This document shows positions 1 through 64,000 of a DNA stretch of 64,000 nt, piece after piece. Both the position numbers and the translations under genes were made by a program. Numbering within the stretch: position 1 is the stretch's first letter; every line of letters starts with the position of its first letter. The notes beneath the pieces were generated by a model, which saw only the letters and a program-made list of their open reading frames with translations, did no database searches and was not told the DNA's origin. Origin of the DNA: Longimicrobiales bacterium (GTDB taxonomy: Bacteria; Gemmatimonadota; Gemmatimonadetes; Longimicrobiales; Gaopeijiaceae); contig OZ250165.1 of assembly GCA_965238005.1 (NCBI GenBank), positions 3,008,001 to 3,072,000 of the forward strand, in the 5' to 3' direction.

Positions 1-78
1 CACGATGCCACTTCCGAAGAGCAGAACCAGCGCGACTCCGACCACCGCCCTCGCCCGGAACACCCTCTTGACGGCCAT
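1..78 (-). CDS. 5' end of a hypothetical membrane/secreted protein (runs off window)
   Basis: ATG at 78 overlaps the TGA of the upstream ORF (TGATG); translates MAVKRVFRARAVVGVALVLLFGSGIV, a hydrophobic N-terminus. Confidence 0.55.
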   Translation of the reverse strand, partial: MAVKRVFRARAVVGVALVLLFGSGIV

Positions 79-491
79 CAGTATATCTCTCCGGTCAGGA
101 GGAAAACGCCCTTTTCTTCCTCCATCGCCATGAAGTCCGGTAGGGTCCAATCCTCGAGCTCCTGCGTGAGGATCTCCTCTGGACCTGCGGACACCGTCAA
201 TGCGGTCCGCCGACCCTGAGAGAGCAACACCGCCGCCACTGCGGCGGCCACCGCAGCCGCCGGAACCACGACTCTCGCCCACGACTGCACGACGTCCAAT
301 ACCGTGAATTCCGCCATCCCGCGTCGTCGCCTCAGCTCGTCAGCGGCTCTCGTCATCACACGGAACCGGAATCGGGCCCAGTAGCCCGAGTCCCCGTGGC
401 CAGGATCGAGGATCCCGAGGTCGTACCCGGGACCCGAACATCCCTCGCCTTCGTGGAGGCCTGAACGGCCTCGTCGACCGTTGTTCGTCAT
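78..491 (-). CDS. Hypothetical single-TM protein, possible anti-sigma factor
   Basis: ATGA overlap with ECF sigma gene; one hydrophobic stretch VVVPAAAVAAAVAAVLL. Confidence 0.55.
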   Translation of the reverse strand: MTNNGRRGRSGLHEGEGCSGPGYDLGILDPGHGDSGYWARFRFRVMTRAADELRRRRGMAEFTVLDVVQSWARVVVPAAAVAAAVAAVLLSQGRRTALTVSAGPEEILTQELEDWTLPDFMAMEEEKGVFLLTGEIY

Positions 492-1072
492 GCTCTCTCC
501 ATAGTACGCGCTGTGTCCGCCTTGTATTCGGACAGGCTCAAATCCTTCTGGAGCGCTCTCCTGGCAAAGTGGAGGTGCGAGCGCACAGTACCGGACGGAA
601 TCCCCAATCGCTCAGCAATCTCCCGATGCTTCCACCCCTCGAGGTCGTGCAATAGCACGATCTCTCGCTGGACCTCAGGCAGGCTTCGGAGAGCCTTCGA
701 GAGCCTCTCCACCAACTCGACCTCCTCGGCAACCCGCTCGGGGGTCGGTCCTTTCGCCAGAGCCACTGCAGGAACGGGATCCGTTCCGCGGAGAACTTCC
801 CGCCGAACGAGGTTGCGGGACCGATTCCTCACGATGGTCATGAGCCATCCCGCGAATCGGTCGGGGCTCCTGCACTCCTCCAGCCGCTCGAGAGCGACCA
901 TGAAGGCCTCCTGCGCCGCGTCCTCGGCGTCCTCATGCCTTCCGGTGACCGAGAGCGCCACCGCGTAAGCGACACGCATATGCCGATCCACAAGTGCCCC
1001 GAAGGCCGCGCCACTGCCGGCGCGCGCCCTGCGAACCAACTCCGGATCCGAGACTTGTTCCGTCACACCCAT
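488..1072 (-). CDS. RNA polymerase sigma-70 factor, ECF subfamily
   Basis: Region 2 DAEDAAQEAF..FAGWLMTIVRN and region 4 LPEVQREIVLLHDLEGWKHREIAERLGIPSGTVRSHL; start taken at MGVTEQ. Confidence 0.92.
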   Translation of the reverse strand: MGVTEQVSDPELVRRARAGSGAAFGALVDRHMRVAYAVALSVTGRHEDAEDAAQEAFMVALERLEECRSPDRFAGWLMTIVRNRSRNLVRREVLRGTDPVPAVALAKGPTPERVAEEVELVERLSKALRSLPEVQREIVLLHDLEGWKHREIAERLGIPSGTVRSHLHFARRALQKDLSLSEYKADTARTMERA

Positions 1073-1257
1073 GGAGACACCGCTACCGCCCGTCGTGTTG
1101 AGCCCTTTTGATCCCCTGAATCTCACTGAACCGTGGGCCTGAGGCAAAAACAAGAGACTCCTCGAGGCCCAGGAGTGTTAACTGGATGGCGCTCGGCGTG
1201 ATCGAGGCCCTATTCGCGCCCCTTGCGGGCTTCGGGTTTGGGAGGGGCCTCCGAGGG

Positions 1258-1797
1258 CTAGTCAGGGGAGGACGCCTCCTTTGCCGACGACAGCAGGTTG
1301 TTCAGGTCCGACTCGAACAAATCCTCCATGGACGTACCTGGAAAGAGGGCCTCCCGCTCCGCGACCAGCGGATTGCCGGCCCTGTAGAACGTGAGGTGGA
1401 GAAGTGGTGCGCCCGCGTCGGAGGCCGATCCCGCCGAAGTCTGCCCGGAGAGGCGGACGATCCACTCGACCCCTTCGCTCGTGAACTGGCGAGAAGGAAG
1501 GTCATCCACCGCCGTCGGCTCCAGGGCCTGCCCATCCAGGGCATCGCGAGCCGGGACCGGGGTGGGCCGCCCCTTCCCCCGACCGCGTCCCCTCCCCCGA
1601 GAACGACCCTCGTCTCGTTGGCCCCCCGGGCGTTCCCGCTGGCCCCGTATCCCGGGCGCAGGGTGCTCCGGTGGAGCTCCCGCCCGGGACTCGTCCGGGC
1701 GCCGGGGGGAGCTCGGGCGTGGCTCTCCAACCACCTCCCGTATGGGAGTCGGCTTCGCTCCCTTACCCTCGCCGCTCTTTCGATCGCTGCCGTCCAT
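1258..1797 (-). CDS. Hypothetical protein (disordered N-terminus, small folded C-terminal domain)
   Basis: C-terminal part RQFTSEGVEWIVRLSG..LLHLTF looks globular; co-oriented with the sigma gene. Confidence 0.55.
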   Translation of the reverse strand: MDGSDRKSGEGKGAKPTPIREVVGEPRPSSPRRPDESRAGAPPEHPAPGIRGQRERPGGQRDEGRSRGRGRGRGKGRPTPVPARDALDGQALEPTAVDDLPSRQFTSEGVEWIVRLSGQTSAGSASDAGAPLLHLTFYRAGNPLVAEREALFPGTSMEDLFESDLNNLLSSAKEASSPD

Positions 1798-1938
1798 AGC
1801 CGTCAAGATGGCCCTGTCCGCCGGGCTTCGCCATTGACCTCCCTGAGGAACCGCGCACGAAACTCTCGACTTACGTCCTAATCTGGAGTCATGTTACAGG
1901 GTTAGCGAGGCGAATCCGCCCGATTCATCGGTAGGCGT

Positions 1939-2415
1939 ATGACCGAAGGCACCCTCAAGACCGCAGATGCGAAGCGGGAGTACGGGCAGCTGCTGCACCT
2001 TCACGCCCGGCTGCTCGGTAAGCTTCAGTCGATCCGTGATGATCTCGCCGCGCCGGGAACGGGTGCGATAATCCGATTCATTCGGCGCCGGACCGGCTCA
2101 TCCCCGAACGAGGGTCTCACCGAAATCGCCGCGGCCGTGGAGGAAGCGATTCGGGCGCTCAAGTTGAGCGAGTCGAAGGTTCGCGAAGAGATCATGGCGG
2201 ACCACGAGCATGCCGAAGTGGAAGGGATCTCGAACCTGCCCGCGCCCCTAGCCCGATTCCTTGCTGAGCGTCAGGAGTTCCCAGGCTTCTCGTACGATGT
2301 AATCCAGGACGTGAATCGCGGGTGGATCATCCGCTGGAAGGAGCTCACCGACTCCGGCAGCGTGCGCGGGTCGGGTCAGTTCTACGAGCGGCCGTACGCC
2401 TGGCTGGACGACTAG
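1939..2415 (+). CDS. Hypothetical protein
   Basis: 158-aa ORF with protein-like composition, convergent with the HNH gene. Confidence 0.65.
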   Translation: MTEGTLKTADAKREYGQLLHLHARLLGKLQSIRDDLAAPGTGAIIRFIRRRTGSSPNEGLTEIAAAVEEAIRALKLSESKVREEIMADHEHAEVEGISNLPAPLARFLAERQEFPGFSYDVIQDVNRGWIIRWKELTDSGSVRGSGQFYERPYAWLDD

Positions 2416-2990
2416 GGAACCTGGTCTCGGATCCTCACCCGGCCCGCCCGGAGGGTCGACAGCACGTCCTCACCGTAGAACATGCGGATGTACTTGGCCT
2501 GGGCCTCCGTAACACGACGGACGGTCCACACCAGACGCACGTAGTTCGGTTCTCTCGGCTCCGCCAAGAGCCTCATTCCCGCTTCTCGAGGCCGGCGATT
2601 CCCCTTCCGGTTGTTACACGGCGAGCAGGAGGTGACCACGTTCTGCCACGAGTTGTCCCCGCCCCGGGACATGGGAAGGATGTGGTCCCGAGTCAGGAAC
2701 TGCCGGCCCTTGAGCTGCCCACGGTGACGCCCGCAGTACTGGCACTGGTAGTTGTCACGCGCGAACAGGAATGTGTTGGTCACCTGCCGGCGGAATCGCC
2801 TCGGGACGTGTACGTAGCGGACCAGGCGAATGACGGTCGGGAACGGCAGCTCCCTCCGCGGCGAGCGAAACGAACGCTCGTCATCCGTCTCGAGAATCTC
2901 CGCCTTCCGATCGATGACCAGCCGGATGGCCCGGCGAGCCGGGATAATGGTAAGCGGCTCGTATGACGCGTTTAGGGCCAGACAACCCAT
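2412..2990 (-). CDS. HNH endonuclease (McrA-like)
   Basis: CLALNASYEPL N-terminus; RDNYQCQYCG..TRDHILPMSRGG..NVVTSCSPCNNRKG. Confidence 0.9.
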   Translation of the reverse strand: MGCLALNASYEPLTIIPARRAIRLVIDRKAEILETDDERSFRSPRRELPFPTVIRLVRYVHVPRRFRRQVTNTFLFARDNYQCQYCGRHRGQLKGRQFLTRDHILPMSRGGDNSWQNVVTSCSPCNNRKGNRRPREAGMRLLAEPREPNYVRLVWTVRRVTEAQAKYIRMFYGEDVLSTLRAGRVRIRDQVP

Positions 2991-3176
2991 GGCTCTGGAA
3001 TCCCTCCACCGACGATTCCGACAGGGGCCCTCGGGCCCGAACACTGCACTAGTACCCGCGAAGGCACGCAGAGGCTCCTCAGACGGGCAGATACAACGCA
3101 ACAGATACGCTGAACCGCCGGCGACCGCTAGAGGACTGTTGTCTCACTTCTTCAACGGGCTTCTATAGCCGGGCTT

Positions 3177-5630
3177 CTATAGCAGTGCTGTGGGATCCCG
3201 GTCGATGGCCATACGAACGTCACGACCCCGAGGACGGAATCCGGTCTGAAGCGTGCGGGACGCCTCTCCGAGCGCCCTCGCCGAGGCGCTCCGGAGCATG
3301 AAGTGCCAGCGCCAGCGCCGGTGAAGGCGTTCGATGGGCGAGGGCGCCGGTCCGATCAGGTCCAGAGCCGACCCAGGATGGAATCGCCCCCGGAGCCAGC
3401 GCGCCGCGGCTTCCGCGTTCCGGGCGGCGTCATCGGCGTCGGGGCTGCTCACGACGACGTTCACGAGCCGAACCACCGGGGGGTAAGCCGGGTCGCTCCG
3501 TTCCGCCATCTCCCGACGGGCGAACGCTTCGTAGTCGTGGTCCAGGACTGCCTGGATGGCATAGTGGCCCGGGAGGGACGTCTGGACGAGCACCTCGCCC
3601 CCCAGCTCCCCACGTCCGGCGCGGCCGGCCACCTGACTCAGGAGCTGGAAGGTCCGCTCGCTCGCCCTGAAGTCGGGCATGTGAATGCCCACGTCGGCAT
3701 TCACTACACCCACCAGCGTCACGCGGGGGAAGTCTAGACCCTTGGCGATCATCTGCGTGCCGAGGAGGATGTCCACCTCGCCCCGTTCGACACGGCCCAG
3801 GATCTCGTGGTGGGACCACTTTCCCGAGGTCGTGTCCACGTCCATGCGCGCGATCCGCGCACTGGGGAATGTCTCGGCGACGACCGTCTCGACCTGCTCC
3901 GTTCCGAGTCCCCGGAACGAGAGGTCCGTGGAGCCACAGCGAGGACACCGGGAGGGCGCTGGCACCTCGTGCCGGCAGTGATGGCACACGAGACGGTTGG
4001 TCACTCGATGATACGTAAGCGAGATGGAGCAGTGGGAGCAGCTCTCGACGTCCCCGCACTCGCGGCACTGGACGAAGGAGGAGTATCCACGACGGTTCAG
4101 TAGGAGAATGGTCTGCTCATTCCGTTCGAGCCGACAGCGTACCGCCTCCACGAGCGGGGGAGTCAGCACGACACCGCCTTCGCTTCGCACAGCCCCGTCC
4201 GAGCTCTTCCTGCGACGCTCTGCCCGGAGGTCCACCAGTCGGACCGGCGGGAGACTGCCTCCTCCGACACGATCCGGGAGCGAGATGCGGCTGAACTTCC
4301 CCCGCTCCACGTTGTGCCAGCTCTCCAGGGAGGGCGTAGCGCTCCCCAGAACGCAGAGGGCGCCCTCCTGGAAGGCCCTCACCACCGCCAGATCTCGGGC
4401 GTGATACCGGGGAGCCTCGCTTTGCTTGTAGCTGCCGTCGTGCTCCTCGTCCACCACGACGACGCCCAGATCCGCCACCGGCGCGAACACGGCCGAGCGG
4501 GCTCCCACTGCGATGCGTCGACGGCCGGCGCGTAGCTGCCGCCAGGCGTCGTAGCGCTCGCCGTCCGAAAGGGCCGAGTGGAGCACCGCCACCTCATCGC
4601 CGAAGCGGGCTCGGAAGCGGGCCACGGTCTGGGGCGTCAAGGAGATCTCGGGTACGAGGACAATGGCTCCGCCCCCGTTGGCGAGCACGTGATGCAGCAG
4701 CTCGATGTACACGAGCGTCTTTCCCGACCCGGTCACGCCGTGGAGGACGAACGGCTCCGAGGGTCCCCCGTCGACCGTGTCGATGAGTGCTTGGATCGCC
4801 GCGGCCTGCCGGTTCGTGGGTGTGTGCCTAGGCCCCTCCTCCACCGGGATCCGTGCGAACGGGTCACGCCCTACCTCGCGCTCCTCGACCACGACCAGCT
4901 CCTTCTCTTCCAGACCACGGACCACGCTGCGGCTGAACCCGGCCTGCTTGGTGAGATGTGCCAGCTCCACCGTCCCTCCGGACGCCGCCAGGGCTTGATA
5001 GGCCTCGGCCTGACGCCGGGCTCGGCCGAGGAGCCCATCGAGCTCCTCCAGATCCTCGATCCACCGGAGCAGCCGCACGATCCTCTCCGTCTTCACCGGA
5101 GGGGGCCGGGGCGGAAGCGTCTCGTGACTCAGGACCCCCCGGGCCGACAGAGAGCGGATCTCCGGCCAGATGTAACCCATGGCGAGGCCCTTGCGAAGAG
5201 CCCGGACGCTCTGCTGCCCCCCCTGGCCGGTGAGGGCCTCCACCAGTCGTTGCTCTCTGGGCTTGAGCTTCCCCGTCTCCCCTCCCGTCAGAGCGACAAC
5301 GTCGCGAGAAGCGTCGGAGAGCACCGCCGGGAGCATGGCTCGAAGGGCGATGCCCAAGGGTGCCACATAGTACTCCGCCATCCACCGGGCCAGGCGCAGC
5401 TGGGGGGGCGGCACGGCGGGCTCGGAATCCAGGACGGCGAGCACGGGTCTGATACCCTTCCGCCCCTGACTGCCAGCGGCTCCCACGACGAACCCGATGC
5501 GCTCGTCCTTTCGGAACGGCACGAGCACCCTGGTCCCCGGCTCGGGGGCGGGACCCGGCGTGGAATACGTGAAGGTCTGATCCAGTGGGAGTGGCAAAGC
5601 CACCTGGACGAACGAGGGCGAGGAGCTCAC
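3177..5630 (-). CDS. priA: Primosomal protein N' (replication restart helicase)
   Basis: HGVTGSGKT, LVPEISLTPQ, DEEH, LGSATPS, Cys-rich Zn motifs, GTQMIAKGLDFP, QVAGRAGR; probable GTG start at 5630. Confidence 0.96.
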   Translation of the reverse strand: MSSSPSFVQVALPLPLDQTFTYSTPGPAPEPGTRVLVPFRKDERIGFVVGAAGSQGRKGIRPVLAVLDSEPAVPPPQLRLARWMAEYYVAPLGIALRAMLPAVLSDASRDVVALTGGETGKLKPREQRLVEALTGQGGQQSVRALRKGLAMGYIWPEIRSLSARGVLSHETLPPRPPPVKTERIVRLLRWIEDLEELDGLLGRARRQAEAYQALAASGGTVELAHLTKQAGFSRSVVRGLEEKELVVVEEREVGRDPFARIPVEEGPRHTPTNRQAAAIQALIDTVDGGPSEPFVLHGVTGSGKTLVYIELLHHVLANGGGAIVLVPEISLTPQTVARFRARFGDEVAVLHSALSDGERYDAWRQLRAGRRRIAVGARSAVFAPVADLGVVVVDEEHDGSYKQSEAPRYHARDLAVVRAFQEGALCVLGSATPSLESWHNVERGKFSRISLPDRVGGGSLPPVRLVDLRAERRRKSSDGAVRSEGGVVLTPPLVEAVRCRLERNEQTILLLNRRGYSSFVQCRECGDVESCSHCSISLTYHRVTNRLVCHHCRHEVPAPSRCPRCGSTDLSFRGLGTEQVETVVAETFPSARIARMDVDTTSGKWSHHEILGRVERGEVDILLGTQMIAKGLDFPRVTLVGVVNADVGIHMPDFRASERTFQLLSQVAGRAGRGELGGEVLVQTSLPGHYAIQAVLDHDYEAFARREMAERSDPAYPPVVRLVNVVVSSPDADDAARNAEAAARWLRGRFHPGSALDLIGPAPSPIERLHRRWRWHFMLRSASARALGEASRTLQTGFRPRGRDVRMAIDRDPTALL

Positions 5631-5658
5631 CGATACGGAAGGATGCAGAGTGGTGGGG

Positions 5659-6855
5659 TCAGTCCAGTAACCGTAGAATCTCGTCCTGCCGCTCGCGCGG
5701 TGTGACCTCCGGGCCGTCGGCCCCAAAGTGCACGTTGATCTCGCTCCGGATGCCGACATCATTCGGCAGATAGACGCCGGGCTCGATGGAGAAGCCCACC
5801 CCGGGTACCAGAAAACGGTCGTCGCGTGTCTCGAGGTTGTCCAGGTTGGGGCCGCTGCCGTGAAGCTCCAGATCCATCGAGTGACCGGTGCGGTGCACGA
5901 AGAACTCGCCGAACCCGGACTCGACCAGGAACTCTCGGCAGACGTCGTCGACCTCGAAGCCGCGCACCCGACGCCCCTCGGCGTGGCAGTCGCCAAGAAA
6001 TTCGATGCCAGCCTCCCGGGAGCCACGGACCGCCTCCCAGATCGTCTGCACTCGCTCCGGCACTGAGCCCGCCAGTATTCCCATCCAGGTCTGGTCGGCC
6101 GGTACGCCACCCTCCGTCATCTTCCCCCAGAGATCGATGAGCAGGACCTCACCCTCGGCGATCACGGCTCCGGCGTCGCGGGGATCGTAGTGGGGATCGG
6201 CAGCATTGGGACCGACGGCCACATGGGTGTCCACGTCCACCCCCACGCCCCGACTCGTGAGCTCCGACCGAATCCAGGCGCCCAACTGGCCCTCGAGAAG
6301 AGGAGAGCCCTGGCGGACGTGATCCGCGGCTCTGGCGAAAGCGTCGAGAGCGACCTCTCGGACCGTCTCGGCCGAGGCCCGGTGCTCCTCGAGCTGCTCG
6401 TCTGACCACGCGGAGTAGAAGGTGGAGACCAGATCGCCCGAGCTCACGGGCTCGACGCCGACCTCCTTCAGCAGCTCCAGCATCCCCGCCGGAATCCGGT
6501 CGAGGGTGGGGACGCTCGATCGAGGGGACACCTCCATGGCGAGGCGCGTCCGGCCGTCGACCAGCTCGGCCAGCTTCGCCTCCATCTCGCGCCAGCCGGC
6601 GTAGTCCCTCTTCGCCCAGGGCCAATGCCGCCAGGAGGAGTGCTCGATGGCGTGAATCAGAGCGACCGGCTCGCCGTCGGCGGGCACCAGGGTGAAGGAC
6701 CGGCGAGTGGTCCAGTCCAGCCCCAGCATGGCGCTCGCCACCGGGTTCTGGCCGCGGAAATCGAAAAAGAGCCACCCATCCAGGTCGGCCGCCTTCAGAG
6801 CCGCCTGAACCAGGGCTACCTGCTCCGAATCGGTCATCGGGGCGATCTTGCTCAT
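5659..6855 (-). CDS. M24 family metallopeptidase (Xaa-Pro aminopeptidase-like)
   Basis: ADPHY, LLIDLWG, ADQTW, FVHRTGHS, FSIEPGVY, GIRSE. Confidence 0.9.
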   Translation of the reverse strand: MSKIAPMTDSEQVALVQAALKAADLDGWLFFDFRGQNPVASAMLGLDWTTRRSFTLVPADGEPVALIHAIEHSSWRHWPWAKRDYAGWREMEAKLAELVDGRTRLAMEVSPRSSVPTLDRIPAGMLELLKEVGVEPVSSGDLVSTFYSAWSDEQLEEHRASAETVREVALDAFARAADHVRQGSPLLEGQLGAWIRSELTSRGVGVDVDTHVAVGPNAADPHYDPRDAGAVIAEGEVLLIDLWGKMTEGGVPADQTWMGILAGSVPERVQTIWEAVRGSREAGIEFLGDCHAEGRRVRGFEVDDVCREFLVESGFGEFFVHRTGHSMDLELHGSGPNLDNLETRDDRFLVPGVGFSIEPGVYLPNDVGIRSEINVHFGADGPEVTPRERQDEILRLLD

Positions 6856-6947
6856 GTCACTCCCATCGCTCTGGGTTGTGGTCTCAAGACCGGGGCACCC
6901 GCGCCGAAGGCGTGGGTCGCGCGACCCACTGTACTCCTTCAACAGGC

Positions 6948-7907
6948 CTATGTGTCGGGGGCCGCCTCTCCACCGAACAGGGGGAGTCCGGTGACCTGCT
7001 CCACCTCCGTGGTGCCACCCGCTTCTTCGGTAGTAGACTGCCCCGCTTCGGCGGAAGCCAGGGAAGGATCGGCAGCCGCGACACCCCCCGGCTTCACACC
7101 CTTGACCAGGTCGAGCCCCAGGATGCGTTCCCGGGTGAGAAGCTTGTGCACCTCCCGCTCCCTGGCAATGGCGGTCCACACGCCACCCCATCCCCACCGG
7201 CGCTGTGCCCGCCGAAGAATCCCCAGCTTCTCGCCCACGCTGAACAGCTCCGCGAAGTCGGGGAATGGCTTCGCGATCTGGGGGCGGAACGCCGTCTCCT
7301 CGTCAGACCAGTCCTCCGTGTGGAGATGCTCCACTCCCGCCTCCCTCAAGATCCTTTTCCACTCCACAAGCATGAGGGGCCGGCAGCCGAGGTGATCGGA
7401 CAATACCGCTCGCCGCTCCGGATCGACCGGCGCCTTCCAGACCGGTTGGACGACCACCACCGTGGCCCCGGGCTTGGCCACCCGTACGAGCTCCTCCACG
7501 GCGGCCTCGGCCTCCACGTGAGACGTCAGGCCGAGCTCGGCCACTACCACGTCGAATATGCCATCGCGGAACGGGAGGCTGTCCATCTCGCCGGGCTGCA
7601 CGTGCACCCGCTCCAGCAATCCTACGGCGCGCAGCCGCTCTTCCGCCCGCCCCAGCAGGAGAGGGTCATCTTCCACGCCAGAGCCGTGGACATTGTGCTC
7701 GTTGACGAAGTACTCGAGAGTTACCGCGAGACCCGACGGGACCACCAGAACCTCATGACCCGCCTTCATCTCGGTAAGCAGGGCAATCTGGCGGTAGAGC
7801 TCCACTCCACCCGGCGGGAAGAGAGGTCTCCGACTCAGATGGATCAGGTCGAGCATGGACGGGACGCCCTTGTCGACCCGTGCCCGACCGTTCGTGTCTG
7901 GAGTCAT
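6948..7907 (-). CDS. Class I SAM-dependent methyltransferase-fold protein
   Basis: PPGGVELYRQI, GEMDSLPFRDGIFDVVV, ELVRVAKPGA; the Gly-rich motif I is degenerate. Confidence 0.75.
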   Translation of the reverse strand: MTPDTNGRARVDKGVPSMLDLIHLSRRPLFPPGGVELYRQIALLTEMKAGHEVLVVPSGLAVTLEYFVNEHNVHGSGVEDDPLLLGRAEERLRAVGLLERVHVQPGEMDSLPFRDGIFDVVVAELGLTSHVEAEAAVEELVRVAKPGATVVVVQPVWKAPVDPERRAVLSDHLGCRPLMLVEWKRILREAGVEHLHTEDWSDEETAFRPQIAKPFPDFAELFSVGEKLGILRRAQRRWGWGGVWTAIAREREVHKLLTRERILGLDLVKGVKPGGVAAADPSLASAEAGQSTTEEAGGTTEVEQVTGLPLFGGEAAPDT

Positions 7908-7915
7908 GCGGGAAG

Positions 7916-8431
7916 TTAGAAGACCGGCTCCTCCGCCGCATCCATCTCCCGAAGCGCCTCCTTCAGCCGGTCCTGGTCCTCGGCGGAGAGCTCGCGTTCC
8001 ACCCCCTCTACAGCCGAGGTCGGATTCCGCATGTAGCGGAGCGCGACGATCACCACACCGATCCCCAAGAGCAGCGCTCCCGGGGGCACGAGCCAGGCTA
8101 GCAATCCCCTGCCGGAGGCGCGTGGGTAGGCGAGGTACTCCTCGCCATGATTGGCGAGAACCCAACTCACTAGGTGGTCGGTGCTCCCGCCTGCTCGCGC
8201 CATGGCCTGCAGGCTGTCCCGCAGCAGCGCCCCCTGATACGAAGTGCACACCTCGAGCATGAGCCCGGGACAATATGGAGACTTGAGATGCGAAATGGCC
8301 TCGTCGGCCACGGGATGGGGCTCGACGGGATTCCTGAGCGCGTCGTCATCGTCCTGGGCCGTCAGGGGGATCACCGATGTGCCGAGCGCAGCCATCATCA
8401 CGAGGCCGCATGTCTGGAGGTTTCTCAGCAT
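7916..8431 (-). CDS. Cytochrome c biogenesis CcmH/CcmL-like protein
   Basis: Signal peptide, LKSPYCPGLMLEVC, WVLANHGEEYLAYP, LLAWLVP followed by a TM helix. Confidence 0.7.
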   Translation of the reverse strand: MLRNLQTCGLVMMAALGTSVIPLTAQDDDDALRNPVEPHPVADEAISHLKSPYCPGLMLEVCTSYQGALLRDSLQAMARAGGSTDHLVSWVLANHGEEYLAYPRASGRGLLAWLVPPGALLLGIGVVIVALRYMRNPTSAVEGVERELSAEDQDRLKEALREMDAAEEPVF

Positions 8432-8533
8432 CGTCGTGCCTTCACCAGTTGGTAGTTCGACCGTGGATTGTAGCAGAAGCGGGTCCCATCAACTACCCCG
8501 GAGGGGAGAGGAAAGAGCCACCCCTTCGGACCG

Positions 8534-9508
8534 TCAGTCCAGATCGGTGCCGGCGAGGGCCCGCAGCACCGCGGCCGTGCCGAGACCGGTCCGTATGGGA
8601 TCGTACCCGCCCTCCAGAGCAGCCACGATTCCGACATCGTCCCCGGTCCGCCCCATGAGGTCGCGTGTCAGTGCGTGGAGGTCCTCCGGCTCCAGCAGCA
8701 TTCCTCCGAGGGGATCGTCGGCCATGACGTCGAATCCAGCCGAGACCAGGACGAAATCCGGGCGACACGTCTCCAGCGCCTCATCCAGCGCCCCCGAGAA
8801 GTGGCTCCTGTACTCGTCGACGGGCGTCCCTGCCGGAAGGGGCACGTTGAGCGTCCACCCCTCCCCCTCCGCCTCGCCTCTCTCGTCGCTCCCGCCCGAT
8901 CCGGGATAGTGGGGCCACTGGTGCAGGGACATGTAGAAGACGGTGCCGTCGGAGTAGAAGATGTCCTGGGTCCCATTCCCGTGGTGCACGTCCCAATCCA
9001 CGATGAGCACCCGGTCCGCTCTCCCCGTGGCCTGGAGCCACCTGGCCGCGACGGCGACGTGGTTGATGAGGCAAAACCCCATGGCCCGGTCGTGAGTCGC
9101 ATGGTGGCCGGGCGGACGGGTCGCCACGAAGGCCGAAGCCAGGGTCCCGGCCGCCACTGCCTCCACGGCCGTGAGGAGCGCGCCTGACGACCCGATGGCC
9201 GCCCGCCACGACGCCGGAGAGACCACGGTATCGGGATCGAGTCGGATCAACGCGGAATCTCTCTCGGCCCGCTCGGCCGCGTCGCGGACGAGCGTCACGT
9301 GGTCGGACGAATGCACACGGAGTAGATCCTCTTCGGTCGCTTCCCCGGGCTCTACCTGGATGACCCTGTCGTGGAGCACGAGGAGGTCCCTCCCAACCGC
9401 CGAAGCCAGGGAGCGCAGCCGACCCTGGTGCTCCGGGTGCCCCCAGCCCGTGTCGTGGAGTGGTGAGGCAGGGTGAAGGAGGAAGCCTACCGGGGAAGGA
9501 TCAGCCAC
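8534..9508 (-). CDS. Histone deacetylase / AcuC-AphA family protein
   Basis: [46 protein letters not shown]. Confidence 0.93.
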
Positions 9509-12500
9509 CTGCTCCCACCACCGCGCGCTCCCGCGCGTCGGCGATGCGCTCCTGAATCGTCCGGACGCGATAGGCCCGCGAGCGCAGCGCGATAAGGGCG
9601 TCACACGCCGCGCTCGTCGCCGACATGGTCGTGAAGTACGGGACCTTGTGGGTGATGGCCGCTCGCCTCATGGCGTAGTCGTCGTACTGGGACCTCTTGC
9701 CGAGGGGCGTGTTGATGAGTAGGTCCACCTTACCTGAGACCATGTGGTCCACGATGTCCGGCCGTCCTTCACCGACCTTGTAGACCCGATCGGACGGGAT
9801 CCCCAGGCGCGTCAGGTACTCATGCGTGCCCTTGGTGGCCCAGATCTCGAAGCCGAGATCATGCAGGCGACGGAGGATGGGGGTGACCGTCGCCTTGTCG
9901 CGGTCGTTGACGGTCACCACCAGCGTCCCGCCATCGACGGGCAGAACGTTGTGCGACGCGGCCTGGGCCTTCGCGATAGCCATTCCGAAAGAGTCGTCGA
10001 AGCCCATGACCTCACCGGTGGAGCGCATCTCGGGGCCAAGGAGGACGTCCACCTCGAAGCGATCGAAGGGGAAGATCGCCTCCTTCACCGCCACGCCCGC
10101 CACCGGCGGCTCCGCGGGGATGTCCAGATCGGCGATCTTCTCGCCCGCCATCAAACGGGCCGCCAGGCGGGCCAGGGGCACACCCGTCGCCTTGCTTACG
10201 AAGGGGACGGTGCGGGAGGCCCGTGGGTTCACTTCCAGGACGTAGACAACGCCGTCGCGGATGGCGTACTGGACGTTGATGAGCCCCACCACGCCCAGCT
10301 CCAACGCGAACTTCCGCGTCTTGTCCTTGATCTCCGCGATCTCCGCGGCCCCGAGGAGGTAGGGCGGCAGCACGCAGGACGAGTCGCCCGAGTGCACTCC
10401 CGCGTCCTCGATGTGCTGCATGATCCCACCGATGACCACGTCGGTGCCGTCGCAGAGGGCGTCCACGTCAGCCTCGAAGGCGTCTTCGATGAAGCGGTCC
10501 ACGAGGACCGGATGATCCGGAGACGCCTCGACCGCCCGCTTGAAGTACCCCATCAGAGAGGTCTCGTCGTACACTATCTCCATCGCACGCCCGCCGAGCA
10601 CGTAGCTGGGACGCACCAGGACCGGGTAGCCCACCTCCTTGGCGACGGCCAGGGCTTCCTCCTCGTTGGTCGCCACGCCGTTCTTGGGCACCGTAGCCTG
10701 GACGGCGCGGCAGACCTTCTCGAAGCGTCCTCGGTCCTCGGCCCGGTCGATGGCATCCACGGACGTCCCCAGGATAGGCACGCCCGCCTCCTGCAGCGGA
10801 TGGGCAAGGTTCAGCGGCGTCTGCCCGCCGAGCTGAACGATGACCCCGATGGGCTTCTCCCGCTGGACGATCTCCAGAACGTCCTCGAAGGTCAGGGGCT
10901 CGAAGTAGAGCTTGTCGCTGACGTCGAAATCGGTGGAGACCGTCTCCGGGTTGGAGTTGATCATGATGGTCTCGTACCCGGCCTCCCGGAGAGCCAGAAC
11001 CGCCTGCACACAGCAGTAGTCGAACTCGATCCCCTGTCCGATCCGGTTGGGCCCGCTCCCCAGGATGACGATCTTCTCGCGATCCGACGGAGCCGACTCA
11101 TCCTCCTCCTCGTACGAGGAGTAGTAGTAGGGCGTCTCCGCCGGGAACTCACCGGCACAGGTATCGACGACGTTGTAGGTCGGGCGGATATCCCATCCCC
11201 AGCGCCGGCTCCGGACCTCGGACTCCTCCTCTGCCCGGAGAGCGGCGAGCTGTCCGTCAGAGAATCCGTTCCGCTTCATCAGGTGGAGCTCCTCTGGGCC
11301 GACTTCGTCGAGCCCGGCGTACCACCGCTCGTCGCGGACGATCTCCAGGAGCTGATGGAGGAACCACGGGTCGATTCCGGTAGCTTCTTGGATGTCTTCG
11401 AGGCTCAGGGGGGGTGGACCGTCGCCGTCGTGCCCGGCGATGCCCTCCAGGACCCGCTTGAGCTGGAAGGGGCGATCCGCCGTGGGCCGCCTGAGCGCCG
11501 CAAGCAGGGCCTCGGGCTCCTCCGACTCCAGCCCGTCGTCTTCGAGACGCTCACCCGTGGTCCAGCCGATACGGCCAATCTCCAGGCCCCGGATTCCCTT
11601 CTGCCACGCCGAGCGGAACGTCCGGCCGATGGCCATGGTCTCGCCAACGGCCTTCATCTGAATTCCCAGGATCGGGTTCACCTCGGGGAACTTCTCGAAG
11701 GCGAACCTCGGGAACTTCACCACGACGTAGTCCAGGGTGGGCTCGAAGGAGGCAGGCGTCGTCTTGGTGATGTCGTTTGGAAGCTCGTTCAGAAGGTAGC
11801 CCACGGCGAGCTTCGCCCCGACTCGGGCGATGGGAAATCCGGTGGCCTTGGAGGCCAGGGCCGACGAGCGAGACACCCGCGGGTTCATCTCCACGACCAG
11901 CATCTCGCCGGTGCCGGGATGAAGCGCGAACTGGATGTTGCAGCCTCCAGCCTCCACGCCGATCTCACGCATGATGGCGATGGCCGCGTCGCGCATCCGC
12001 TGGTACTCGACGTCGGTCAGGGTCTGTGCTGGCGCCACCGTGATGGAATCGCCGGTGTGGACTCCCATCGGGTCGAAGTTCTCGATCGAGCAGATGATGA
12101 TGACGTTGTCGGAAGCGTCCCGTACCACCTCGAGCTCGTACTCCTTCCAGCCGATGACGCCACGATCGATGAGCACCTCGGTGATGGGCGAGGCGTCGAG
12201 CCCCCGCCGGACCGCCGCCTCGAATTCCTCGAGGTTGTAGGCGATTCCTCCACCGGTGCCCCCAAGGGTGAAGCTCGGCCGGATGATGGCTGGGTAGCCC
12301 ACGTCCTCGCCGATGGCCATGGCCTCGTCCGTGGAGCGAGCGAACCCGCCATGGGGCAGATCGAGGCCGATGCGCCTCATGGCGGCCGCGAACTGCTCCC
12401 GGTCCTCGGCCATGCGGATGGAGCGGGCGTCGGCCCCGATGAGCTCGACGCCGTGCTCCTCGAGCACGCCGCGCTTGTCGAGCTCCATCGCGATGTTCAG

Positions 12501-12785
12501 CGCCGTCTGCCCACCCATGGTCGGCAGCAGGGCGTCGGGCTTCTCCCTCTCGATGACGAGCTGCACCCAGTCGGGCGTCAGCGGCTCGATGTAGGTCCGA
12601 TGCGCCAGATCCGGGTCCGTCATGATAGTGGCCGGGTTGGAATTCACCAGCACGACCCGGTAGCCCTCTTCCTTCAGGGCACGAACGGCTTGAGTACCGG
12701 AATAGTCGAACTCGCACGCCTGCCCGATGACGATGGGGCCGGAGCCCACTATGAGAATGGAGTCGAGGTCGGTACGTCTAGGCAA
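9501..12785 (-). CDS. carB: Carbamoyl-phosphate synthase large subunit
   Basis: [30 protein letters not shown]; duplicated ATP-grasp domains; C-terminal MGS domain; 1094 aa. Confidence 0.98.
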
Positions 12786-12920
12786 TGGCTGAGCAGGGAG
12801 GTTTTAGGCCGCCAAGAAACGGGCGTGTCCACGGTGGGAAAAGCGGAGCGCACATCGGCGGCAAAGGTGTCGGATCGGGCTATGCAGCACAAGGCGCCGA
12901 CGGTGCTCCGCAGGGCCGGC

Positions 12921-13031
12921 TCAGTCGCCCTTGTCGGACTCCTTCCGCATGGCCGTCAGGAGGAAGTACGCGCAGCCACCCCAGACGAAGCCCAGGACGA
13001 GAACCATGGTGAGGACGGTCGATGTGGTCAT
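12921..13031 (-). CDS. MetS-like small subunit of an NSS-family transporter (36 aa)
   Basis: Not in the ORF track; hand translation MTTSTVLTMVLVLGFVWGGCAYFLLTAMRKESDKGD with GGAG RBS; VWGG single-TM pattern. Confidence 0.75.
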   Translation of the reverse strand: MTTSTVLTMVLVLGFVWGGCAYFLLTAMRKESDKGD

Positions 13032-13080
13032 GGCCGTATTCTCCGATGAACACCCGTGGGACGCAAGGAGTGCGACCCGC

Positions 13081-13446
13081 TCACTTCTTCACCTCGACCG
13101 TGATTCCTGTGAGGTTCGCGATGCCGCCGTTGTCGCCCCCAACCGCCTGGACGGCGGTGACCGCCGGGAAGGGAGCTCCCACATCCAGGACGCTGATTCG
13201 GAAGGACATCTCACCCGGCGTGGGAGTCACCATGACGACCTGGAACACAGCGGGATCACTCTCGGCAAAGAACAACCGTGTCTCCCCCGAACCGGAGAAG
13301 CCCGTGATACCGGCTCCCGTGAACTCCAATACGATGGGGCCCGACGTCAGCCTCCCCGTGAGCTGCCCCGGTCCTTTGGGCCCGGAGTCGCAGGCGCTCA
13401 CCAACAGCACGGAGGCCAACGGGATCGCAACGAGCGCCCGCCTCAT
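13081..13446 (-). CDS. Hypothetical lipoprotein
   Basis: Lipobox-like LLVSAC; ATGA overlap with the M6 gene. Confidence 0.7.
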   Translation of the reverse strand: MRRALVAIPLASVLLVSACDSGPKGPGQLTGRLTSGPIVLEFTGAGITGFSGSGETRLFFAESDPAVFQVVMVTPTPGEMSFRISVLDVGAPFPAVTAVQAVGGDNGGIANLTGITVEVKK

Positions 13447-16007
13447 CGCGACTCCTCCTTCCGCAGGAAGAGGGGCACTACGATGGGATCGGCGGCCCGC
13501 ATCATCTGCGTCACGGGGTGCCCCGGATTGGCCAAGATCCAGGCCCGGAAGTCCCCCAGGTCGTACTCGTCATCTTGATTCCCGTGGTAGTCGAGGAACG
13601 CCGCGACGTTGGGGTCCATGGGGTCCGACCGGAGGAACTGGTTGGCCATGGCCCGGAGGCCGAGCGTCGGTGGCCCGACCGATATGCTCAGCGCCGCCGA
13701 GGCAGTGAGGCCAATGGCATCGGCGGCCCGAAGGGTCACGTTGAAATCGCCCATTTCCAGGGGCGTCCCGTGTATCACGCCTCTGTTGCGGTGGGAATGC
13801 AGCCCGAAGGGAAGCTCGCCGAACTGCTCCCACACGATGGGCTCGTTGCCGTTCTCCACGGAGATCGTCAGGGACTGGCTTATCGCAGCATCGAACTGGA
13901 AGTTCAGTTGTGGGGCTCCGGCGAGCCCGAACGAGACGTCGAACTCGGCGCCCGCCGAGGCCGGCTCGGTGAGCATGATCGTGGTCGGATTCGGCTGGCC
14001 CGCCAGGAAACCCGTCCACCCACGGAAGGCGAAGCCGGTGTTGGCCTCAACCCCGATGCTCACCTCGGTACCGACCAGCACCCACCCGGGATCCGACGGC
14101 GGACTGGTGACGATGCGACCGGCCTCGACGCCAGGCACCGGACTCTCCAGGCTCACGTCGAAGCGAACCTCGGGGTTGCCGTAGGTCGCGGTGAGCGTGG
14201 CGTCGGTGAGCTCCGTCGTCCATTCCCGAATCCGCTGAGCACCATCTTCCCATTCGATGAAGGCGTTGCGGAAGCCATCCACCGGCTCCTCGCCACCGGC
14301 TGCCTCCAGGATGTGCTTCTGGAACGGTGCGGAGACGACCGTGGCCGGGTTCCCGGAAGTCTCCACCCCGTCCACCACGAATGGCACGGGTCCCAAGCTG
14401 CCCGTGGCTTGAAGCGTCACAGTCTGGTAGCGGGTGAGCGCTCGGAATTGCATCTGCTCACCCACCTGCTGGATGTCCAGGAGCGTCACTCCCGCGGCCC
14501 TGCCCCGGGGCACTCCGTCCTCACCGTTGAGGCCGTCGTATGTGAACGCCGCTGGAAGCGACCCCGCCGTGAAATCGGTCTGGCCCGAAGAGCCCGGGAA
14601 GGGATCGCCGTCGTCACCGCGTAGGTTCCCCAAAGCTAAATTGTTCTCGCCGTCACCCTGCCGTAACCAGACCCCCATCCGCTCGGGAAGCGTGTTCACG
14701 TCGTTCGAAACCCATCTGCTGCCCACCATGTCCACGTCGATCTGCCAGACGAGGAGGCCCGGTGAGAACAGGTTCAAGTCGAACCCCAGGGGCTGGCGGT
14801 TCTCCAGCAGGAAGTAGTCCCCGCTTCCGTCGCCGGCATCGATGCGAACGACGTCCCCCGAGGTCTCCACCGGATCGAGCGTGATCATACCGAGATCGGC
14901 GTCCGGCGCCAGCGTCGTCACGTTGGCCCATCCCAGGGTCTCCTTGCTCCACGCGGTCATGTGGCAGGGCCTCGCGGGAATTCCACCCGTACAACCCCAC
15001 GCGCCCGAGCCCATGAGGCCCCAACGTCCCACGCCGCCGTGGCTGGCGCCCACAGCGTAGAGGTCGGGAAGACCGAAGCCGCGTCCCAGCTCGTGCGCGA
15101 AGATTCCGATCTGGTCGATGTGCTGCGCGTCGCAGCCCAGGGCAGCGACGATGGCGTAGTCGTCGATGAGGACCTTACCTCCGTTGGCCGAGGCCGTCTG
15201 CGTCACGTAGGCGCGGAGCACCGGATCAACCCATGACGCCGCGGATGCGGAGAGCTGCCAGCGGTGGGACCAGACGCGCCCCACGCCACTGACGGAGCAC
15301 TCCGCCCCGGCCGTGGGATGCATGACCGTGAGGACGTCGACGAAGCCGTCGTCGTCGCCGGAGTTGGGTAGTCCGTCCGGCCCGTCGTTGTCGTACTGCC
15401 CCCAATCCACGGTTCCGTCGTCGATCCCCGTGAGGATCTCGATGATGAACTCTCCGACCAGATCCGTGCTGCTGAGCCCGTCGCTGTCTCCCGTCACCTC
15501 GGCCCCGGTCAAGCTGGTCTGGAACCAGTCGTGGGCGTCCCCCACCAGAGTGACCCGGCCTCCCGAGATCTCCATGTAGAACTCCGGGATCGTCTTCAGG
15601 ATGCTGTTCGGCCCGTCGAAGAACTCGCGCTGGATGACGTCCCGGGTGAGGGATACGTCCGGAAGTTGAGCCGCGGGGCTCGCCATGGGGATCCCGGGGG
15701 TGTCGGAGTAGAGTCCCAGGATGAGCGGGAACGTGAAGGTCCCGCTCACGCCGCCCTCACGACGGCCTAGGGTGGCCGCGCCGCGGAAGTTCCCGGTGCG
15801 GCGGAGGTCCAGCGCATCGACTCGGGCCTCGGGACGCCAGCCCCTCCTGAACCGGTAGGCGTCCGGATTCCGCTGGAGCTCGGCGTAATAGGCCGCAGGC
15901 ACGGTCGTGCCGTACTCGCGGGCCAGCATCTCGACGTCCTGGGCGGCCAAATGGCTGTGAAGGAGCACGGCTAGCGGTGCGATAAGCGGGAGGATCCGGC
16001 GGGACAC
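13443..16007 (-). CDS. M6 (immune inhibitor A-like) metalloprotease-domain protein with C-terminal repeat/Ig-like domains; altered Zn motif
   Basis: YDNDGPDGLPNSGDDDGFVD, VWSHRW, FAHELGRGFGLPDLY, WGLMGSG, AWSKETLGW, YFLLENRQ; GTG start overlaps upstream TAG. Confidence 0.85.
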   Translation of the reverse strand: MSRRILPLIAPLAVLLHSHLAAQDVEMLAREYGTTVPAAYYAELQRNPDAYRFRRGWRPEARVDALDLRRTGNFRGAATLGRREGGVSGTFTFPLILGLYSDTPGIPMASPAAQLPDVSLTRDVIQREFFDGPNSILKTIPEFYMEISGGRVTLVGDAHDWFQTSLTGAEVTGDSDGLSSTDLVGEFIIEILTGIDDGTVDWGQYDNDGPDGLPNSGDDDGFVDVLTVMHPTAGAECSVSGVGRVWSHRWQLSASAASWVDPVLRAYVTQTASANGGKVLIDDYAIVAALGCDAQHIDQIGIFAHELGRGFGLPDLYAVGASHGGVGRWGLMGSGAWGCTGGIPARPCHMTAWSKETLGWANVTTLAPDADLGMITLDPVETSGDVVRIDAGDGSGDYFLLENRQPLGFDLNLFSPGLLVWQIDVDMVGSRWVSNDVNTLPERMGVWLRQGDGENNLALGNLRGDDGDPFPGSSGQTDFTAGSLPAAFTYDGLNGEDGVPRGRAAGVTLLDIQQVGEQMQFRALTRYQTVTLQATGSLGPVPFVVDGVETSGNPATVVSAPFQKHILEAAGGEEPVDGFRNAFIEWEDGAQRIREWTTELTDATLTATYGNPEVRFDVSLESPVPGVEAGRIVTSPPSDPGWVLVGTEVSIGVEANTGFAFRGWTGFLAGQPNPTTIMLTEPASAGAEFDVSFGLAGAPQLNFQFDAAISQSLTISVENGNEPIVWEQFGELPFGLHSHRNRGVIHGTPLEMGDFNVTLRAADAIGLTASAALSISVGPPTLGLRAMANQFLRSDPMDPNVAAFLDYHGNQDDEYDLGDFRAWILANPGHPVTQMMRAADPIVVPLFLRKEESR

Positions 16008-16588
16008 TACGCTCTGTCCTCCGCTCGAATCTCCAGCACGTCGGCAACGGTTCGCATCCCGTCGATGACGTTCTGGATGTGCTCGGCCCGGTCGATGCCC
16101 AAGAGCTCCACACCGCGAGCCACGTCGTCGCGGTCGACCCCGGCCGCGAACGCCTTGTCCTTCAGCTTCTTGGTCACGGACTTGGGCTTCAGGTCGTCGA
16201 TCCCGTTCGGCCTCACCAGACAACACGCATACACGAGCCCGGAAAGCTCGTCGCACGCGAACAGGACGCGCTCCATGAGAGTCTCCGGCTCCACCCCCGT
16301 TCGATTCGGAGCGTGGGCCTGCACGGCCCGGATGATCTCGTTCGGATAGCCCCGCTGCTCCAGCTCGCTCAGCCCGCGCTTCGGATGCTCGTCGGGGTAC
16401 TTCTCCCAGTCCAGGTCATGGAGCAGGCCGGCGATACCCCAGAGATCCTCGTCCTCGTCGTACATTCGGGCGTAGTGCCGCACGGCGGCTTCCACGGCGA
16501 GCATGTGCCTCCGGAGCCCGTCGTTCCCTACCCAGCTCTCGAGGAGTGCCAAAGCCTCCGCTCGGTCGGGGATCGGTGTTTCGCTCAA
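16007..16588 (-). CDS. HD (HDIG-type) phosphohydrolase
   Basis: LRRHMLAVEA, GLLHDLDWE, ACDELSGL, KSVTKKLKDKAFAAGVDR. Confidence 0.88.
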   Translation of the reverse strand: MSETPIPDRAEALALLESWVGNDGLRRHMLAVEAAVRHYARMYDEDEDLWGIAGLLHDLDWEKYPDEHPKRGLSELEQRGYPNEIIRAVQAHAPNRTGVEPETLMERVLFACDELSGLVYACCLVRPNGIDDLKPKSVTKKLKDKAFAAGVDRDDVARGVELLGIDRAEHIQNVIDGMRTVADVLEIRAEDRA

Positions 16589-16769
16589 CGTCTACTCCCG
16601 GTCGTCCAATCAGGGATCACTGGGGAAGAGTTCCCGGTGGTGCTTGCACCGATCGAGCGCCGCGACCCCAATCGAAAGCTCCCACCGAGGAGCCGCACCG
16701 GTCAAGCGGGCCGGCTATCTCGTACGTACGAGTCTCCACTTCCTTGCCGGAGGTCACCCGGGTGGGCCC

Positions 16770-17420
16770 TCATACCCGCGACGACGGACAGAGGTGGGAT
16801 ACGGGACACGCCTCGCAGCGTGGCTTCCTGGCCTTGCAGATCTGGCGGCCGTGGAAGATCAGCAGGTGCGAGAGGAGCGTCCATCTCTCGCTGGGGAAGA
16901 GACCCATGAGGTCCTGCTCGATCTTCTCCGGTGTCTTCTCCTTCGTGAACCCGAGGAGGGTGGAGAGCCGTTTCACGTGGGTGTCCACCACCACCCCTTC
17001 GTCGATTCCGAAGGCGTTGCCCAGGATGACGTTGGCGGTCTTGCGTCCGACGCCCGGCAGGGCGTTGAGCTCCGCCATGGTACGCGGGACCTCGCCGCCG
17101 TGTTCCTCGGTCACCCCCTGGGCGAAGCCGATGACGTTCTTGGCCTTGTTCCGGAAGAAACCGGTGGAGCGGATGATCTCCTCTACGTCTTCCTGAACGG
17201 CACCCGCCAGCTCTCGGGGCGTCGGGTACGTCTCGAACAGCTCCGGCGTGACCATGTTGACCCGCTCGTCCGTAGTCTGAGCCGAGAGGATGGTCGCGAC
17301 CCCGAGCTGGTAGGCATCCCGGTGTTCGAGGGCACAGTGAGCGTCGGGGTACTCCTCCGCCAGGAGGGAAAAGACCTCCGAGGCGCGCTCCGCCTTTGCC
17401 TTCTTCGCCTCCCTCGCCAT
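16770..17420 (-). CDS. nth: Endonuclease III
   Basis: ILSAQTTDERVN, LPGVGRKTANV, VDTHV, C-x6-C-x2-C-x5-C Fe-S motif. Confidence 0.96.
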   Translation of the reverse strand: MAREAKKAKAERASEVFSLLAEEYPDAHCALEHRDAYQLGVATILSAQTTDERVNMVTPELFETYPTPRELAGAVQEDVEEIIRSTGFFRNKAKNVIGFAQGVTEEHGGEVPRTMAELNALPGVGRKTANVILGNAFGIDEGVVVDTHVKRLSTLLGFTKEKTPEKIEQDLMGLFPSERWTLLSHLLIFHGRQICKARKPRCEACPVSHLCPSSRV

Positions 17421-17437
17421 TGCCGCCGACCCGGGGT

Positions 17438-18991
17438 CTACCCGGCCTCGGGACTTCCTCCACCGACCTCTGGGCTTTCTCCGGCCGCCTCAGGGCCGGC
17501 TGCGCCGGCTTCAGTCGCCGACGCCCCAGCCGTCGCAGCCGACAGCCTGGCCACCAGCCAGCCGTTCAGCACGTAGACGGCCGCCAGGGCGATGGCCCAT
17601 TGGATCAGGACCGAGCCCACGTTGAAGGCGGAGAACAATGTCCACGTCTCCAAGAACGAAGCGCCCTGGGCCTGATACAGCCACCAGCCCATGAGGACGA
17701 TGGACTCGACTATCACCAGCCGGATGGTCCAGTCCCACCAGGCGCCGATGTGGATGTCCGAGTCGCCGGTGTTGATGTACTCCTCCCTCCATTGGGTGAC
17801 CCCGTACTTCAGCACCGCAAAGGCGAAGAAGAAGCCCGAGAGCATCAGCCCCACGCCCCAGACCCAGTCCTGGTTGGCGAAGAAGGGCCCAGCCCCCGGC
17901 GTGTCCGTCCAGTTGAGCGCGCTGGGAGCACCGAACAGGATCCCGGCGGTCCCCACCAGGGCGATGGCCCGGCCGCGCGTCATGCCCAGGTCGATGAGGA
18001 TTCGGCTCGCGAGCTCGATCATGGCCACGAGCGACGTCCAGGCGGCGAACACGAGCGCAAGGAAGAAGAGGGCCATGAAGAAGCGCCCACCCGGGATGAG
18101 GGCGAAGAGCTGAGGCACCCAGATGAAGGTCAGCCCCTCGTTGCCTGCGCCTACGATCTGATCCGCGGCGTCGGGCATCACGGAGAACACGGTCGCCAGC
18201 ACCATGATGCCGGCCAAGAGCGACATGGAGTTGTTGCCGAAGCCGATGACGAAGGCGTTGAGGGCCGTGTCTTCCTGACTTCTCATGTAGATGGCGTACG
18301 TGAGCACCAGGCCCCAGCCGGCTCCGGTGTCCCATGCATTCTGCGTCAGGGCCTCGAGCCAGATCTTGGAGTCGGCCAGGTCGGCGAGGTGCGGTGTGAA
18401 GAGGAACGCGAGGCCGGCGGCGGCGCCGGGCAGGGTCACCGCCCGGATGGCCAGTACGATGACCAGGATGATGAGGCTGGGGATCAGGAACTTGGCCGCC
18501 GTCTCGATGCCCTTCACGCCCTTGGACACCACGAACAGCCCCAACCCCATGGCCACCACGTGGGTCACGAGAGCCGCCGGCGTGCCGGCGAAGCCCTCCC
18601 AGAACGCCTCGGGAACGGCCGAGGGGATGTCTCCGGTGACACTCGCCACGAAGAACCGGATGGTCCAGCCCATGACGACGCTGTAGTAGAACATGATGGC
18701 GGTGGCCACGAAGGCCACCCACGCGCCCATCCAGGCGAACTTGGGCCCGATGGTCTTCACGAACGCCCCGATGGTGCCCGATCGGGTGGCCTTGCCCATC
18801 CCGAACTCGAGAATCAGCAGAGGCACGGACCAGAGCAGGAGGAACACCACCCAAGCCACCAGAAACGACCCTCCGCCGTTCGACGCGGCGATGCGAGGGA
18901 AGCGCCAGATATTCCCGGTGCCCACGGCCATACCCAGCATCGCCAGGAGCATGCCCCAGCGCGAACTGAAAACTTCGGACCTGGATGACAA
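17438..18991 (-). CDS. Sodium-dependent transporter (NSS/SNF family)
   Basis: FSSRWG..GMAVGTGNIWRFP..NGGGSFL; GLTFIWVP; many TM helices; TTG start after GGAGG. Confidence 0.93.
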   Translation of the reverse strand: MSSRSEVFSSRWGMLLAMLGMAVGTGNIWRFPRIAASNGGGSFLVAWVVFLLLWSVPLLILEFGMGKATRSGTIGAFVKTIGPKFAWMGAWVAFVATAIMFYYSVVMGWTIRFFVASVTGDIPSAVPEAFWEGFAGTPAALVTHVVAMGLGLFVVSKGVKGIETAAKFLIPSLIILVIVLAIRAVTLPGAAAGLAFLFTPHLADLADSKIWLEALTQNAWDTGAGWGLVLTYAIYMRSQEDTALNAFVIGFGNNSMSLLAGIMVLATVFSVMPDAADQIVGAGNEGLTFIWVPQLFALIPGGRFFMALFFLALVFAAWTSLVAMIELASRILIDLGMTRGRAIALVGTAGILFGAPSALNWTDTPGAGPFFANQDWVWGVGLMLSGFFFAFAVLKYGVTQWREEYINTGDSDIHIGAWWDWTIRLVIVESIVLMGWWLYQAQGASFLETWTLFSAFNVGSVLIQWAIALAAVYVLNGWLVARLSAATAGASATEAGAAGPEAAGESPEVGGGSPEAG

Positions 18992-19104
18992 CGACACGCC
19001 TCCGGATTCGGGTTGAAGAGCCCTCGAGCGGACCAAGGCCCGTTGCGAGCAAGCGAGTAACATGGGCGCCAGGAGCCCTTTCGGCGACCCCGGCGGGTGG
19101 CTAG

Positions 19105-20706
19105 GAGTCTGCGCCGCAGAACCCTGCGGCGGCTATCTTTGGTGGTAGCGAAGGCATTGGGAAGGCTTGCGGATCACCGAGGGGGGTGAATGGGAACGAC
19201 ATTTCGACCGTACGATCCGGAGCAGATGTTGTTGCTGCCTCCGGATCTTCGGGAGTGGGTGTCGGAGGGTCATTTGGCGCACCATGTGAGCGACCTGGTG
19301 GACGCGGTGGAGCTGAGCGCGTTCTACGGGCGGTACCGGGGGGACGGGCGGCGCAACTCGCCGTACGACCCTCGGATGATGGTCAAGGTGCTGATCTACG
19401 CGTATGCGACGGGCACCTTCTCGTCGCGGAAGATGGCGAGGAAGCTGGAGGAGGATGTCGCGTTTCGGATGCTGGCGGCGGAGAACTTCCCGAAGCACCG
19501 GACGCTGTGCGAGTTCCGCAAGCGCCATCTCGGGGATTTCCGGGCGGTGTTTGTGGAGGTGGTGATGCTCGCGCGGGCCTTGGGGCTGGCGGGGCTTGGC
19601 AGGGTGTCGGTGGACGGGACGAAGGTTCGGGCGAACGCGAACAAGCGCAAGGCGATGAGCTACGGCCGGATGGTGACCGGGGAGCCTCGGCTGGAGGCGG
19701 AGATCCGGGGGCTGTTGGAGAGGGCCGAGGCGGTGGACGAAGCGGAAGACGAGCGCTACGGCGAGGAAGCATGCGGAGACGAGGTGCCGGAGGAGCTCAA
19801 GCGGCGCGAGGACCGGCTGGCGGCGATCCGGGAGGCGAAGGCGCGCCTGGAAGCCGAGCAGAGAGCGGCGGACGACGCACGGGGCCGCAAGCCGGGGCAG
19901 ACGCGCAACCCGAAGGGCGGCAGGCCCTACAAGCGGGAGTACGGAGAGCCGGACGAGGCGGCGCAGAGCAACTTCACGGACCCTGAGAGCCGGATCATGA
20001 AGACGAGTTCGGAGGGGTTCCAGCAGTGCTACAACGCACAGACGGTCGTGGAGGGGGAGAACCAGCTGGTGGTCGGGGCCGAGGTGACGGACAACGCGAG
20101 CGACCAGGGCCAGCTGGTGCCCATGGTCGACGCGGTGGCGCAAGCGTACGGCGAGACGCCGGCGCAGGTGCTGGCGGACACGGGCTATTGCAACGAGCGG
20201 GATCTCGAGGAACTGGAAGAGCGAGACATCGACGGGTATGTGGCGCTGGCCCGGGAGGGCAAGGCCGCCCCCACGGTTGACAAGGAGGAATATCCGGCGA
20301 AAGTCCGCATGGCGGAGAAGCTGGCGAGCGAAGATGGCCGCAGACGCTACGCACGGCGAAAGTCGCAGGCCGAGGCGCCCATCGGCTGGATCAAGGAAGT
20401 GATGGGCTTTCGACGATTCAGCTTCCGGGGCCTCGAGAAGGTCCGGGCCGAGTGGACCCTCGTGTGCCTGGCACTCAATGTGAAGCGGCTGCACACCCTT
20501 CAGGCGGCATGACTGCACGAGGGTTCACCCGCATCTGCCGGCGCGAGGGCTCTCGTAGCTCTCTTGCCCCCCCCAACGCATCCATTCCGCTCTCCCGATC
20601 CGTCGCAGACACAAGTCCTCAACCTCCCAATCACCCGGATCCGCCTCGCCGCGGACGGCTCGATGACCATTCGGCTCAGTCAGCTGTGCTTCTGCGGCGC
20701 AGACTC
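19105..20706 (+). mobile_element. IS1182-family insertion sequence, copy 1 (1602 bp)
   Basis: Terminal inverted repeats GAGTCTGCGCCGCAGAA / TTCTGCGGCGCAGACTC flanked by CTAG on both sides; three copies in the window. Confidence 0.92.
19190..20512 (+). CDS. IS1182-family DDE transposase
   Basis: YDPRMMVKVLIYAYATGTFSSR, VDGTKVRANA, TDPESRIMK, YNAQ, ADTGY, FRRFSFRGLEKV. Confidence 0.93.
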   Translation: MGTTFRPYDPEQMLLLPPDLREWVSEGHLAHHVSDLVDAVELSAFYGRYRGDGRRNSPYDPRMMVKVLIYAYATGTFSSRKMARKLEEDVAFRMLAAENFPKHRTLCEFRKRHLGDFRAVFVEVVMLARALGLAGLGRVSVDGTKVRANANKRKAMSYGRMVTGEPRLEAEIRGLLERAEAVDEAEDERYGEEACGDEVPEELKRREDRLAAIREAKARLEAEQRAADDARGRKPGQTRNPKGGRPYKREYGEPDEAAQSNFTDPESRIMKTSSEGFQQCYNAQTVVEGENQLVVGAEVTDNASDQGQLVPMVDAVAQAYGETPAQVLADTGYCNERDLEELEERDIDGYVALAREGKAAPTVDKEEYPAKVRMAEKLASEDGRRRYARRKSQAEAPIGWIKEVMGFRRFSFRGLEKVRAEWTLVCLALNVKRLHTLQAA

Positions 20707-22029
20707 CTAGGACCCGGCGAGCCGTCCCCGCACCCATTCGGGCACCGATTCGGCGGCCACCCGTACCTGCTCCAGCGTGTCCCGGTCACGGATCGTGACC
20801 GTTCCGTCCTCCAGCGTCTGCCCGTCCACCGTCACACACCACGGAGTCCCCGCTTCGTCCTGTCGCCTGTAGCGTCGTCCGATTGATCCGGCAGCGTCGT
20901 AGAACGACGGAATGGCCGCACGGCGAAGATCGGCGTGGATCTTCTCGGCGACCTCGGGTAGCCCGTCCTTCTTCACCAGCGGAAAAACGGCTGTCTTGAT
21001 GGGGGCCAGGCCGGGATCGAGGCTCAGCAGCACTCGCTCCTCACCTTCGACTTCTTCCTCTTTGTAAGCGTCCACCAGGGCGACGAGGACCGTTCGGTCC
21101 ACGCCCACGGCCGTCTCCACCACGTAGGGCACGAACCGCTTGTCGCCTGCCGGATCGATGTACTCCAGCCTCTTTCCGGAGTACTCCTGATGCCGCGAGA
21201 GATCGAAGTCGGTCCGGTTGTGGATGCCCTCGAACTCCTTCCATCCGAAGGGAAACTCGTACTCGATGTCGAAGGCCTTCTTGGCGTAGTGGGCCAGCTC
21301 GTCGGGCCCGTGCTCGGTGAAGCGGAGCTTCTCCTTGCGGATCCCTAGCGAAACGTGCCATTCCATGCGCGCGTTCATCCAGTAGTCGAACCACTCGTCG
21401 TCGGTACCGGGCTCTACGAAGAACTGAAGCTCCATCTGCTCAAACTCGCGGGTCCGGAAGATGAAGTTTCCGGGCGTGATCTCGTTTCGGAACGCCTTCC
21501 CGATCTGGGCGATCCCGAAGGGGATCTTCTGGCGGGCCGCAGTCTGGACGTTCAGGAAGTTGACGTACGACCCCTGAGCCGTCTCCGGGCGGAGATAGAC
21601 GACCGCGGCATCGTCCTCGACCGGCCCCATGAAGGTCTTGAACATGAGGTTGAAGAGTCGCGTCTCGCCGAACGCTTCCTTCGTACCGCACGTGGGGCAC
21701 TGTCCGTTCTCGATCTCGGGGAGATCCGCCCGGAAGCGCCGGTGGCAGTTGGAGCACTCCACGAGCGGGTCCGTGAACCCCTCCACATGGCCGGAAGCCT
21801 CCCAGACCTTGGGGTGCATGAGGATGGAGGCATCCAGCCCCTCGACGTCGTTCCGCTGGTGAACCATGGTGCTCCACCAGCGGTCCTGCACGTTGCGCTT
21901 GAGCTCGATCCCGAGGGGACCGTAGTCCCAAACGGAGCCGGTCCCTCCGTAGATCTCGGAGGACTGGAAGATGAATCCCCGGCGCTTCGTCAGGGATGTG
22001 AGCTTGTCCATCGATGGAGAGTCGGCCAT
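20707..22029 (-). CDS. glyQS: Glycine--tRNA ligase (homodimeric type)
   Basis: KRRGFIFQSSEIYGG..DYGPLG, YLRPETAQG, FRNEITPGNFIFRTREFEQME, SIGRRYRRQDEAG. Confidence 0.96.
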   Translation of the reverse strand: MADSPSMDKLTSLTKRRGFIFQSSEIYGGTGSVWDYGPLGIELKRNVQDRWWSTMVHQRNDVEGLDASILMHPKVWEASGHVEGFTDPLVECSNCHRRFRADLPEIENGQCPTCGTKEAFGETRLFNLMFKTFMGPVEDDAAVVYLRPETAQGSYVNFLNVQTAARQKIPFGIAQIGKAFRNEITPGNFIFRTREFEQMELQFFVEPGTDDEWFDYWMNARMEWHVSLGIRKEKLRFTEHGPDELAHYAKKAFDIEYEFPFGWKEFEGIHNRTDFDLSRHQEYSGKRLEYIDPAGDKRFVPYVVETAVGVDRTVLVALVDAYKEEEVEGEERVLLSLDPGLAPIKTAVFPLVKKDGLPEVAEKIHADLRRAAIPSFYDAAGSIGRRYRRQDEAGTPWCVTVDGQTLEDGTVTIRDRDTLEQVRVAAESVPEWVRGRLAGS

Positions 22030-22199
22030 CTAAGGTCGATCCGGTATGAACGGGTCCTTTTCGGGTCCTTCGAGAGGGTGGAAGCTAGACAGGCTCGCTC
22101 GCCTCATCAACCGATGCGAGAACCTCGGAAAGATTCGCGGGTATACGCCGCCGACCCATTCCGGAAAGCCCGGATCCGTACATGGCAGGAGTGTTTTCG

Positions 22200-22793
22200 A
22201 TGCTGACGCTGACGGACAGAGCCATCGAAGTGGTTCGCACCTATCTGGACCAGAGCGGTGGCGAGCTCACGGCGCTTCGAGTCGCCGTCTCCGGAGGAAG
22301 CCCGGTAGCACCGGACTTCGAGCTGACTCTGGTGGGCCCCGACGAGATTCGCAGCGGCGAGAAGGAGCTGGATGTGAGCGGCCTCACCATCGTGGTGAAC
22401 GAGGAGACCGCCCCCCGTCTCGAGGGTGCCACGGTGGACTTCGTCGAGCGGGTGAACGAAAGCGGATTCGAGGTGCGGATGGCCCCCGGCGCAGACACCC
22501 CCGTCGCCGCGCCCACCGGGCCTCTTGCCGAACGGATCCGCGAGGTGCTGGACAGCCAGATCAACCCGGCCATCGCCTCCCACGGTGGCGCCATCACCCT
22601 CGTGGACGTGCGGGACACCGAGATCTACCTGGAGATGAGCGGCGGATGCCAGGGATGCGCCATGTCCCGCATGACGCTGCGTCAGGGCGTGGAGCGGATG
22701 GTGCTTCAGGCGGTTCCGGAGATCACCATCATCCACGACGTCACGGACCACGCCTCCGGCGAGAACCCCTTCTTCGAGGGACCCGCGGTCTGA
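22200..22793 (+). CDS. nfuA: Fe-S cluster carrier NfuA (degenerate A-type domain + NifU-C domain)
   Basis: LTLTDRA..LEGATVDFV; INPAIASHGG..MSGGCQGCAMSRMTLRQGVE..DVTDHASGENPF. Confidence 0.88.
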   Translation: MLTLTDRAIEVVRTYLDQSGGELTALRVAVSGGSPVAPDFELTLVGPDEIRSGEKELDVSGLTIVVNEETAPRLEGATVDFVERVNESGFEVRMAPGADTPVAAPTGPLAERIREVLDSQINPAIASHGGAITLVDVRDTEIYLEMSGGCQGCAMSRMTLRQGVERMVLQAVPEITIIHDVTDHASGENPFFEGPAV

Positions 22794-22894
22794 CGTAGCG
22801 GGGAGTCGGGCGCCCCTTCACGTCCGTGCGGGTCGTCGCGAGGAGATGGGGCCTCACCCTCACCCAGCTTCGCCACTGCCGCTTCGCGGCAGAC

Positions 22895-22934
22895 GGGTTC
22901 GGGCTTCGTCTCCGGTGAGCCGAAGCCCGAACCC
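22895..22934. terminator. 14-bp-stem GC-rich hairpin between convergent genes (terminator or REP-like)
   Basis: GGGTTCGGGCTTCG-N12-CGAAGCCCGAACCC; no clear U-tract. Confidence 0.45.
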
Positions 22935-23018
22935 ACTCCCGGAGGCCGTCTGGATCAATCCTCCCAGCCTCCCCCTCACTACACAGGAGATTGCTCTCTA
23001 ATTGATTCCCCCGAGTGT

Positions 23019-23552
23019 CTAACAACTGCCCCCGCCGCCACCGGTAAAGAACCCCCCCCCCTCGCAGAAGCCGGCGCAGGCATCGTCTTGTAGCTCCAAG
23101 GTGACGCTCTGGTTGTCGAACCCACGTCCGTTCAATGTGGCCGACATCTCGTTTGCGCTGTTGACGGTTCCGGTGAGATTCAGGTCCCCATCCTCTGTTG
23201 TACCATCCGGAAAAATTCCTGTTGCAGCCAAGGTGATGTTTACGTTCGGGAAGACGTGAGTTCCACTCGAGACTGTGAGGGCGAGACAGGTGGTGATGTC
23301 CCCAATGACGCTCCCGGTCCCTGTAACGGACCCACTCGGCTCCTGGGAAAGGAGGAGGTCGATGTCTCCATCGCCCGCGTCGCCATTCCAGCGCCCCGTC
23401 ACAGCCGGGTCGGCCTCCGGTGCGGTTACGCCACCGCCACCGCCACCGCCACCGCCACCGTCACCGCCATCGCCACCGCCGCAAGCGTCCATCATCGCGA
23501 ATAGAGGAACGAGTATGAGAAGCTTGAGGAGAGCGGATGTCTTCTGTTTCAT
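23019..23552 (-). CDS. Hypothetical lipoprotein with poly-Gly linker
   Basis: GGAG RBS, signal peptide ending MMDAC, GGTGGC repeats encoding a Gly run. Confidence 0.65.
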   Translation of the reverse strand: MKQKTSALLKLLILVPLFAMMDACGGGDGGDGGGGGGGGGGVTAPEADPAVTGRWNGDAGDGDIDLLLSQEPSGSVTGTGSVIGDITTCLALTVSSGTHVFPNVNITLAATGIFPDGTTEDGDLNLTGTVNSANEMSATLNGRGFDNQSVTLELQDDACAGFCEGGGFFTGGGGGSC

Positions 23553-23824
23553 AGAGGTGTCTCCTTTCGTTCCGCCGCCGCGGGGGGCGGCCTAGTGAGT
23601 CATATGAAACTCACTATGCACCCGAGCATGGTTCTGCGCCAGTGGGGAATCCCTGATAAGTGCGAGGCTCGCTTAGAGCACCAGCACTTCTCTGACCGTC
23701 TCACTGCAAAACGGCATCGGCAACTGCCCAGGCTCATCCGTCTCCACCTCGAACTCGTCATGCTCCTGCATCATCGCGAGAAACCAATCAGAAACCAATC
23801 ATGGGCTTCGCGAGCAGTGCGGAG

Positions 23825-23865
23825 GGATAGGCCATTCAAAGGCCCTTGGCCGAGTTCAGCATCCT
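23825..23865 (-). mobile_element. Degenerate IS91/ISCR-like ori-end remnant
   Basis: GGATAGGCCATTCAAAGGCCCTTGGCCGAGTTCAGCATCC resembles the 42130 segment GGATAGGCATTTTAAAGACCCTGTCCGAGTCCGGCACCC. Confidence 0.4.
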
Positions 23866-24106
23866 CCTCGGGCCATGGCCGCGTCACGTGACGAGGCCAT
23901 CCAGGGTTAGACGACGGACACTCCCCGTTTCTTCCATCGAAGAATGGTTCACATCCGCACAGGGTTGCTAGCCCGCGATGGTGCCATCACGCGATGGTAC
24001 CATCACCGATGCTGCCATCCCTCCTCGAGGGAACTCGATGCGTTCGTGCAGATATCTTCAATATCGAACATACTTCGGAAGTGAAGATTTCTACGGCGAG
24101 AATGTC

Positions 24107-24439
24107 ATGGTAAAGCCCGTACACTTGGCGGTGCTCCTGAGTCTTCGTGGTGAGGCTCGGCACGGCTTCGGCATCATGGAGCACGTGAACCAGCAGTTGG
24201 CAGGCAGTGCCATCGTGGGGCCGGGGACTCTCTACCGCCTCCTCAAGGAGATGCGGGAGCAGGACCTTATCGAGCGAGCGGATCCTCCTGCCTGTGAGGA
24301 CGAGCAGGACGAACGGCGTCACTATCACCGCCTGACCCTCCTCGGCCTCCAGGTCGTCACGGCCGAATCCGCCCGGCTCAAGAAGGCCCTCTCCGCGGCG
24401 GACGCCTCGGATCTGGCCACGGAGGGGGGCGTTCGGTGA
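24107..24439 (+). CDS. PadR family transcriptional regulator
   Basis: LAVLLSL..RHGFGIM..GPGTLYRLLKEM..ERRHYHRLT..G. Confidence 0.88.
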   Translation: MVKPVHLAVLLSLRGEARHGFGIMEHVNQQLAGSAIVGPGTLYRLLKEMREQDLIERADPPACEDEQDERRHYHRLTLLGLQVVTAESARLKKALSAADASDLATEGGVR

Positions 24440-27156
24440 CGTCCCGCGGACCAGCCCCATCTGAGAGGGCCTATCGCCTCTTCTTACGCCTTTTCCCACG
24501 GCGGTTCAGGAAGGAGGCGGAAGCGGAGATGGTGGAGGTCTTTCGGGACGGTCTGCGGCAGGCCCACAGTCGCGGCACGGTGGGAACCGTCGTGGTCTTC
24601 TGGGTGCGCACGATTGCGGACCTCGCAGTCACTGCGGTTTCAACCCGAGCAACGCGGCCCACGCGGGTCCGTGGGGAATCAATCGGCCACCGACCCGGTG
24701 GCGTGGCGGTGGAACGGCGAGGAGGGATTATGGCGGCGTTGATCAGTGACATGAGGTACGCGATTCGGACCCTGAGACGGAGGTCGGGCTTCACAACGAT
24801 CCTGGTGCTCACCTTCGCGTTGGGGGTCGGCGCCACAACCGCCGTCTTCAGTGCGTTCCGGCATGTACTCCTCCGGCCGCTACCGTTCCATGCCCCGGAC
24901 GAGTTGGTGCAGGTCTGGGAGACCCGCGATGCGCGACCCGACCTGCCCTTCTCCATTCCCAACATGGAGTCGGTTCGCCAGCGAACCGGATCCTTGACCG
25001 ATCTCGGGGCTTGGATGTTCGGTGACTTTCCCAGCGTCACGCTGACAGGGGGAGACCGACCGGAGCGGATTCCCGGCGCCATGATTACAGCGAACCTCCT
25101 CTCATTGCTCGGCGTTGAGCCTGCCATGGGACGCTCATTCACGCCCGAAGAGAATGAGCCGGGTAATGAGCAGAGGGTGATCCTGAGCCATGAGGAGTGG
25201 TCGACCCGTTTTGGCGCCGATCCGGACATCCTCGGCCGTGTCCTCCCGCTGAATGGGGCACCGCACACGGTCGTGGGGGTCATGCCGCCAGGGTTTGAGT
25301 TCCCGGTCGGAAGCGGGGCTCGTGTGTGGCGTCCACTGCCGCTATTCCAGAGGTGGCGCGATAGCCGGAGAAATCATCTCCTGCGGGTCCTGGGACGCAT
25401 TCAGCCAGGCGTGACCGTGCAAGACGCCCAGCTGGAGGTGGCCGCTCTCGGCCGGACCCTGGCCGAGGAGTACCCGGAGAGCAACGGCGGTGAGGGAATG
25501 CGCGTGGTGGGACTTCTCGAGCAGACCGTGGGTGACGTGCGCCCGGCGCTCTCTGCCCTGATGGTGTCGGTCCTGCTGCTCTGGCTCGTGGCGGTCGCCA
25601 ATCTCGCAAACCTGGGGATGGCTCGTGTATTGGATCGCGGTCGGGAGGTCGCTGTACGTGCAGCTCACGGGGCGAGCCGCCTCCAGATAGCGAGATTGGT
25701 GGCTACTGAGAGTATGGTTGCGGGCCTCCTCGGCGCGGGGCTAGGGCTCGTGCTGGCCTATTTGGGAGTGGGCGCCCTTTCGGCCCTGGGGCCTATCAAC
25801 ATTCCGAGAATGGACACGATCCACATGGACGCCGAGGTGGTCGGATTTGCCCTCGGGTTGACAGCCATCACCGGCCTCGTGGCCGGACTGATCCCTACAC
25901 TCGTTGTGGCCGACTCGGAGCTCATGGGCACGCTGGCTCTGGTCTCGCCGCGTATGAGTCTGGGGAAGGGTGGTAAGCATCTGAGGGGTGGCCTGGTGGC
26001 CACGGAGTTCGCCCTTGCTCTGGTCTTGCTCATCGGCGCTGGACTGCTGCTTCAGAGCTTCATGCACCTGTCTCGGGTCGACCCCGGGTTCCGGACGGAC
26101 CACCTGCTCACTGCCGAGATCAATCTCGCTTTCGAGAGCTTCCCTGACTCCGAGAGTCACTCCCAATTCTACGACGAGTTGTTGCCGGTGCTGGACGCAC
26201 TCCCGGGTGTGACGGCCATAGGGGCAGTCTCGGTGTTCCCCTTGAGTGGTAATCGGGGTGGGGGCACGCTACTCCATCGCGAGGGCGCGACGGTGCAAGA
26301 CGGCTTCGTTGAAGACGTTCGGTTTCGCGTGGCCACCCCGACCTATTTCCAAATGATGGGAATGACGCTGCTCTCGGGTCGTGGTGTGTCACGGGACGAT
26401 AACGCCGAGACTCCAGCGGTCGCGGTGATCAACGAGGCGTTGGCGAGCCGGTTGTGGCCGGGGCAGGACCCTGTGGGCAGAACCATGTTCTCCGGCAGGC
26501 CCGACGATCCGCAGACGCCGTACCGGGTCGTAGGGCTCGTCGCGGACATTCGAGGAGCCAACCTCGCCAGCACCCCTCAGCCTCGCATGTATCGTCCCTA
26601 CAGCCAATCCGCGATGCAAGAGATGGTTGTGGTCGCACGGACATCGGGGCCACCGCAAGATCTGGCGGCTGCCTTGCAGAGGGCGGTTCTGTCCGTAAAC
26701 TCGGACCAACCGCTGGAGGCGATTCGCACGGGCGAGAGCATTCTCTCGGATTCAGTGGCCTCACCCAGATTCAACCTCTTCCTTCTGGCCCTGTTTACCG
26801 TGACCGCGGTGGCGTTGAGCGCCATCGGCATGTACGGAGTGAGCGTGCAGGCCGTTGCGGCTCGTACCCGCGAGATTGGCGTTCGCATGGCTTTGGGGGC
26901 TAGTCGCAGGAGTGTCATCGCCATGACTCTGGGGCAGGGGCTGCGTCAGACCTCGATCGGTCTCGCGCTCGGATTGCTCCTCGCCCTCTTCGGGACACGG
27001 CTTCTGGCCAGTATGGTGTTCGGGGTGTCAACGAATGATGCCCCGACGTTCGTGGCAGCTACGCTGATCCTCTTGGGAGTGGCGCTTCTCGGATCCTTGA
27101 TGCCCTCCCTACGGGCCAGCCGAGTCGATCCGGTGCGAGCTCTCTCGGTGGACTAG
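24436..27156 (+). CDS. ADOP-type duplicated MacB/FtsX ABC permease
   Basis: DMRYAIRTLRRRSGFT, ANLANL..REVAVRAAHGA, REIGVRMALGA, RASRVDPVRAL; coupled to padR. Confidence 0.92.
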   Translation: MTSRGPAPSERAYRLFLRLFPRRFRKEAEAEMVEVFRDGLRQAHSRGTVGTVVVFWVRTIADLAVTAVSTRATRPTRVRGESIGHRPGGVAVERRGGIMAALISDMRYAIRTLRRRSGFTTILVLTFALGVGATTAVFSAFRHVLLRPLPFHAPDELVQVWETRDARPDLPFSIPNMESVRQRTGSLTDLGAWMFGDFPSVTLTGGDRPERIPGAMITANLLSLLGVEPAMGRSFTPEENEPGNEQRVILSHEEWSTRFGADPDILGRVLPLNGAPHTVVGVMPPGFEFPVGSGARVWRPLPLFQRWRDSRRNHLLRVLGRIQPGVTVQDAQLEVAALGRTLAEEYPESNGGEGMRVVGLLEQTVGDVRPALSALMVSVLLLWLVAVANLANLGMARVLDRGREVAVRAAHGASRLQIARLVATESMVAGLLGAGLGLVLAYLGVGALSALGPINIPRMDTIHMDAEVVGFALGLTAITGLVAGLIPTLVVADSELMGTLALVSPRMSLGKGGKHLRGGLVATEFALALVLLIGAGLLLQSFMHLSRVDPGFRTDHLLTAEINLAFESFPDSESHSQFYDELLPVLDALPGVTAIGAVSVFPLSGNRGGGTLLHREGATVQDGFVEDVRFRVATPTYFQMMGMTLLSGRGVSRDDNAETPAVAVINEALASRLWPGQDPVGRTMFSGRPDDPQTPYRVVGLVADIRGANLASTPQPRMYRPYSQSAMQEMVVVARTSGPPQDLAAALQRAVLSVNSDQPLEAIRTGESILSDSVASPRFNLFLLALFTVTAVALSAIGMYGVSVQAVAARTREIGVRMALGASRRSVIAMTLGQGLRQTSIGLALGLLLALFGTRLLASMVFGVSTNDAPTFVAATLILLGVALLGSLMPSLRASRVDPVRALSVD

Positions 27157-27333
27157 AGGCCCAACTCCCCCCGGCCACCATCGAATCCAGTCGGCCCGCA
27201 AGGGGGCCTGACACCTCGACATGGATCTCCCGTAACAGGACGTCTACGTTGAGCGGGTGGCCGGCTCGGGTGAGGTCTTGCGTGTGACAGAGGGTGCCGC
27301 GAAGCACGCCGGCCCGATCGGGCTTGGAGATGG

Positions 27334-27667
27334 ATGAAATGAGTCCTTTGCCGGATTATTGTTGGTGGCGCCCGCCGTCATCGTTGTGCACCACGGAACA
27401 GCGGACAGCGCTGCCCGGCCGCCCCAGCTGCCCGACATCGTGGTCGACAGCGACTACTATCACGGAGGATGGCCGTCCCCGGCGAAGGTCGCGCTGGGAC
27501 GCGCGCTCTTCTTCGATAAGATCCTCAGCGGCAATCGCAACATCGCCTGCGCCACGTGCCATCACCCCGACCTGGGAACCACGGACGTGCTGGCGGCCAT
27601 CGCCGCGAACGGCGGAGCCGATGCATGGGACCCGCGGGTCTGGTGGGACGTGAGCCCACAGAGGTAG
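27334..27667 (+). pseudogene. N-terminal remnant of a di-heme cytochrome c peroxidase/MauG family protein
   Basis: [29 protein letters not shown] (CxxCH), then similarity ends; signal peptide disrupted (ATG AAA TGA). Confidence 0.75.
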
Positions 27668-27719
27668 ACGCGCGGAAGTCGTGACTTCTGTCAGCCAATG
27701 AATGAAGGGATAAAAGTCC

Positions 27720-28248
27720 ATGAGGAATCTCTCACGCTGGCCCTCACCGTTGTGCTCGCCTTCGCACTGGCCGCTCCTGTCGTTTCCCAGTCCACAGAGG
27801 TCGTGGGCCGGTTGTCGGTTCACGCCCAGGCTGGGGTGACCTCGGATCCCGGAGGGTTCGCTTTGACTTCACCTTCGCGCCCAACACGGGCCGCGAGGAT
27901 TGCTGCGCCGATACGGGGAATCCCGGTGCCGTGGTGGAGGACGTGAGCCTCGACCGCACGTATGCCAGTACGAGCCTCCAGATCCGGTTCCCGATGGGAG
28001 CCGCGGTGCCCTATGTGCGCACCGGTGTCAGCTTCATCAACCTGTCGCGGTTCGGCGAGGACTACGAGTACGAATTCATGGAGTTCGGGACTCAGCTCGC
28101 GGGTGGGCTCGAGTATCGGTTCGGCGATTCGCCGGTGGCGCTCTTCGTAGACGCTGCCGAGTGGATCTATCCCCGCGTCTCGACCGGTGATGGCACTCAG
28201 TTCGATACGCAGATCAACGTCGGTCTTTCTTACGACTTGATCAGGTAG
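27720..28248 (+). pseudogene. Frameshifted outer-membrane beta-barrel protein
   Basis: Signal-like LTLALTVVLAFALAAP in one frame; beta-strand-like VPYVRTGVSF..QLAGGLEYRF..INVGLSY in another. Confidence 0.5.
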
Positions 28249-28467
28249 CAGCGCCTCGGTGGCTCCACACGGGGGGCCGCGGGTCCTCTTTCATTCATGT
28301 CGCATGTCGCAGCTACGCTAGCCCCGTAGAGGAGGAGCTCTCCCTGCCCGATCGTGCGTTGCTCTTTCTCGAGGGCACGTGTTACCATGCCGTTGAGGCG
28401 CCCTCCCCCCTCCATGCATGGGGACCGGAGACGTTCCGAGACGGCCAGAATCGAAACGAGGTAAACG

Positions 28468-29772
28468 ATGAAAATGCAAAGTGGTGTAATGCTGACCGCG
28501 GCCATGGCGGGCCTGGTGCTCCTCCCGGGGAGCTCCGCCCTGGCGGCCCAGGAGAACGCCGAGAAGCGCGGAAGCGACAACATCGAGGTGGTGGCCCACC
28601 TCCCGCTGGGCGGGAGTGGGTGCGACATCGAGATCGAGCAGGAGATGTCCCGTCCCTATGCATATTTGTGCCGCTCCGGGGACAACGCAGGCATGGACAT
28701 CATCGACCTCACCGATCCCCATAACGCCAGGGTGCTCCACCGATGGCGCGTCGAGGATCTGGACCTGCACATCGGGTCCGGCGGCAAGGACCTCAAGATC
28801 TTCAAGTGGGACGGCCGCGACTACGTGGTCCTGGCCATCCAGTTCCGACAGGGCGGACCGGACAACGATCTCGGTGCCATCATCTTCGACGTCTCGGATC
28901 TCCCCGGTGAGATCCGGGAAGTGGCTCGGATCCAGGGGCTCCAGGAGGTCGGCGGCTTCCACAACATCTTCACCTACAAGCACAGCAACGGCCGTGCTCT
29001 TCTCTTCGCCACGACGAGCACTCCGTTCGCACACGTGTACGATCTGGGTTACGTGGTGGAAGGACGACTGGATGAGGCTCTCGTCGCGCGGGTCCCGAAC
29101 CCCTTTCCCGAGGGCCGTAGCTATCACGACTTCTACACGGGCTACCACGCCGACAGCGAGCAGGACCGCTTCTACGGCGGCGGTACGGGCGGCTACTTCG
29201 TCTACAACGTGACGGACCTGGAGAACCCCGAGCTCCTGGTGAGCCTCACGGGCATCCAGGGTGTGGAGTGGGGACATACCTTCACGCCCTCGCCCGACGG
29301 CCGCTACGTCGTGGCCGAGGCCGAGTACCAGTACGCGCCGCTCCGGATCTTCGACCTGCAGCCGGGCCTCGACGGTGAGGTCGCGAACGTCAACCGGCCC
29401 ATCTCCGCGTGGACGGCCAACTGGGAGAACCTGGTCCACAACCATGAGGTCCGCTGGCCCTACGTGTTCGTGTCGGGCTATGTGGACGGCCTACAGATCT
29501 TCACGCTCTCGGATCCCGAGCACCCGAAGACGGTGGGCCACTACGACACCTATCTGGAGCCCGACGACGGCCGTGTGATGGCGGGCGCCTGGGGTGTGGA
29601 CGTGCGCAACGCCGACGGCCTGATCGTGCTGTCCGACATGCAGACCGGATTCTGGGCCTTCCGCATGGAGGGATTCAGCGGCTGGAACGGACTGGACTGG
29701 GGTGTTCCGAACATCTCGAGCGCCCAGGATTGGGAGAATGGGCCGGCGTATCAGGCTCAGAGTCGGAACTAG
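28468..29772 (+). CDS. LVIVD-repeat / choice-of-anchor B-like secreted beta-propeller protein
   Basis: Signal peptide; RGSDNIEVVAHLPLG, GMDIIDLTDP, GFHNIF, VHNHEVRWPYVFVSGYVDGLQIF, GAWGVDV. Confidence 0.78.
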   Translation: MKMQSGVMLTAAMAGLVLLPGSSALAAQENAEKRGSDNIEVVAHLPLGGSGCDIEIEQEMSRPYAYLCRSGDNAGMDIIDLTDPHNARVLHRWRVEDLDLHIGSGGKDLKIFKWDGRDYVVLAIQFRQGGPDNDLGAIIFDVSDLPGEIREVARIQGLQEVGGFHNIFTYKHSNGRALLFATTSTPFAHVYDLGYVVEGRLDEALVARVPNPFPEGRSYHDFYTGYHADSEQDRFYGGGTGGYFVYNVTDLENPELLVSLTGIQGVEWGHTFTPSPDGRYVVAEAEYQYAPLRIFDLQPGLDGEVANVNRPISAWTANWENLVHNHEVRWPYVFVSGYVDGLQIFTLSDPEHPKTVGHYDTYLEPDDGRVMAGAWGVDVRNADGLIVLSDMQTGFWAFRMEGFSGWNGLDWGVPNISSAQDWENGPAYQAQSRN

Positions 29773-29876
29773 GAGGATCGCGCGACGCGCCGCGGCAGAG
29801 ACCGGAGGGAAAAGCCGCCGGACGACCGGGAGTTCGCTTGCAGACTGGTCGCTTGCAGGGTGATGAAGAAGGGAAG

Positions 29877-30102
29877 TGAGCATGTCATCGGTGACGTGGC
29901 GTTCGAGCAGACCGTGGCGGTGAAAGTAACGGAGCACTCGGTGTCGAACGGTCTGCTGTAGCTGGTCCCAGTCGGAGGCCGTGAGATGGGTGGCCTCGTA
30001 GAACTCGACCGAGCCCTCGGGATCCCCGCTGAACACACCGTCGATGACGCAGACGTGGAAGTGGAAGTGGAAGTGGGCGTTCAGGGCCGAGCCAAAGCGA
30101 TG
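29877..30102 (-). mobile_element. Internal fragment of an IS91-family (Y2/HUH) transposase
   Basis: HRFGSALNAHFHFHFHVCVIDGVF..HRVLRYFHRHGLL; HUH region carries a 6-bp slippage duplication. Confidence 0.75.
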
Positions 30103-30430
30103 GGGGTTAGAATGTCGAAGTACCGAATCCGGTTGGTGCTGAGGACCGATCGCTACACGACGTGGTGGATCCAGCACCGCTTTCGCCGGACGCGCAAGGA
30201 GATCGCGGCCGCCCGCCGAGAGAAAGCGGATGCCTGAGACTGTCAGATTATAAACGTCGTAGTCTGTGTCTGAGTTGACACTATCTTGGCAAGGTATCGA
30301 AGACGTTGAACTGAAGTTCAGCATCAATACGGAACCACAAGGCGAAGAGATGCGTTCGGCATGTGCGACGTTCATTCCTTGACGGTCGGGGTCCGTGCAC
30401 GTATCCTGCCTTCGAAAGGAGGTGGAGACG

Positions 30431-30889
30431 ATGAGGGAGCCCCATCGGAAGCGTGAATTCGTGGAGGCCGCCGGAGCGCTGCACCCGCATCCCGAGCGCG
30501 TGCGGGCTCAGCTCTTCGAGCGCCACCGCTTCTTCGATCCCCTGGACAAGGTGCAGGTGAAGTACGAGATGCTGCGGGCCCATGCGGTGGAGGGAGAGAC
30601 GGTCGTGGCGGTCTCGGAGGCGTTCGGCTTCTCGAGACAGACGTTCTACAGCACACTCCGGGCCTTCGAGGAGCTGGGTATCGTGGGCCTCACGGACGAG
30701 AAGCGTGGTCGCCGGGGCCGGGTGAAGCTGACGGAGGAGGACGTGACGTGGGTCGAGGCCCTGGCCGCGGAGGCCCCCGATCTCAGTGGGCGCCAGATCG
30801 CCGTAGAGCTGTTCGAGGAGCGCGGGGTCGCGGTGCATCGCAGAACCATCGAACGCCTTGTGGCGGGGGCCGGGAAAAAAAACCGCTGA
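30431..30889 (+). CDS. HTH-domain protein of mobile-element type; partner ORF absent
   Basis: GGAGG RBS; FFDPLDKVQVKYEMLR, FGFSRQTFY, GLTDEKRGRRGRVKLT; ends in an A8 run (GKKNR). Confidence 0.7.
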   Translation: MREPHRKREFVEAAGALHPHPERVRAQLFERHRFFDPLDKVQVKYEMLRAHAVEGETVVAVSEAFGFSRQTFYSTLRAFEELGIVGLTDEKRGRRGRVKLTEEDVTWVEALAAEAPDLSGRQIAVELFEERGVAVHRRTIERLVAGAGKKNR

Positions 30890-31007
30890 GGCCGAGCAAT
30901 ACGCAGAACCGGAGTGCTGGCCGACGGTAGCGGTGAGAGCTTAGCCTCACCTGATTTCCCGCCGCTCCGCACATCGCATGGTTAACAAGTCCATTCCAGG
31001 AGGCAAT

Positions 31008-32657
31008 GTGACCATCACGGTTGCAGCAGCCACAGCCAGGCGGCTGGCGGATGCCGGCATCGAGCGCGTATTCGGGCTGCCCGGAGGCGAGATCGTCGTG
31101 TTGATGGACGAGCTTCGCCGGGTGGGCGTCGACTTCGTTCTCATGAGGCACGAGGCCAACGCCGGCATCGCAGCGGCCGTATACGGCAAGCTGCAGCGAC
31201 AGCCCGGGGTGGTTCTGACCACGCTCGGACCCGGCGCAGCGAACCTGATGTTGCCCTTGTCGAGCTCTTATCTCGATCAAGAGCCCCTCCTCGCGATCTC
31301 TGCCCAGATTCCCGACGACTTTCCGTCGGACTACACCCATCAGCTGTTGCCGCTGCACGACGTCTACGGGCCGATCACCAAGTATGTGGCCAAGGTCACG
31401 GCCGACAACGTCGGCGACGTGGTCCCCCGCGCCCTGGCTGCCTGCATGGATCGACCATTCGGGGCGGCTTACCTAACCCTGTCCGCCAGGGAGGCGATCG
31501 CGCCGGTCGACGGGGTGGCGGGGTTACAGGCTGAGGCCGGACCTCGGGCCGAGGCCGGGGGCGACGATGGTCCCCCGGGCATCGGACAAGGACCGGCCGG
31601 TAAGCAGCGAGTTGCCGAACACATGGCCAGGGAGCTCACGGATGCGCTGAGGAGCGCCGAGAGGCCGCTCGTGATCGTGGGGTTGGGGACGGACACGGCG
31701 AACAGCTCCGCGCTGCGCCGATGGCTGGACGAGTGGAATCTTCCGTTGGCGGTTACCCCGAAGGTCAAAGGCATCGTCGACGAGACCGCCGACAACTTCC
31801 TCGGAACGGTCGGTGGGATGGCGGCCGACGGACTGATATGTGAGGCGCTGGAGGCATCCGATCTGCTGATCGGGTTCGGCTTCGACCCGGTGGAATCCGA
31901 CGGAACTTGGTTTGCCGAGCTGCCGATCCGTTGGGTGCTGGAAGCCCCCAACGTGGGTGGGCTCGTTCCGGAGGGCGCCGAGCTGGTGGATCACCGTGCG
32001 CTTCTGGACGTTCTCCTGGGCGAAGAGGCCCCGTCGCAGTGGGTGGCCCCGTTCAAGGAGTTCCAGGAAAGGCGGCTGGCGCTGCTCGATGATCATCCCG
32101 AGGTGTCCGACACGATGTGGCAGGGTGATCTCATCAGGGGGCTGGCTTCCGCAGTACCCTCAGAGACCATCGTCGTCACCGATGTCGGGGCCCACAAGTT
32201 CCTCTTCGGACAGTTTTGGCCGAGCCGACACCCCCAGACCTTCTGGATGTCGAACGGCCTCTCGGGCATGGCGTACGGGTTGGGTGCCGCTATCGGGGCC
32301 AAGCTCGCCCGACCCGACGCTCCGGTCCTGGCGGCCGTGGGTGACGGTGGCTTCTCCATGAACTGTCAGGAACTCGAGACGGCCGTCCGTGTGGGTGCGC
32401 CCTTCGTGACGGTGGTCCTCGAAGACGCCAGCTACGGGCTCATCAAGATGGCGCAGGACCGTCGCAAGCTCGACCTGTACAGAACCGAGTTCCGGCCCAT
32501 CGACTCTGTGAAGATCGCCGAGGCGTGCGGCGTGGCCGGGCTACGGACCACGGATCCCGACCGGATGTCCGCCGCCGTGGTGGAAGCGCTCTCCCGTAAC
32601 GAAAGTCTCGTGGTAGAGGTGCCGGTGGACTACACGCACTATCGAAGGCTTTTCTAG
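31008..32657 (+). CDS. Thiamine-diphosphate-dependent enzyme (acetolactate synthase large subunit-like)
   Basis: VFGLPGGE, RHEANA, TLGPGAAN, TDVGAH, SNGLSGMAYG, GDGGFSMN; GTG start after GGAGG. Confidence 0.9.
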   Translation: MTITVAAATARRLADAGIERVFGLPGGEIVVLMDELRRVGVDFVLMRHEANAGIAAAVYGKLQRQPGVVLTTLGPGAANLMLPLSSSYLDQEPLLAISAQIPDDFPSDYTHQLLPLHDVYGPITKYVAKVTADNVGDVVPRALAACMDRPFGAAYLTLSAREAIAPVDGVAGLQAEAGPRAEAGGDDGPPGIGQGPAGKQRVAEHMARELTDALRSAERPLVIVGLGTDTANSSALRRWLDEWNLPLAVTPKVKGIVDETADNFLGTVGGMAADGLICEALEASDLLIGFGFDPVESDGTWFAELPIRWVLEAPNVGGLVPEGAELVDHRALLDVLLGEEAPSQWVAPFKEFQERRLALLDDHPEVSDTMWQGDLIRGLASAVPSETIVVTDVGAHKFLFGQFWPSRHPQTFWMSNGLSGMAYGLGAAIGAKLARPDAPVLAAVGDGGFSMNCQELETAVRVGAPFVTVVLEDASYGLIKMAQDRRKLDLYRTEFRPIDSVKIAEACGVAGLRTTDPDRMSAAVVEALSRNESLVVEVPVDYTHYRRLF

Positions 32658-33016
32658 GCGACTCTCTGCACGATGAAGTCGGGAACGGTTCTGTGGAAGC
32701 GAACATCGTCGTAGTAGCCGAGGCGAACCAGGTTGTAGAAACGATCGGCGCCGATGGGCGCCCAGCCCCGGACTACTTCGATCACGAGGTCGCCGGCGCT
32801 CGTCTCGAAGCGGGCCAGGAGCGTATCGGGGGCGGCTTCGCTCCAAACCGGAAGATCGGGATCGAGTAGTACGTCCCGTCGAGAGGCTTCGGCAATGGCA
32901 CCAGAGGCGCCGCGCGGCATCGGGGGCTCTTCCTGGTCGGCGCTTCCACCGCAGCTGGACGCACACACCAGGGTCGCCGCCACGAAGGCGAAGTAAGGAG
33001 CACCTTTGGTCAGCAT
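32654..33016 (-). pseudogene. C-terminally truncated cyclophilin-type PPIase lipoprotein
   Basis: FETSAGDLVIEV..WAPIGADRFYNLVRLGYYDDVRFHRTVPDFIVQ then stop within 3 codons; catalytic C-half missing. Confidence 0.8.
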
Positions 33017-33228
33017 TGCTTTACGCCCGAATCGACGGTGGGTTTGGGTCATTCTGCCGAGCCACGGCGACCTGTCCAGGTATCGCGCACTCGAATCGAC
33101 GTGTTCAGGAGGGCGTTCGACAGCACGGGTCGGGGTGTGCCGGTCGGTCGGCCGATCGTGTTGCATTCGGCTGCTATGAGGGTTAAGAGATGGAGCGCCC
33201 AATACAGTGAGGAGCGCCCGATACGTCT

Positions 33229-34206
33229 ATGGCCTCGTTGAAACGTCCCGCCCTCTACGTAGCCGCGGCATTGGTCGTCTTCGTGATCGTCGCTATGCCA
33301 CCCAGGGGCACCTCCACGGCGGATTTTCCCGACCCGCGACGCGAGGTGCGGCACGTCATCCCGTGGCGGGCCGGTGGAGGCACGGATGCCGCGATGCGGG
33401 GCTTCGCCCAGTATTTCGAGGAGCACCTGGGCGTTCCCGTCATCACCGAGAACATCTCCGGTGGCTTGAGCTCCGTGGGTCTCCTCACGGTGAAGAGGGC
33501 AGCGCCCGATGGATACACGGTCGGGACCATGACCTACGATGTTCTCACGGTGGGTTTCCTCGACCTCGCTCCGATCGAGTGGTCGGAATTCGAGCCTGTC
33601 TGCACCGTCACGGACCATCCGACCGCGATCATCGCCCGCGCCGACGAATACGCGGATCTCGAGGCCTTCGGCGCCGAAGCGCTCGCCAGGCCTGGTGGGA
33701 TCCGTACGGGCAATGCCGGTGCCCAGGGAGTATGGCACCAACACGCCGTGGCGTTGGAAAACGAGATGGGCGTTCGGTTGCGCCACGTGCCCTATGAGGC
33801 CAGCTCCGGCCTTCTCAGTGCCATCCTCGGGGGTGAGGTAGAGATCGTGGTCGCGAGCTTGCCGGCCTTCCGATCGTACCTGGAGGATGGCACGCTGCGG
33901 GCTCTGGCCGTCATGGCGAAAGAGCGCGATCCGCTCGTTCCCGACGTCCCGACCTTCAGGGAGCATGGCTTCGATCTGGAGTATGGTAGCTTCCGAGTTC
34001 TTGTGGCACCGCCGGAGACACCTGAGACCGTGCTCTCTGATCTCGAGAGAGCCTGCCGCGCGGCTTGGGAGGATCCTGGCTTCCAGGAGTGGGCCGTGAC
34101 GGCCGCGATCGGGGCGGTGTGGAGGGATCGCGAACAGACGACCGCCTACCTCGCAGCGTTGGCGCCCAGGGTGGGACAGCTGATGGTAGACCTCGGAATG
34201 CGCTGA
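33229..34206 (+). CDS. tctC: Tripartite tricarboxylate transporter substrate-binding protein
   Basis: IPWRAGGGTD, ENISGG, AAPDGYT, HVPY, PDVPTFREHG. Confidence 0.88.
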   Translation: MASLKRPALYVAAALVVFVIVAMPPRGTSTADFPDPRREVRHVIPWRAGGGTDAAMRGFAQYFEEHLGVPVITENISGGLSSVGLLTVKRAAPDGYTVGTMTYDVLTVGFLDLAPIEWSEFEPVCTVTDHPTAIIARADEYADLEAFGAEALARPGGIRTGNAGAQGVWHQHAVALENEMGVRLRHVPYEASSGLLSAILGGEVEIVVASLPAFRSYLEDGTLRALAVMAKERDPLVPDVPTFREHGFDLEYGSFRVLVAPPETPETVLSDLERACRAAWEDPGFQEWAVTAAIGAVWRDREQTTAYLAALAPRVGQLMVDLGMR

Positions 34207-34333
34207 GCCTCTCGGGAGGCGAGCGATACCAAGTGAGCAGTCGGGAAGGAAGGTCCAGATAGTCCACCGCGATGTCGCCTCCGGCGGAACCCTCATCGTC
34301 GTTTCGGTTGCCTACTTCGTCGGCACGCTGGGA

Positions 34334-34756
34334 ATGCCGGCCAGCCAGGCGGAGCCGGGCCCCGCGTTTCTCCCCAGGATCCTGTCGGCGGCCCTTCTCC
34401 TACTCGGCTTCGTGACTCTGGTCGCGGGGATACGGTCGAAGCGGACAGAGGGAGACCGTACGGGCGAGACCGTGACGCTACCGGGGCCGGAGCTTCAGCC
34501 CGAGTCCGAGCCAGGGCTGGATCCGGACATCGATAGGGTATGGGCGGCGGTAGGGGTCACCTTCATGTACGTGTGGCTCTTCGAGCCCCTCGGGTTCGTG
34601 CTCAGCACACTCGCGTACACGTTCGGTGTCACGGTCCTGTTCCGGAGAGACCACTCCAAGCTCCTTTTTGTGGTTCCCCTTTTGTGCACCCTCGCCATCT
34701 ACCTGTTCTTTCGGGTGGGGCTGGGAGCGCGCTTGCCGGTCGGTCCTTTTGGATAG
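34334..34756 (+). CDS. tctB: Tripartite tricarboxylate transporter small membrane subunit (true start probably further upstream)
   Basis: GPAFLPRI, EPLGFVLST, LGARLPVG; the open frame extends upstream past 34259 with no canonical start. Confidence 0.78.
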   Translation: MPASQAEPGPAFLPRILSAALLLLGFVTLVAGIRSKRTEGDRTGETVTLPGPELQPESEPGLDPDIDRVWAAVGVTFMYVWLFEPLGFVLSTLAYTFGVTVLFRRDHSKLLFVVPLLCTLAIYLFFRVGLGARLPVGPFG

Positions 34757-34792
34757 GGGGCGTCCGGCCTCCATCCGAGTGGGGGGATTCCG

Positions 34793-36280
34793 TTGACGCT
34801 GGCGACCTGGCTCGATCCCACGCTCCTTGCCGCGCTTCTCGGTGGCACGTTCCTCGGGATCGTCGTCGGGGCAGTGCCAGGCCTGACGGCAACCCTCGCC
34901 ATCGCGCTTCTGCTCCCCGTCACGTTTCACCTGTCCGCGACCACCGCCATCGTCATGATGACCGGGATATTCACCGGAGGGATCTATGGTGGGTCCATCG
35001 CCGCGATAACCGTGCGGATCCCCGGGACTCCGGCCAGCGCCATGACCATGCTCGACGGGAACGTCATGGCGAGGGAGGGGCGGGCGGAGGCCGCCATCGG
35101 GCTCGCTACGTTCAGCTCGTTCGTCGGCGGAATCACCGGTGGTGTCGTGCTGGTCTTGTTTGCCCCCCAGTTGGCGCGGATGGCTCTCACGTTCCAGTCC
35201 CCAGAGATGTTCTCTCTGGTGCTCCTGGCTCTGGTAGCCATCGCTACCGCCACTCAGGGCTCCCTCGTAAAGAGCATTGCGGCCACCGTGGTTGGTCTGA
35301 TGCTGTCCACCGTGGGGATCGATCCGCTGCTCCCTGCTCCTCGCTTCACACTCGGATCCGTGGATTTTTTGGTGGGGGTTCCGCTGTTGCCGGTCGTGAT
35401 CGGGCTATTTGCCGTGGCCGAGCTCTTCCGTCAGGTCGGGCGGCCGGTCGTGGCTCCCGGGGAGGCGGCTCCGATACGCTTCGACCGCGTGTTCGCTTTT
35501 TGGCCCGAGGCCAGGAAAGCGGGATGGAAGGTTTTCGGAAAGAGCTCGGCGATCGGCACGCTGGTGGGAGCACTGCCGGGTGCGGGCGCCGCCATGGCGG
35601 CGTTTCTGGCCTACTCGGAGGCCAAACGATCCTCCGGGCGACCGGATCGGTTCGGAACGGGGATCCCTGAGGGCCTCGTCGCGCCGGAGGCCGCAAACAA
35701 CGCCATGACCGGTGGCGCATTCATTCCCATGCTGGCGTTCGGTATACCCGGAGACGCGGTCACCGCCGTCATCTTGGGCGGGCTGACGATGCATGGGATC
35801 GTACCGGGTCCGCAGCTCTTCAACGAGAGTGCGGATCTGATCGCTCCGCTCTTCGGCGCCTACTTCCTAAGCTACTTCGTGATCCTCGGCTTGGGGCTGC
35901 TCCTTCTGCCTGTATATGCCCAAATCGCCTCCGTAGATCGAGCCATTCTGTTTCCTGTGATCGGTGCTGTGGCGATCGTGGCGGCCTTCGTTGCGGAGAG
36001 AACCGCTTTCGCCATGTACCTGACGGTTGCGATCGGCGTACTCGGGTATGTCTCCCAGCGTTACGGATATCCGGTCATCCCGGTCCTCATGGGCCTGATC
36101 CTCGGACCCATGCTGGAGTCCAATCTGCGGCGGGCACTGATCCTGTCGGAGGGAGACCCCATGATCTTCTTCACCTCACCCGTGAGCGCCGTCCTGCTCT
36201 TGATCTCCGCGCTATTCTCGGCCTACTTCGGCTACCTCGCGGTGCGGCGTACCCGTGGGGACCCGAGGCTCTCGGGCTAG
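34793..36280 (+). CDS. tctA: Tripartite tricarboxylate transporter large membrane subunit
   Basis: GAVPGLTATLAIALLLP, YGGSIAAI..IPGTP, APEAANNA, LAFGIPG, ILGPMLESNLRRAL. Confidence 0.93.
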   Translation: MTLATWLDPTLLAALLGGTFLGIVVGAVPGLTATLAIALLLPVTFHLSATTAIVMMTGIFTGGIYGGSIAAITVRIPGTPASAMTMLDGNVMAREGRAEAAIGLATFSSFVGGITGGVVLVLFAPQLARMALTFQSPEMFSLVLLALVAIATATQGSLVKSIAATVVGLMLSTVGIDPLLPAPRFTLGSVDFLVGVPLLPVVIGLFAVAELFRQVGRPVVAPGEAAPIRFDRVFAFWPEARKAGWKVFGKSSAIGTLVGALPGAGAAMAAFLAYSEAKRSSGRPDRFGTGIPEGLVAPEAANNAMTGGAFIPMLAFGIPGDAVTAVILGGLTMHGIVPGPQLFNESADLIAPLFGAYFLSYFVILGLGLLLLPVYAQIASVDRAILFPVIGAVAIVAAFVAERTAFAMYLTVAIGVLGYVSQRYGYPVIPVLMGLILGPMLESNLRRALILSEGDPMIFFTSPVSAVLLLISALFSAYFGYLAVRRTRGDPRLSG

Positions 36281-36324
36281 TCGTCGGGGGCCTCCACCCT
36301 CATTTTGCCTTTCCGGCATCCTAG

Positions 36325-36873
36325 CCCGGACAAGATGCGAGCGCTCCAGGAGCGGCTTCGATCGGGCGAGCAGGCGGGCGCACGCCTCCATCGGTCCGGG
36401 CCGTACTTCGGATCGGCCAGGGTGGGGTGGGACCCTGACTTCACGGCGGAGGACATCCACCGACAAGTGGACGCGTTGGTCGCCGAGGGCGTCGCGGGAT
36501 TCAAGGCCAAAACGATCACGGCACCCCATCTCGAGGCGCTGATCGAACGGGCCCACCATCACGGGCTGACCGTGACCGGCCATCTTGGCTCGGGCTTCAG
36601 GAATTCGGTGAACCCGCGTGACGCCGTGAACTTGGGGATCGACCGCATCGAGCACTTCATGGGCGGTGACGCCATGCCGGCGGATCGCTCGGCCTATGCC
36701 TCGCTGGTCGAGATGACCTCCGACATGCCGGAGTTCGCGCGCGTCATGAAGCTGTACCTCGAGAAGGGCGCCAACTACGACGCCACGCTCAGCGCGTACG
36801 GATACTCGGGGGGGACGCGACCCCGAGGTCTACGACTACTTCGTCGATGAGCTGAGCTACCTGACTCCCTTCG
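36325..36873 (+). pseudogene. Internal fragment of an amidohydrolase-family protein
   Basis: SGPYFG, GFKAK, AHHHGLTVTGHL, GIDRIEH, YDATL; frameshift in a G-run near 36810; both termini missing. Confidence 0.7.
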
Positions 36874-36874
36874 C

Positions 36875-37234
36875 ACATGGCTGGCCGTGCATGAGGACGG
36901 GACGGCGACCTTCTACGTCGGGAAGACCGACGGGGGCCAGGGCACCGGAACCGCCTTCCGCCGGCTGATGTGCGACGAGTTGGACATCGCCTTCGAGAAG
37001 AGCACGCTGGTCATGGGCCGAACCGACCTGACGGTCGATCAGGGTGGGTCGGATGCGATCGAACGCGACGCCTGGGCCGCTCGCCGGGTGGCCGCAGAAG
37101 CCCGCCGCGTCCTGCTGGAGATGGCGTCCGAGCGGTTCGGCGTACTGGTGGACGGGCTTGCCGTCAGCGAAGGAGTGATCTCCATACGGCGCGATCCCTC
37201 CAGGCAGGTCACGTACGAGGCTGCCGGTGTCTAG
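36875..37234 (+). pseudogene. Fragment of a xanthine dehydrogenase-family molybdopterin-binding subunit
   Basis: WLAVHEDGTATFYVGKTDGGQGTGTA..DELD..AAEARRVLLEMASERFGV. Confidence 0.75.
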
Positions 37235-37246
37235 TTGTGGGCGAGC

Positions 37247-38521
37247 CTAGCGTCCGCCAACCGTCGCCCCGGTCAGCTGCGAGAGCGCCGCCAAGGTCGT
37301 CTGGCCGGCATTGAGCCCGAGCCTGAAGTCATCATCAGTAAACGTCGTCCACACGTCGAGCGGCGTGTGCCAGGTCGGATTCCACCCGCCCCCGGTCTGG
37401 GCGCCGCGCTCGTTTTCCCGCAAGCTGATCGACGGCACGATATCCATGAACGGGCCTGAATCCGTGTTGGTCATATGGGGGCCGACCGCAGCCGGGTAGT
37501 CGGTGTTGTAGGCGTCGGCGGCCGCCTTGAAGACAAAGGCGAGCTTCATCGATGCTTCAGCCAGTTCGGAATTCGACTGGAATTCGATGTTGACGTCGGC
37601 TTCAGGGCGCTGATCGCGGCTCACCGTGCCGTCGGCGCGCGGCGCTCCGTGATCCCAAAGCATCATGTCGTGCTGGATCATGCCGAGCCACGTGGGCTCG
37701 GGATACTGGCCGGATCCCGCTGGGCTCTCAATCCCTTGGAGCTCCTGCCGCTGGGCGATGTAGGCACGGGCGCCGTTCGTGCCGGTCTCCTCGTTGTTCC
37801 ACAGCGCGAAACGGATCGACACCTCAGTCTCCACGTCGGGAGCGTTGAAGACGCGCGCCAACTCCATGACCAGAGCGGTACCCGAGCCGTCGTCGTTGAC
37901 CGCTTCGTTGACACCGTGGCCGTCCATGTGGCCGCCGACGATGTACATCTGGTCGGGCTGCGTCGTGCCGATTTTGGTGCAATAGACTTCGGTACGCTCG
38001 CCGTTCACCGGCTCTTCGCGATTGAGCTCGCGGATGCGCTCGTCGGGTTGGGCGTCGAGGTCGCGGTTGACGCCGGTAGGCGCGCGGTAGCCGAAGACGG
38101 AGCTGCCCCCGGGACCGCTACCGTTACGGCCAACTAGGCCGCCCGTGGGTATCGTCAGGTCGGGCGTCGTCGTGGAGCCGCCACGCCCACGGCCCCGATT
38201 CCGGGGCGCTGGATCGTACTCGTACGTGATACGCTCTGTGTTGGTGCAGCCGAACGCCTGGAGCTGCGCCTCGATCCATTCGACCGCGTCACGGTTACGT
38301 TGCGTCCCCTGGCGACGGTCACCGAACTGGGTCAGTCCTTTGAGCGTCGTCTTGTAGTTGTCGAGCGTCAGGCGGCTGACGAGAACCTGAGTCGATTCGT
38401 CTTGGGCGTCCTGCACTCGTGTGGCGGTCGCCAGCGTCGATGCAGCGACGCCACCGGTGGCGAATGCGCCGGTATAAAGGAGCGTGAACGTTGCGGCGAT
38501 TAGTGGAACTCTGGTGCACAT
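37247..38521 (-). CDS. M28 family peptidase (secreted)
   Basis: IVGGHMD, VNDDGSGTA, WNNEETG, QHDM, TDSGPF, WHTPLD; signal peptide. Confidence 0.9.
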   Translation of the reverse strand: MCTRVPLIAATFTLLYTGAFATGGVAASTLATATRVQDAQDESTQVLVSRLTLDNYKTTLKGLTQFGDRRQGTQRNRDAVEWIEAQLQAFGCTNTERITYEYDPAPRNRGRGRGGSTTTPDLTIPTGGLVGRNGSGPGGSSVFGYRAPTGVNRDLDAQPDERIRELNREEPVNGERTEVYCTKIGTTQPDQMYIVGGHMDGHGVNEAVNDDGSGTALVMELARVFNAPDVETEVSIRFALWNNEETGTNGARAYIAQRQELQGIESPAGSGQYPEPTWLGMIQHDMMLWDHGAPRADGTVSRDQRPEADVNIEFQSNSELAEASMKLAFVFKAAADAYNTDYPAAVGPHMTNTDSGPFMDIVPSISLRENERGAQTGGGWNPTWHTPLDVWTTFTDDDFRLGLNAGQTTLAALSQLTGATVGGR

Positions 38522-39359
38522 GGCCAGGCCTCAGGGGAGCGTCCAGCGTTTGGGAGTATTGAACCGATCAGACCATACCTGCCCGCGTCCGCCAGGACAA
38601 CTCGGGAGGAAGGCGAAAGTCGCAGATCTTACTGGCGTCGTGGAGCGGACCGGCCGACGCCCGACGTAGCGATGGCGAACGGGAGACGATCAAGGTTGTG
38701 TGCCGGGAGTTGGGCCTCAGCGAGAGGCTCACTTGGACTAGCTCGGAGAGGAGAAGTCCTACGGCAGACCCGAGCTGTTGGAGCTCTGCGACGATATCTG
38801 GGACTAGGACCCTCAGGTGACACGGATCTCCATATCTGTGATGTTCCAAACCTCAGCCTAGTCGGAAGGTCTGAATTGCCAGCAGGTCTACTCGGCCGCG
38901 GCCAAGTTGTTCTCGGCCAGCCCGCAGCATTATGGACTCCGCTTGTTGCAGGGTCCACAGCGCTCACCTTGCAGCTCGCGCTGTGGATCACCATCGTCCT
39001 CGCGCAGCAGAGCCGAGGCGCCGGTAGGGTCTCGAAGAAGCGGAGTTCCTTCAACTCCTCCTCGATGTCAGAAACGATATCGACACTCAGTTCCAGCTTT
39101 GGCTAACGATCACGTAGGGGCAGCTTCTGTAAAATGATAACCGTCGTCCTGGCTTCTCTCACTCTCTCATCGCTGTTCGTCCAGGATCAGCAGGCCCCTG
39201 ATGGTACGGTCCGGATCGGATCGTCTTCGGACGCCACCTCCGGCGGCCAGTTCGTCCACGAAGACTTCGATCCGGACTTCGGGGTCAACTCCGGGTTACG
39301 GTCGAGCGAGCCTCCTCCCCCACCGCCACCCTGGGGGACGACCTCGCTCCCGACTACGT

Positions 39360-39467
39360 GACGAGCGGATGCGTGGATGGGCAAGGGATGCCGAACGGAT
39401 CCGACCCCGCGTCGGGGACGGCAGGTCCGTGGTGCGTCGGTCTATGTCTCAGTCTGGCCGCGACTGA
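39360..39467 (-). mobile_element. Fragment of the IS91-like element 3' end (transposase stop plus downstream DNA)
   Basis: Aligns by eye to 42241-42374 (CGGATGCGTGGATGGGCAA..GTCGGGGACGGC..TCTCAGTCTGG). Confidence 0.7.
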
Positions 39468-39529
39468 CGAGGACCGAATGCCCGAGCTAAGCTAACAAAC
39501 CCCAGGATTGCTAATTGACACAAGAATCC

Positions 39530-39631
39530 GGACAGGCCCTGTCTTTCGACCAGCATGACTTGTTCTTCTCCGTCCACTTCCTGCGAGCGCACCTCGACGA
39601 TTTCATTGGCGCGGGCCTGCACGGTGCGACC
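39530..39631 (-). pseudogene. Short fragment resembling the PyrR C-terminus
   Basis: Translates GRTVQARANEIVEVRSQEVDGEEQVMLVER, similar to the PyrR C-terminal V-x-V-x-L-x-E-x-DG pattern. Confidence 0.45.
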
Positions 39632-39645
39632 GCTCCTATTAATTC

Positions 39646-39728
39646 GGACCCGGAGGCATATTGGTTCGACATCATCGTCGGGAATCCTCCGTGGCTCGTA
39701 TATCGGAAGGACCCGGAGGCATATTGGT
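39646..39728 (+). repeat. Perfect 20-bp direct repeat pair enclosing a 43-bp insert
   Basis: GGACCCGGAGGCATATTGGT at 39646-39665 and 39709-39728. Confidence 0.95.
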
Positions 39729-41912
39729 CATAAGAAAGTTGGTGCGAAGATCGTAGAGATGATATTGTGTGTTTTTACCTTCCCGTAATCCGTGGTTCCG
39801 GTTTGGATATGACATCATGGTAAATCGTTTTTTATGTGACACCAGCTCATTGATCAAAGCCTCAAAACTTTGATAATGTACATTTGAATCACCCGTCCCA
39901 TGGATGATGAGCAATTTGCCTTTAAGCTGGTGTGCCCAGGTGATGGGAGAACCGTTTATGTACCCATCCTCATTATCTTCAAGCAGCCCCATGTACCTTT
40001 CCTGGTATCCAGGGTGATAATACCTCTGGTTGCTTACGAAAGATGACGGCATGGCGAGACTATACAGATCCGGATACCTGAAAATCAGGTTAAGGCTCAT
40101 CTGGCCTCCGCCACTATGCCCGTATATCCCGATCCTTTCAGGATCGATGTAAGGCCTTGTTTCAAGGATTTTCCTGGTAGCTGCTGCCTGGTCGTGAGCG
40201 GCCAATATACCCAACTGACCATCAATGGCTTTTCGCCATGCCCTGCCGCGGGGAGCCGGAGTGCCACGATTGTCCACGCTCATGATCACATACCCTTGCT
40301 GTGCAAGCATTTGGTGCCACAAATACTGTGTCTCGCTGCGCCACCTGTCGAGCACGGTCTGTCCGGCGGGCTCGCCGTAGATGTAGTAAAGGAGCGGGTA
40401 TTTCTTACTTGGATCCATATCGGGAGGTTTTATGTAATACCCATCAATTTCAACGCCTCCGCCGATGTCAACCCTGAAAAATTCCGTGGGGTTCTTTCTG
40501 ACAATGTTCAGTTTTTCTTTCAGCTCTTTATTATCCTCCAGCACCTTAACGGTGGAGTGATCGGCTAAACGAATGAAGTCATAAACGGGAGGGGTGTCAA
40601 AAGTAGAATAGTTGTGGACCGCCCATTTCATATCGGGTGAAATCTGATACGAATGTGTTCCGTTTAGCGAGGCAGGCGTAATTCTTTCCTGCCTACCACC
40701 CGGGCTGAGAGATGTCCTGTAAAGGTATCGCTGACCGGGATTATCTGGCGACGCCATATAATACAACCACCCGTTTTCGTCATCAATTCCGCTAATGCTA
40801 ATGACGTCGAATTCGCCGGGAGTCAGTTGGCCAATTTCCTCACCTGCGCGAGTATAGACATAAGCGTGCTTCCATCCGTCCCGTTCACTAAGCCAGATGA
40901 ATCTGCTTTTGTCCTCATTCCATGTAAAGCTATTTTCTAGCCACGCATCGTCTGATTCGGTGAGGATGGTTTTGAGATTACCTGTTGAAGTCTCAGCCAG
41001 TACGACCCTGACCTTGTCACGAGTTCTGTTGGAAATCTGAAGAAGAAGTTCTTCGCTGTTGCCTGCCCAATCGGAAACCCGTAAGTAATCGTCACTACTA
41101 AGCCCGGGTATGTCCAGCCAGCTGATCTCTCCGCTTGACAACTCTACAATACCGACTCGGGAAGAAGCCCTTTTTTGCCCTACCTTGACATAAGGGAATT
41201 CGATGATCTTTGGGTACAGTGTCTCAGTATTGTTGATCATATAATAAGTCAGAACATCAGATATGTCCGTTTCGACAAAGGCGATGTAGCGGCCATCCGG
41301 GCTCCAGTAGTAGTTGCTGCCCCTCCCCCAGTCCCCGGCATAACGTTTTTTACTTCCCGTATCGGTCAGTTGATAAATTTTGAAACTCGTAAGGTCCTGA
41401 ACATATATATTATGATCCATCATGTAACACACCATCTTGCCATCAGGGGAGAATTTGACTCCTCTGAGTGACTGTGACGGCACATCTCCTCCTATTTTTA
41501 TCCAGGTCCACAACCCGATGTCCATGACCCAATAATCGGCTTTGTTTCCGCCCCAAACCTCCCGGGTCGAATTGATAGAGGTAAGTAACCTGTTGCGGTT
41601 TTCAGAAAAGCTATAGGAGGTAAGAGGCGTTGACGTGCCCGGAATGATCAGCCTTTGAGCGGGCACCAATACCTTTTTGATCCCTGTTTCCGGATCGTAT
41701 TGCACGATGTCCCGTCCATCTTCCATGGATGCCTCGAGCACCGTGTAACTTCCGTCATCACGCCATCTGACAGGCCCAAAGGACTTAGACGAGAATTCGT
41801 TGCTGAAGATCCTGTCAAGGGTTAGAAGAGAGGGATCGTCACTCTGGCCATAGCAAGGCACGCCAAATATGAAGAAGATAAAGACAAGCGGATTCTTTAA
41901 ATAATATCTCAT
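39672..41912 (-). CDS. S9B dipeptidyl-peptidase IV family protein (AT-rich, probably foreign)
   Basis: LTLDRIF, WSPDG propeller repeats, YGEPAGQ, DNRGT, GHSGGG nucleophile, IHGTGDSNVH, YPNRNH. Confidence 0.92.
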   Translation of the reverse strand: MRYYLKNPLVFIFFIFGVPCYGQSDDPSLLTLDRIFSNEFSSKSFGPVRWRDDGSYTVLEASMEDGRDIVQYDPETGIKKVLVPAQRLIIPGTSTPLTSYSFSENRNRLLTSINSTREVWGGNKADYWVMDIGLWTWIKIGGDVPSQSLRGVKFSPDGKMVCYMMDHNIYVQDLTSFKIYQLTDTGSKKRYAGDWGRGSNYYWSPDGRYIAFVETDISDVLTYYMINNTETLYPKIIEFPYVKVGQKRASSRVGIVELSSGEISWLDIPGLSSDDYLRVSDWAGNSEELLLQISNRTRDKVRVVLAETSTGNLKTILTESDDAWLENSFTWNEDKSRFIWLSERDGWKHAYVYTRAGEEIGQLTPGEFDVISISGIDDENGWLYYMASPDNPGQRYLYRTSLSPGGRQERITPASLNGTHSYQISPDMKWAVHNYSTFDTPPVYDFIRLADHSTVKVLEDNKELKEKLNIVRKNPTEFFRVDIGGGVEIDGYYIKPPDMDPSKKYPLLYYIYGEPAGQTVLDRWRSETQYLWHQMLAQQGYVIMSVDNRGTPAPRGRAWRKAIDGQLGILAAHDQAAATRKILETRPYIDPERIGIYGHSGGGQMSLNLIFRYPDLYSLAMPSSFVSNQRYYHPGYQERYMGLLEDNEDGYINGSPITWAHQLKGKLLIIHGTGDSNVHYQSFEALINELVSHKKRFTMMSYPNRNHGLREGKNTQYHLYDLRTNFLMTNMPPGPSDIRATEDSRR

Positions 41913-42129
41913 GGCATTGGGGCCTAAGGGATGTGGCGACATGCGGAAACCTCCGGTTGCTGGAGTAATCACGCCTGAATTGTTGAAAGCCTCATCTACC
42001 CGACGTTTCCCATTTGGAATTGCCTGGAACCACTCCAGGCTCGGAATGGTGCCTATTGTAATGACATGCGCCCCCCCGTGTCTAGCGCGTCGGAATTTTC
42101 CCCATTTTTTTGACTGCCAGCCCCAATAG

Positions 42130-42720
42130 GGATAGGCATTTTAAAGACCCTGTCCGAGTCCGGCACCCCGTTTGAGCGAGCCGAGTCCTTACCGTTGTGA
42201 GGCTGAGGTGCGCGTTCCCCGTCCAGCCATGCACGGACGAGACGATCGGATGCGTGGATGGGCAACAGGAACCGAACGGCCCTGACCCCGAGTAGATACC
42301 GCACGGCCCCGACCCCGAGTCGGGGACGGCGGGTCCGTGCTCCGTCGAGCAGCTCTCAGTCTGGCTGCGACTGATCGAATTCAAATTCCGGAATGGGTTC
42401 CGGATCGGCGAGGTCGAACCCGCCGGTCTGATCGAACTCGAACAGGTCCGACCACGCTTTGCGCGGTGCCCGCGGCGCCCGAGCCGGAGACAGTGGAGGG
42501 CCGGCACACCGGGCTCGTGCGAGTCCATGAGCGAGAATGCCACAGCGCAGGTAGGCCCGGAAGTCGCGTTCGACCCACGAAGGGACGCCGCCCCCTAGGG
42601 GGTCCGCCTCGGCGACCTCTGTGAGGAAGGTCTCGAGGTGGTGCTGGACCAGTGGATAGAGCGGCGTCAGGGTGGGACGGCGCCGGCGGTAGACGGGCCC
42701 ACAGTTTGGTGCGGTGGGCC
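42130..42720 (-). mobile_element. Internally deleted IS91/ISCR-like element
   Basis: VYRRRRPTLTPLYPLVQHHLETFL..VERDFRAYLRCGILAHGLARARC (Zn-binding N-domain) fused to PPLSPARAP..FDQSQPD C-terminus; ends ..AAAATGCCTATCC (ori-like). Confidence 0.75.
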
Positions 42721-43072
42721 GAGGGGGCGACCCTGATCGAGAGCTGACCCGTGTACGCCGCGACGTGGCGTGCATCCCGGACGGTGAGTAGAGTCCGGTG
42801 GCGGGAACATGGCTCGGCAGGCCTAGCTATCGTACGTATACCCACGATATAAAGATACGTACACGTCTCCGAAGAGCATTTCGGCGAGCTTCCTATCGAG
42901 CGATCGGCTGCTAGCGCGATGAGCACCGAGGTCGCGCGCTTCGCCTGCGATCACCCGATTGGGCCGCGCAGCAGTCGTCTAGAGAGCACCCCTCTTCGTG
43001 GCTGCCCGCTAGCCCGCCACAGCGTTGGGTCCGGATCGCATTGGAGTTTGGCGTTCGGCGCGAGGACCCCGT

Positions 43073-43192
43073 GCAGCGGCGAGAAGGAACTGGACGTGGA
43101 CGGCCTCACCATCGTATCGGACGAGGAAACCGCCCCCATCTCGAGGGTGCCACGGTCGACTTCGTCGAGCTCGTGAACGAAGGGCGGATTCG
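43073..43192 (+). pseudogene. Decayed partial duplicate of nfuA
   Basis: Colinear with 22351-22471 (GCAGCGGCGAGAAGGA..GGCCTCACCATCGT..CTCGAGGGTGCCACGGT.GACTTCGTCGAG..GTGAACGAA) with frameshifts. Confidence 0.8.
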
Positions 43193-43267
43193 GATGGTAA
43201 CGGCGCACCGCCCCGAAAGGACCAACAGCACGCCGCCACAAAGCGATGCGCAGGGTCGAGCCGCTGC

Positions 43268-44566
43268 CTACCGACGAGCCCGATATCGCTCGTAAAGGCT
43301 ACGATGCTTGTTGTCCGTCGACACCTCACGCCCGTTGATCACCAGATGCTCGATCTGGGTCTGGATCTCCAGCGGGTCGCCGTCCGTCACGATCAGGTTG
43401 CCCAGCTTCCCCACTTCAAGAGTGCCCACGTCGTCCCCGAGCCCGAGGATCTCGGCCCCGTTCACGGTGACGGCACGGAGAGCGACCTCCGGCGGAAGAC
43501 CGTAGCCCACAGCCATGCCTGCCTCGTAGGGCAGAGTCCTGGAGTTCGAGGAGTTGAAGGTCGCGAAAGCGAACTTCACACCTGCGGCATGGAGCTTCCC
43601 CGCCTTGCTGTAAGCCTCGTCATAGGGCTCGTCCGCTCCTGACGGCATGGCCTGAGTCGGTCCGAGGATGACCGGTACGCCCTTCTCGGCAAGGAGGTCC
43701 GCCACCACCCACGCCCTCTGCCCACCTGTGATGATCACGTCGAGGCCGTTCCGCTCGCCGAACTCGACGGCGTTGCGGATATCCCGCTCTGCGCTGGCGC
43801 TGATGAGGACCGGGAGCTCGCCTCCGGCCGCGGGGATCAACGCTTCCAGCTTGAGGTCGCGCCTTGCGGTCCCGGCTTCGACAGCCAGTGCGTAGTTGCG
43901 TGCGGTGTTCAGCCACGTCTCCATCTCGCGGACCCGCTCCTCGTACTGCTCGAGCCCCTTGCCCCAGGGAAGCGCGGGGCCGCTCAACCCGCCGCCGCCC
44001 CTACCACCCCCACCGCCCAAGCTGGGCCAGGCCACGACAAGCCCCACCGAGTGGCGGAGCATCATCTCTTCCACCGTCCAACCGTCCAGGTGAACCACCG
44101 TGGCCTGACCCGCGAAGCCCTGTCCACCCGGCGCGGACAAGGCATGCGTGATTCCGTTGGCTCTGGCGACCGGGATGTGCTCGCTGGCCGGATGGACCGC
44201 CGTCGCGGCGTTCAGGTGGGGGTTGTACCGCCCGAGCTCCCGGATGTCGGACGTCACGTCGACGGCTCCGATCTCGGTAAGCCCCAGCGTCGTGTAGGCG
44301 TCGAACATGCCGGGGTAGACGTGCTTGCCCGACGCGTCGATGACGTGGGCACCGGTTGGGATCTGGACGTTGGTGCCTACGGCCGTGATCTGCCCGTCTT
44401 CGATGAGCACCGTCCCGTTCGCGACGGACTCACCCGCTAGGGTATGGACTTCACCACCCCACACCGCGAGGACACCCTGGGACTGCGCACCGAGGGATGT
44501 CGTCATGAGTGTCAGGCCGATTACGGCATGGGCCGCGCCACGCCCCACTTCCCTGAGCCGGATCAT
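43268..44566 (-). CDS. Amidohydrolase-family protein (imidazolonepropionase-like, secreted)
   Basis: GTVLIEDGQITAVG, HVYPGMFDA, ARANGIT, GTLEVGKLGNLIVTDGDPLE. Confidence 0.85.
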   Translation of the reverse strand: MIRLREVGRGAAHAVIGLTLMTTSLGAQSQGVLAVWGGEVHTLAGESVANGTVLIEDGQITAVGTNVQIPTGAHVIDASGKHVYPGMFDAYTTLGLTEIGAVDVTSDIRELGRYNPHLNAATAVHPASEHIPVARANGITHALSAPGGQGFAGQATVVHLDGWTVEEMMLRHSVGLVVAWPSLGGGGGRGGGGLSGPALPWGKGLEQYEERVREMETWLNTARNYALAVEAGTARRDLKLEALIPAAGGELPVLISASAERDIRNAVEFGERNGLDVIITGGQRAWVVADLLAEKGVPVILGPTQAMPSGADEPYDEAYSKAGKLHAAGVKFAFATFNSSNSRTLPYEAGMAVGYGLPPEVALRAVTVNGAEILGLGDDVGTLEVGKLGNLIVTDGDPLEIQTQIEHLVINGREVSTDNKHRSLYERYRARR

Positions 44567-47283
44567 CGGGTTTCCTCTCGGCCACCCTGGCCGTCTTCGG
44601 TGATGGGCCGGCCGCTCTCACGCGCACCGGTCCCCAGCTTGTCCCTGAGCGCCTCGATCTCCGCCTCGATCTGCTGTTGGCGCTCCTTATCGAGGTCGAT
44701 GTCGAAGTAGAGCTCGCCGTCCACATAGGTCTGCTGCACGACACCGTAGACGGAGAGCGGGTGACCATCGTAGACGACCAGGTCCGCGTCCTTCCCCACG
44801 TCGATGGAACCCGTCCGATCGTCCACCCGGAGCTGCATCGCCGGATTGAGCGTGACGAGCCGGAGCGCCTCCTCCTCGCTGAGTCCCCCCCACTTCATCG
44901 CCTTGGCCGCTTCCTGGTTCAAGTGTCGCATCTCCTCACCACTGTCCGAGTTGATGGAGACGAGCACGCCCTTCTCGGTCATGAGCGCGGCATTGTACGG
45001 GATCGCGTCATAGGCCTCGACCTTGTAGCCCCACCAGTCGGAGAACGTGGACGCGCCGGCGCCGTGCTCGGCGATCTCTTTGGCCACCTTGTAGCCCTCG
45101 AGGACATGTTGAAAGGTGGCGATCCGGAATCCGAACTCCTCGGCCAGTCGGAGGAGCTGCACAATCTCATCGGCCCGGTACGAGTGGGCGTGAACCAAGC
45201 GCTCTCCGCGCAGGATCTCGGCAAGGGTCTCAAGCTTCAGGTCCCGCCGCGGCGGAATGGCGTTGCCCTCGCCTGCGGCTTCGTACTCCTCCCAGTCGGC
45301 CATGTATTGCTGGGCCTCGACGAAGGCCTGCCGGATCACGTCGTTCACCCCCATGCGGGTGGACGGGTAGCGGTCCGGATCACGGTCGCGCTTGGTGTTC
45401 TCTCCGAGGGCGAACTTGATGCCGGGTATGGCCCCCGCGAACTTGAGCCCCTCGGCATCGGCTCCCCAGCGGAGCTTCAGGACGGCGTTCTTGCCCCCGA
45501 TGGGGTTGGCGCTTCCGTGGAGCACGTTGGCGGAAGTGACACCACCGGCCAGAGCCCGGTAGATGCTGTTCTGGTCCGGATCGATGACGTCTTCGATCCC
45601 CACCATCGCCGAGACGGCGACCGTTCCCTCGTTGATCCCTCCCTCACCGGCGATGTGGGAGTGGGCGTCGAAAATCCCGGGAATCACGTACTTTCCGCTG
45701 GCATCGACCACGTGGGCTCCTCGTGGCGCGTCGAGCCCCTGCCCTACTTCGGCGATCTTCCCGTCACGGATGAGGATGTCCCCGTTCTCGATGCGCCCGT
45801 TGCTGGCGGTCAGGATCGTGGCGTTCCGAAGGAGCGTCACGGGATCGCTGCGGTACGCGCCCCGATCACGAGCCATAGGCACCTCGACATTCGTGGTGGT
45901 GGTCTCTTCCTCTTCCTCTTCCTCGTCTTCGTCGTCATCAGGGCTCGCCAACTCTCCCACTTCGAACTGCTTGCCGTCCACAAAGACCATCTTCAACTCG
46001 GTATCGTCGACGAAGAGATCCCCGTCGGTTACCACGAGATTCGCGATCTTGCCGTCTTCGATGCTTCCCAACCGGTCCGCCACACCGAAGATCTCGGCGG
46101 GTGTAAGGGTCAGGGCTCGGATGGCAGCCTCAGTGGAAAGGCCTCGCTCCACCGCCTCACCCACGTTTTCGACCACGTCGGCCGGATCGCTGATGTCTCC
46201 AGAGTAGAACGCGAAGCGTACGCCGGCCGTGTTCAGAGCCGCCGCGGTGGTGGGAGCCCGGTCCCAGAGGCGGAGCTGGTTCAAGGAGGGCTGGGCCTCG
46301 GGGTCCCCGTCTCTGGGTGGCCTTGGCCAGTCGACGTTCACCAGGGCCGTGACCCGGTTCGCCGCGAGCACGTCGGCCGCCTCGTACCCTCGATGTAGTC
46401 CGTAGATCACGGGGGTCGTGCCCGACTCGGCGGCGAGGTCGATGGCACGCTGGGCCTGGGCGGTCGTCGTGGCCGGTACGAGGAAGGGCGTGCCTCCTCG
46501 TACCGCGGCCCGGATCGGCTCCAGGGCCCGGTCGTACTCCGGCCGCTCCAATCCCCGCGGATCGTCTTCGTACAAGCTCCACGCCGCGTCGTAGTGGGCA
46601 GCGTCCAAGAACACCTGCTTGAGATATGCGAAAACCCCCATGAGCGAGCCCGGGAATCCTCGGACGGAGCCTCCGCGGCTCAGGTTCACTCTCAACGCCA
46701 CGCGGGTCTTCACCACCATGTCCCCCGGGCGCTCACCTGCCAGGTTGATCACCGCGGACTGACCGGGGAAGATGCCTTCGGAGGGAGAGGCGATCACGGT
46801 GGTGAACCCGGCGCTTCGCCAGCGTTCGATCCGCTCGTCGCTCCCATCTAGATCGTCGGCGGCGTTCACCCAGGGCGTCGTGGCCGGTCGATCCTCGGGG
46901 CCCCAGGAATACCGGGTCTCACGGCCCCCGGAGCCACCGCCCCGAGGCGGGGACCCTCCCGGATGCCCGATGTCGGTCAATGCGTCGATGAAGCCCGGAT
47001 ACACGGTCAGTCCGGAGCCGTCGATCACCCAGGCGTCGGCCGGTACGTCCACGTTCCGACCCACGTCGGTGATGACCCCGTTTCGCACCACGACCGTGCC
47101 GTTGTCGATCGTGCCGCCCGATACCGTGACGACTCGTGCGCCCTGAATGGCGAAGTGCCCGGGCTGATCCGGGCTCGTCGCTTGGGCCTGGGCGCTCGCT
47201 TCCGAGGCCTGAGCCAGCGCCGCGATGATCACTGTCGATAGGAAGGCTCGCCGGAGGTGGGAGTCGGATTTGACCAACGACAT
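44563..47283 (-). CDS. Double-domain amidohydrolase-family protein (secreted)
   Basis: Two repeats of the fold; the second has DAHSH, KFALGEN, HAHSYR, QHVLE, SINSDS; acidic linker. Confidence 0.88.
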   Translation of the reverse strand: MSLVKSDSHLRRAFLSTVIIAALAQASEASAQAQATSPDQPGHFAIQGARVVTVSGGTIDNGTVVVRNGVITDVGRNVDVPADAWVIDGSGLTVYPGFIDALTDIGHPGGSPPRGGGSGGRETRYSWGPEDRPATTPWVNAADDLDGSDERIERWRSAGFTTVIASPSEGIFPGQSAVINLAGERPGDMVVKTRVALRVNLSRGGSVRGFPGSLMGVFAYLKQVFLDAAHYDAAWSLYEDDPRGLERPEYDRALEPIRAAVRGGTPFLVPATTTAQAQRAIDLAAESGTTPVIYGLHRGYEAADVLAANRVTALVNVDWPRPPRDGDPEAQPSLNQLRLWDRAPTTAAALNTAGVRFAFYSGDISDPADVVENVGEAVERGLSTEAAIRALTLTPAEIFGVADRLGSIEDGKIANLVVTDGDLFVDDTELKMVFVDGKQFEVGELASPDDDEDEEEEEEETTTTNVEVPMARDRGAYRSDPVTLLRNATILTASNGRIENGDILIRDGKIAEVGQGLDAPRGAHVVDASGKYVIPGIFDAHSHIAGEGGINEGTVAVSAMVGIEDVIDPDQNSIYRALAGGVTSANVLHGSANPIGGKNAVLKLRWGADAEGLKFAGAIPGIKFALGENTKRDRDPDRYPSTRMGVNDVIRQAFVEAQQYMADWEEYEAAGEGNAIPPRRDLKLETLAEILRGERLVHAHSYRADEIVQLLRLAEEFGFRIATFQHVLEGYKVAKEIAEHGAGASTFSDWWGYKVEAYDAIPYNAALMTEKGVLVSINSDSGEEMRHLNQEAAKAMKWGGLSEEEALRLVTLNPAMQLRVDDRTGSIDVGKDADLVVYDGHPLSVYGVVQQTYVDGELYFDIDLDKERQQQIEAEIEALRDKLGTGARESGRPITEDGQGGREETR

Positions 47284-47459
47284 GGTACGGTCCTCAGGGT
47301 GAAGCGACGAAGGCGTGGGAGTGGCTAATCTGAAGGCTCCGGGCGAGTGCGGCCAGCCCCGCCAGAAAGCGAGGACCAGGGCCGAGCGCAGGGTCGAGGA
47401 CCGATTTGCCCCGCCTGGCAGCGAGGCGCAGAGCCGAGCGTGGGGTCGAGCCTTCCATC

Positions 47460-47542
47460 TTGACTTCTCCCCGGTCGGCCGTAGGGTGGGGGACCTCAGT
47501 GGCTGGACCACAGCACGTCCCGGATTCGGGGGACCTCAGTGG
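47460..47542 (+). promoter_or_regulatory. Putative promoter followed by two 15-bp direct repeats upstream of the cyclase gene
   Basis: TTGACT-N16-TAGGGT; GGGGGACCTCAGTGG at 47488-47502 and 47528-47542. Confidence 0.45.
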
Positions 47543-47587
47543 GGGCAACTCGCTCGCAGACCAGTAACCCGAGAAGGGAGCCGATCA

Positions 47588-48367
47588 ATGTCTTCAGTCC
47601 TCACACAGCTCGTGCAGGAGCTCGCTTCCGGTGCCATCAGGGTCGTGGATCTGACCCAGCCGCTGGGGCCCGACACGCCGGTCATCGGCCTTCCGGATAT
47701 CTTCGCGCCGTCACCGGGAATGAGCATAGAGGTAATCTCACGCTACGATGACAACGGGCCCGCATGGTATTGGAACACCATCCGGCTGGGCGAGCACACC
47801 GGCACCCACTTCGACGCCCCCATCCACTGGGTTACGGGCAAGGACCTCCCGAACAACGCTTGCGACACGCTCCCTGTGGGTCGGTTCGTTGGCCCCGGCT
47901 GCGTCATCGACGTGACCGGCGAGGTGGCTGAAGATCCCGACTTCCTCCTTACGGCCGCCCGGATCGAGGCCTGGGAGCAGGAACACGGGCGAATCCCCGC
48001 CGGGGGCTGGGTGCTACTTCACACCGGCTGGAGCAAGCGCACCGATCCAGCGGACTTCCATAATCTGGCCGACGATGGACCTCACACGCCGGGTTTCGCG
48101 AAGGAGGCGTCCGATCTCCTGGCCCACGAGCGCGACGTGACAGGCGTCGGGGTAGAGACCATCGGAACGGATGCCGGCCAGGCCGGTGGATTCGATCCGC
48201 CCTTCCCCAACCACAACACCATGCATGGCGCCGGGAAGCTCGGCCTTGCCAGCCTGTACAACCTGGATCAGCTGCCCGCCACGGGCTCGCTGATCATCGC
48301 TGCACCGCTGAAGATCGTGGAAGGGAGCGGAAGCCCACTCAGGGTGTTGGCATTGGTAGGGGCTTGA
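47588..48367 (+). CDS. Cyclase family protein (kynurenine formamidase/isatin hydrolase-like)
   Basis: VVDLTQPL, GEHTGTHFDAPIHW, TGW, GVETIGTDAGQ, APLKIVEGSGSPLRV. Confidence 0.9.
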   Translation: MSSVLTQLVQELASGAIRVVDLTQPLGPDTPVIGLPDIFAPSPGMSIEVISRYDDNGPAWYWNTIRLGEHTGTHFDAPIHWVTGKDLPNNACDTLPVGRFVGPGCVIDVTGEVAEDPDFLLTAARIEAWEQEHGRIPAGGWVLLHTGWSKRTDPADFHNLADDGPHTPGFAKEASDLLAHERDVTGVGVETIGTDAGQAGGFDPPFPNHNTMHGAGKLGLASLYNLDQLPATGSLIIAAPLKIVEGSGSPLRVLALVGA

Positions 48368-48425
48368 GGCAACCTCCGAGGTAGCCGTAACAGGGGGAGG
48401 GGCTACCCTATGGGCGGGGCCGGCT

Positions 48426-48650
48426 CTATTCGATGACATTTCCGACAGAGGCGTCTTCCTGCGACAACGTCGGGAACTGCCAGGCGGACACAATCAGACC
48501 CCCGATCACACCGATCAGGATCCCGATGAAGGCGACCTTGAGTCCGTGACGGAAATGGCGCCGTTCCCTGCTACGGCGGATGGCCATTTGATAGGCTCTG
48601 TAACGTCTCTCCCCACTGCTACTTCTAGAGGAGATTGCGCTGGCGCTCAT
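48426..48650 (-). CDS. Small hypothetical membrane protein
   Basis: 74 aa; basic N-part and one TM VAFIGILIGVIGGLIV; sigma-54-type promoter upstream. Confidence 0.55.
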   Translation of the reverse strand: MSASAISSRSSSGERRYRAYQMAIRRSRERRHFRHGLKVAFIGILIGVIGGLIVSAWQFPTLSQEDASVGNVIE

Positions 48651-48691
48651 GGTTCTTCACCGTTTTGAAGGAGCCTCCGTGCAGAACTTTG

Positions 48692-48707
48692 TGCAACAGC
48701 TGTGCCA
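48692..48707 (-). promoter_or_regulatory. Sigma-54 (-24/-12) promoter
   Basis: Minus strand TGGCACAGCTGTTGCA matches TGGCAC-N5-TTGCW, about 40 bp upstream of the ATG at 48650. Confidence 0.65.
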
Positions 48708-48879
48708 CGCGGGTCATCGGCCTGAGCACTGGGTTCTAGACTGCCTCAACCATCTCGCTTTGGGAAAAAACTGCCGAATTCCTGCAAGACGTTGCCGGGC
48801 ACGGACCTAACGCGGAACTCGTGAGACGGGAGGTTGTCGAGTGGCCCCGCCGGAGCATGGCCTCTAGCTTCGGCCTCCG

Positions 48880-50532
48880 ATGTCCATACGCTCGAACGCA
48901 CCAGAGACGCCACCGTCGGAGGAGCCAACCCTCGTTCGCCGGGCCCGCGCACATGCCGACGGTATCGCCGTGGTCGGGTCCGAAGGGCTCTTCACGTACC
49001 GCGATCTGCTAGAGGCGTCCACGGGGGTGGCTTGGCGGCTGCTGGCGGCCTTCCCGGGTGCGCGTGCTTCGGACGGGACGGGCATTCGCCCTGGCGCGGG
49101 CGATCTAGGGCAGGCACGCATCGCATTTCTGGTCCCCCCGGGATTTCATCACGTGGCCGTTCAATGGGGGATCTGGCAGGCGGGGGGTGTGGCGGTTCCG
49201 CTGGCTGTGTCGCACCCACCCCCCGAGTTGGCCCACGTCCTCGATGACGCCGAGCCCGCCGCCGTGGTCGTGCATCCGTCGCTGACCGATCGCATCACTC
49301 CGCTGGCGGAGGAGAGAGGACTGCCGGTCCTGGACGCGGGGGAGCTGTGCGGGGCGCTCGATGCCGCGGAACTCCCGGCATCGGCACCTGAAGTGCCCCC
49401 GGATCAGCCGGCCCTTCCCGGTGTCTCGGGGGACCGGCGGGCCCTCGTCGTCTACACCAGCGGCACCACGGGCCGCCCCAAAGGGGTGGTCACGACCCAT
49501 GCGAACGTCGAGGCGCAGGTCACCTCCCTGGTCGCCGCGTGGGAGTGGAGTCCCGATGACCACATCCTGCTCGTGCTGCCACTCCATCATGTGCACGGGA
49601 TCATCAACGTCGTCACGTGCGCGCTGTGGGCCGGCGCCTGCTGCCAGATGCTGCCTCGCTTCGACGCCGCCGAGACCTGGGAGCGCTTCGCCCGCGGAGA
49701 CGTCACCCTCTTCATGGCTGTGCCCACCGTCTACGTCCGGCTCATCCGGGCTTGGGAGGAGGCGAGCGAGGGGGATCGGGGGCGGTGGAGCGAGGGGGCG
49801 CGCAAGATGCGCCTCATGGTCTCGGGCTCGGCGGCCCTTCCGATCAACGTCCTCGAACGCTGGCGAGAGATCACGGGCCACGTGCTCCTGGAGCGATACG
49901 GCATGACCGAGATCGGCATGGGACTCTCGAATCCCCTCCGAGGGGAGCGACGGCCCGGCTATGTGGGCCAGCCCCTTCCGGGTGTGGAGATACGCCGGGT
50001 GGACGACACCGGCCACGTGCTCTCCGATCCAGGAGCCCCCGGCGAGCTGGAGGTCCGGGGCCCGGGGGTCTTCTCCGAGTATTGGCAGCGTCCGGAAGAG
50101 ACGGCCAGCTCGTTCAGGGACGGCTGGTTCCGAACGGGCGATGTGGCGACCGAGGAGGACGGTTACTACCGTCTCCTCGGCCGGATGTCGGTGGATATCA
50201 TCAAGACGGGCGGCTACAAGGTGTCGGCCCTCGATGTGGAGGAGACCCTGAGGGAGCACGAAGACGTGGAGGACTGCGCCGTCGTGGGCGTGCCCGACCC
50301 CGAGTTGGGGGAACGCCTTTGCGCGGCCCTCGTCGCCCCAGGCGAGGCGACAGTCGACCACGGCATCGCGACCATCGACGCCGACGCCGTGCTCGGGTGG
50401 GCCAAACAACGGCTCGCTCCATACAAGGTCCCACGAGAGCTCAGGATCGTGGCCGAGCTCCCACGGAACGCCATGGGAAAAGTGCAGAAACAGGATCTGA
50501 AGACTCTGTTCGAGACCGGGAATCCCCCATGA
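48880..50532 (+). CDS. Acyl-CoA synthetase (MatB/ACSF3 malonyl-CoA synthetase-like)
   Basis: YTSGTTGRPKG, LPLHHVHG, FMAVPTVY, LERYGMTE, FRTGD, PRNAMGKVQK. Confidence 0.88.
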   Translation: MSIRSNAPETPPSEEPTLVRRARAHADGIAVVGSEGLFTYRDLLEASTGVAWRLLAAFPGARASDGTGIRPGAGDLGQARIAFLVPPGFHHVAVQWGIWQAGGVAVPLAVSHPPPELAHVLDDAEPAAVVVHPSLTDRITPLAEERGLPVLDAGELCGALDAAELPASAPEVPPDQPALPGVSGDRRALVVYTSGTTGRPKGVVTTHANVEAQVTSLVAAWEWSPDDHILLVLPLHHVHGIINVVTCALWAGACCQMLPRFDAAETWERFARGDVTLFMAVPTVYVRLIRAWEEASEGDRGRWSEGARKMRLMVSGSAALPINVLERWREITGHVLLERYGMTEIGMGLSNPLRGERRPGYVGQPLPGVEIRRVDDTGHVLSDPGAPGELEVRGPGVFSEYWQRPEETASSFRDGWFRTGDVATEEDGYYRLLGRMSVDIIKTGGYKVSALDVEETLREHEDVEDCAVVGVPDPELGERLCAALVAPGEATVDHGIATIDADAVLGWAKQRLAPYKVPRELRIVAELPRNAMGKVQKQDLKTLFETGNPP

Positions 50533-52016
50533 GCGCCATCCTCGACAATCTCCGGGAGTTCTGGCTCGTCCACCTGCTGCTGATCCTCTATACGGCGCTC
50601 ATGGCCTACCACGCCTACGCCGGTAACAGGGAGACCGAGGGGCTGGCCGACTACTATGTGGGGGGCCGGGGGATGGGAGGGCTGGTCTTGGGTCTCTCGT
50701 TCTTCGCCACGTATTCGAGCACCAACAGCTTCGTGGGGTTCTCGGGTCAGGCCTACGGGTGGGGAGCGCCCTGGCTCCTCCTCGTGCCGTTCATCGTGGG
50801 CTTCTCCCTCTTCGCGTGGACCGTCGTCGCCCCTCGGCTCCGGGAATTCACCCGCTCACTGGATTCTTTGACGGTTTCGGACTTCATCGGATTCCGCTTC
50901 GAGAGCACGGCGGCCCGCTTCCTGGCGGCCATTATCGTGCTCTTCGCCAGTCTCCTCTACATGACCGCCGTCTTCAAGGGGATCGGTAACCTCCTCGAGA
51001 CCTTCATGGACATCCCCTACAAGGTGGCCATCGCGCTGGTCTTCGTGGTGGTCATGCTGTACACGGCGATTGGCGGCTTCATCTCGGTGGCGAAGACCGA
51101 TGCGGTACAAGGCATCGTCATGTCGGTGGCGGCCATCCTGCTGTTCACCGGAACGGTGACCGCCGCCGGCGGGCTCGGGGCCCTTGGGGCGATCCGCCAG
51201 GCTCCGGAGACGTCCCATCTGTTCACGTGGGGGGGCGGGGTCGCCGTGCCCACCCTCTTCGGGGTGCTGGTGGCGGGGACCATCAAGTTCGCCGTCGAGC
51301 CGCGTCAGCTCTCTCGGTTCTATGCCCTGAAAGACGCGCAAGCCACCCGCACCGGCATGCTGGTGAGCACCCTCACTTTCGCGGCCGTGTACTCCCTCCT
51401 CGTTCCAGTGGGGCTTTACGCGCGTCGGATAATCCCCGACAACATCGAGGACACAGACCTCGTCGTGCCCACACTGCTGGCGACGGAGGGGATCTTCTCT
51501 TCCCTGGGGGCTGCCTTCCTTCTGGTCGCAATGGTCGCCGCCGCCATGTCGTCTTTGGACAGCGTGCTCCTGGTGATGGCATCGACTGCCGAGCGCGACA
51601 TCGTGGGTGTGGCTCGACCTGCCAGCTCCGATGCTGCGGCACTCCTCGCCACGCGCTACTACGTGGCGGTCTTCGCCCTCGTGACCGCCGTCATCGCCTT
51701 GAACCCGCCCGGGGGCATCGTGACCCTCACCGCACTCTCAGGCAGCGTGTACGGCGCTTGCTTCTTCCCCGCCATCGTCCTGGGTCTCTATTGGAGGAAG
51801 GGGAGCGGGGCAGCCGTCATCGGGTCGTACGCCGCCGGGCTGGCCCCGCTCTTCCTCTGGCAGTACACGCCCTGGTCCGAAGCCCTTCACCAGGTCTTCC
51901 CGGCGTTGGTCCTCTCGCTGCTGACGTACGTGGTCATCTCGCTGACGGGACCGACGGTCGAGACAGAGCGCGTCAGGGACCTCTTCCAGGCCGCCGAGGG
52001 CTCGCGATCCCCCTGA
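50529..52016 (+). CDS. Sodium:solute symporter (SSS/PutP-PanF family)
   Basis: DYYVGGRGMG, ATYSSTNSFVG, YTAIGGF..TDAVQG, AAAMSSLDS; ATGA overlap with the synthetase. Confidence 0.9.
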   Translation: MSAILDNLREFWLVHLLLILYTALMAYHAYAGNRETEGLADYYVGGRGMGGLVLGLSFFATYSSTNSFVGFSGQAYGWGAPWLLLVPFIVGFSLFAWTVVAPRLREFTRSLDSLTVSDFIGFRFESTAARFLAAIIVLFASLLYMTAVFKGIGNLLETFMDIPYKVAIALVFVVVMLYTAIGGFISVAKTDAVQGIVMSVAAILLFTGTVTAAGGLGALGAIRQAPETSHLFTWGGGVAVPTLFGVLVAGTIKFAVEPRQLSRFYALKDAQATRTGMLVSTLTFAAVYSLLVPVGLYARRIIPDNIEDTDLVVPTLLATEGIFSSLGAAFLLVAMVAAAMSSLDSVLLVMASTAERDIVGVARPASSDAAALLATRYYVAVFALVTAVIALNPPGGIVTLTALSGSVYGACFFPAIVLGLYWRKGSGAAVIGSYAAGLAPLFLWQYTPWSEALHQVFPALVLSLLTYVVISLTGPTVETERVRDLFQAAEGSRSP

Positions 52017-52109
52017 ATCCAGGGCCAATCCCGCCCTCGTTCTCTTGCAGCGCGACTACTGCCGGGGTAATTTTGGGGGTTGATTCTGGCTTTCTGTGGA
52101 GGAACGAAC

Positions 52110-52724
52110 ATGCGTAGATGGCCGCTGGGCGAGTCGTTCGCTCCCCTGACCCGGGTCTCGCCCCTTCTAGTGGCTGTCACGCTTTCTTTCGCCTCGCCGC
52201 TGTGGCAGCCGGAGCCGGCCTCGGCCAGCGTGCCTGATCCCGTGGTCGGCATCTGTGCAGCAACCCCGGCCCTGGCGGCTGCCGCCGACTACTACGACAT
52301 CCGCATGGCGCCCACGAGGAGAGCACCAGGCGCCGTCGGCTACGTGACGAAGACATTTGCCCAGTCACCGTTCGGCATCGCCGTGTCCGTGGACGGGCGC
52401 TACATCTACGACGTTCGCCTCGCCGTAGAGGGACTCAGGGGACCGCCCAACGTGGAGTACACCGTGTGGGTGGCTCCGCCGAACCTGAGCCCGATCGTGA
52501 GGTTGGGTGTGCTGGACGAGCAGTTCGAGCTTTCAGGACAGGTGGACTTCAACAAGTTCATCATGTTCGTCACCGCCGAGCAGCCGGGCTCCTGGGACCC
52601 CGACAATGGCGGCAAGAAGACGGGGAACGCGTGGGCGGGACCGATCCTCATGCAGGGGATCTCCAGGAGCGGCATGATGCACTCTGCCGCTGGGCACGGC
52701 CCCTTCGAAGTAGAGAACTGCTGA
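52110..52724 (+). CDS. Hypothetical exported protein upstream of the multicopper oxidase
   Basis: GGAGG RBS; SPFGIAVSVDGRYIYD..EYTVWVAPPNL..NKFIMFVTAE..SGMMHSAAGHGPFE. Confidence 0.7.
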   Translation: MRRWPLGESFAPLTRVSPLLVAVTLSFASPLWQPEPASASVPDPVVGICAATPALAAAADYYDIRMAPTRRAPGAVGYVTKTFAQSPFGIAVSVDGRYIYDVRLAVEGLRGPPNVEYTVWVAPPNLSPIVRLGVLDEQFELSGQVDFNKFIMFVTAEQPGSWDPDNGGKKTGNAWAGPILMQGISRSGMMHSAAGHGPFEVENC

Positions 52725-52773
52725 GGCCGGCCGCTCTGGTAGAGCATTTTGCGGCATCCGCGTAACCTGTCCC

Positions 52774-52941
52774 CGCCTCGCGGCTGTGGCGCTGCTCGTC
52801 ATCACCTGCAGTTCACGGACCGCCGACGCCCAGTCACCGCCTCCCGACGGGAAGATCGAGCGGGGGAGTCCCAACGTCGAGCTGATATCGCACGTCCCCC
52901 TTGGCAAAGCCTTCAGTGTGGCGAGGTCCGGTGGGCAGTGA
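52774..52941 (+). pseudogene. N-terminal remnant of an LVIVD-repeat protein
   Basis: RLAAVALLVITC..IERGSPNVELISHVPLG resembles EKRGSDNIEVVAHLPLG of the 28468 gene; truncated, no start codon. Confidence 0.6.
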
Positions 52942-52983
52942 GAGATCTTCAGGGACGGCCGGAGAGAACCTAGGGGAGAGTGG

Positions 52984-54762
52984 ATGTCCAGGTTTCCAAT
53001 CGACCGGCGACTCAGGGTGACCACCCGGGTCGCGCTCCTCGGACTGGTGTGGACGACTGTTTGCCTGACGGTCCTACCGCGATCGGTCGAAGCCCACGAT
53101 CCCAGCACGCCCATGAACATGCCCGGCACGCCGCAGGACACGGGCAATATGGATCCCAACGCCTGGCGCATGCCTCCCATGGAAGGCATGGACATGTCCA
53201 TGATGGCGTACCTGCAGGGCAATGTCCCCACCACCTCGCCCTTCTTGCCCGGCGCGGACCTCGACGACATGCAGCGCAGCATGCTGCCGGAGGCCACCTA
53301 CCGGGAGGTGATCGAGCTGGCGGACGGCGACGTGCTCAATCTCCAGGCCGGGCTGGTGCGGCGCTCGATCGGCGGCCGGGAGTTCGTCATGTACGCCTTC
53401 AACGGCCAATATCCCGGTCCCGTTCTCAAGGTCCAGCAACACTCCACGATCACCGTCAACTTCACCAACGACATCGAGTTCCCCACCACGCTCAGGTGGC
53501 ACGGCGTGCGCGTGGACAATCAGTACGACGGGGTGCCGGGGCTCACGCAGCGCCCCGTACGGCCCGGCGATACCTTCGAGTACAAGGTCCGCTTCCCGGA
53601 TGCCGGAACGTTCTGGTACCACCCGCACCAACGCGAGGAGATCGCCCAGGATCTCGGCCTGTACGGCAACATCATCGTCGAGTCTCCCGAAGCTGACTAC
53701 TACAGCCCCGTGAACCATGAGGTCGTCCTGATGCTGGACGACATCCTCATGGACGACCTGGGATTCCTGCCGTGGGGATACGAGGCTCCCACCCATGTTC
53801 TCATGGGTCGTTTCGGGAACTTCATGCTGGTGGACGGTGAATCGAGCCACGAGCTCGCGGTGAAGAGAGGGGACGTGGTGCGATACCATCTCACCAACGC
53901 CTCCAACACCCGAATGTTCAACGTGTCGTGGGACGGTGCTCCCATCAAGCTCGTTGCCGGAGACCTCAGCCGGTTCGAGAAGGAGGTCATGGTCGGGAGC
54001 GTGGTGATCGCTCCGGGCCAGCGCTACGTGGTGGAGGTGAAGTTCGACGAGCCGGGCGAGTCCGCCATGACCACCCGGATCCAGGCTATCAATCACTTCC
54101 TGGGGCAGTTCTACCCCGCCGTCGACACCTTGGGAACGGTGTCGGTTGCCGACGAGGAGACGGACGCGGACTACTCGGCGAGCTTCGCGCAGTTGAGGGA
54201 ACACGCGGACGTCCAAGCGGACATCGACGGGGTGCGACAACACTTCGATCGGGAGGTGGACCACGCGCTGGAGCTGACGCTGAACGCCCGCGGACTGCTC
54301 ACCCCGATCAGGCAGGTGATGGCCATCGACACCTTCTACGTTCCGCCGGTGGAGTGGAACGAGACCATGCCCATGATGAACTGGCTGGCCACGGGCCAGG
54401 AGGTGACGTGGATCCTCTCCGATGTGGCGACCATGTCGCCCGATCGCGAGCTGGGTCCCGCGAGAGGCTGGCGGTTCAAACAGGGCGACGTGGTGAAGCT
54501 CCGGCTGTTCAACAATCCCAAGTCGCTCCACCCCATGAACCACCCCATGCACCTCCACGGCCAGCGCTTCCTGGTCCTGGAGCAGGACGGGGTGCGGATG
54601 AACAACCTGGTGTGGAGGGATACCGTCATCGTCCCGGTGGGCGCGACCATCGATCTCCTGGTGGAGATGTCCAACCCGGGGAGCTGGATGCTCAACTGCC
54701 AGATTCCCGAGCACGTGGGGTCCGGTATGTCCATCTCCTTCAGGGTGGATCCGGGCCCCTAG
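52984..54762 (+). CDS. Multicopper oxidase-family protein with altered T2/T3 ligands
   Basis: FNGQYPGP, RWHG, FWYHPH, HPMHLHG, NCQIPEHVGSGM; Met-rich N-terminus. Confidence 0.88.
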   Translation: MSRFPIDRRLRVTTRVALLGLVWTTVCLTVLPRSVEAHDPSTPMNMPGTPQDTGNMDPNAWRMPPMEGMDMSMMAYLQGNVPTTSPFLPGADLDDMQRSMLPEATYREVIELADGDVLNLQAGLVRRSIGGREFVMYAFNGQYPGPVLKVQQHSTITVNFTNDIEFPTTLRWHGVRVDNQYDGVPGLTQRPVRPGDTFEYKVRFPDAGTFWYHPHQREEIAQDLGLYGNIIVESPEADYYSPVNHEVVLMLDDILMDDLGFLPWGYEAPTHVLMGRFGNFMLVDGESSHELAVKRGDVVRYHLTNASNTRMFNVSWDGAPIKLVAGDLSRFEKEVMVGSVVIAPGQRYVVEVKFDEPGESAMTTRIQAINHFLGQFYPAVDTLGTVSVADEETDADYSASFAQLREHADVQADIDGVRQHFDREVDHALELTLNARGLLTPIRQVMAIDTFYVPPVEWNETMPMMNWLATGQEVTWILSDVATMSPDRELGPARGWRFKQGDVVKLRLFNNPKSLHPMNHPMHLHGQRFLVLEQDGVRMNNLVWRDTVIVPVGATIDLLVEMSNPGSWMLNCQIPEHVGSGMSISFRVDPGP

Positions 54763-54799
54763 GCCGTCGCAGCTCCGGCGGGCGTCCGCTCTCCTCGCT

Positions 54800-55978
54800 T
54801 CACCGAACCATGATCGTGCCCATCATGGCGGCTCCTTCGTGTGGGATGCAGACGTAGCGGTACTCCCCCGGCTCCGTGAACGTCCAGGTGAAGCTCTCCC
54901 CCGGGGCGATGTCTCCGGAGTCGAAGATGTCGGCGCCGGAGGGAAGTTGAACGTTGGCCGCCAGCATGGCCATGGACGGGTCGGCGGTGACCGTGTGGAT
55001 CAGGGCCGACGTATTGCGCCAGCGCACGGCCTGACCCGCCGAGATGGTGACGGCGGTCGGCTCGTACCTGAGCTGGTTGCTCAAGGTGACCTCGGCCGCC
55101 ACCTCTCCGCTGGGACCCTGTTGTGCGCTTCCCTGGCGGCCGCCGAAGTAGCGCGACAGGGTGAACGGAATCGTGAACTCGAAGCCGTAGCGGGTCTGGC
55201 CGTCACCGCCCTCTTCGAGGTCTCCGAAGGACGAGCCCTGGAGGCTGGCGGTCCGGGCGTTTGTGACCTGAAGGGAGAACGTGTGGGGCGTGTAGGGCAC
55301 CGCCAACTGGAGGGCGGCGCTCCACGCCACATCCAGCTCTCCGTCGGGAACGTCAGCGCCCGCCCCGTCCGGTCCGACGGTACGGTCGGTGAGGGCCACC
55401 ACGTCTCCCGCCAGGGCCACGTTGTCGGAGATACGGATCGTCGCCCCTCCGCCGATGGCCCACTTCGATTCGTCGAGCCCATCGTCGAAGACGTCCGACA
55501 GGAAGCGCCCGACGGCTATGAGCTTCACCGGGCCTGCCGGGACGGACACCGAGACCTCGGCGTCGCCGCTGCCTGCCGCCTCGTTATAGGCTCCAGTGAA
55601 GGAGAGGTCGATGGGGTGGCCGGCGGCCGTGGACACCGGGGTCCGGCGAGCGAAGAGCTCGGTCTCGTTGTACTCTGTCCCGTCCACGAACGAGCTGGTC
55701 GCGTAGTCGACTCCCAGGAGCGTGCGGCCGGGCAGGGGAAGGGCCAAAAAGAACGTCGGTGAGTTGATGATCTTGTTCTCATCTCCCACGTCCACCTTCC
55801 AGAAGCGGTGGACGAAGTTGAAGTAGACGGTGCCCTCGGTGCCGGTCCAGCCGGCGGCGAGGTTCGGGGTCCGCTCCAGCACCGACTGGCCCTGGACAGG
55901 CCGGGCTGAGGCGAAGATGCCACCGGCGGCTACGGCCAAGAGCATCATGGCGGGGGCTACCTGACGAAGTTCGCGCAT
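54800..55978 (-). CDS. Predicted outer-membrane beta-barrel fused to a C-terminal plastocyanin/azurin cupredoxin
   Basis: Signal peptide; FNFVHRF, PHTFSLQVTN, RYGFEFTIPF strands; HTVT..YVCIPHEGAAMMGTI type 1 Cu site. Confidence 0.75.
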   Translation of the reverse strand: MRELRQVAPAMMLLAVAAGGIFASARPVQGQSVLERTPNLAAGWTGTEGTVYFNFVHRFWKVDVGDENKIINSPTFFLALPLPGRTLLGVDYATSSFVDGTEYNETELFARRTPVSTAAGHPIDLSFTGAYNEAAGSGDAEVSVSVPAGPVKLIAVGRFLSDVFDDGLDESKWAIGGGATIRISDNVALAGDVVALTDRTVGPDGAGADVPDGELDVAWSAALQLAVPYTPHTFSLQVTNARTASLQGSSFGDLEEGGDGQTRYGFEFTIPFTLSRYFGGRQGSAQQGPSGEVAAEVTLSNQLRYEPTAVTISAGQAVRWRNTSALIHTVTADPSMAMLAANVQLPSGADIFDSGDIAPGESFTWTFTEPGEYRYVCIPHEGAAMMGTIMVR

Positions 55979-56044
55979 GGGCCTTTCTCCTGCTTCGGGT
56001 GAGCTCCAAAGGGGTCCGCCGGACAAATGTGAGCGAAGCCAACC

Positions 56045-56075
56045 ATAATAACGGTATCCCCGAGGGGCGACGCAA
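56045..56075 (-). promoter_or_regulatory. Putative metal-regulated promoter of the cupredoxin fusion gene
   Basis: TTGCGT-N19-TATTAT with a CCCCTCGGGG dyad in the spacer. Confidence 0.35.
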
Positions 56076-56114
56076 CGTAGTTCGCTCTTGCGTTGCCGAC
56101 CATTGAGGCATGAT

Positions 56115-56286
56115 CTGAACGCCAACTTCCACTTCTACGTCTGTGTCATCGATGGCGTGTTCTGCGAGGATCCCGAGGGCTCGGTCGAGTCTACGAGGCC
56201 ACCCCTCTCACGGCCTCCGACGGGGACCAGCTTCAGCACACCGGCGCCACCGCGTGCTCCGTTACTTCCACCGCCACGGTCTGCTC
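56115..56286 (+). mobile_element. Decayed IS91-family transposase HUH-region fragment
   Basis: LNANFHFYVCVIDGVFCEDPEGSVE..HRVLRYFHRHGLL; matches the reverse complement of 29905-30085. Confidence 0.72.
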
Positions 56287-56805
56287 TTTCAAACGCCCCT
56301 GGGTTCGGGTTGCTGGGAGGTCAGCCCGTTCCTTGGCAGAGGTGAACTGACGGCCAATATTGAGTGGATTCGTTCCGCCCGAACCGCCGAATGCTGGTGG
56401 GAACCGGGCATGTCGGCGAGCACGGGGCGGTGCGGAAGGTCTGGAGAGGGGGGTTGGTAAAAATGGGCTGGGATGACGTTGAACGAAAAGCTGTGACGGC
56501 TGAGGAGACTCGATGACGGAAGCCGAGTTCGGGACGCCGAAAAGAGCGCCTGCCCAGTTTGCATGGTCGAGAAGATGTTGAAATGACTACCGCGCGTAAG
56601 CTTTTCGGCCTTCTTTCTCCCAGCAAACGTCGCGCATCTACCGCGCTCCTGGGTCTCATGCTGATCGGGATGGTGATGGAAACCCTAGGAATCAGCTTGG
56701 TATTCCCCGCGCTGACGTTGATGACCGAGACCGATCTGGCGGCTCGTTACCCCGCCCTGGCACCCTGGCTGGATAGACTCAGCAATCCCAGCCAGGAGGA
56801 GCTAG

Positions 56806-58406
56806 GAGTCTGCGCCGCAGAACCCTGCGGCGGCTATCTTTGGTGGTAGCGAAGGCATTGGGAAGGCTTGCGGATCACCGAGGGGGGTGAATGGGAACGA
56901 CATTTCGACCGTACGATCCGGAGCAGATGTTGTTGCTGCCTCCGGATCTTCGGGAGTGGGTGTCGGAGGGTCATTTGGCGCACCATGTGAGCGACCTGGT
57001 GGACGCGGTGGAGCTGAGCGCGTTCTACGGGCGGTACCGGGGGGACGGGCGGCGCAACTCGCCGTACGACCCTCGGATGATGGTCAAGGTGCTGATCTAC
57101 GCGTATGCGACGGGCACCTTCTCGTCGCGGAAGATGGCGAGGAAGCTGGAGGAGGATGTCGCGTTTCGGATGCTGGCGGCGGAGAACTTCCCGAAGCACC
57201 GGACGCTGTGCGAGTTCCGCAAGCGCCATCTCGGGGATTTCCGGGCGGTGTTTGTGGAGGTGGTGATGCTCGCGCGGGCCTTGGGGCTGGCGGGGCTTGG
57301 CAGGGTGTCGGTGGACGGGACGAAGGTTCGGGCGAACGCGAACAAGCGCAAGGCGATGAGCTACGGCCGGATGGTGACCGGGGAGCCTCGGCTGGAGGCG
57401 GAGATCCGGGGGCTGTTGGAGAGGGCCGAGGCGGTGGACGAAGCGGAAGACGAGCGCTACGGCGAGGAAGCATGCGGAGACGAGGTGCCGGAGGAGCTCA
57501 AGCGGCGCGAGGACCGGCTGGCGGCGATCCGGGAGGCGAAGGCGCGCCTGGAAGCCGAGCAGAGAGCGGCGGACGACGCACGGGGCCGCAAGCCGGGGCA
57601 GACGCGCAACCCGAAGGGCGGCAGGCCCTACAAGCGGGAGTACGGAGAGCCGGACGAGGCGGCGCAGAGCAACTTCACGGACCCTGAGAGCCGGATCATG
57701 AAGACGAGTTCGGAGGGGTTCCAGCAGTGCTACAACGCACAGACGGTCGTGGAGGGGGAGAACCAGCTGGTGGTCGGGGCCGAGGTGACGGACAACGCGA
57801 GCGACCAGGGCCAGCTGGTGCCCATGGTCGACGCGGTGGCGCAAGCGTACGGCGAGACGCCGGCGCAGGTGCTGGCGGACACGGGCTATTGCAACGAGCG
57901 GGATCTCGAGGAACTGGAAGAGCGAGACATCGACGGGTATGTGGCGCTGGCCCGGGAGGGCAAGGCCGCCCCCACGGTTGACAAGGAGGAATATCCGGCG
58001 AAAGTCCGCATGGCGGAGAAGCTGGCGAGCGAAGATGGCCGCAGACGCTACGCACGGCGAAAGTCGCAGGCCGAGGCGCCCATCGGCTGGATCAAGGAAG
58101 TGATGGGCTTTCGACGATTCAGCTTCCGGGGCCTCGAGAAGGTCCGGGCCGAGTGGACCCTCGTGTGCCTGGCACTCAATGTGAAGCGGCTGCACACCCT
58201 TCAGGCGGCATGACTGCACGAGGGTTCACCCGCATCTGCCGGCGCGAGGGCTCTCGTAGCTCTCTTGCCCCCCCAACGCATCCATTCCGCTCTCCCGATC
58301 CGTCGCAGACACAAGTCCTCAACCTCCCAATCACCCGGATCCGCCTCGCCGCGGACGGCTCGATGACCATTCGGCTCAGTCAGCTGTGCTTCTGCGGCGC
58401 AGACTC
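56806..58406 (+). mobile_element. IS1182-family insertion sequence, copy 2 (1601 bp)
   Basis: Same terminal inverted repeats; CTAG at 56802-56805 and 58407-58410. Confidence 0.92.
56891..58213 (+). CDS. IS1182-family DDE transposase
   Basis: Translation identical to 19190-20512. Confidence 0.93.
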   Translation: MGTTFRPYDPEQMLLLPPDLREWVSEGHLAHHVSDLVDAVELSAFYGRYRGDGRRNSPYDPRMMVKVLIYAYATGTFSSRKMARKLEEDVAFRMLAAENFPKHRTLCEFRKRHLGDFRAVFVEVVMLARALGLAGLGRVSVDGTKVRANANKRKAMSYGRMVTGEPRLEAEIRGLLERAEAVDEAEDERYGEEACGDEVPEELKRREDRLAAIREAKARLEAEQRAADDARGRKPGQTRNPKGGRPYKREYGEPDEAAQSNFTDPESRIMKTSSEGFQQCYNAQTVVEGENQLVVGAEVTDNASDQGQLVPMVDAVAQAYGETPAQVLADTGYCNERDLEELEERDIDGYVALAREGKAAPTVDKEEYPAKVRMAEKLASEDGRRRYARRKSQAEAPIGWIKEVMGFRRFSFRGLEKVRAEWTLVCLALNVKRLHTLQAA

Positions 58407-59995
58407 CTAGCCATCTTCGGGATGTTGATGCTGGTTTCAGTGTTTGCCGTCAAGACGCTGTCCCTTGCGATTCTCGCCTGGCGGCAAGCAGCCTTCGTGT
58501 GGGGGCTTCAATCTGATCTTTCCCATCGGCTGTTCGCCGGCTATTTACACCGGCCCTACACGTTTCATATGCAGCGCAATTCAGCGCAGCTGATCCGCAA
58601 CACCATGGGTCAGGTTTCCGAATTCGCAACTGTGCTGCAACAGAGTTTAGTCCTGATGACGGAAGTGTTGGTGGTCCTCGGAATTTCAGCGCTGCTGATC
58701 TCGGTCGAACCTCGTGGTGCATTGGCGGTGATGGGCACTCTCGGGTTCTTCAGTTGGGCATCTTATTATTTGACTCGCCGGCGCCTCCTCCGATGGGGTG
58801 AAGCACACCAGCATCACGAAGGTCTGCGCATACAGCACCTCCAACAGGGCCTGAGCGGCATCAAGGAAGTGAAGCTGTATGCGCGGGAAGACCGTTTTCT
58901 TAGCCAATACCAAGTTCATAATGCCGGTAGCGCGAGGGCCGGGCAGGGGCGGGCGACCCTTCTGGCGTTTCCGCGTCTCTTCTTGGAGTTTATCGCAGTC
59001 GTCGGCCTGGCCGGCCTGGTCCTGGTGATGATCGGACAGGGAAAGTCCCCGGCGGAAGTGGTACCTGCCCTTGCGTTGTTCGCAGCTGCGGCGTTTCGCC
59101 TCATGCCATCCGGGAGCCGCATGATATCTGCGATTCAGAGCATGCGGTTCTTCAGACCTGCGGTTGAGACCCTGTACAGCGAGTTCAGGTTGCTGGATGG
59201 AGCACCAGCCCCAAACAACGGCCATCCCCTACCGTTCAATAGTGCGCTGGAGCTCGACAGGGTCAGCTATAGGTACCCATTGGCAGAAGCTCCCGTCCTG
59301 CGCGACGTGAGTTTTTCCATTGCGCAGGGCACGTCGGTGGGGTTCGTCGGAGAAAGTGGCGCGGGAAAGAGCACTCTGGTGAACCTCATCCTCGGCCTCC
59401 TTTCTCCTGACGTAGGTTCCGTGAGAGCGGACGACGTCGACGTCCAGTCCAATTTGCGGGGATGGCAGCGTCAGATCGGCTACGTTCCGCAGTCCATCTT
59501 CCTGACCGATGATACCCTGCGTCGCAACGTCGCCTTTGGATTGGCCAGTGAAGAAATCGATGAAGTCGCGGTGTGGCAGGCCGTCCGAGCCGCTCAACTG
59601 GAGCGGTTTGTCCTCGACCTACCGTTGGGGCTGGACACCGTGGTCGGCGAGCGAGGCGTTCGGTTATCAGGGGGCCAGCAGCAGCGTATTGGCATTGCTC
59701 GTGCACTCTATCACCAACCGCGCGTGCTGGTTCTGGATGAAGCTACCAGTTCACTGGACACTACCACAGAGCGGGCTGTTATGGCAACCGTGCGGGCCCT
59801 GAAGGGAGAGAAGACGCTCATTATCGTTGCCCATCGCTTCTCGACGGTCGAGCACTGTGACCGGTTGTATCGCTTTGAACAGGGGAGGTTAGTTGAGGAG
59901 GGGCAGGCGGCGATGGTGCTGAGGGGTGCAGCCCAAGGCGGAGGCGAAGAGTGAGGAACGGCATTTTGGCCTCCTCTGAGAATTTACAAGCACGA

Positions 59996-60817
59996 TCATG
60001 GCACCCGTGCCTCCCACAAATCAAACCGTGACGGAGGGCGGCGCCGTTTGAGCCGCGCGACGAGCGGGCGCAACTCATACCAAAGCGGGTAGCGCACTCG
60101 ATGGCGATGCCACGACAAGCCGCCGAAGGCGTTGCGGAGGCGCTGTGGCGTGAGGTATTCGAGAAACGGCAGACCGAGAAGGTCGTCCGCTCGATCACCG
60201 AAGGTTATGGCACCGCTGCGCTGCTTCTCCTCGATCATCGCCTCGCCGGCGCTCGCATTCGCATAAAAGGGTGAGTCCAAGATGGCGATGCGCCCCCCCG
60301 AGGCCACGACTCGGCACGCCTCGCGGATCACGGCGACGAGGTCAAAGGTGTAGTGGAGCGAGGCGTTGAACACCGCAATGTCCACGCTAGCAGCGGCCAG
60401 CGGAATGCCGTCGAACGAAGCAGCCACGCGGCTAAAACGCCTCGGCAGGTGTGAATAGTACGCCTCGCCGGCCGCGAGGCCGTCGATTGCGTCGGTGCGA
60501 ATATCCATCGCGATGGCGCGGTGGCCAGCCCGCACGACCCGGTAGCATAGCCACCCGCTGCCGGCACCCAGGTCGAGTATGGTGACAGGCCGGGAAGCGA
60601 CTTCTTTCGCGCGTTCCTCCAGGATAGTCCGGACAAATCGGTCGAACGTCCGCGCGCGCACGGCCCACTGCTTGGCAAACGGACCAGTAGCAAGGTACGG
60701 GAGCGTCAGCAGTTCGCTGACCTTCTCGATCCCGCGACCTTCGGACGCGCGATGCTCGCCGTACGCCGTTCGGAACCGTCGCAGCCGAGCGGACAGGTTT
60801 GAAACCTCGTTACTCAT
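59996..60817 (-). CDS. Class I SAM-dependent methyltransferase
   Basis: ILDLGAGSGW, VDIAVFNASLHY, RIAILDSP; start at MSNEVS overlapping the upstream stop. Confidence 0.88.
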   Translation of the reverse strand: MSNEVSNLSARLRRFRTAYGEHRASEGRGIEKVSELLTLPYLATGPFAKQWAVRARTFDRFVRTILEERAKEVASRPVTILDLGAGSGWLCYRVVRAGHRAIAMDIRTDAIDGLAAGEAYYSHLPRRFSRVAASFDGIPLAAASVDIAVFNASLHYTFDLVAVIREACRVVASGGRIAILDSPFYANASAGEAMIEEKQRSGAITFGDRADDLLGLPFLEYLTPQRLRNAFGGLSWHRHRVRYPLWYELRPLVARLKRRRPPSRFDLWEARVP

Positions 60818-61679
60818 TGCGGCGCTCGTCACTCTCAACGGGCGCGCTCGTGCGGATGAAGTGCAGCAAGATATGATCGCCAAAGAACGCGAGGGGCGCG
60901 CTGGCGAGGCGGTCCAACGTCTCGAGGGCAGCAAGCAGCCGGGGGTAGGAGGAAATAGTGGGTTCCGCGGTGCTCGGCGGGACAAAGACCCCAATCCCAC
61001 GGGTGCGGACCAGGCGGAAGCAGGGGACGAAGGTCCTTCGGAAATCGCCGAGCGAAGGATATCTCACGGTAAACTTGCGCCCACCGAGCCGTGCCGGGAC
61101 GTCGCCACGGGCAAACCGCCGAAACGCGACGCGACGATTCCCTTGCGCGAGCTGGATCAGGATCTCGCCCACCGCCCAGCGCCCGAAAACCACCAGAAGC
61201 ACCGACGCCCCGGGCTGGAGGAGTGGGGCCAGCCCGCGTGCCACCAGCGCGGGGTTTGGCACACAGTTGAGCGCGGCGAAGTTAGAGTACGCGCCGTCAA
61301 ACGGCGTCCCGCTCCATCGTCTCCCAACCTCGGCGAGCTGCTCTAATACGAGTTCGCGGGTCTCGATCCTGTGTCGCCAGCCCGCCGCGTGAACCTTCTC
61401 CGCGGCGCGAGCCACCATTGCCGGGGAGCCGTCGGTCAGCACCACGTTTCGCCCTCGTGCAGCCAAGAACAACGCGTCGTCACCGGTTCCGCCGCCGAGT
61501 TCCAACAAACGACTGCCCGCGGGGAAAGTTCGAAGCAGTTGACGGCGTACGGCACGCCGTTGAGCCGCAACGCTCCGCCATGCACCGAAGCGATCATCAA
61601 ACTCGTGAGCGCATGCGTCGAAGGCGTGAATGGCCGGGGATCGGCCCGATGCCTGCGCCGGTGCGAAGATGGTCGGCAT
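60810..61679 (-). CDS. Class I SAM-dependent methyltransferase
   Basis: LLELGGGTGDDA, TDGSPAMV, FDGAYSNFAALNC. Confidence 0.88.
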   Translation of the reverse strand: MPTIFAPAQASGRSPAIHAFDACAHEFDDRFGAWRSVAAQRRAVRRQLLRTFPAGSRLLELGGGTGDDALFLAARGRNVVLTDGSPAMVARAAEKVHAAGWRHRIETRELVLEQLAEVGRRWSGTPFDGAYSNFAALNCVPNPALVARGLAPLLQPGASVLLVVFGRWAVGEILIQLAQGNRRVAFRRFARGDVPARLGGRKFTVRYPSLGDFRRTFVPCFRLVRTRGIGVFVPPSTAEPTISSYPRLLAALETLDRLASAPLAFFGDHILLHFIRTSAPVESDERRNE

Positions 61680-61721
61680 GTCAGCCCCGCCCGTCGTCCG
61701 CTCCGGCGGACTGGCGGCTAG

Positions 61722-63322
61722 GAGTCTGCGCCGCAGAACCCTGCGGCGGCTATCTTTGGTGGTAGCGAAGGCATTGGGAAGGCTTGCGGATCACCGAGGG
61801 GGGTGAATGGGAACGACATTTCGACCGTACGATCCGGAGCAGATGTTGTTGCTGCCTCCGGATCTTCGGGAGTGGGTGTCGGAGGGTCATTTGGCGCACC
61901 ATGTGAGCGACCTGGTGGACGCGGTGGAGCTGAGCGCGTTCTACGGGCGGTACCGGGGGGACGGGCGGCGCAACTCGCCGTACGACCCTCGGATGATGGT
62001 CAAGGTGCTGATCTACGCGTATGCGACGGGCACCTTCTCGTCGCGGAAGATGGCGAGGAAGCTGGAGGAGGATGTCGCGTTTCGGATGCTGGCGGCGGAG
62101 AACTTCCCGAAGCACCGGACGCTGTGCGAGTTCCGCAAGCGCCATCTCGGGGATTTCCGGGCGGTGTTTGTGGAGGTGGTGATGCTCGCGCGGGCCTTGG
62201 GGCTGGCGGGGCTTGGCAGGGTGTCGGTGGACGGGACGAAGGTTCGGGCGAACGCGAACAAGCGCAAGGCGATGAGCTACGGCCGGATGGTGACCGGGGA
62301 GCCTCGGCTGGAGGCGGAGATCCGGGGGCTGTTGGAGAGGGCCGAGGCGGTGGACGAAGCGGAAGACGAGCGCTACGGCGAGGAAGCATGCGGAGACGAG
62401 GTGCCGGAGGAGCTCAAGCGGCGCGAGGACCGGCTGGCGGCGATCCGGGAGGCGAAGGCGCGCCTGGAAGCCGAGCAGAGAGCGGCGGACGACGCACGGG
62501 GCCGCAAGCCGGGGCAGACGCGCAACCCGAAGGGCGGCAGGCCCTACAAGCGGGAGTACGGAGAGCCGGACGAGGCGGCGCAGAGCAACTTCACGGACCC
62601 TGAGAGCCGGATCATGAAGACGAGTTCGGAGGGGTTCCAGCAGTGCTACAACGCACAGACGGTCGTGGAGGGGGAGAACCAGCTGGTGGTCGGGGCCGAG
62701 GTGACGGACAACGCGAGCGACCAGGGCCAGCTGGTGCCCATGGTCGACGCGGTGGCGCAAGCGTACGGCGAGACGCCGGCGCAGGTGCTGGCGGACACGG
62801 GCTATTGCAACGAGCGGGATCTCGAGGAACTGGAAGAGCGAGACATCGACGGGTATGTGGCGCTGGCCCGGGAGGGCAAGGCCGCCCCCACGGTTGACAA
62901 GGAGGAATATCCGGCGAAAGTCCGCATGGCGGAGAAGCTGGCGAGCGAAGATGGCCGCAGACGCTACGCACGGCGAAAGTCGCAGGCCGAGGCGCCCATC
63001 GGCTGGATCAAGGAAGTGATGGGCTTTCGACGATTCAGCTTCCGGGGCCTCGAGAAGGTCCGGGCCGAGTGGACCCTCGTGTGCCTGGCACTCAATGTGA
63101 AGCGGCTGCACACCCTTCAGGCGGCATGACTGCACGAGGGTTCACCCGCATCTGCCGGCGCGAGGGCTCTCGTAGCTCTCTTGCCCCCCCAACGCATCCA
63201 TTCCGCTCTCCCGATCCGTCGCAGACACAAGTCCTCAACCTCCCAATCACCCGGATCCGCCTCGCCGCGGACGGCTCGATGACCATTCGGCTCAGTCAGC
63301 TGTGCTTCTGCGGCGCAGACTC
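61722..63322 (+). mobile_element. IS1182-family insertion sequence, copy 3 (1601 bp)
   Basis: Same terminal inverted repeats; CTAG at 61718-61721 and 63323-63326. Confidence 0.92.
61807..63129 (+). CDS. IS1182-family DDE transposase
   Basis: Translation identical to the other two copies. Confidence 0.93.
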   Translation: MGTTFRPYDPEQMLLLPPDLREWVSEGHLAHHVSDLVDAVELSAFYGRYRGDGRRNSPYDPRMMVKVLIYAYATGTFSSRKMARKLEEDVAFRMLAAENFPKHRTLCEFRKRHLGDFRAVFVEVVMLARALGLAGLGRVSVDGTKVRANANKRKAMSYGRMVTGEPRLEAEIRGLLERAEAVDEAEDERYGEEACGDEVPEELKRREDRLAAIREAKARLEAEQRAADDARGRKPGQTRNPKGGRPYKREYGEPDEAAQSNFTDPESRIMKTSSEGFQQCYNAQTVVEGENQLVVGAEVTDNASDQGQLVPMVDAVAQAYGETPAQVLADTGYCNERDLEELEERDIDGYVALAREGKAAPTVDKEEYPAKVRMAEKLASEDGRRRYARRKSQAEAPIGWIKEVMGFRRFSFRGLEKVRAEWTLVCLALNVKRLHTLQAA

Positions 63323-63469
63323 CTAGCTTGTCGTCGGAATTCTTGCTCACGGCGCTCGAGCACCAGCGGCGGCCAACGCTCCGCAGACACGCGGTGTCAT
63401 GAGGTTCACACGGACTGCATCACAAACGGCGTCATGGCATCGCTCAAGGGGACCGTTCCGAGTCGCGGG

Positions 63470-64000
63470 TCATACGTTCGGTGACGAGCGGGACTCGGCC
63501 TCACAGGCCCCGAGCTCGGCCCAGCGAGCTGTGAGGCTGGCCCCGGAGAACCCCGCCTCCGACATTGGGAGACGTACCTCATCGTGGAGGAGGTTACGGA
63601 CGGATTTGTAGAAGTCGGTCGTGTAGGTGCCCTCGAAGATCATCGCGAGGTCGTCGCTGTCCATCCAATTCGTCTTGTGGCTGAGTTGCTCCTTCACCAT
63701 TTCGTAGAACTTCGTCCCGGGCAGCGGATAGGAGACCGAGACCCCGATGTCATCCGGTCTCTCATCGAGGATGAGATCCCGCGTGAGGAGAATGTCATCC
63801 CACTCTTCGCCGAGATAACCCAGCTGCATGAACCAGCAGGTCCGAACCCCATGCTCCTTCAAAGTACGGGTGGCCTCCCGGACGCCATCGATACTCGTAC
63901 CCTTTTCCATGTTGTCGAGGACCTTCTGCGACCCTGACTCCACCCCCAGCCACACCTCCTCGGCACCCGCCTTGGCTAGCGCTTTCACCACACGTGGCTT
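63470..64000 (-). CDS. C-terminal part of a radical SAM enzyme, probably B12-binding type (runs off window)
   Basis: AGAEEVWLGVESGSQKVLDNMEKG, FMQLGYLGE, SVSYPLPGTKFY; CxxxCxxC motif lies outside the window. Confidence 0.8.
   Translation of the reverse strand, partial: KPRVVKALAKAGAEEVWLGVESGSQKVLDNMEKGTSIDGVREATRTLKEHGVRTCWFMQLGYLGEEWDDILLTRDLILDERPDDIGVSVSYPLPGTKFYEMVKEQLSHKTNWMDSDDLAMIFEGTYTTDFYKSVRNLLHDEVRLPMSEAGFSGASLTARWAELGACEAESRSSPNV

Follow-up and report, generated by a model that had tools for sequence, protein, structure and literature searches.

The 3' end of an S9/DPP-IV peptidase gene carries two copies of a 20-bp sequence, hereafter X, on either side of 43 bp of foreign DNA. 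Read from its sequence, the event is a 63-bp insertion composed of a second copy of X and the 43 foreign bases, and our data support the view that the latter are a true fragment of a gene for a type IIG restriction-methyltransferase (family PDLC03630). Most likely, the resulting X-43-X structure is a neutral scar left by a single DNA repair or replication event, and not a working element. With moderate confidence, we read it as a template-switch or repair scar left by the joining in of foreign DNA.

X (GGACCCGGAGGCATATTGGT on the + strand) is a perfect direct repeat with a start-to-start spacing of 63, both copies being intact and 43 bp apart, as a preliminary description of this DNA had stated. 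The repeat is exactly 20 bp long, and the sequences flanking X are unrelated. When up to three mismatches were allowed, X had two matches only in the window (the whole 64-kb stretch of DNA analyzed) and the 43-mer matched once, while none of 100 dinucleotide shuffles contained any match to X. Further, X was the sole close (≤200 bp), non-overlapping exact repeat of at least 16 bp in the 64 kb, and the longest comparable repeat across 100 simulated windows measured 15 bp. The coordinates of the features discussed below are collected in Table 1.

Table 1. Features of the X-43-X structure, the peptidase gene and the surrounding low-GC islet (positions are those of the window).
Feature	Position	Strand	Description
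Left imperfect direct repeat	39356..39467		82–93% identical to the right copy; end of an ORF (last codons, stop) plus ~95 bp of downstream sequence that contains a hairpin-like GC stem
Low-GC islet	39636..42100		47–51% GC (peptidase gene 47–49% GC, GC3 0.54); left edge sharp, right edge approximate
Displaced native peptidase end	39636..39645	-	G-AAT-TAA-TAG (N, stop, stop) after left X; AT-rich; final 10 nt of the islet, adjoining GC-rich host DNA
Left copy of X	39646..39665		Encodes T-N-M-P-P-G-(P) on the - strand
Insert, 43 bp	39666..39708	+ (sense)	Encodes (F)DIIVGNPPWLVYR(K), motif IV of the type IIG restriction-methyltransferase family
S9/DPP-IV peptidase ORF	39672..41972	-	DPPIV_N 2.9e-66, Peptidase_S9 2.6e-41 (Pfam)
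Right copy of X	39709..39728		Contiguous with the peptidase reading frame
Right imperfect direct repeat	42237..42374		Attached to ORF 42356-42775 (-); 27-nt extra stretch

The geometry of the structure would fit a capture made by an enzyme, either a Cas1-Cas2-like integrase acting off target or a casposase, whose staggered attacks 20 bp apart would leave a one-unit 'proto-array'. The 63-bp unit falls in the range of CRISPR unit sizes, and the insert derives from a defence gene typical of mobile DNA. Off-target integration by Cas1-Cas2 has also been reported, through a secondary citation, in E. coli. However, TRF over the window returned no array, there being one insert and two repeat copies only, and no cas1 or cas2 was found among the 93 ORFs scanned in the window nor in the Pfam scans of 67 ORFs, in agreement with the preliminary description, which had noted no cas gene nearby. 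In addition, X falls, at 20 bp, below the length of known CRISPR repeats and exceeds that of casposon duplications, it is a conserved coding sequence with no repeat-like fold, and only one such structure exists in the 64 kb. The X-43-X unit as a whole had no special structure (DNA fold z-score 0.63), and an Rfam scan of the window yielded 0 families. An enzymatic origin is, in our judgement, very unlikely, and we give hardly any credence to the specific claim that X-43-X is a natural fossilised product of a Cas1-Cas2-like integrase acting outside any array, which, if true, would make it a wild example of the first repeat-spacer-repeat unit arising. The earlier proposal of a spacer-like capture with target duplication thus holds in one respect, namely that a short foreign piece was captured and its target duplicated. 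The comparison with a spacer is not supported, as there is one unit with a 20-bp coding repeat and neither an array nor Cas1/Cas2 was found in the window.

The identity of the 43-mer was determined from its coding capacity. The + strand of the insert encodes FDIIVGNPPWLVYR, which lies inside ...DPEAYWFDIIVGNPPWLVYRKDPEAYWS*. The Pfam Eco57I model matched the insert with an E value of 0.0033 and 18 bits, under its 25.3-bit cut-off. A family profile built from 50 full-length type IIG members was then compared with all 1737 segments of the six-frame translation of the window, and it matched WFDIIVGNPPWLVYRK (E 1.3e-5) at HMM positions 569–584 of 1064. The match ended at the insert edges, before X, and the rest of the 1064-position profile found nothing significant elsewhere in the window (the only other match had an E value of 7.8). 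The preliminary description had assigned the insert to motif IV of amino-methyltransferases; the family profile bears this out and sharpens it to type IIG.

Wider searches were in line with this assignment. When a library was searched with one type IIG domain, 2210 relatives were retrieved, and the block FD(I/V)(I/V)VGNPPWL(S/T/V)YR was present in 147 of the best 150. The best family representatives matched 12 of the insert's 14 encoded residues. A pattern scan for GNPPWLVYR over one genome per species gave 11 loci, eight of them being motif IV in methylase genes of ~1000 aa and three being chance occurrences. Five proteins of the ~1000-aa kind all matched the PADLOC model PDLC03630 'type IIG restriction enzyme-methyltransferase' (E 1e-76 to 3e-92), and all members of a second, overlapping set of five carried Pfam N6_Mtase and Eco57I. 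A PDB search returned two adenine methyltransferase sequences (E 0.11), and a tblastn search of plasmids with the 28-aa peptide yielded 184 records, with best E values of 0.1–0.2 and none individually significant.

The donor gene itself was not recovered. The 43-mer was present in none of the 11 GNPPWLVYR loci (one genome per species, the window's own genome not being among them), the best agreement being 32/45 nt. In plasmids and phages, a 76-nt blastn query had motif-level matches only (84–88% over 32 nt, E at least 0.2), and a word-indexed protein search with the 40-residue region returned one candidate, with none scored.

The 43-mer is the sole piece of a type IIG gene in the 64 kb, and no restriction-modification system was found in the window. 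The insert is a fragment only, with no SAM-binding motif, nuclease or target-recognition part. These observations bear on a further possibility raised earlier, that the structure is what remains of a restriction-modification island after integration at a 20-bp attachment core and later deletion of all but 43 bp. The insert does derive from a restriction-modification gene, and direct repeats at a gene 3' end are the usual signature of site-specific integration. Nevertheless, because the 43-mer comes from the middle of a ~1000-aa gene, two deletions would be needed, each stopping exactly at the core edge. Moreover, Pfam scans revealed no integrase in the window, no other piece of such a gene is present there, and the target gene is non-conserved and a recent acquisition in its own right. 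We consider this explanation highly improbable and do not retain it.

We also considered whether X itself could be native to the type IIG methylase and have served as a long homology anchor. The X-encoded DPEAYW resembled the type IIG family with p of about 0.08–0.09 against random 18-mers (418/4452 from the islet; 10358/127964 from the window), which is not significant, and, as noted above, the alignment to the family profile stops short of X; the idea was not upheld for this family. A different plasmid methylase family does have PEAY at exactly that offset (NPPW-x6-PEAY), and across families the outcome for X as methylase sequence is ambiguous.

In the peptidase gene, both copies of X stand in native context. 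The two peptidase domains are complete and uninterrupted (DPPIV_N, 1–354 of 354 profile positions; Peptidase_S9, 8–209 of 213), and, judging from relatives, the native start codon is probably the ATG at 41912 (MRYYLKN...). A sigma-70-like site, TAGACA-18-TACAAT (10/12, a consensus match only), was observed at 42055-42084 (-), ~145 nt upstream of this probable ATG. The present C-terminal end reads ...TNMPPGPSDIRATEDSRR*, its last 11 codons (SDIRATEDSRR) and the TGA stop being antisense of the insert. When the 63 bp were removed in silico, the gene ended ...TNMPPGPN followed by TAA (39639-39641) and then TAG, in accordance with the clean end proposed in the preliminary description. The right copy of X continues the gene, and the left copy leads into the original last codon and stops.

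Alignment of S9 homologues agreed with this reconstruction. The five closest relatives (82–87% identical, one of them a named Bacteroidales MAG protein) end in TNMPPGPK, PPGAK or PPGGR. An (L/M)PPG-type motif was found in 102 of the 119 relatives examined, 28 of these 102 stopping exactly two residues after PPG, and a comparison of C-terminal ends in 55 relatives revealed no SDIRATEDSRR tail. PPGPN* is hence supported as the ancestral peptidase end. Taken together, the PPG-type ends of the relatives and the result of the in silico removal support X as native peptidase coding sequence that was duplicated. The predicted net effect of the scar is a peptidase ten residues longer, the last residue having been lost and an 11-residue tail gained.

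Could the structure be an assembly, polishing or library artefact, in which a chimeric molecule or a local mis-assembly placed a methylase piece of another organism in the gene? We note that 20 nt equals k-1 for de Bruijn graphs with k=21, and the donor gene is absent from the window. On the other hand, the very same peptidase protein, tail included, is present in the database with 100% identity over residues 400–766, in a cluster of four member sequences, possibly non-independent, on two contigs (the longest of 4,839,169 bp). Further, a graph loop of the form X-43-X requires reads joining the 43-mer to X on both sides, and the structure retains an open frame with a stop. An artefact is, in our estimation, quite unlikely.

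The setting of the peptidase gene, which the preliminary description did not include, is that the whole gene is foreign and of low GC content. The DNA surrounding the islet has ~65% GC, and host genes have a GC3 of about 0.8–0.88. At the left edge of the islet, the GC-rich sequence changes to CTATTAATTC at 39636, so that a mere 10 nt separate this edge from the left copy of X; the GC content is 47% vs 63% on the two sides. The named best matches of a glycine-tRNA ligase encoded in the window are from Gemmatimonadota/Longimicrobiales (79–85% identity), whereas the closest relatives of the peptidase are Bacteroidales-like proteins (85–87% identity). The low GC content and the Bacteroidales-like relatives inside a chromosome of ~65% GC suggest that the peptidase gene came by cross-phylum transfer, apparently a recent one, and that the incoming piece was trimmed almost to the stop codon. 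The lie of the islet edge, 10 nt from the insertion, points to an illegitimate-joining or template-switch scar.

The stretches 38530-39640 and 41913-42236, next to the islet, lack a coding frame, GC3 being about 0.6 in each of the six frames, and have an intermediate GC content of 56–58%; they look like non-coding or decayed patchwork. The islet is bracketed by imperfect direct repeats, each of which comprises the last five to six codons and stop of an ORF (...QS(R/Q)PD*), and no further copies of these flank fragments were found in the window. ORF 42356-42775 (-), to which the right repeat is attached, encodes 139 aa with a VERDFRAYLRCGILAHG... block. The Atlas clusters nearest to it pointed to PF14319 Zn_Tnp_IS91 (score 0.84, a lead only), and it may be the remnant of an internally deleted IS91-type transposase or zinc-finger N-terminus. 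This candidate assignment was not upheld, Pfam being silent even at E 10, and the ORF had no sequence similarity to the ORF at 29491-30375 (-). The latter has a weak Y2_Tnp (IS91-family) match of its own (E 1.6e-4, profile positions 7–84 of 183) and is probably a transposase remnant.

Other features of the window were recorded along the way. Three 99.9% identical copies of a ~1.61-kb insertion sequence with a 440-aa DDE_Tnp_1/DUF772 transposase lie at 19096-20710, 56801-58410 and 61713-63326. Partial matches to MoCoBD_2 (36887-37234 (+), positions 54–164 of 283) and to cyclophilin (32654-33202 (-), positions 3–52 of 159) may each represent a gene fragment or a mis-called ORF. A stand-alone HNH endonuclease ORF at 2412-3101 (-) has weak PADLOC domain-level matches (PtuB, Cas9 HNH region), with no partner genes seen.

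The preferred reading, a template-switch or repair scar, can be put as the following series of steps. A Bacteroidales-like peptidase gene would have entered a GC-rich, Gemmatimonadota-like chromosome through illegitimate recombination, with the incoming foreign piece ending 1–7 nt past the peptidase stop codon. During copying or repair of this foreign end, the growing strand would have completed the 20 nt of X and then switched to an unrelated template in the cell, namely the gene or transcript of a type IIG restriction-methyltransferase, from which 43 nt across the catalytic motif would have been copied. The strand would then have returned 20 nt behind its point of departure, copying X again, then the stop codons and then host DNA. 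Serial template switching of this kind would explain why no sequence was lost, why the insert originates mid-gene, why the homology ends exactly at the insert edges and why the scar sits at an illegitimate junction.

It would also explain the details of the reading frame at the two junctions, where one base of X on each side completes a codon of the insert. In the insert frame, the F codon is completed by the last T of X, the K codon by its first G, so that the junction bases would be shared, as expected of microhomology-primed switches. At the left junction, type IIG family members mostly have K or R in front of FD, while other methylases have G there, with GGG-TTC-GA in all three plasmid genes examined; two to three shared nt are plausible there. 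The donor gene was not found in the species genomes, plasmids or phages, and these microhomologies (T or GT/GGT on the left; G or more on the right) are presumed ones. The template switches themselves, and the origin of all junctions in a single event, are likewise presumed.

The main competitor for the same observations is capture by end joining, in which a staggered break with 20-nt overhangs would have been filled in and a free 43-bp methylase fragment ligated between the ends, a Ku/LigD-type or similar pathway being the candidate ligation route. A perfect duplication around a short unrelated piece fits such a course of events, as do the location of the site at an illegitimate junction and the fact that X shows no extended homology to the type IIG family. 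Against this, a staggered break with nicks 20 nt apart is left unexplained, and we know of nothing that would place such nicks at the peptidase 3' end. The requirement of the insert frame for one X base on each side suits primed copying over blunt ligation, and neither Ku nor LigD was seen in Pfam scans of the window, which covers 64 kb of the genome only. End joining is, on these grounds, unlikely.

If the template-switch reading is right, the structure is a nucleotide-resolution fossil of foreign DNA being stitched into a bacterial chromosome through a series of illegitimate junctions, with 43 nt of an unrelated defence gene having been copied at one of them. To our knowledge, natural templated microinsertions in environmental bacteria have rarely been documented. 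There is also a practical lesson, in that such scraps can yield spurious methyltransferase-like ORFs (here, a 72-codon ORF created at 39515-39733 (+)), alter protein tails and mimic repeat-spacer geometry.

The structure can be compared with several known systems. With type IIG restriction enzyme-methyltransferases (PDLC03630; N6_Mtase, Eco57I, MmeI), the insert shares the context of motif IV, (N/D)PP(Y/F/W), but it consists of 43 nt and not of a full-length gene. As in genomic islands located at gene 3' ends, foreign DNA within the final codons is flanked by direct repeats; here, however, the repeats enclose just 43 bp, an integrase is lacking, and the core would be in a non-conserved foreign gene. 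CRISPR repeats are typically about 23–55 bp long and non-coding, in contrast with X, which has 20 bp, encodes the conserved TNMPPGP and does not occur in tandem units. The duplication made by off-target Cas1-Cas2 integration is of repeat length, about 28 bp, whereas 20 bp are duplicated here, as a single unit in a coding target with no cas gene in the window. What the two have in common, as far as the secondary account goes, is a target duplicated around a short foreign insert outside any array (Nivala et al. 2018, E. coli, cited in PMC7054753).

Closer in kind are processes in which short stretches are copied or integrated at small homologies. In MMBIR/FoSTeS and polymerase-theta-type templated insertions, serial low-processivity switches at short junction homologies give rise to insertions copied from elsewhere, and to duplications when the strand re-enters behind its exit point. 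These processes are mostly documented in eukaryotes, whereas the present case is bacterial. In bacteria, SPDIR (Harms et al. 2016, as presented in bioRxiv 10.1101/2023.11.22.568220) integrates ectopic stretches of 3 to ~100 bp at microhomologies; according to the same account, such events are rare and foreign DNA can be the donor. The SPDIR events described in that account substitute sequence, and the word 'duplication' is absent from its text. On this basis, our structure differs from SPDIR in that nothing was replaced or lost, 20 bp were duplicated and the microhomologies are inferred, and it resembles SPDIR in having a short heterologous ectopic stretch inside a native gene, here 43 nt of methylase in the 3' end of a peptidase. 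The scar represents no new system and belongs to a type of mutation already known.
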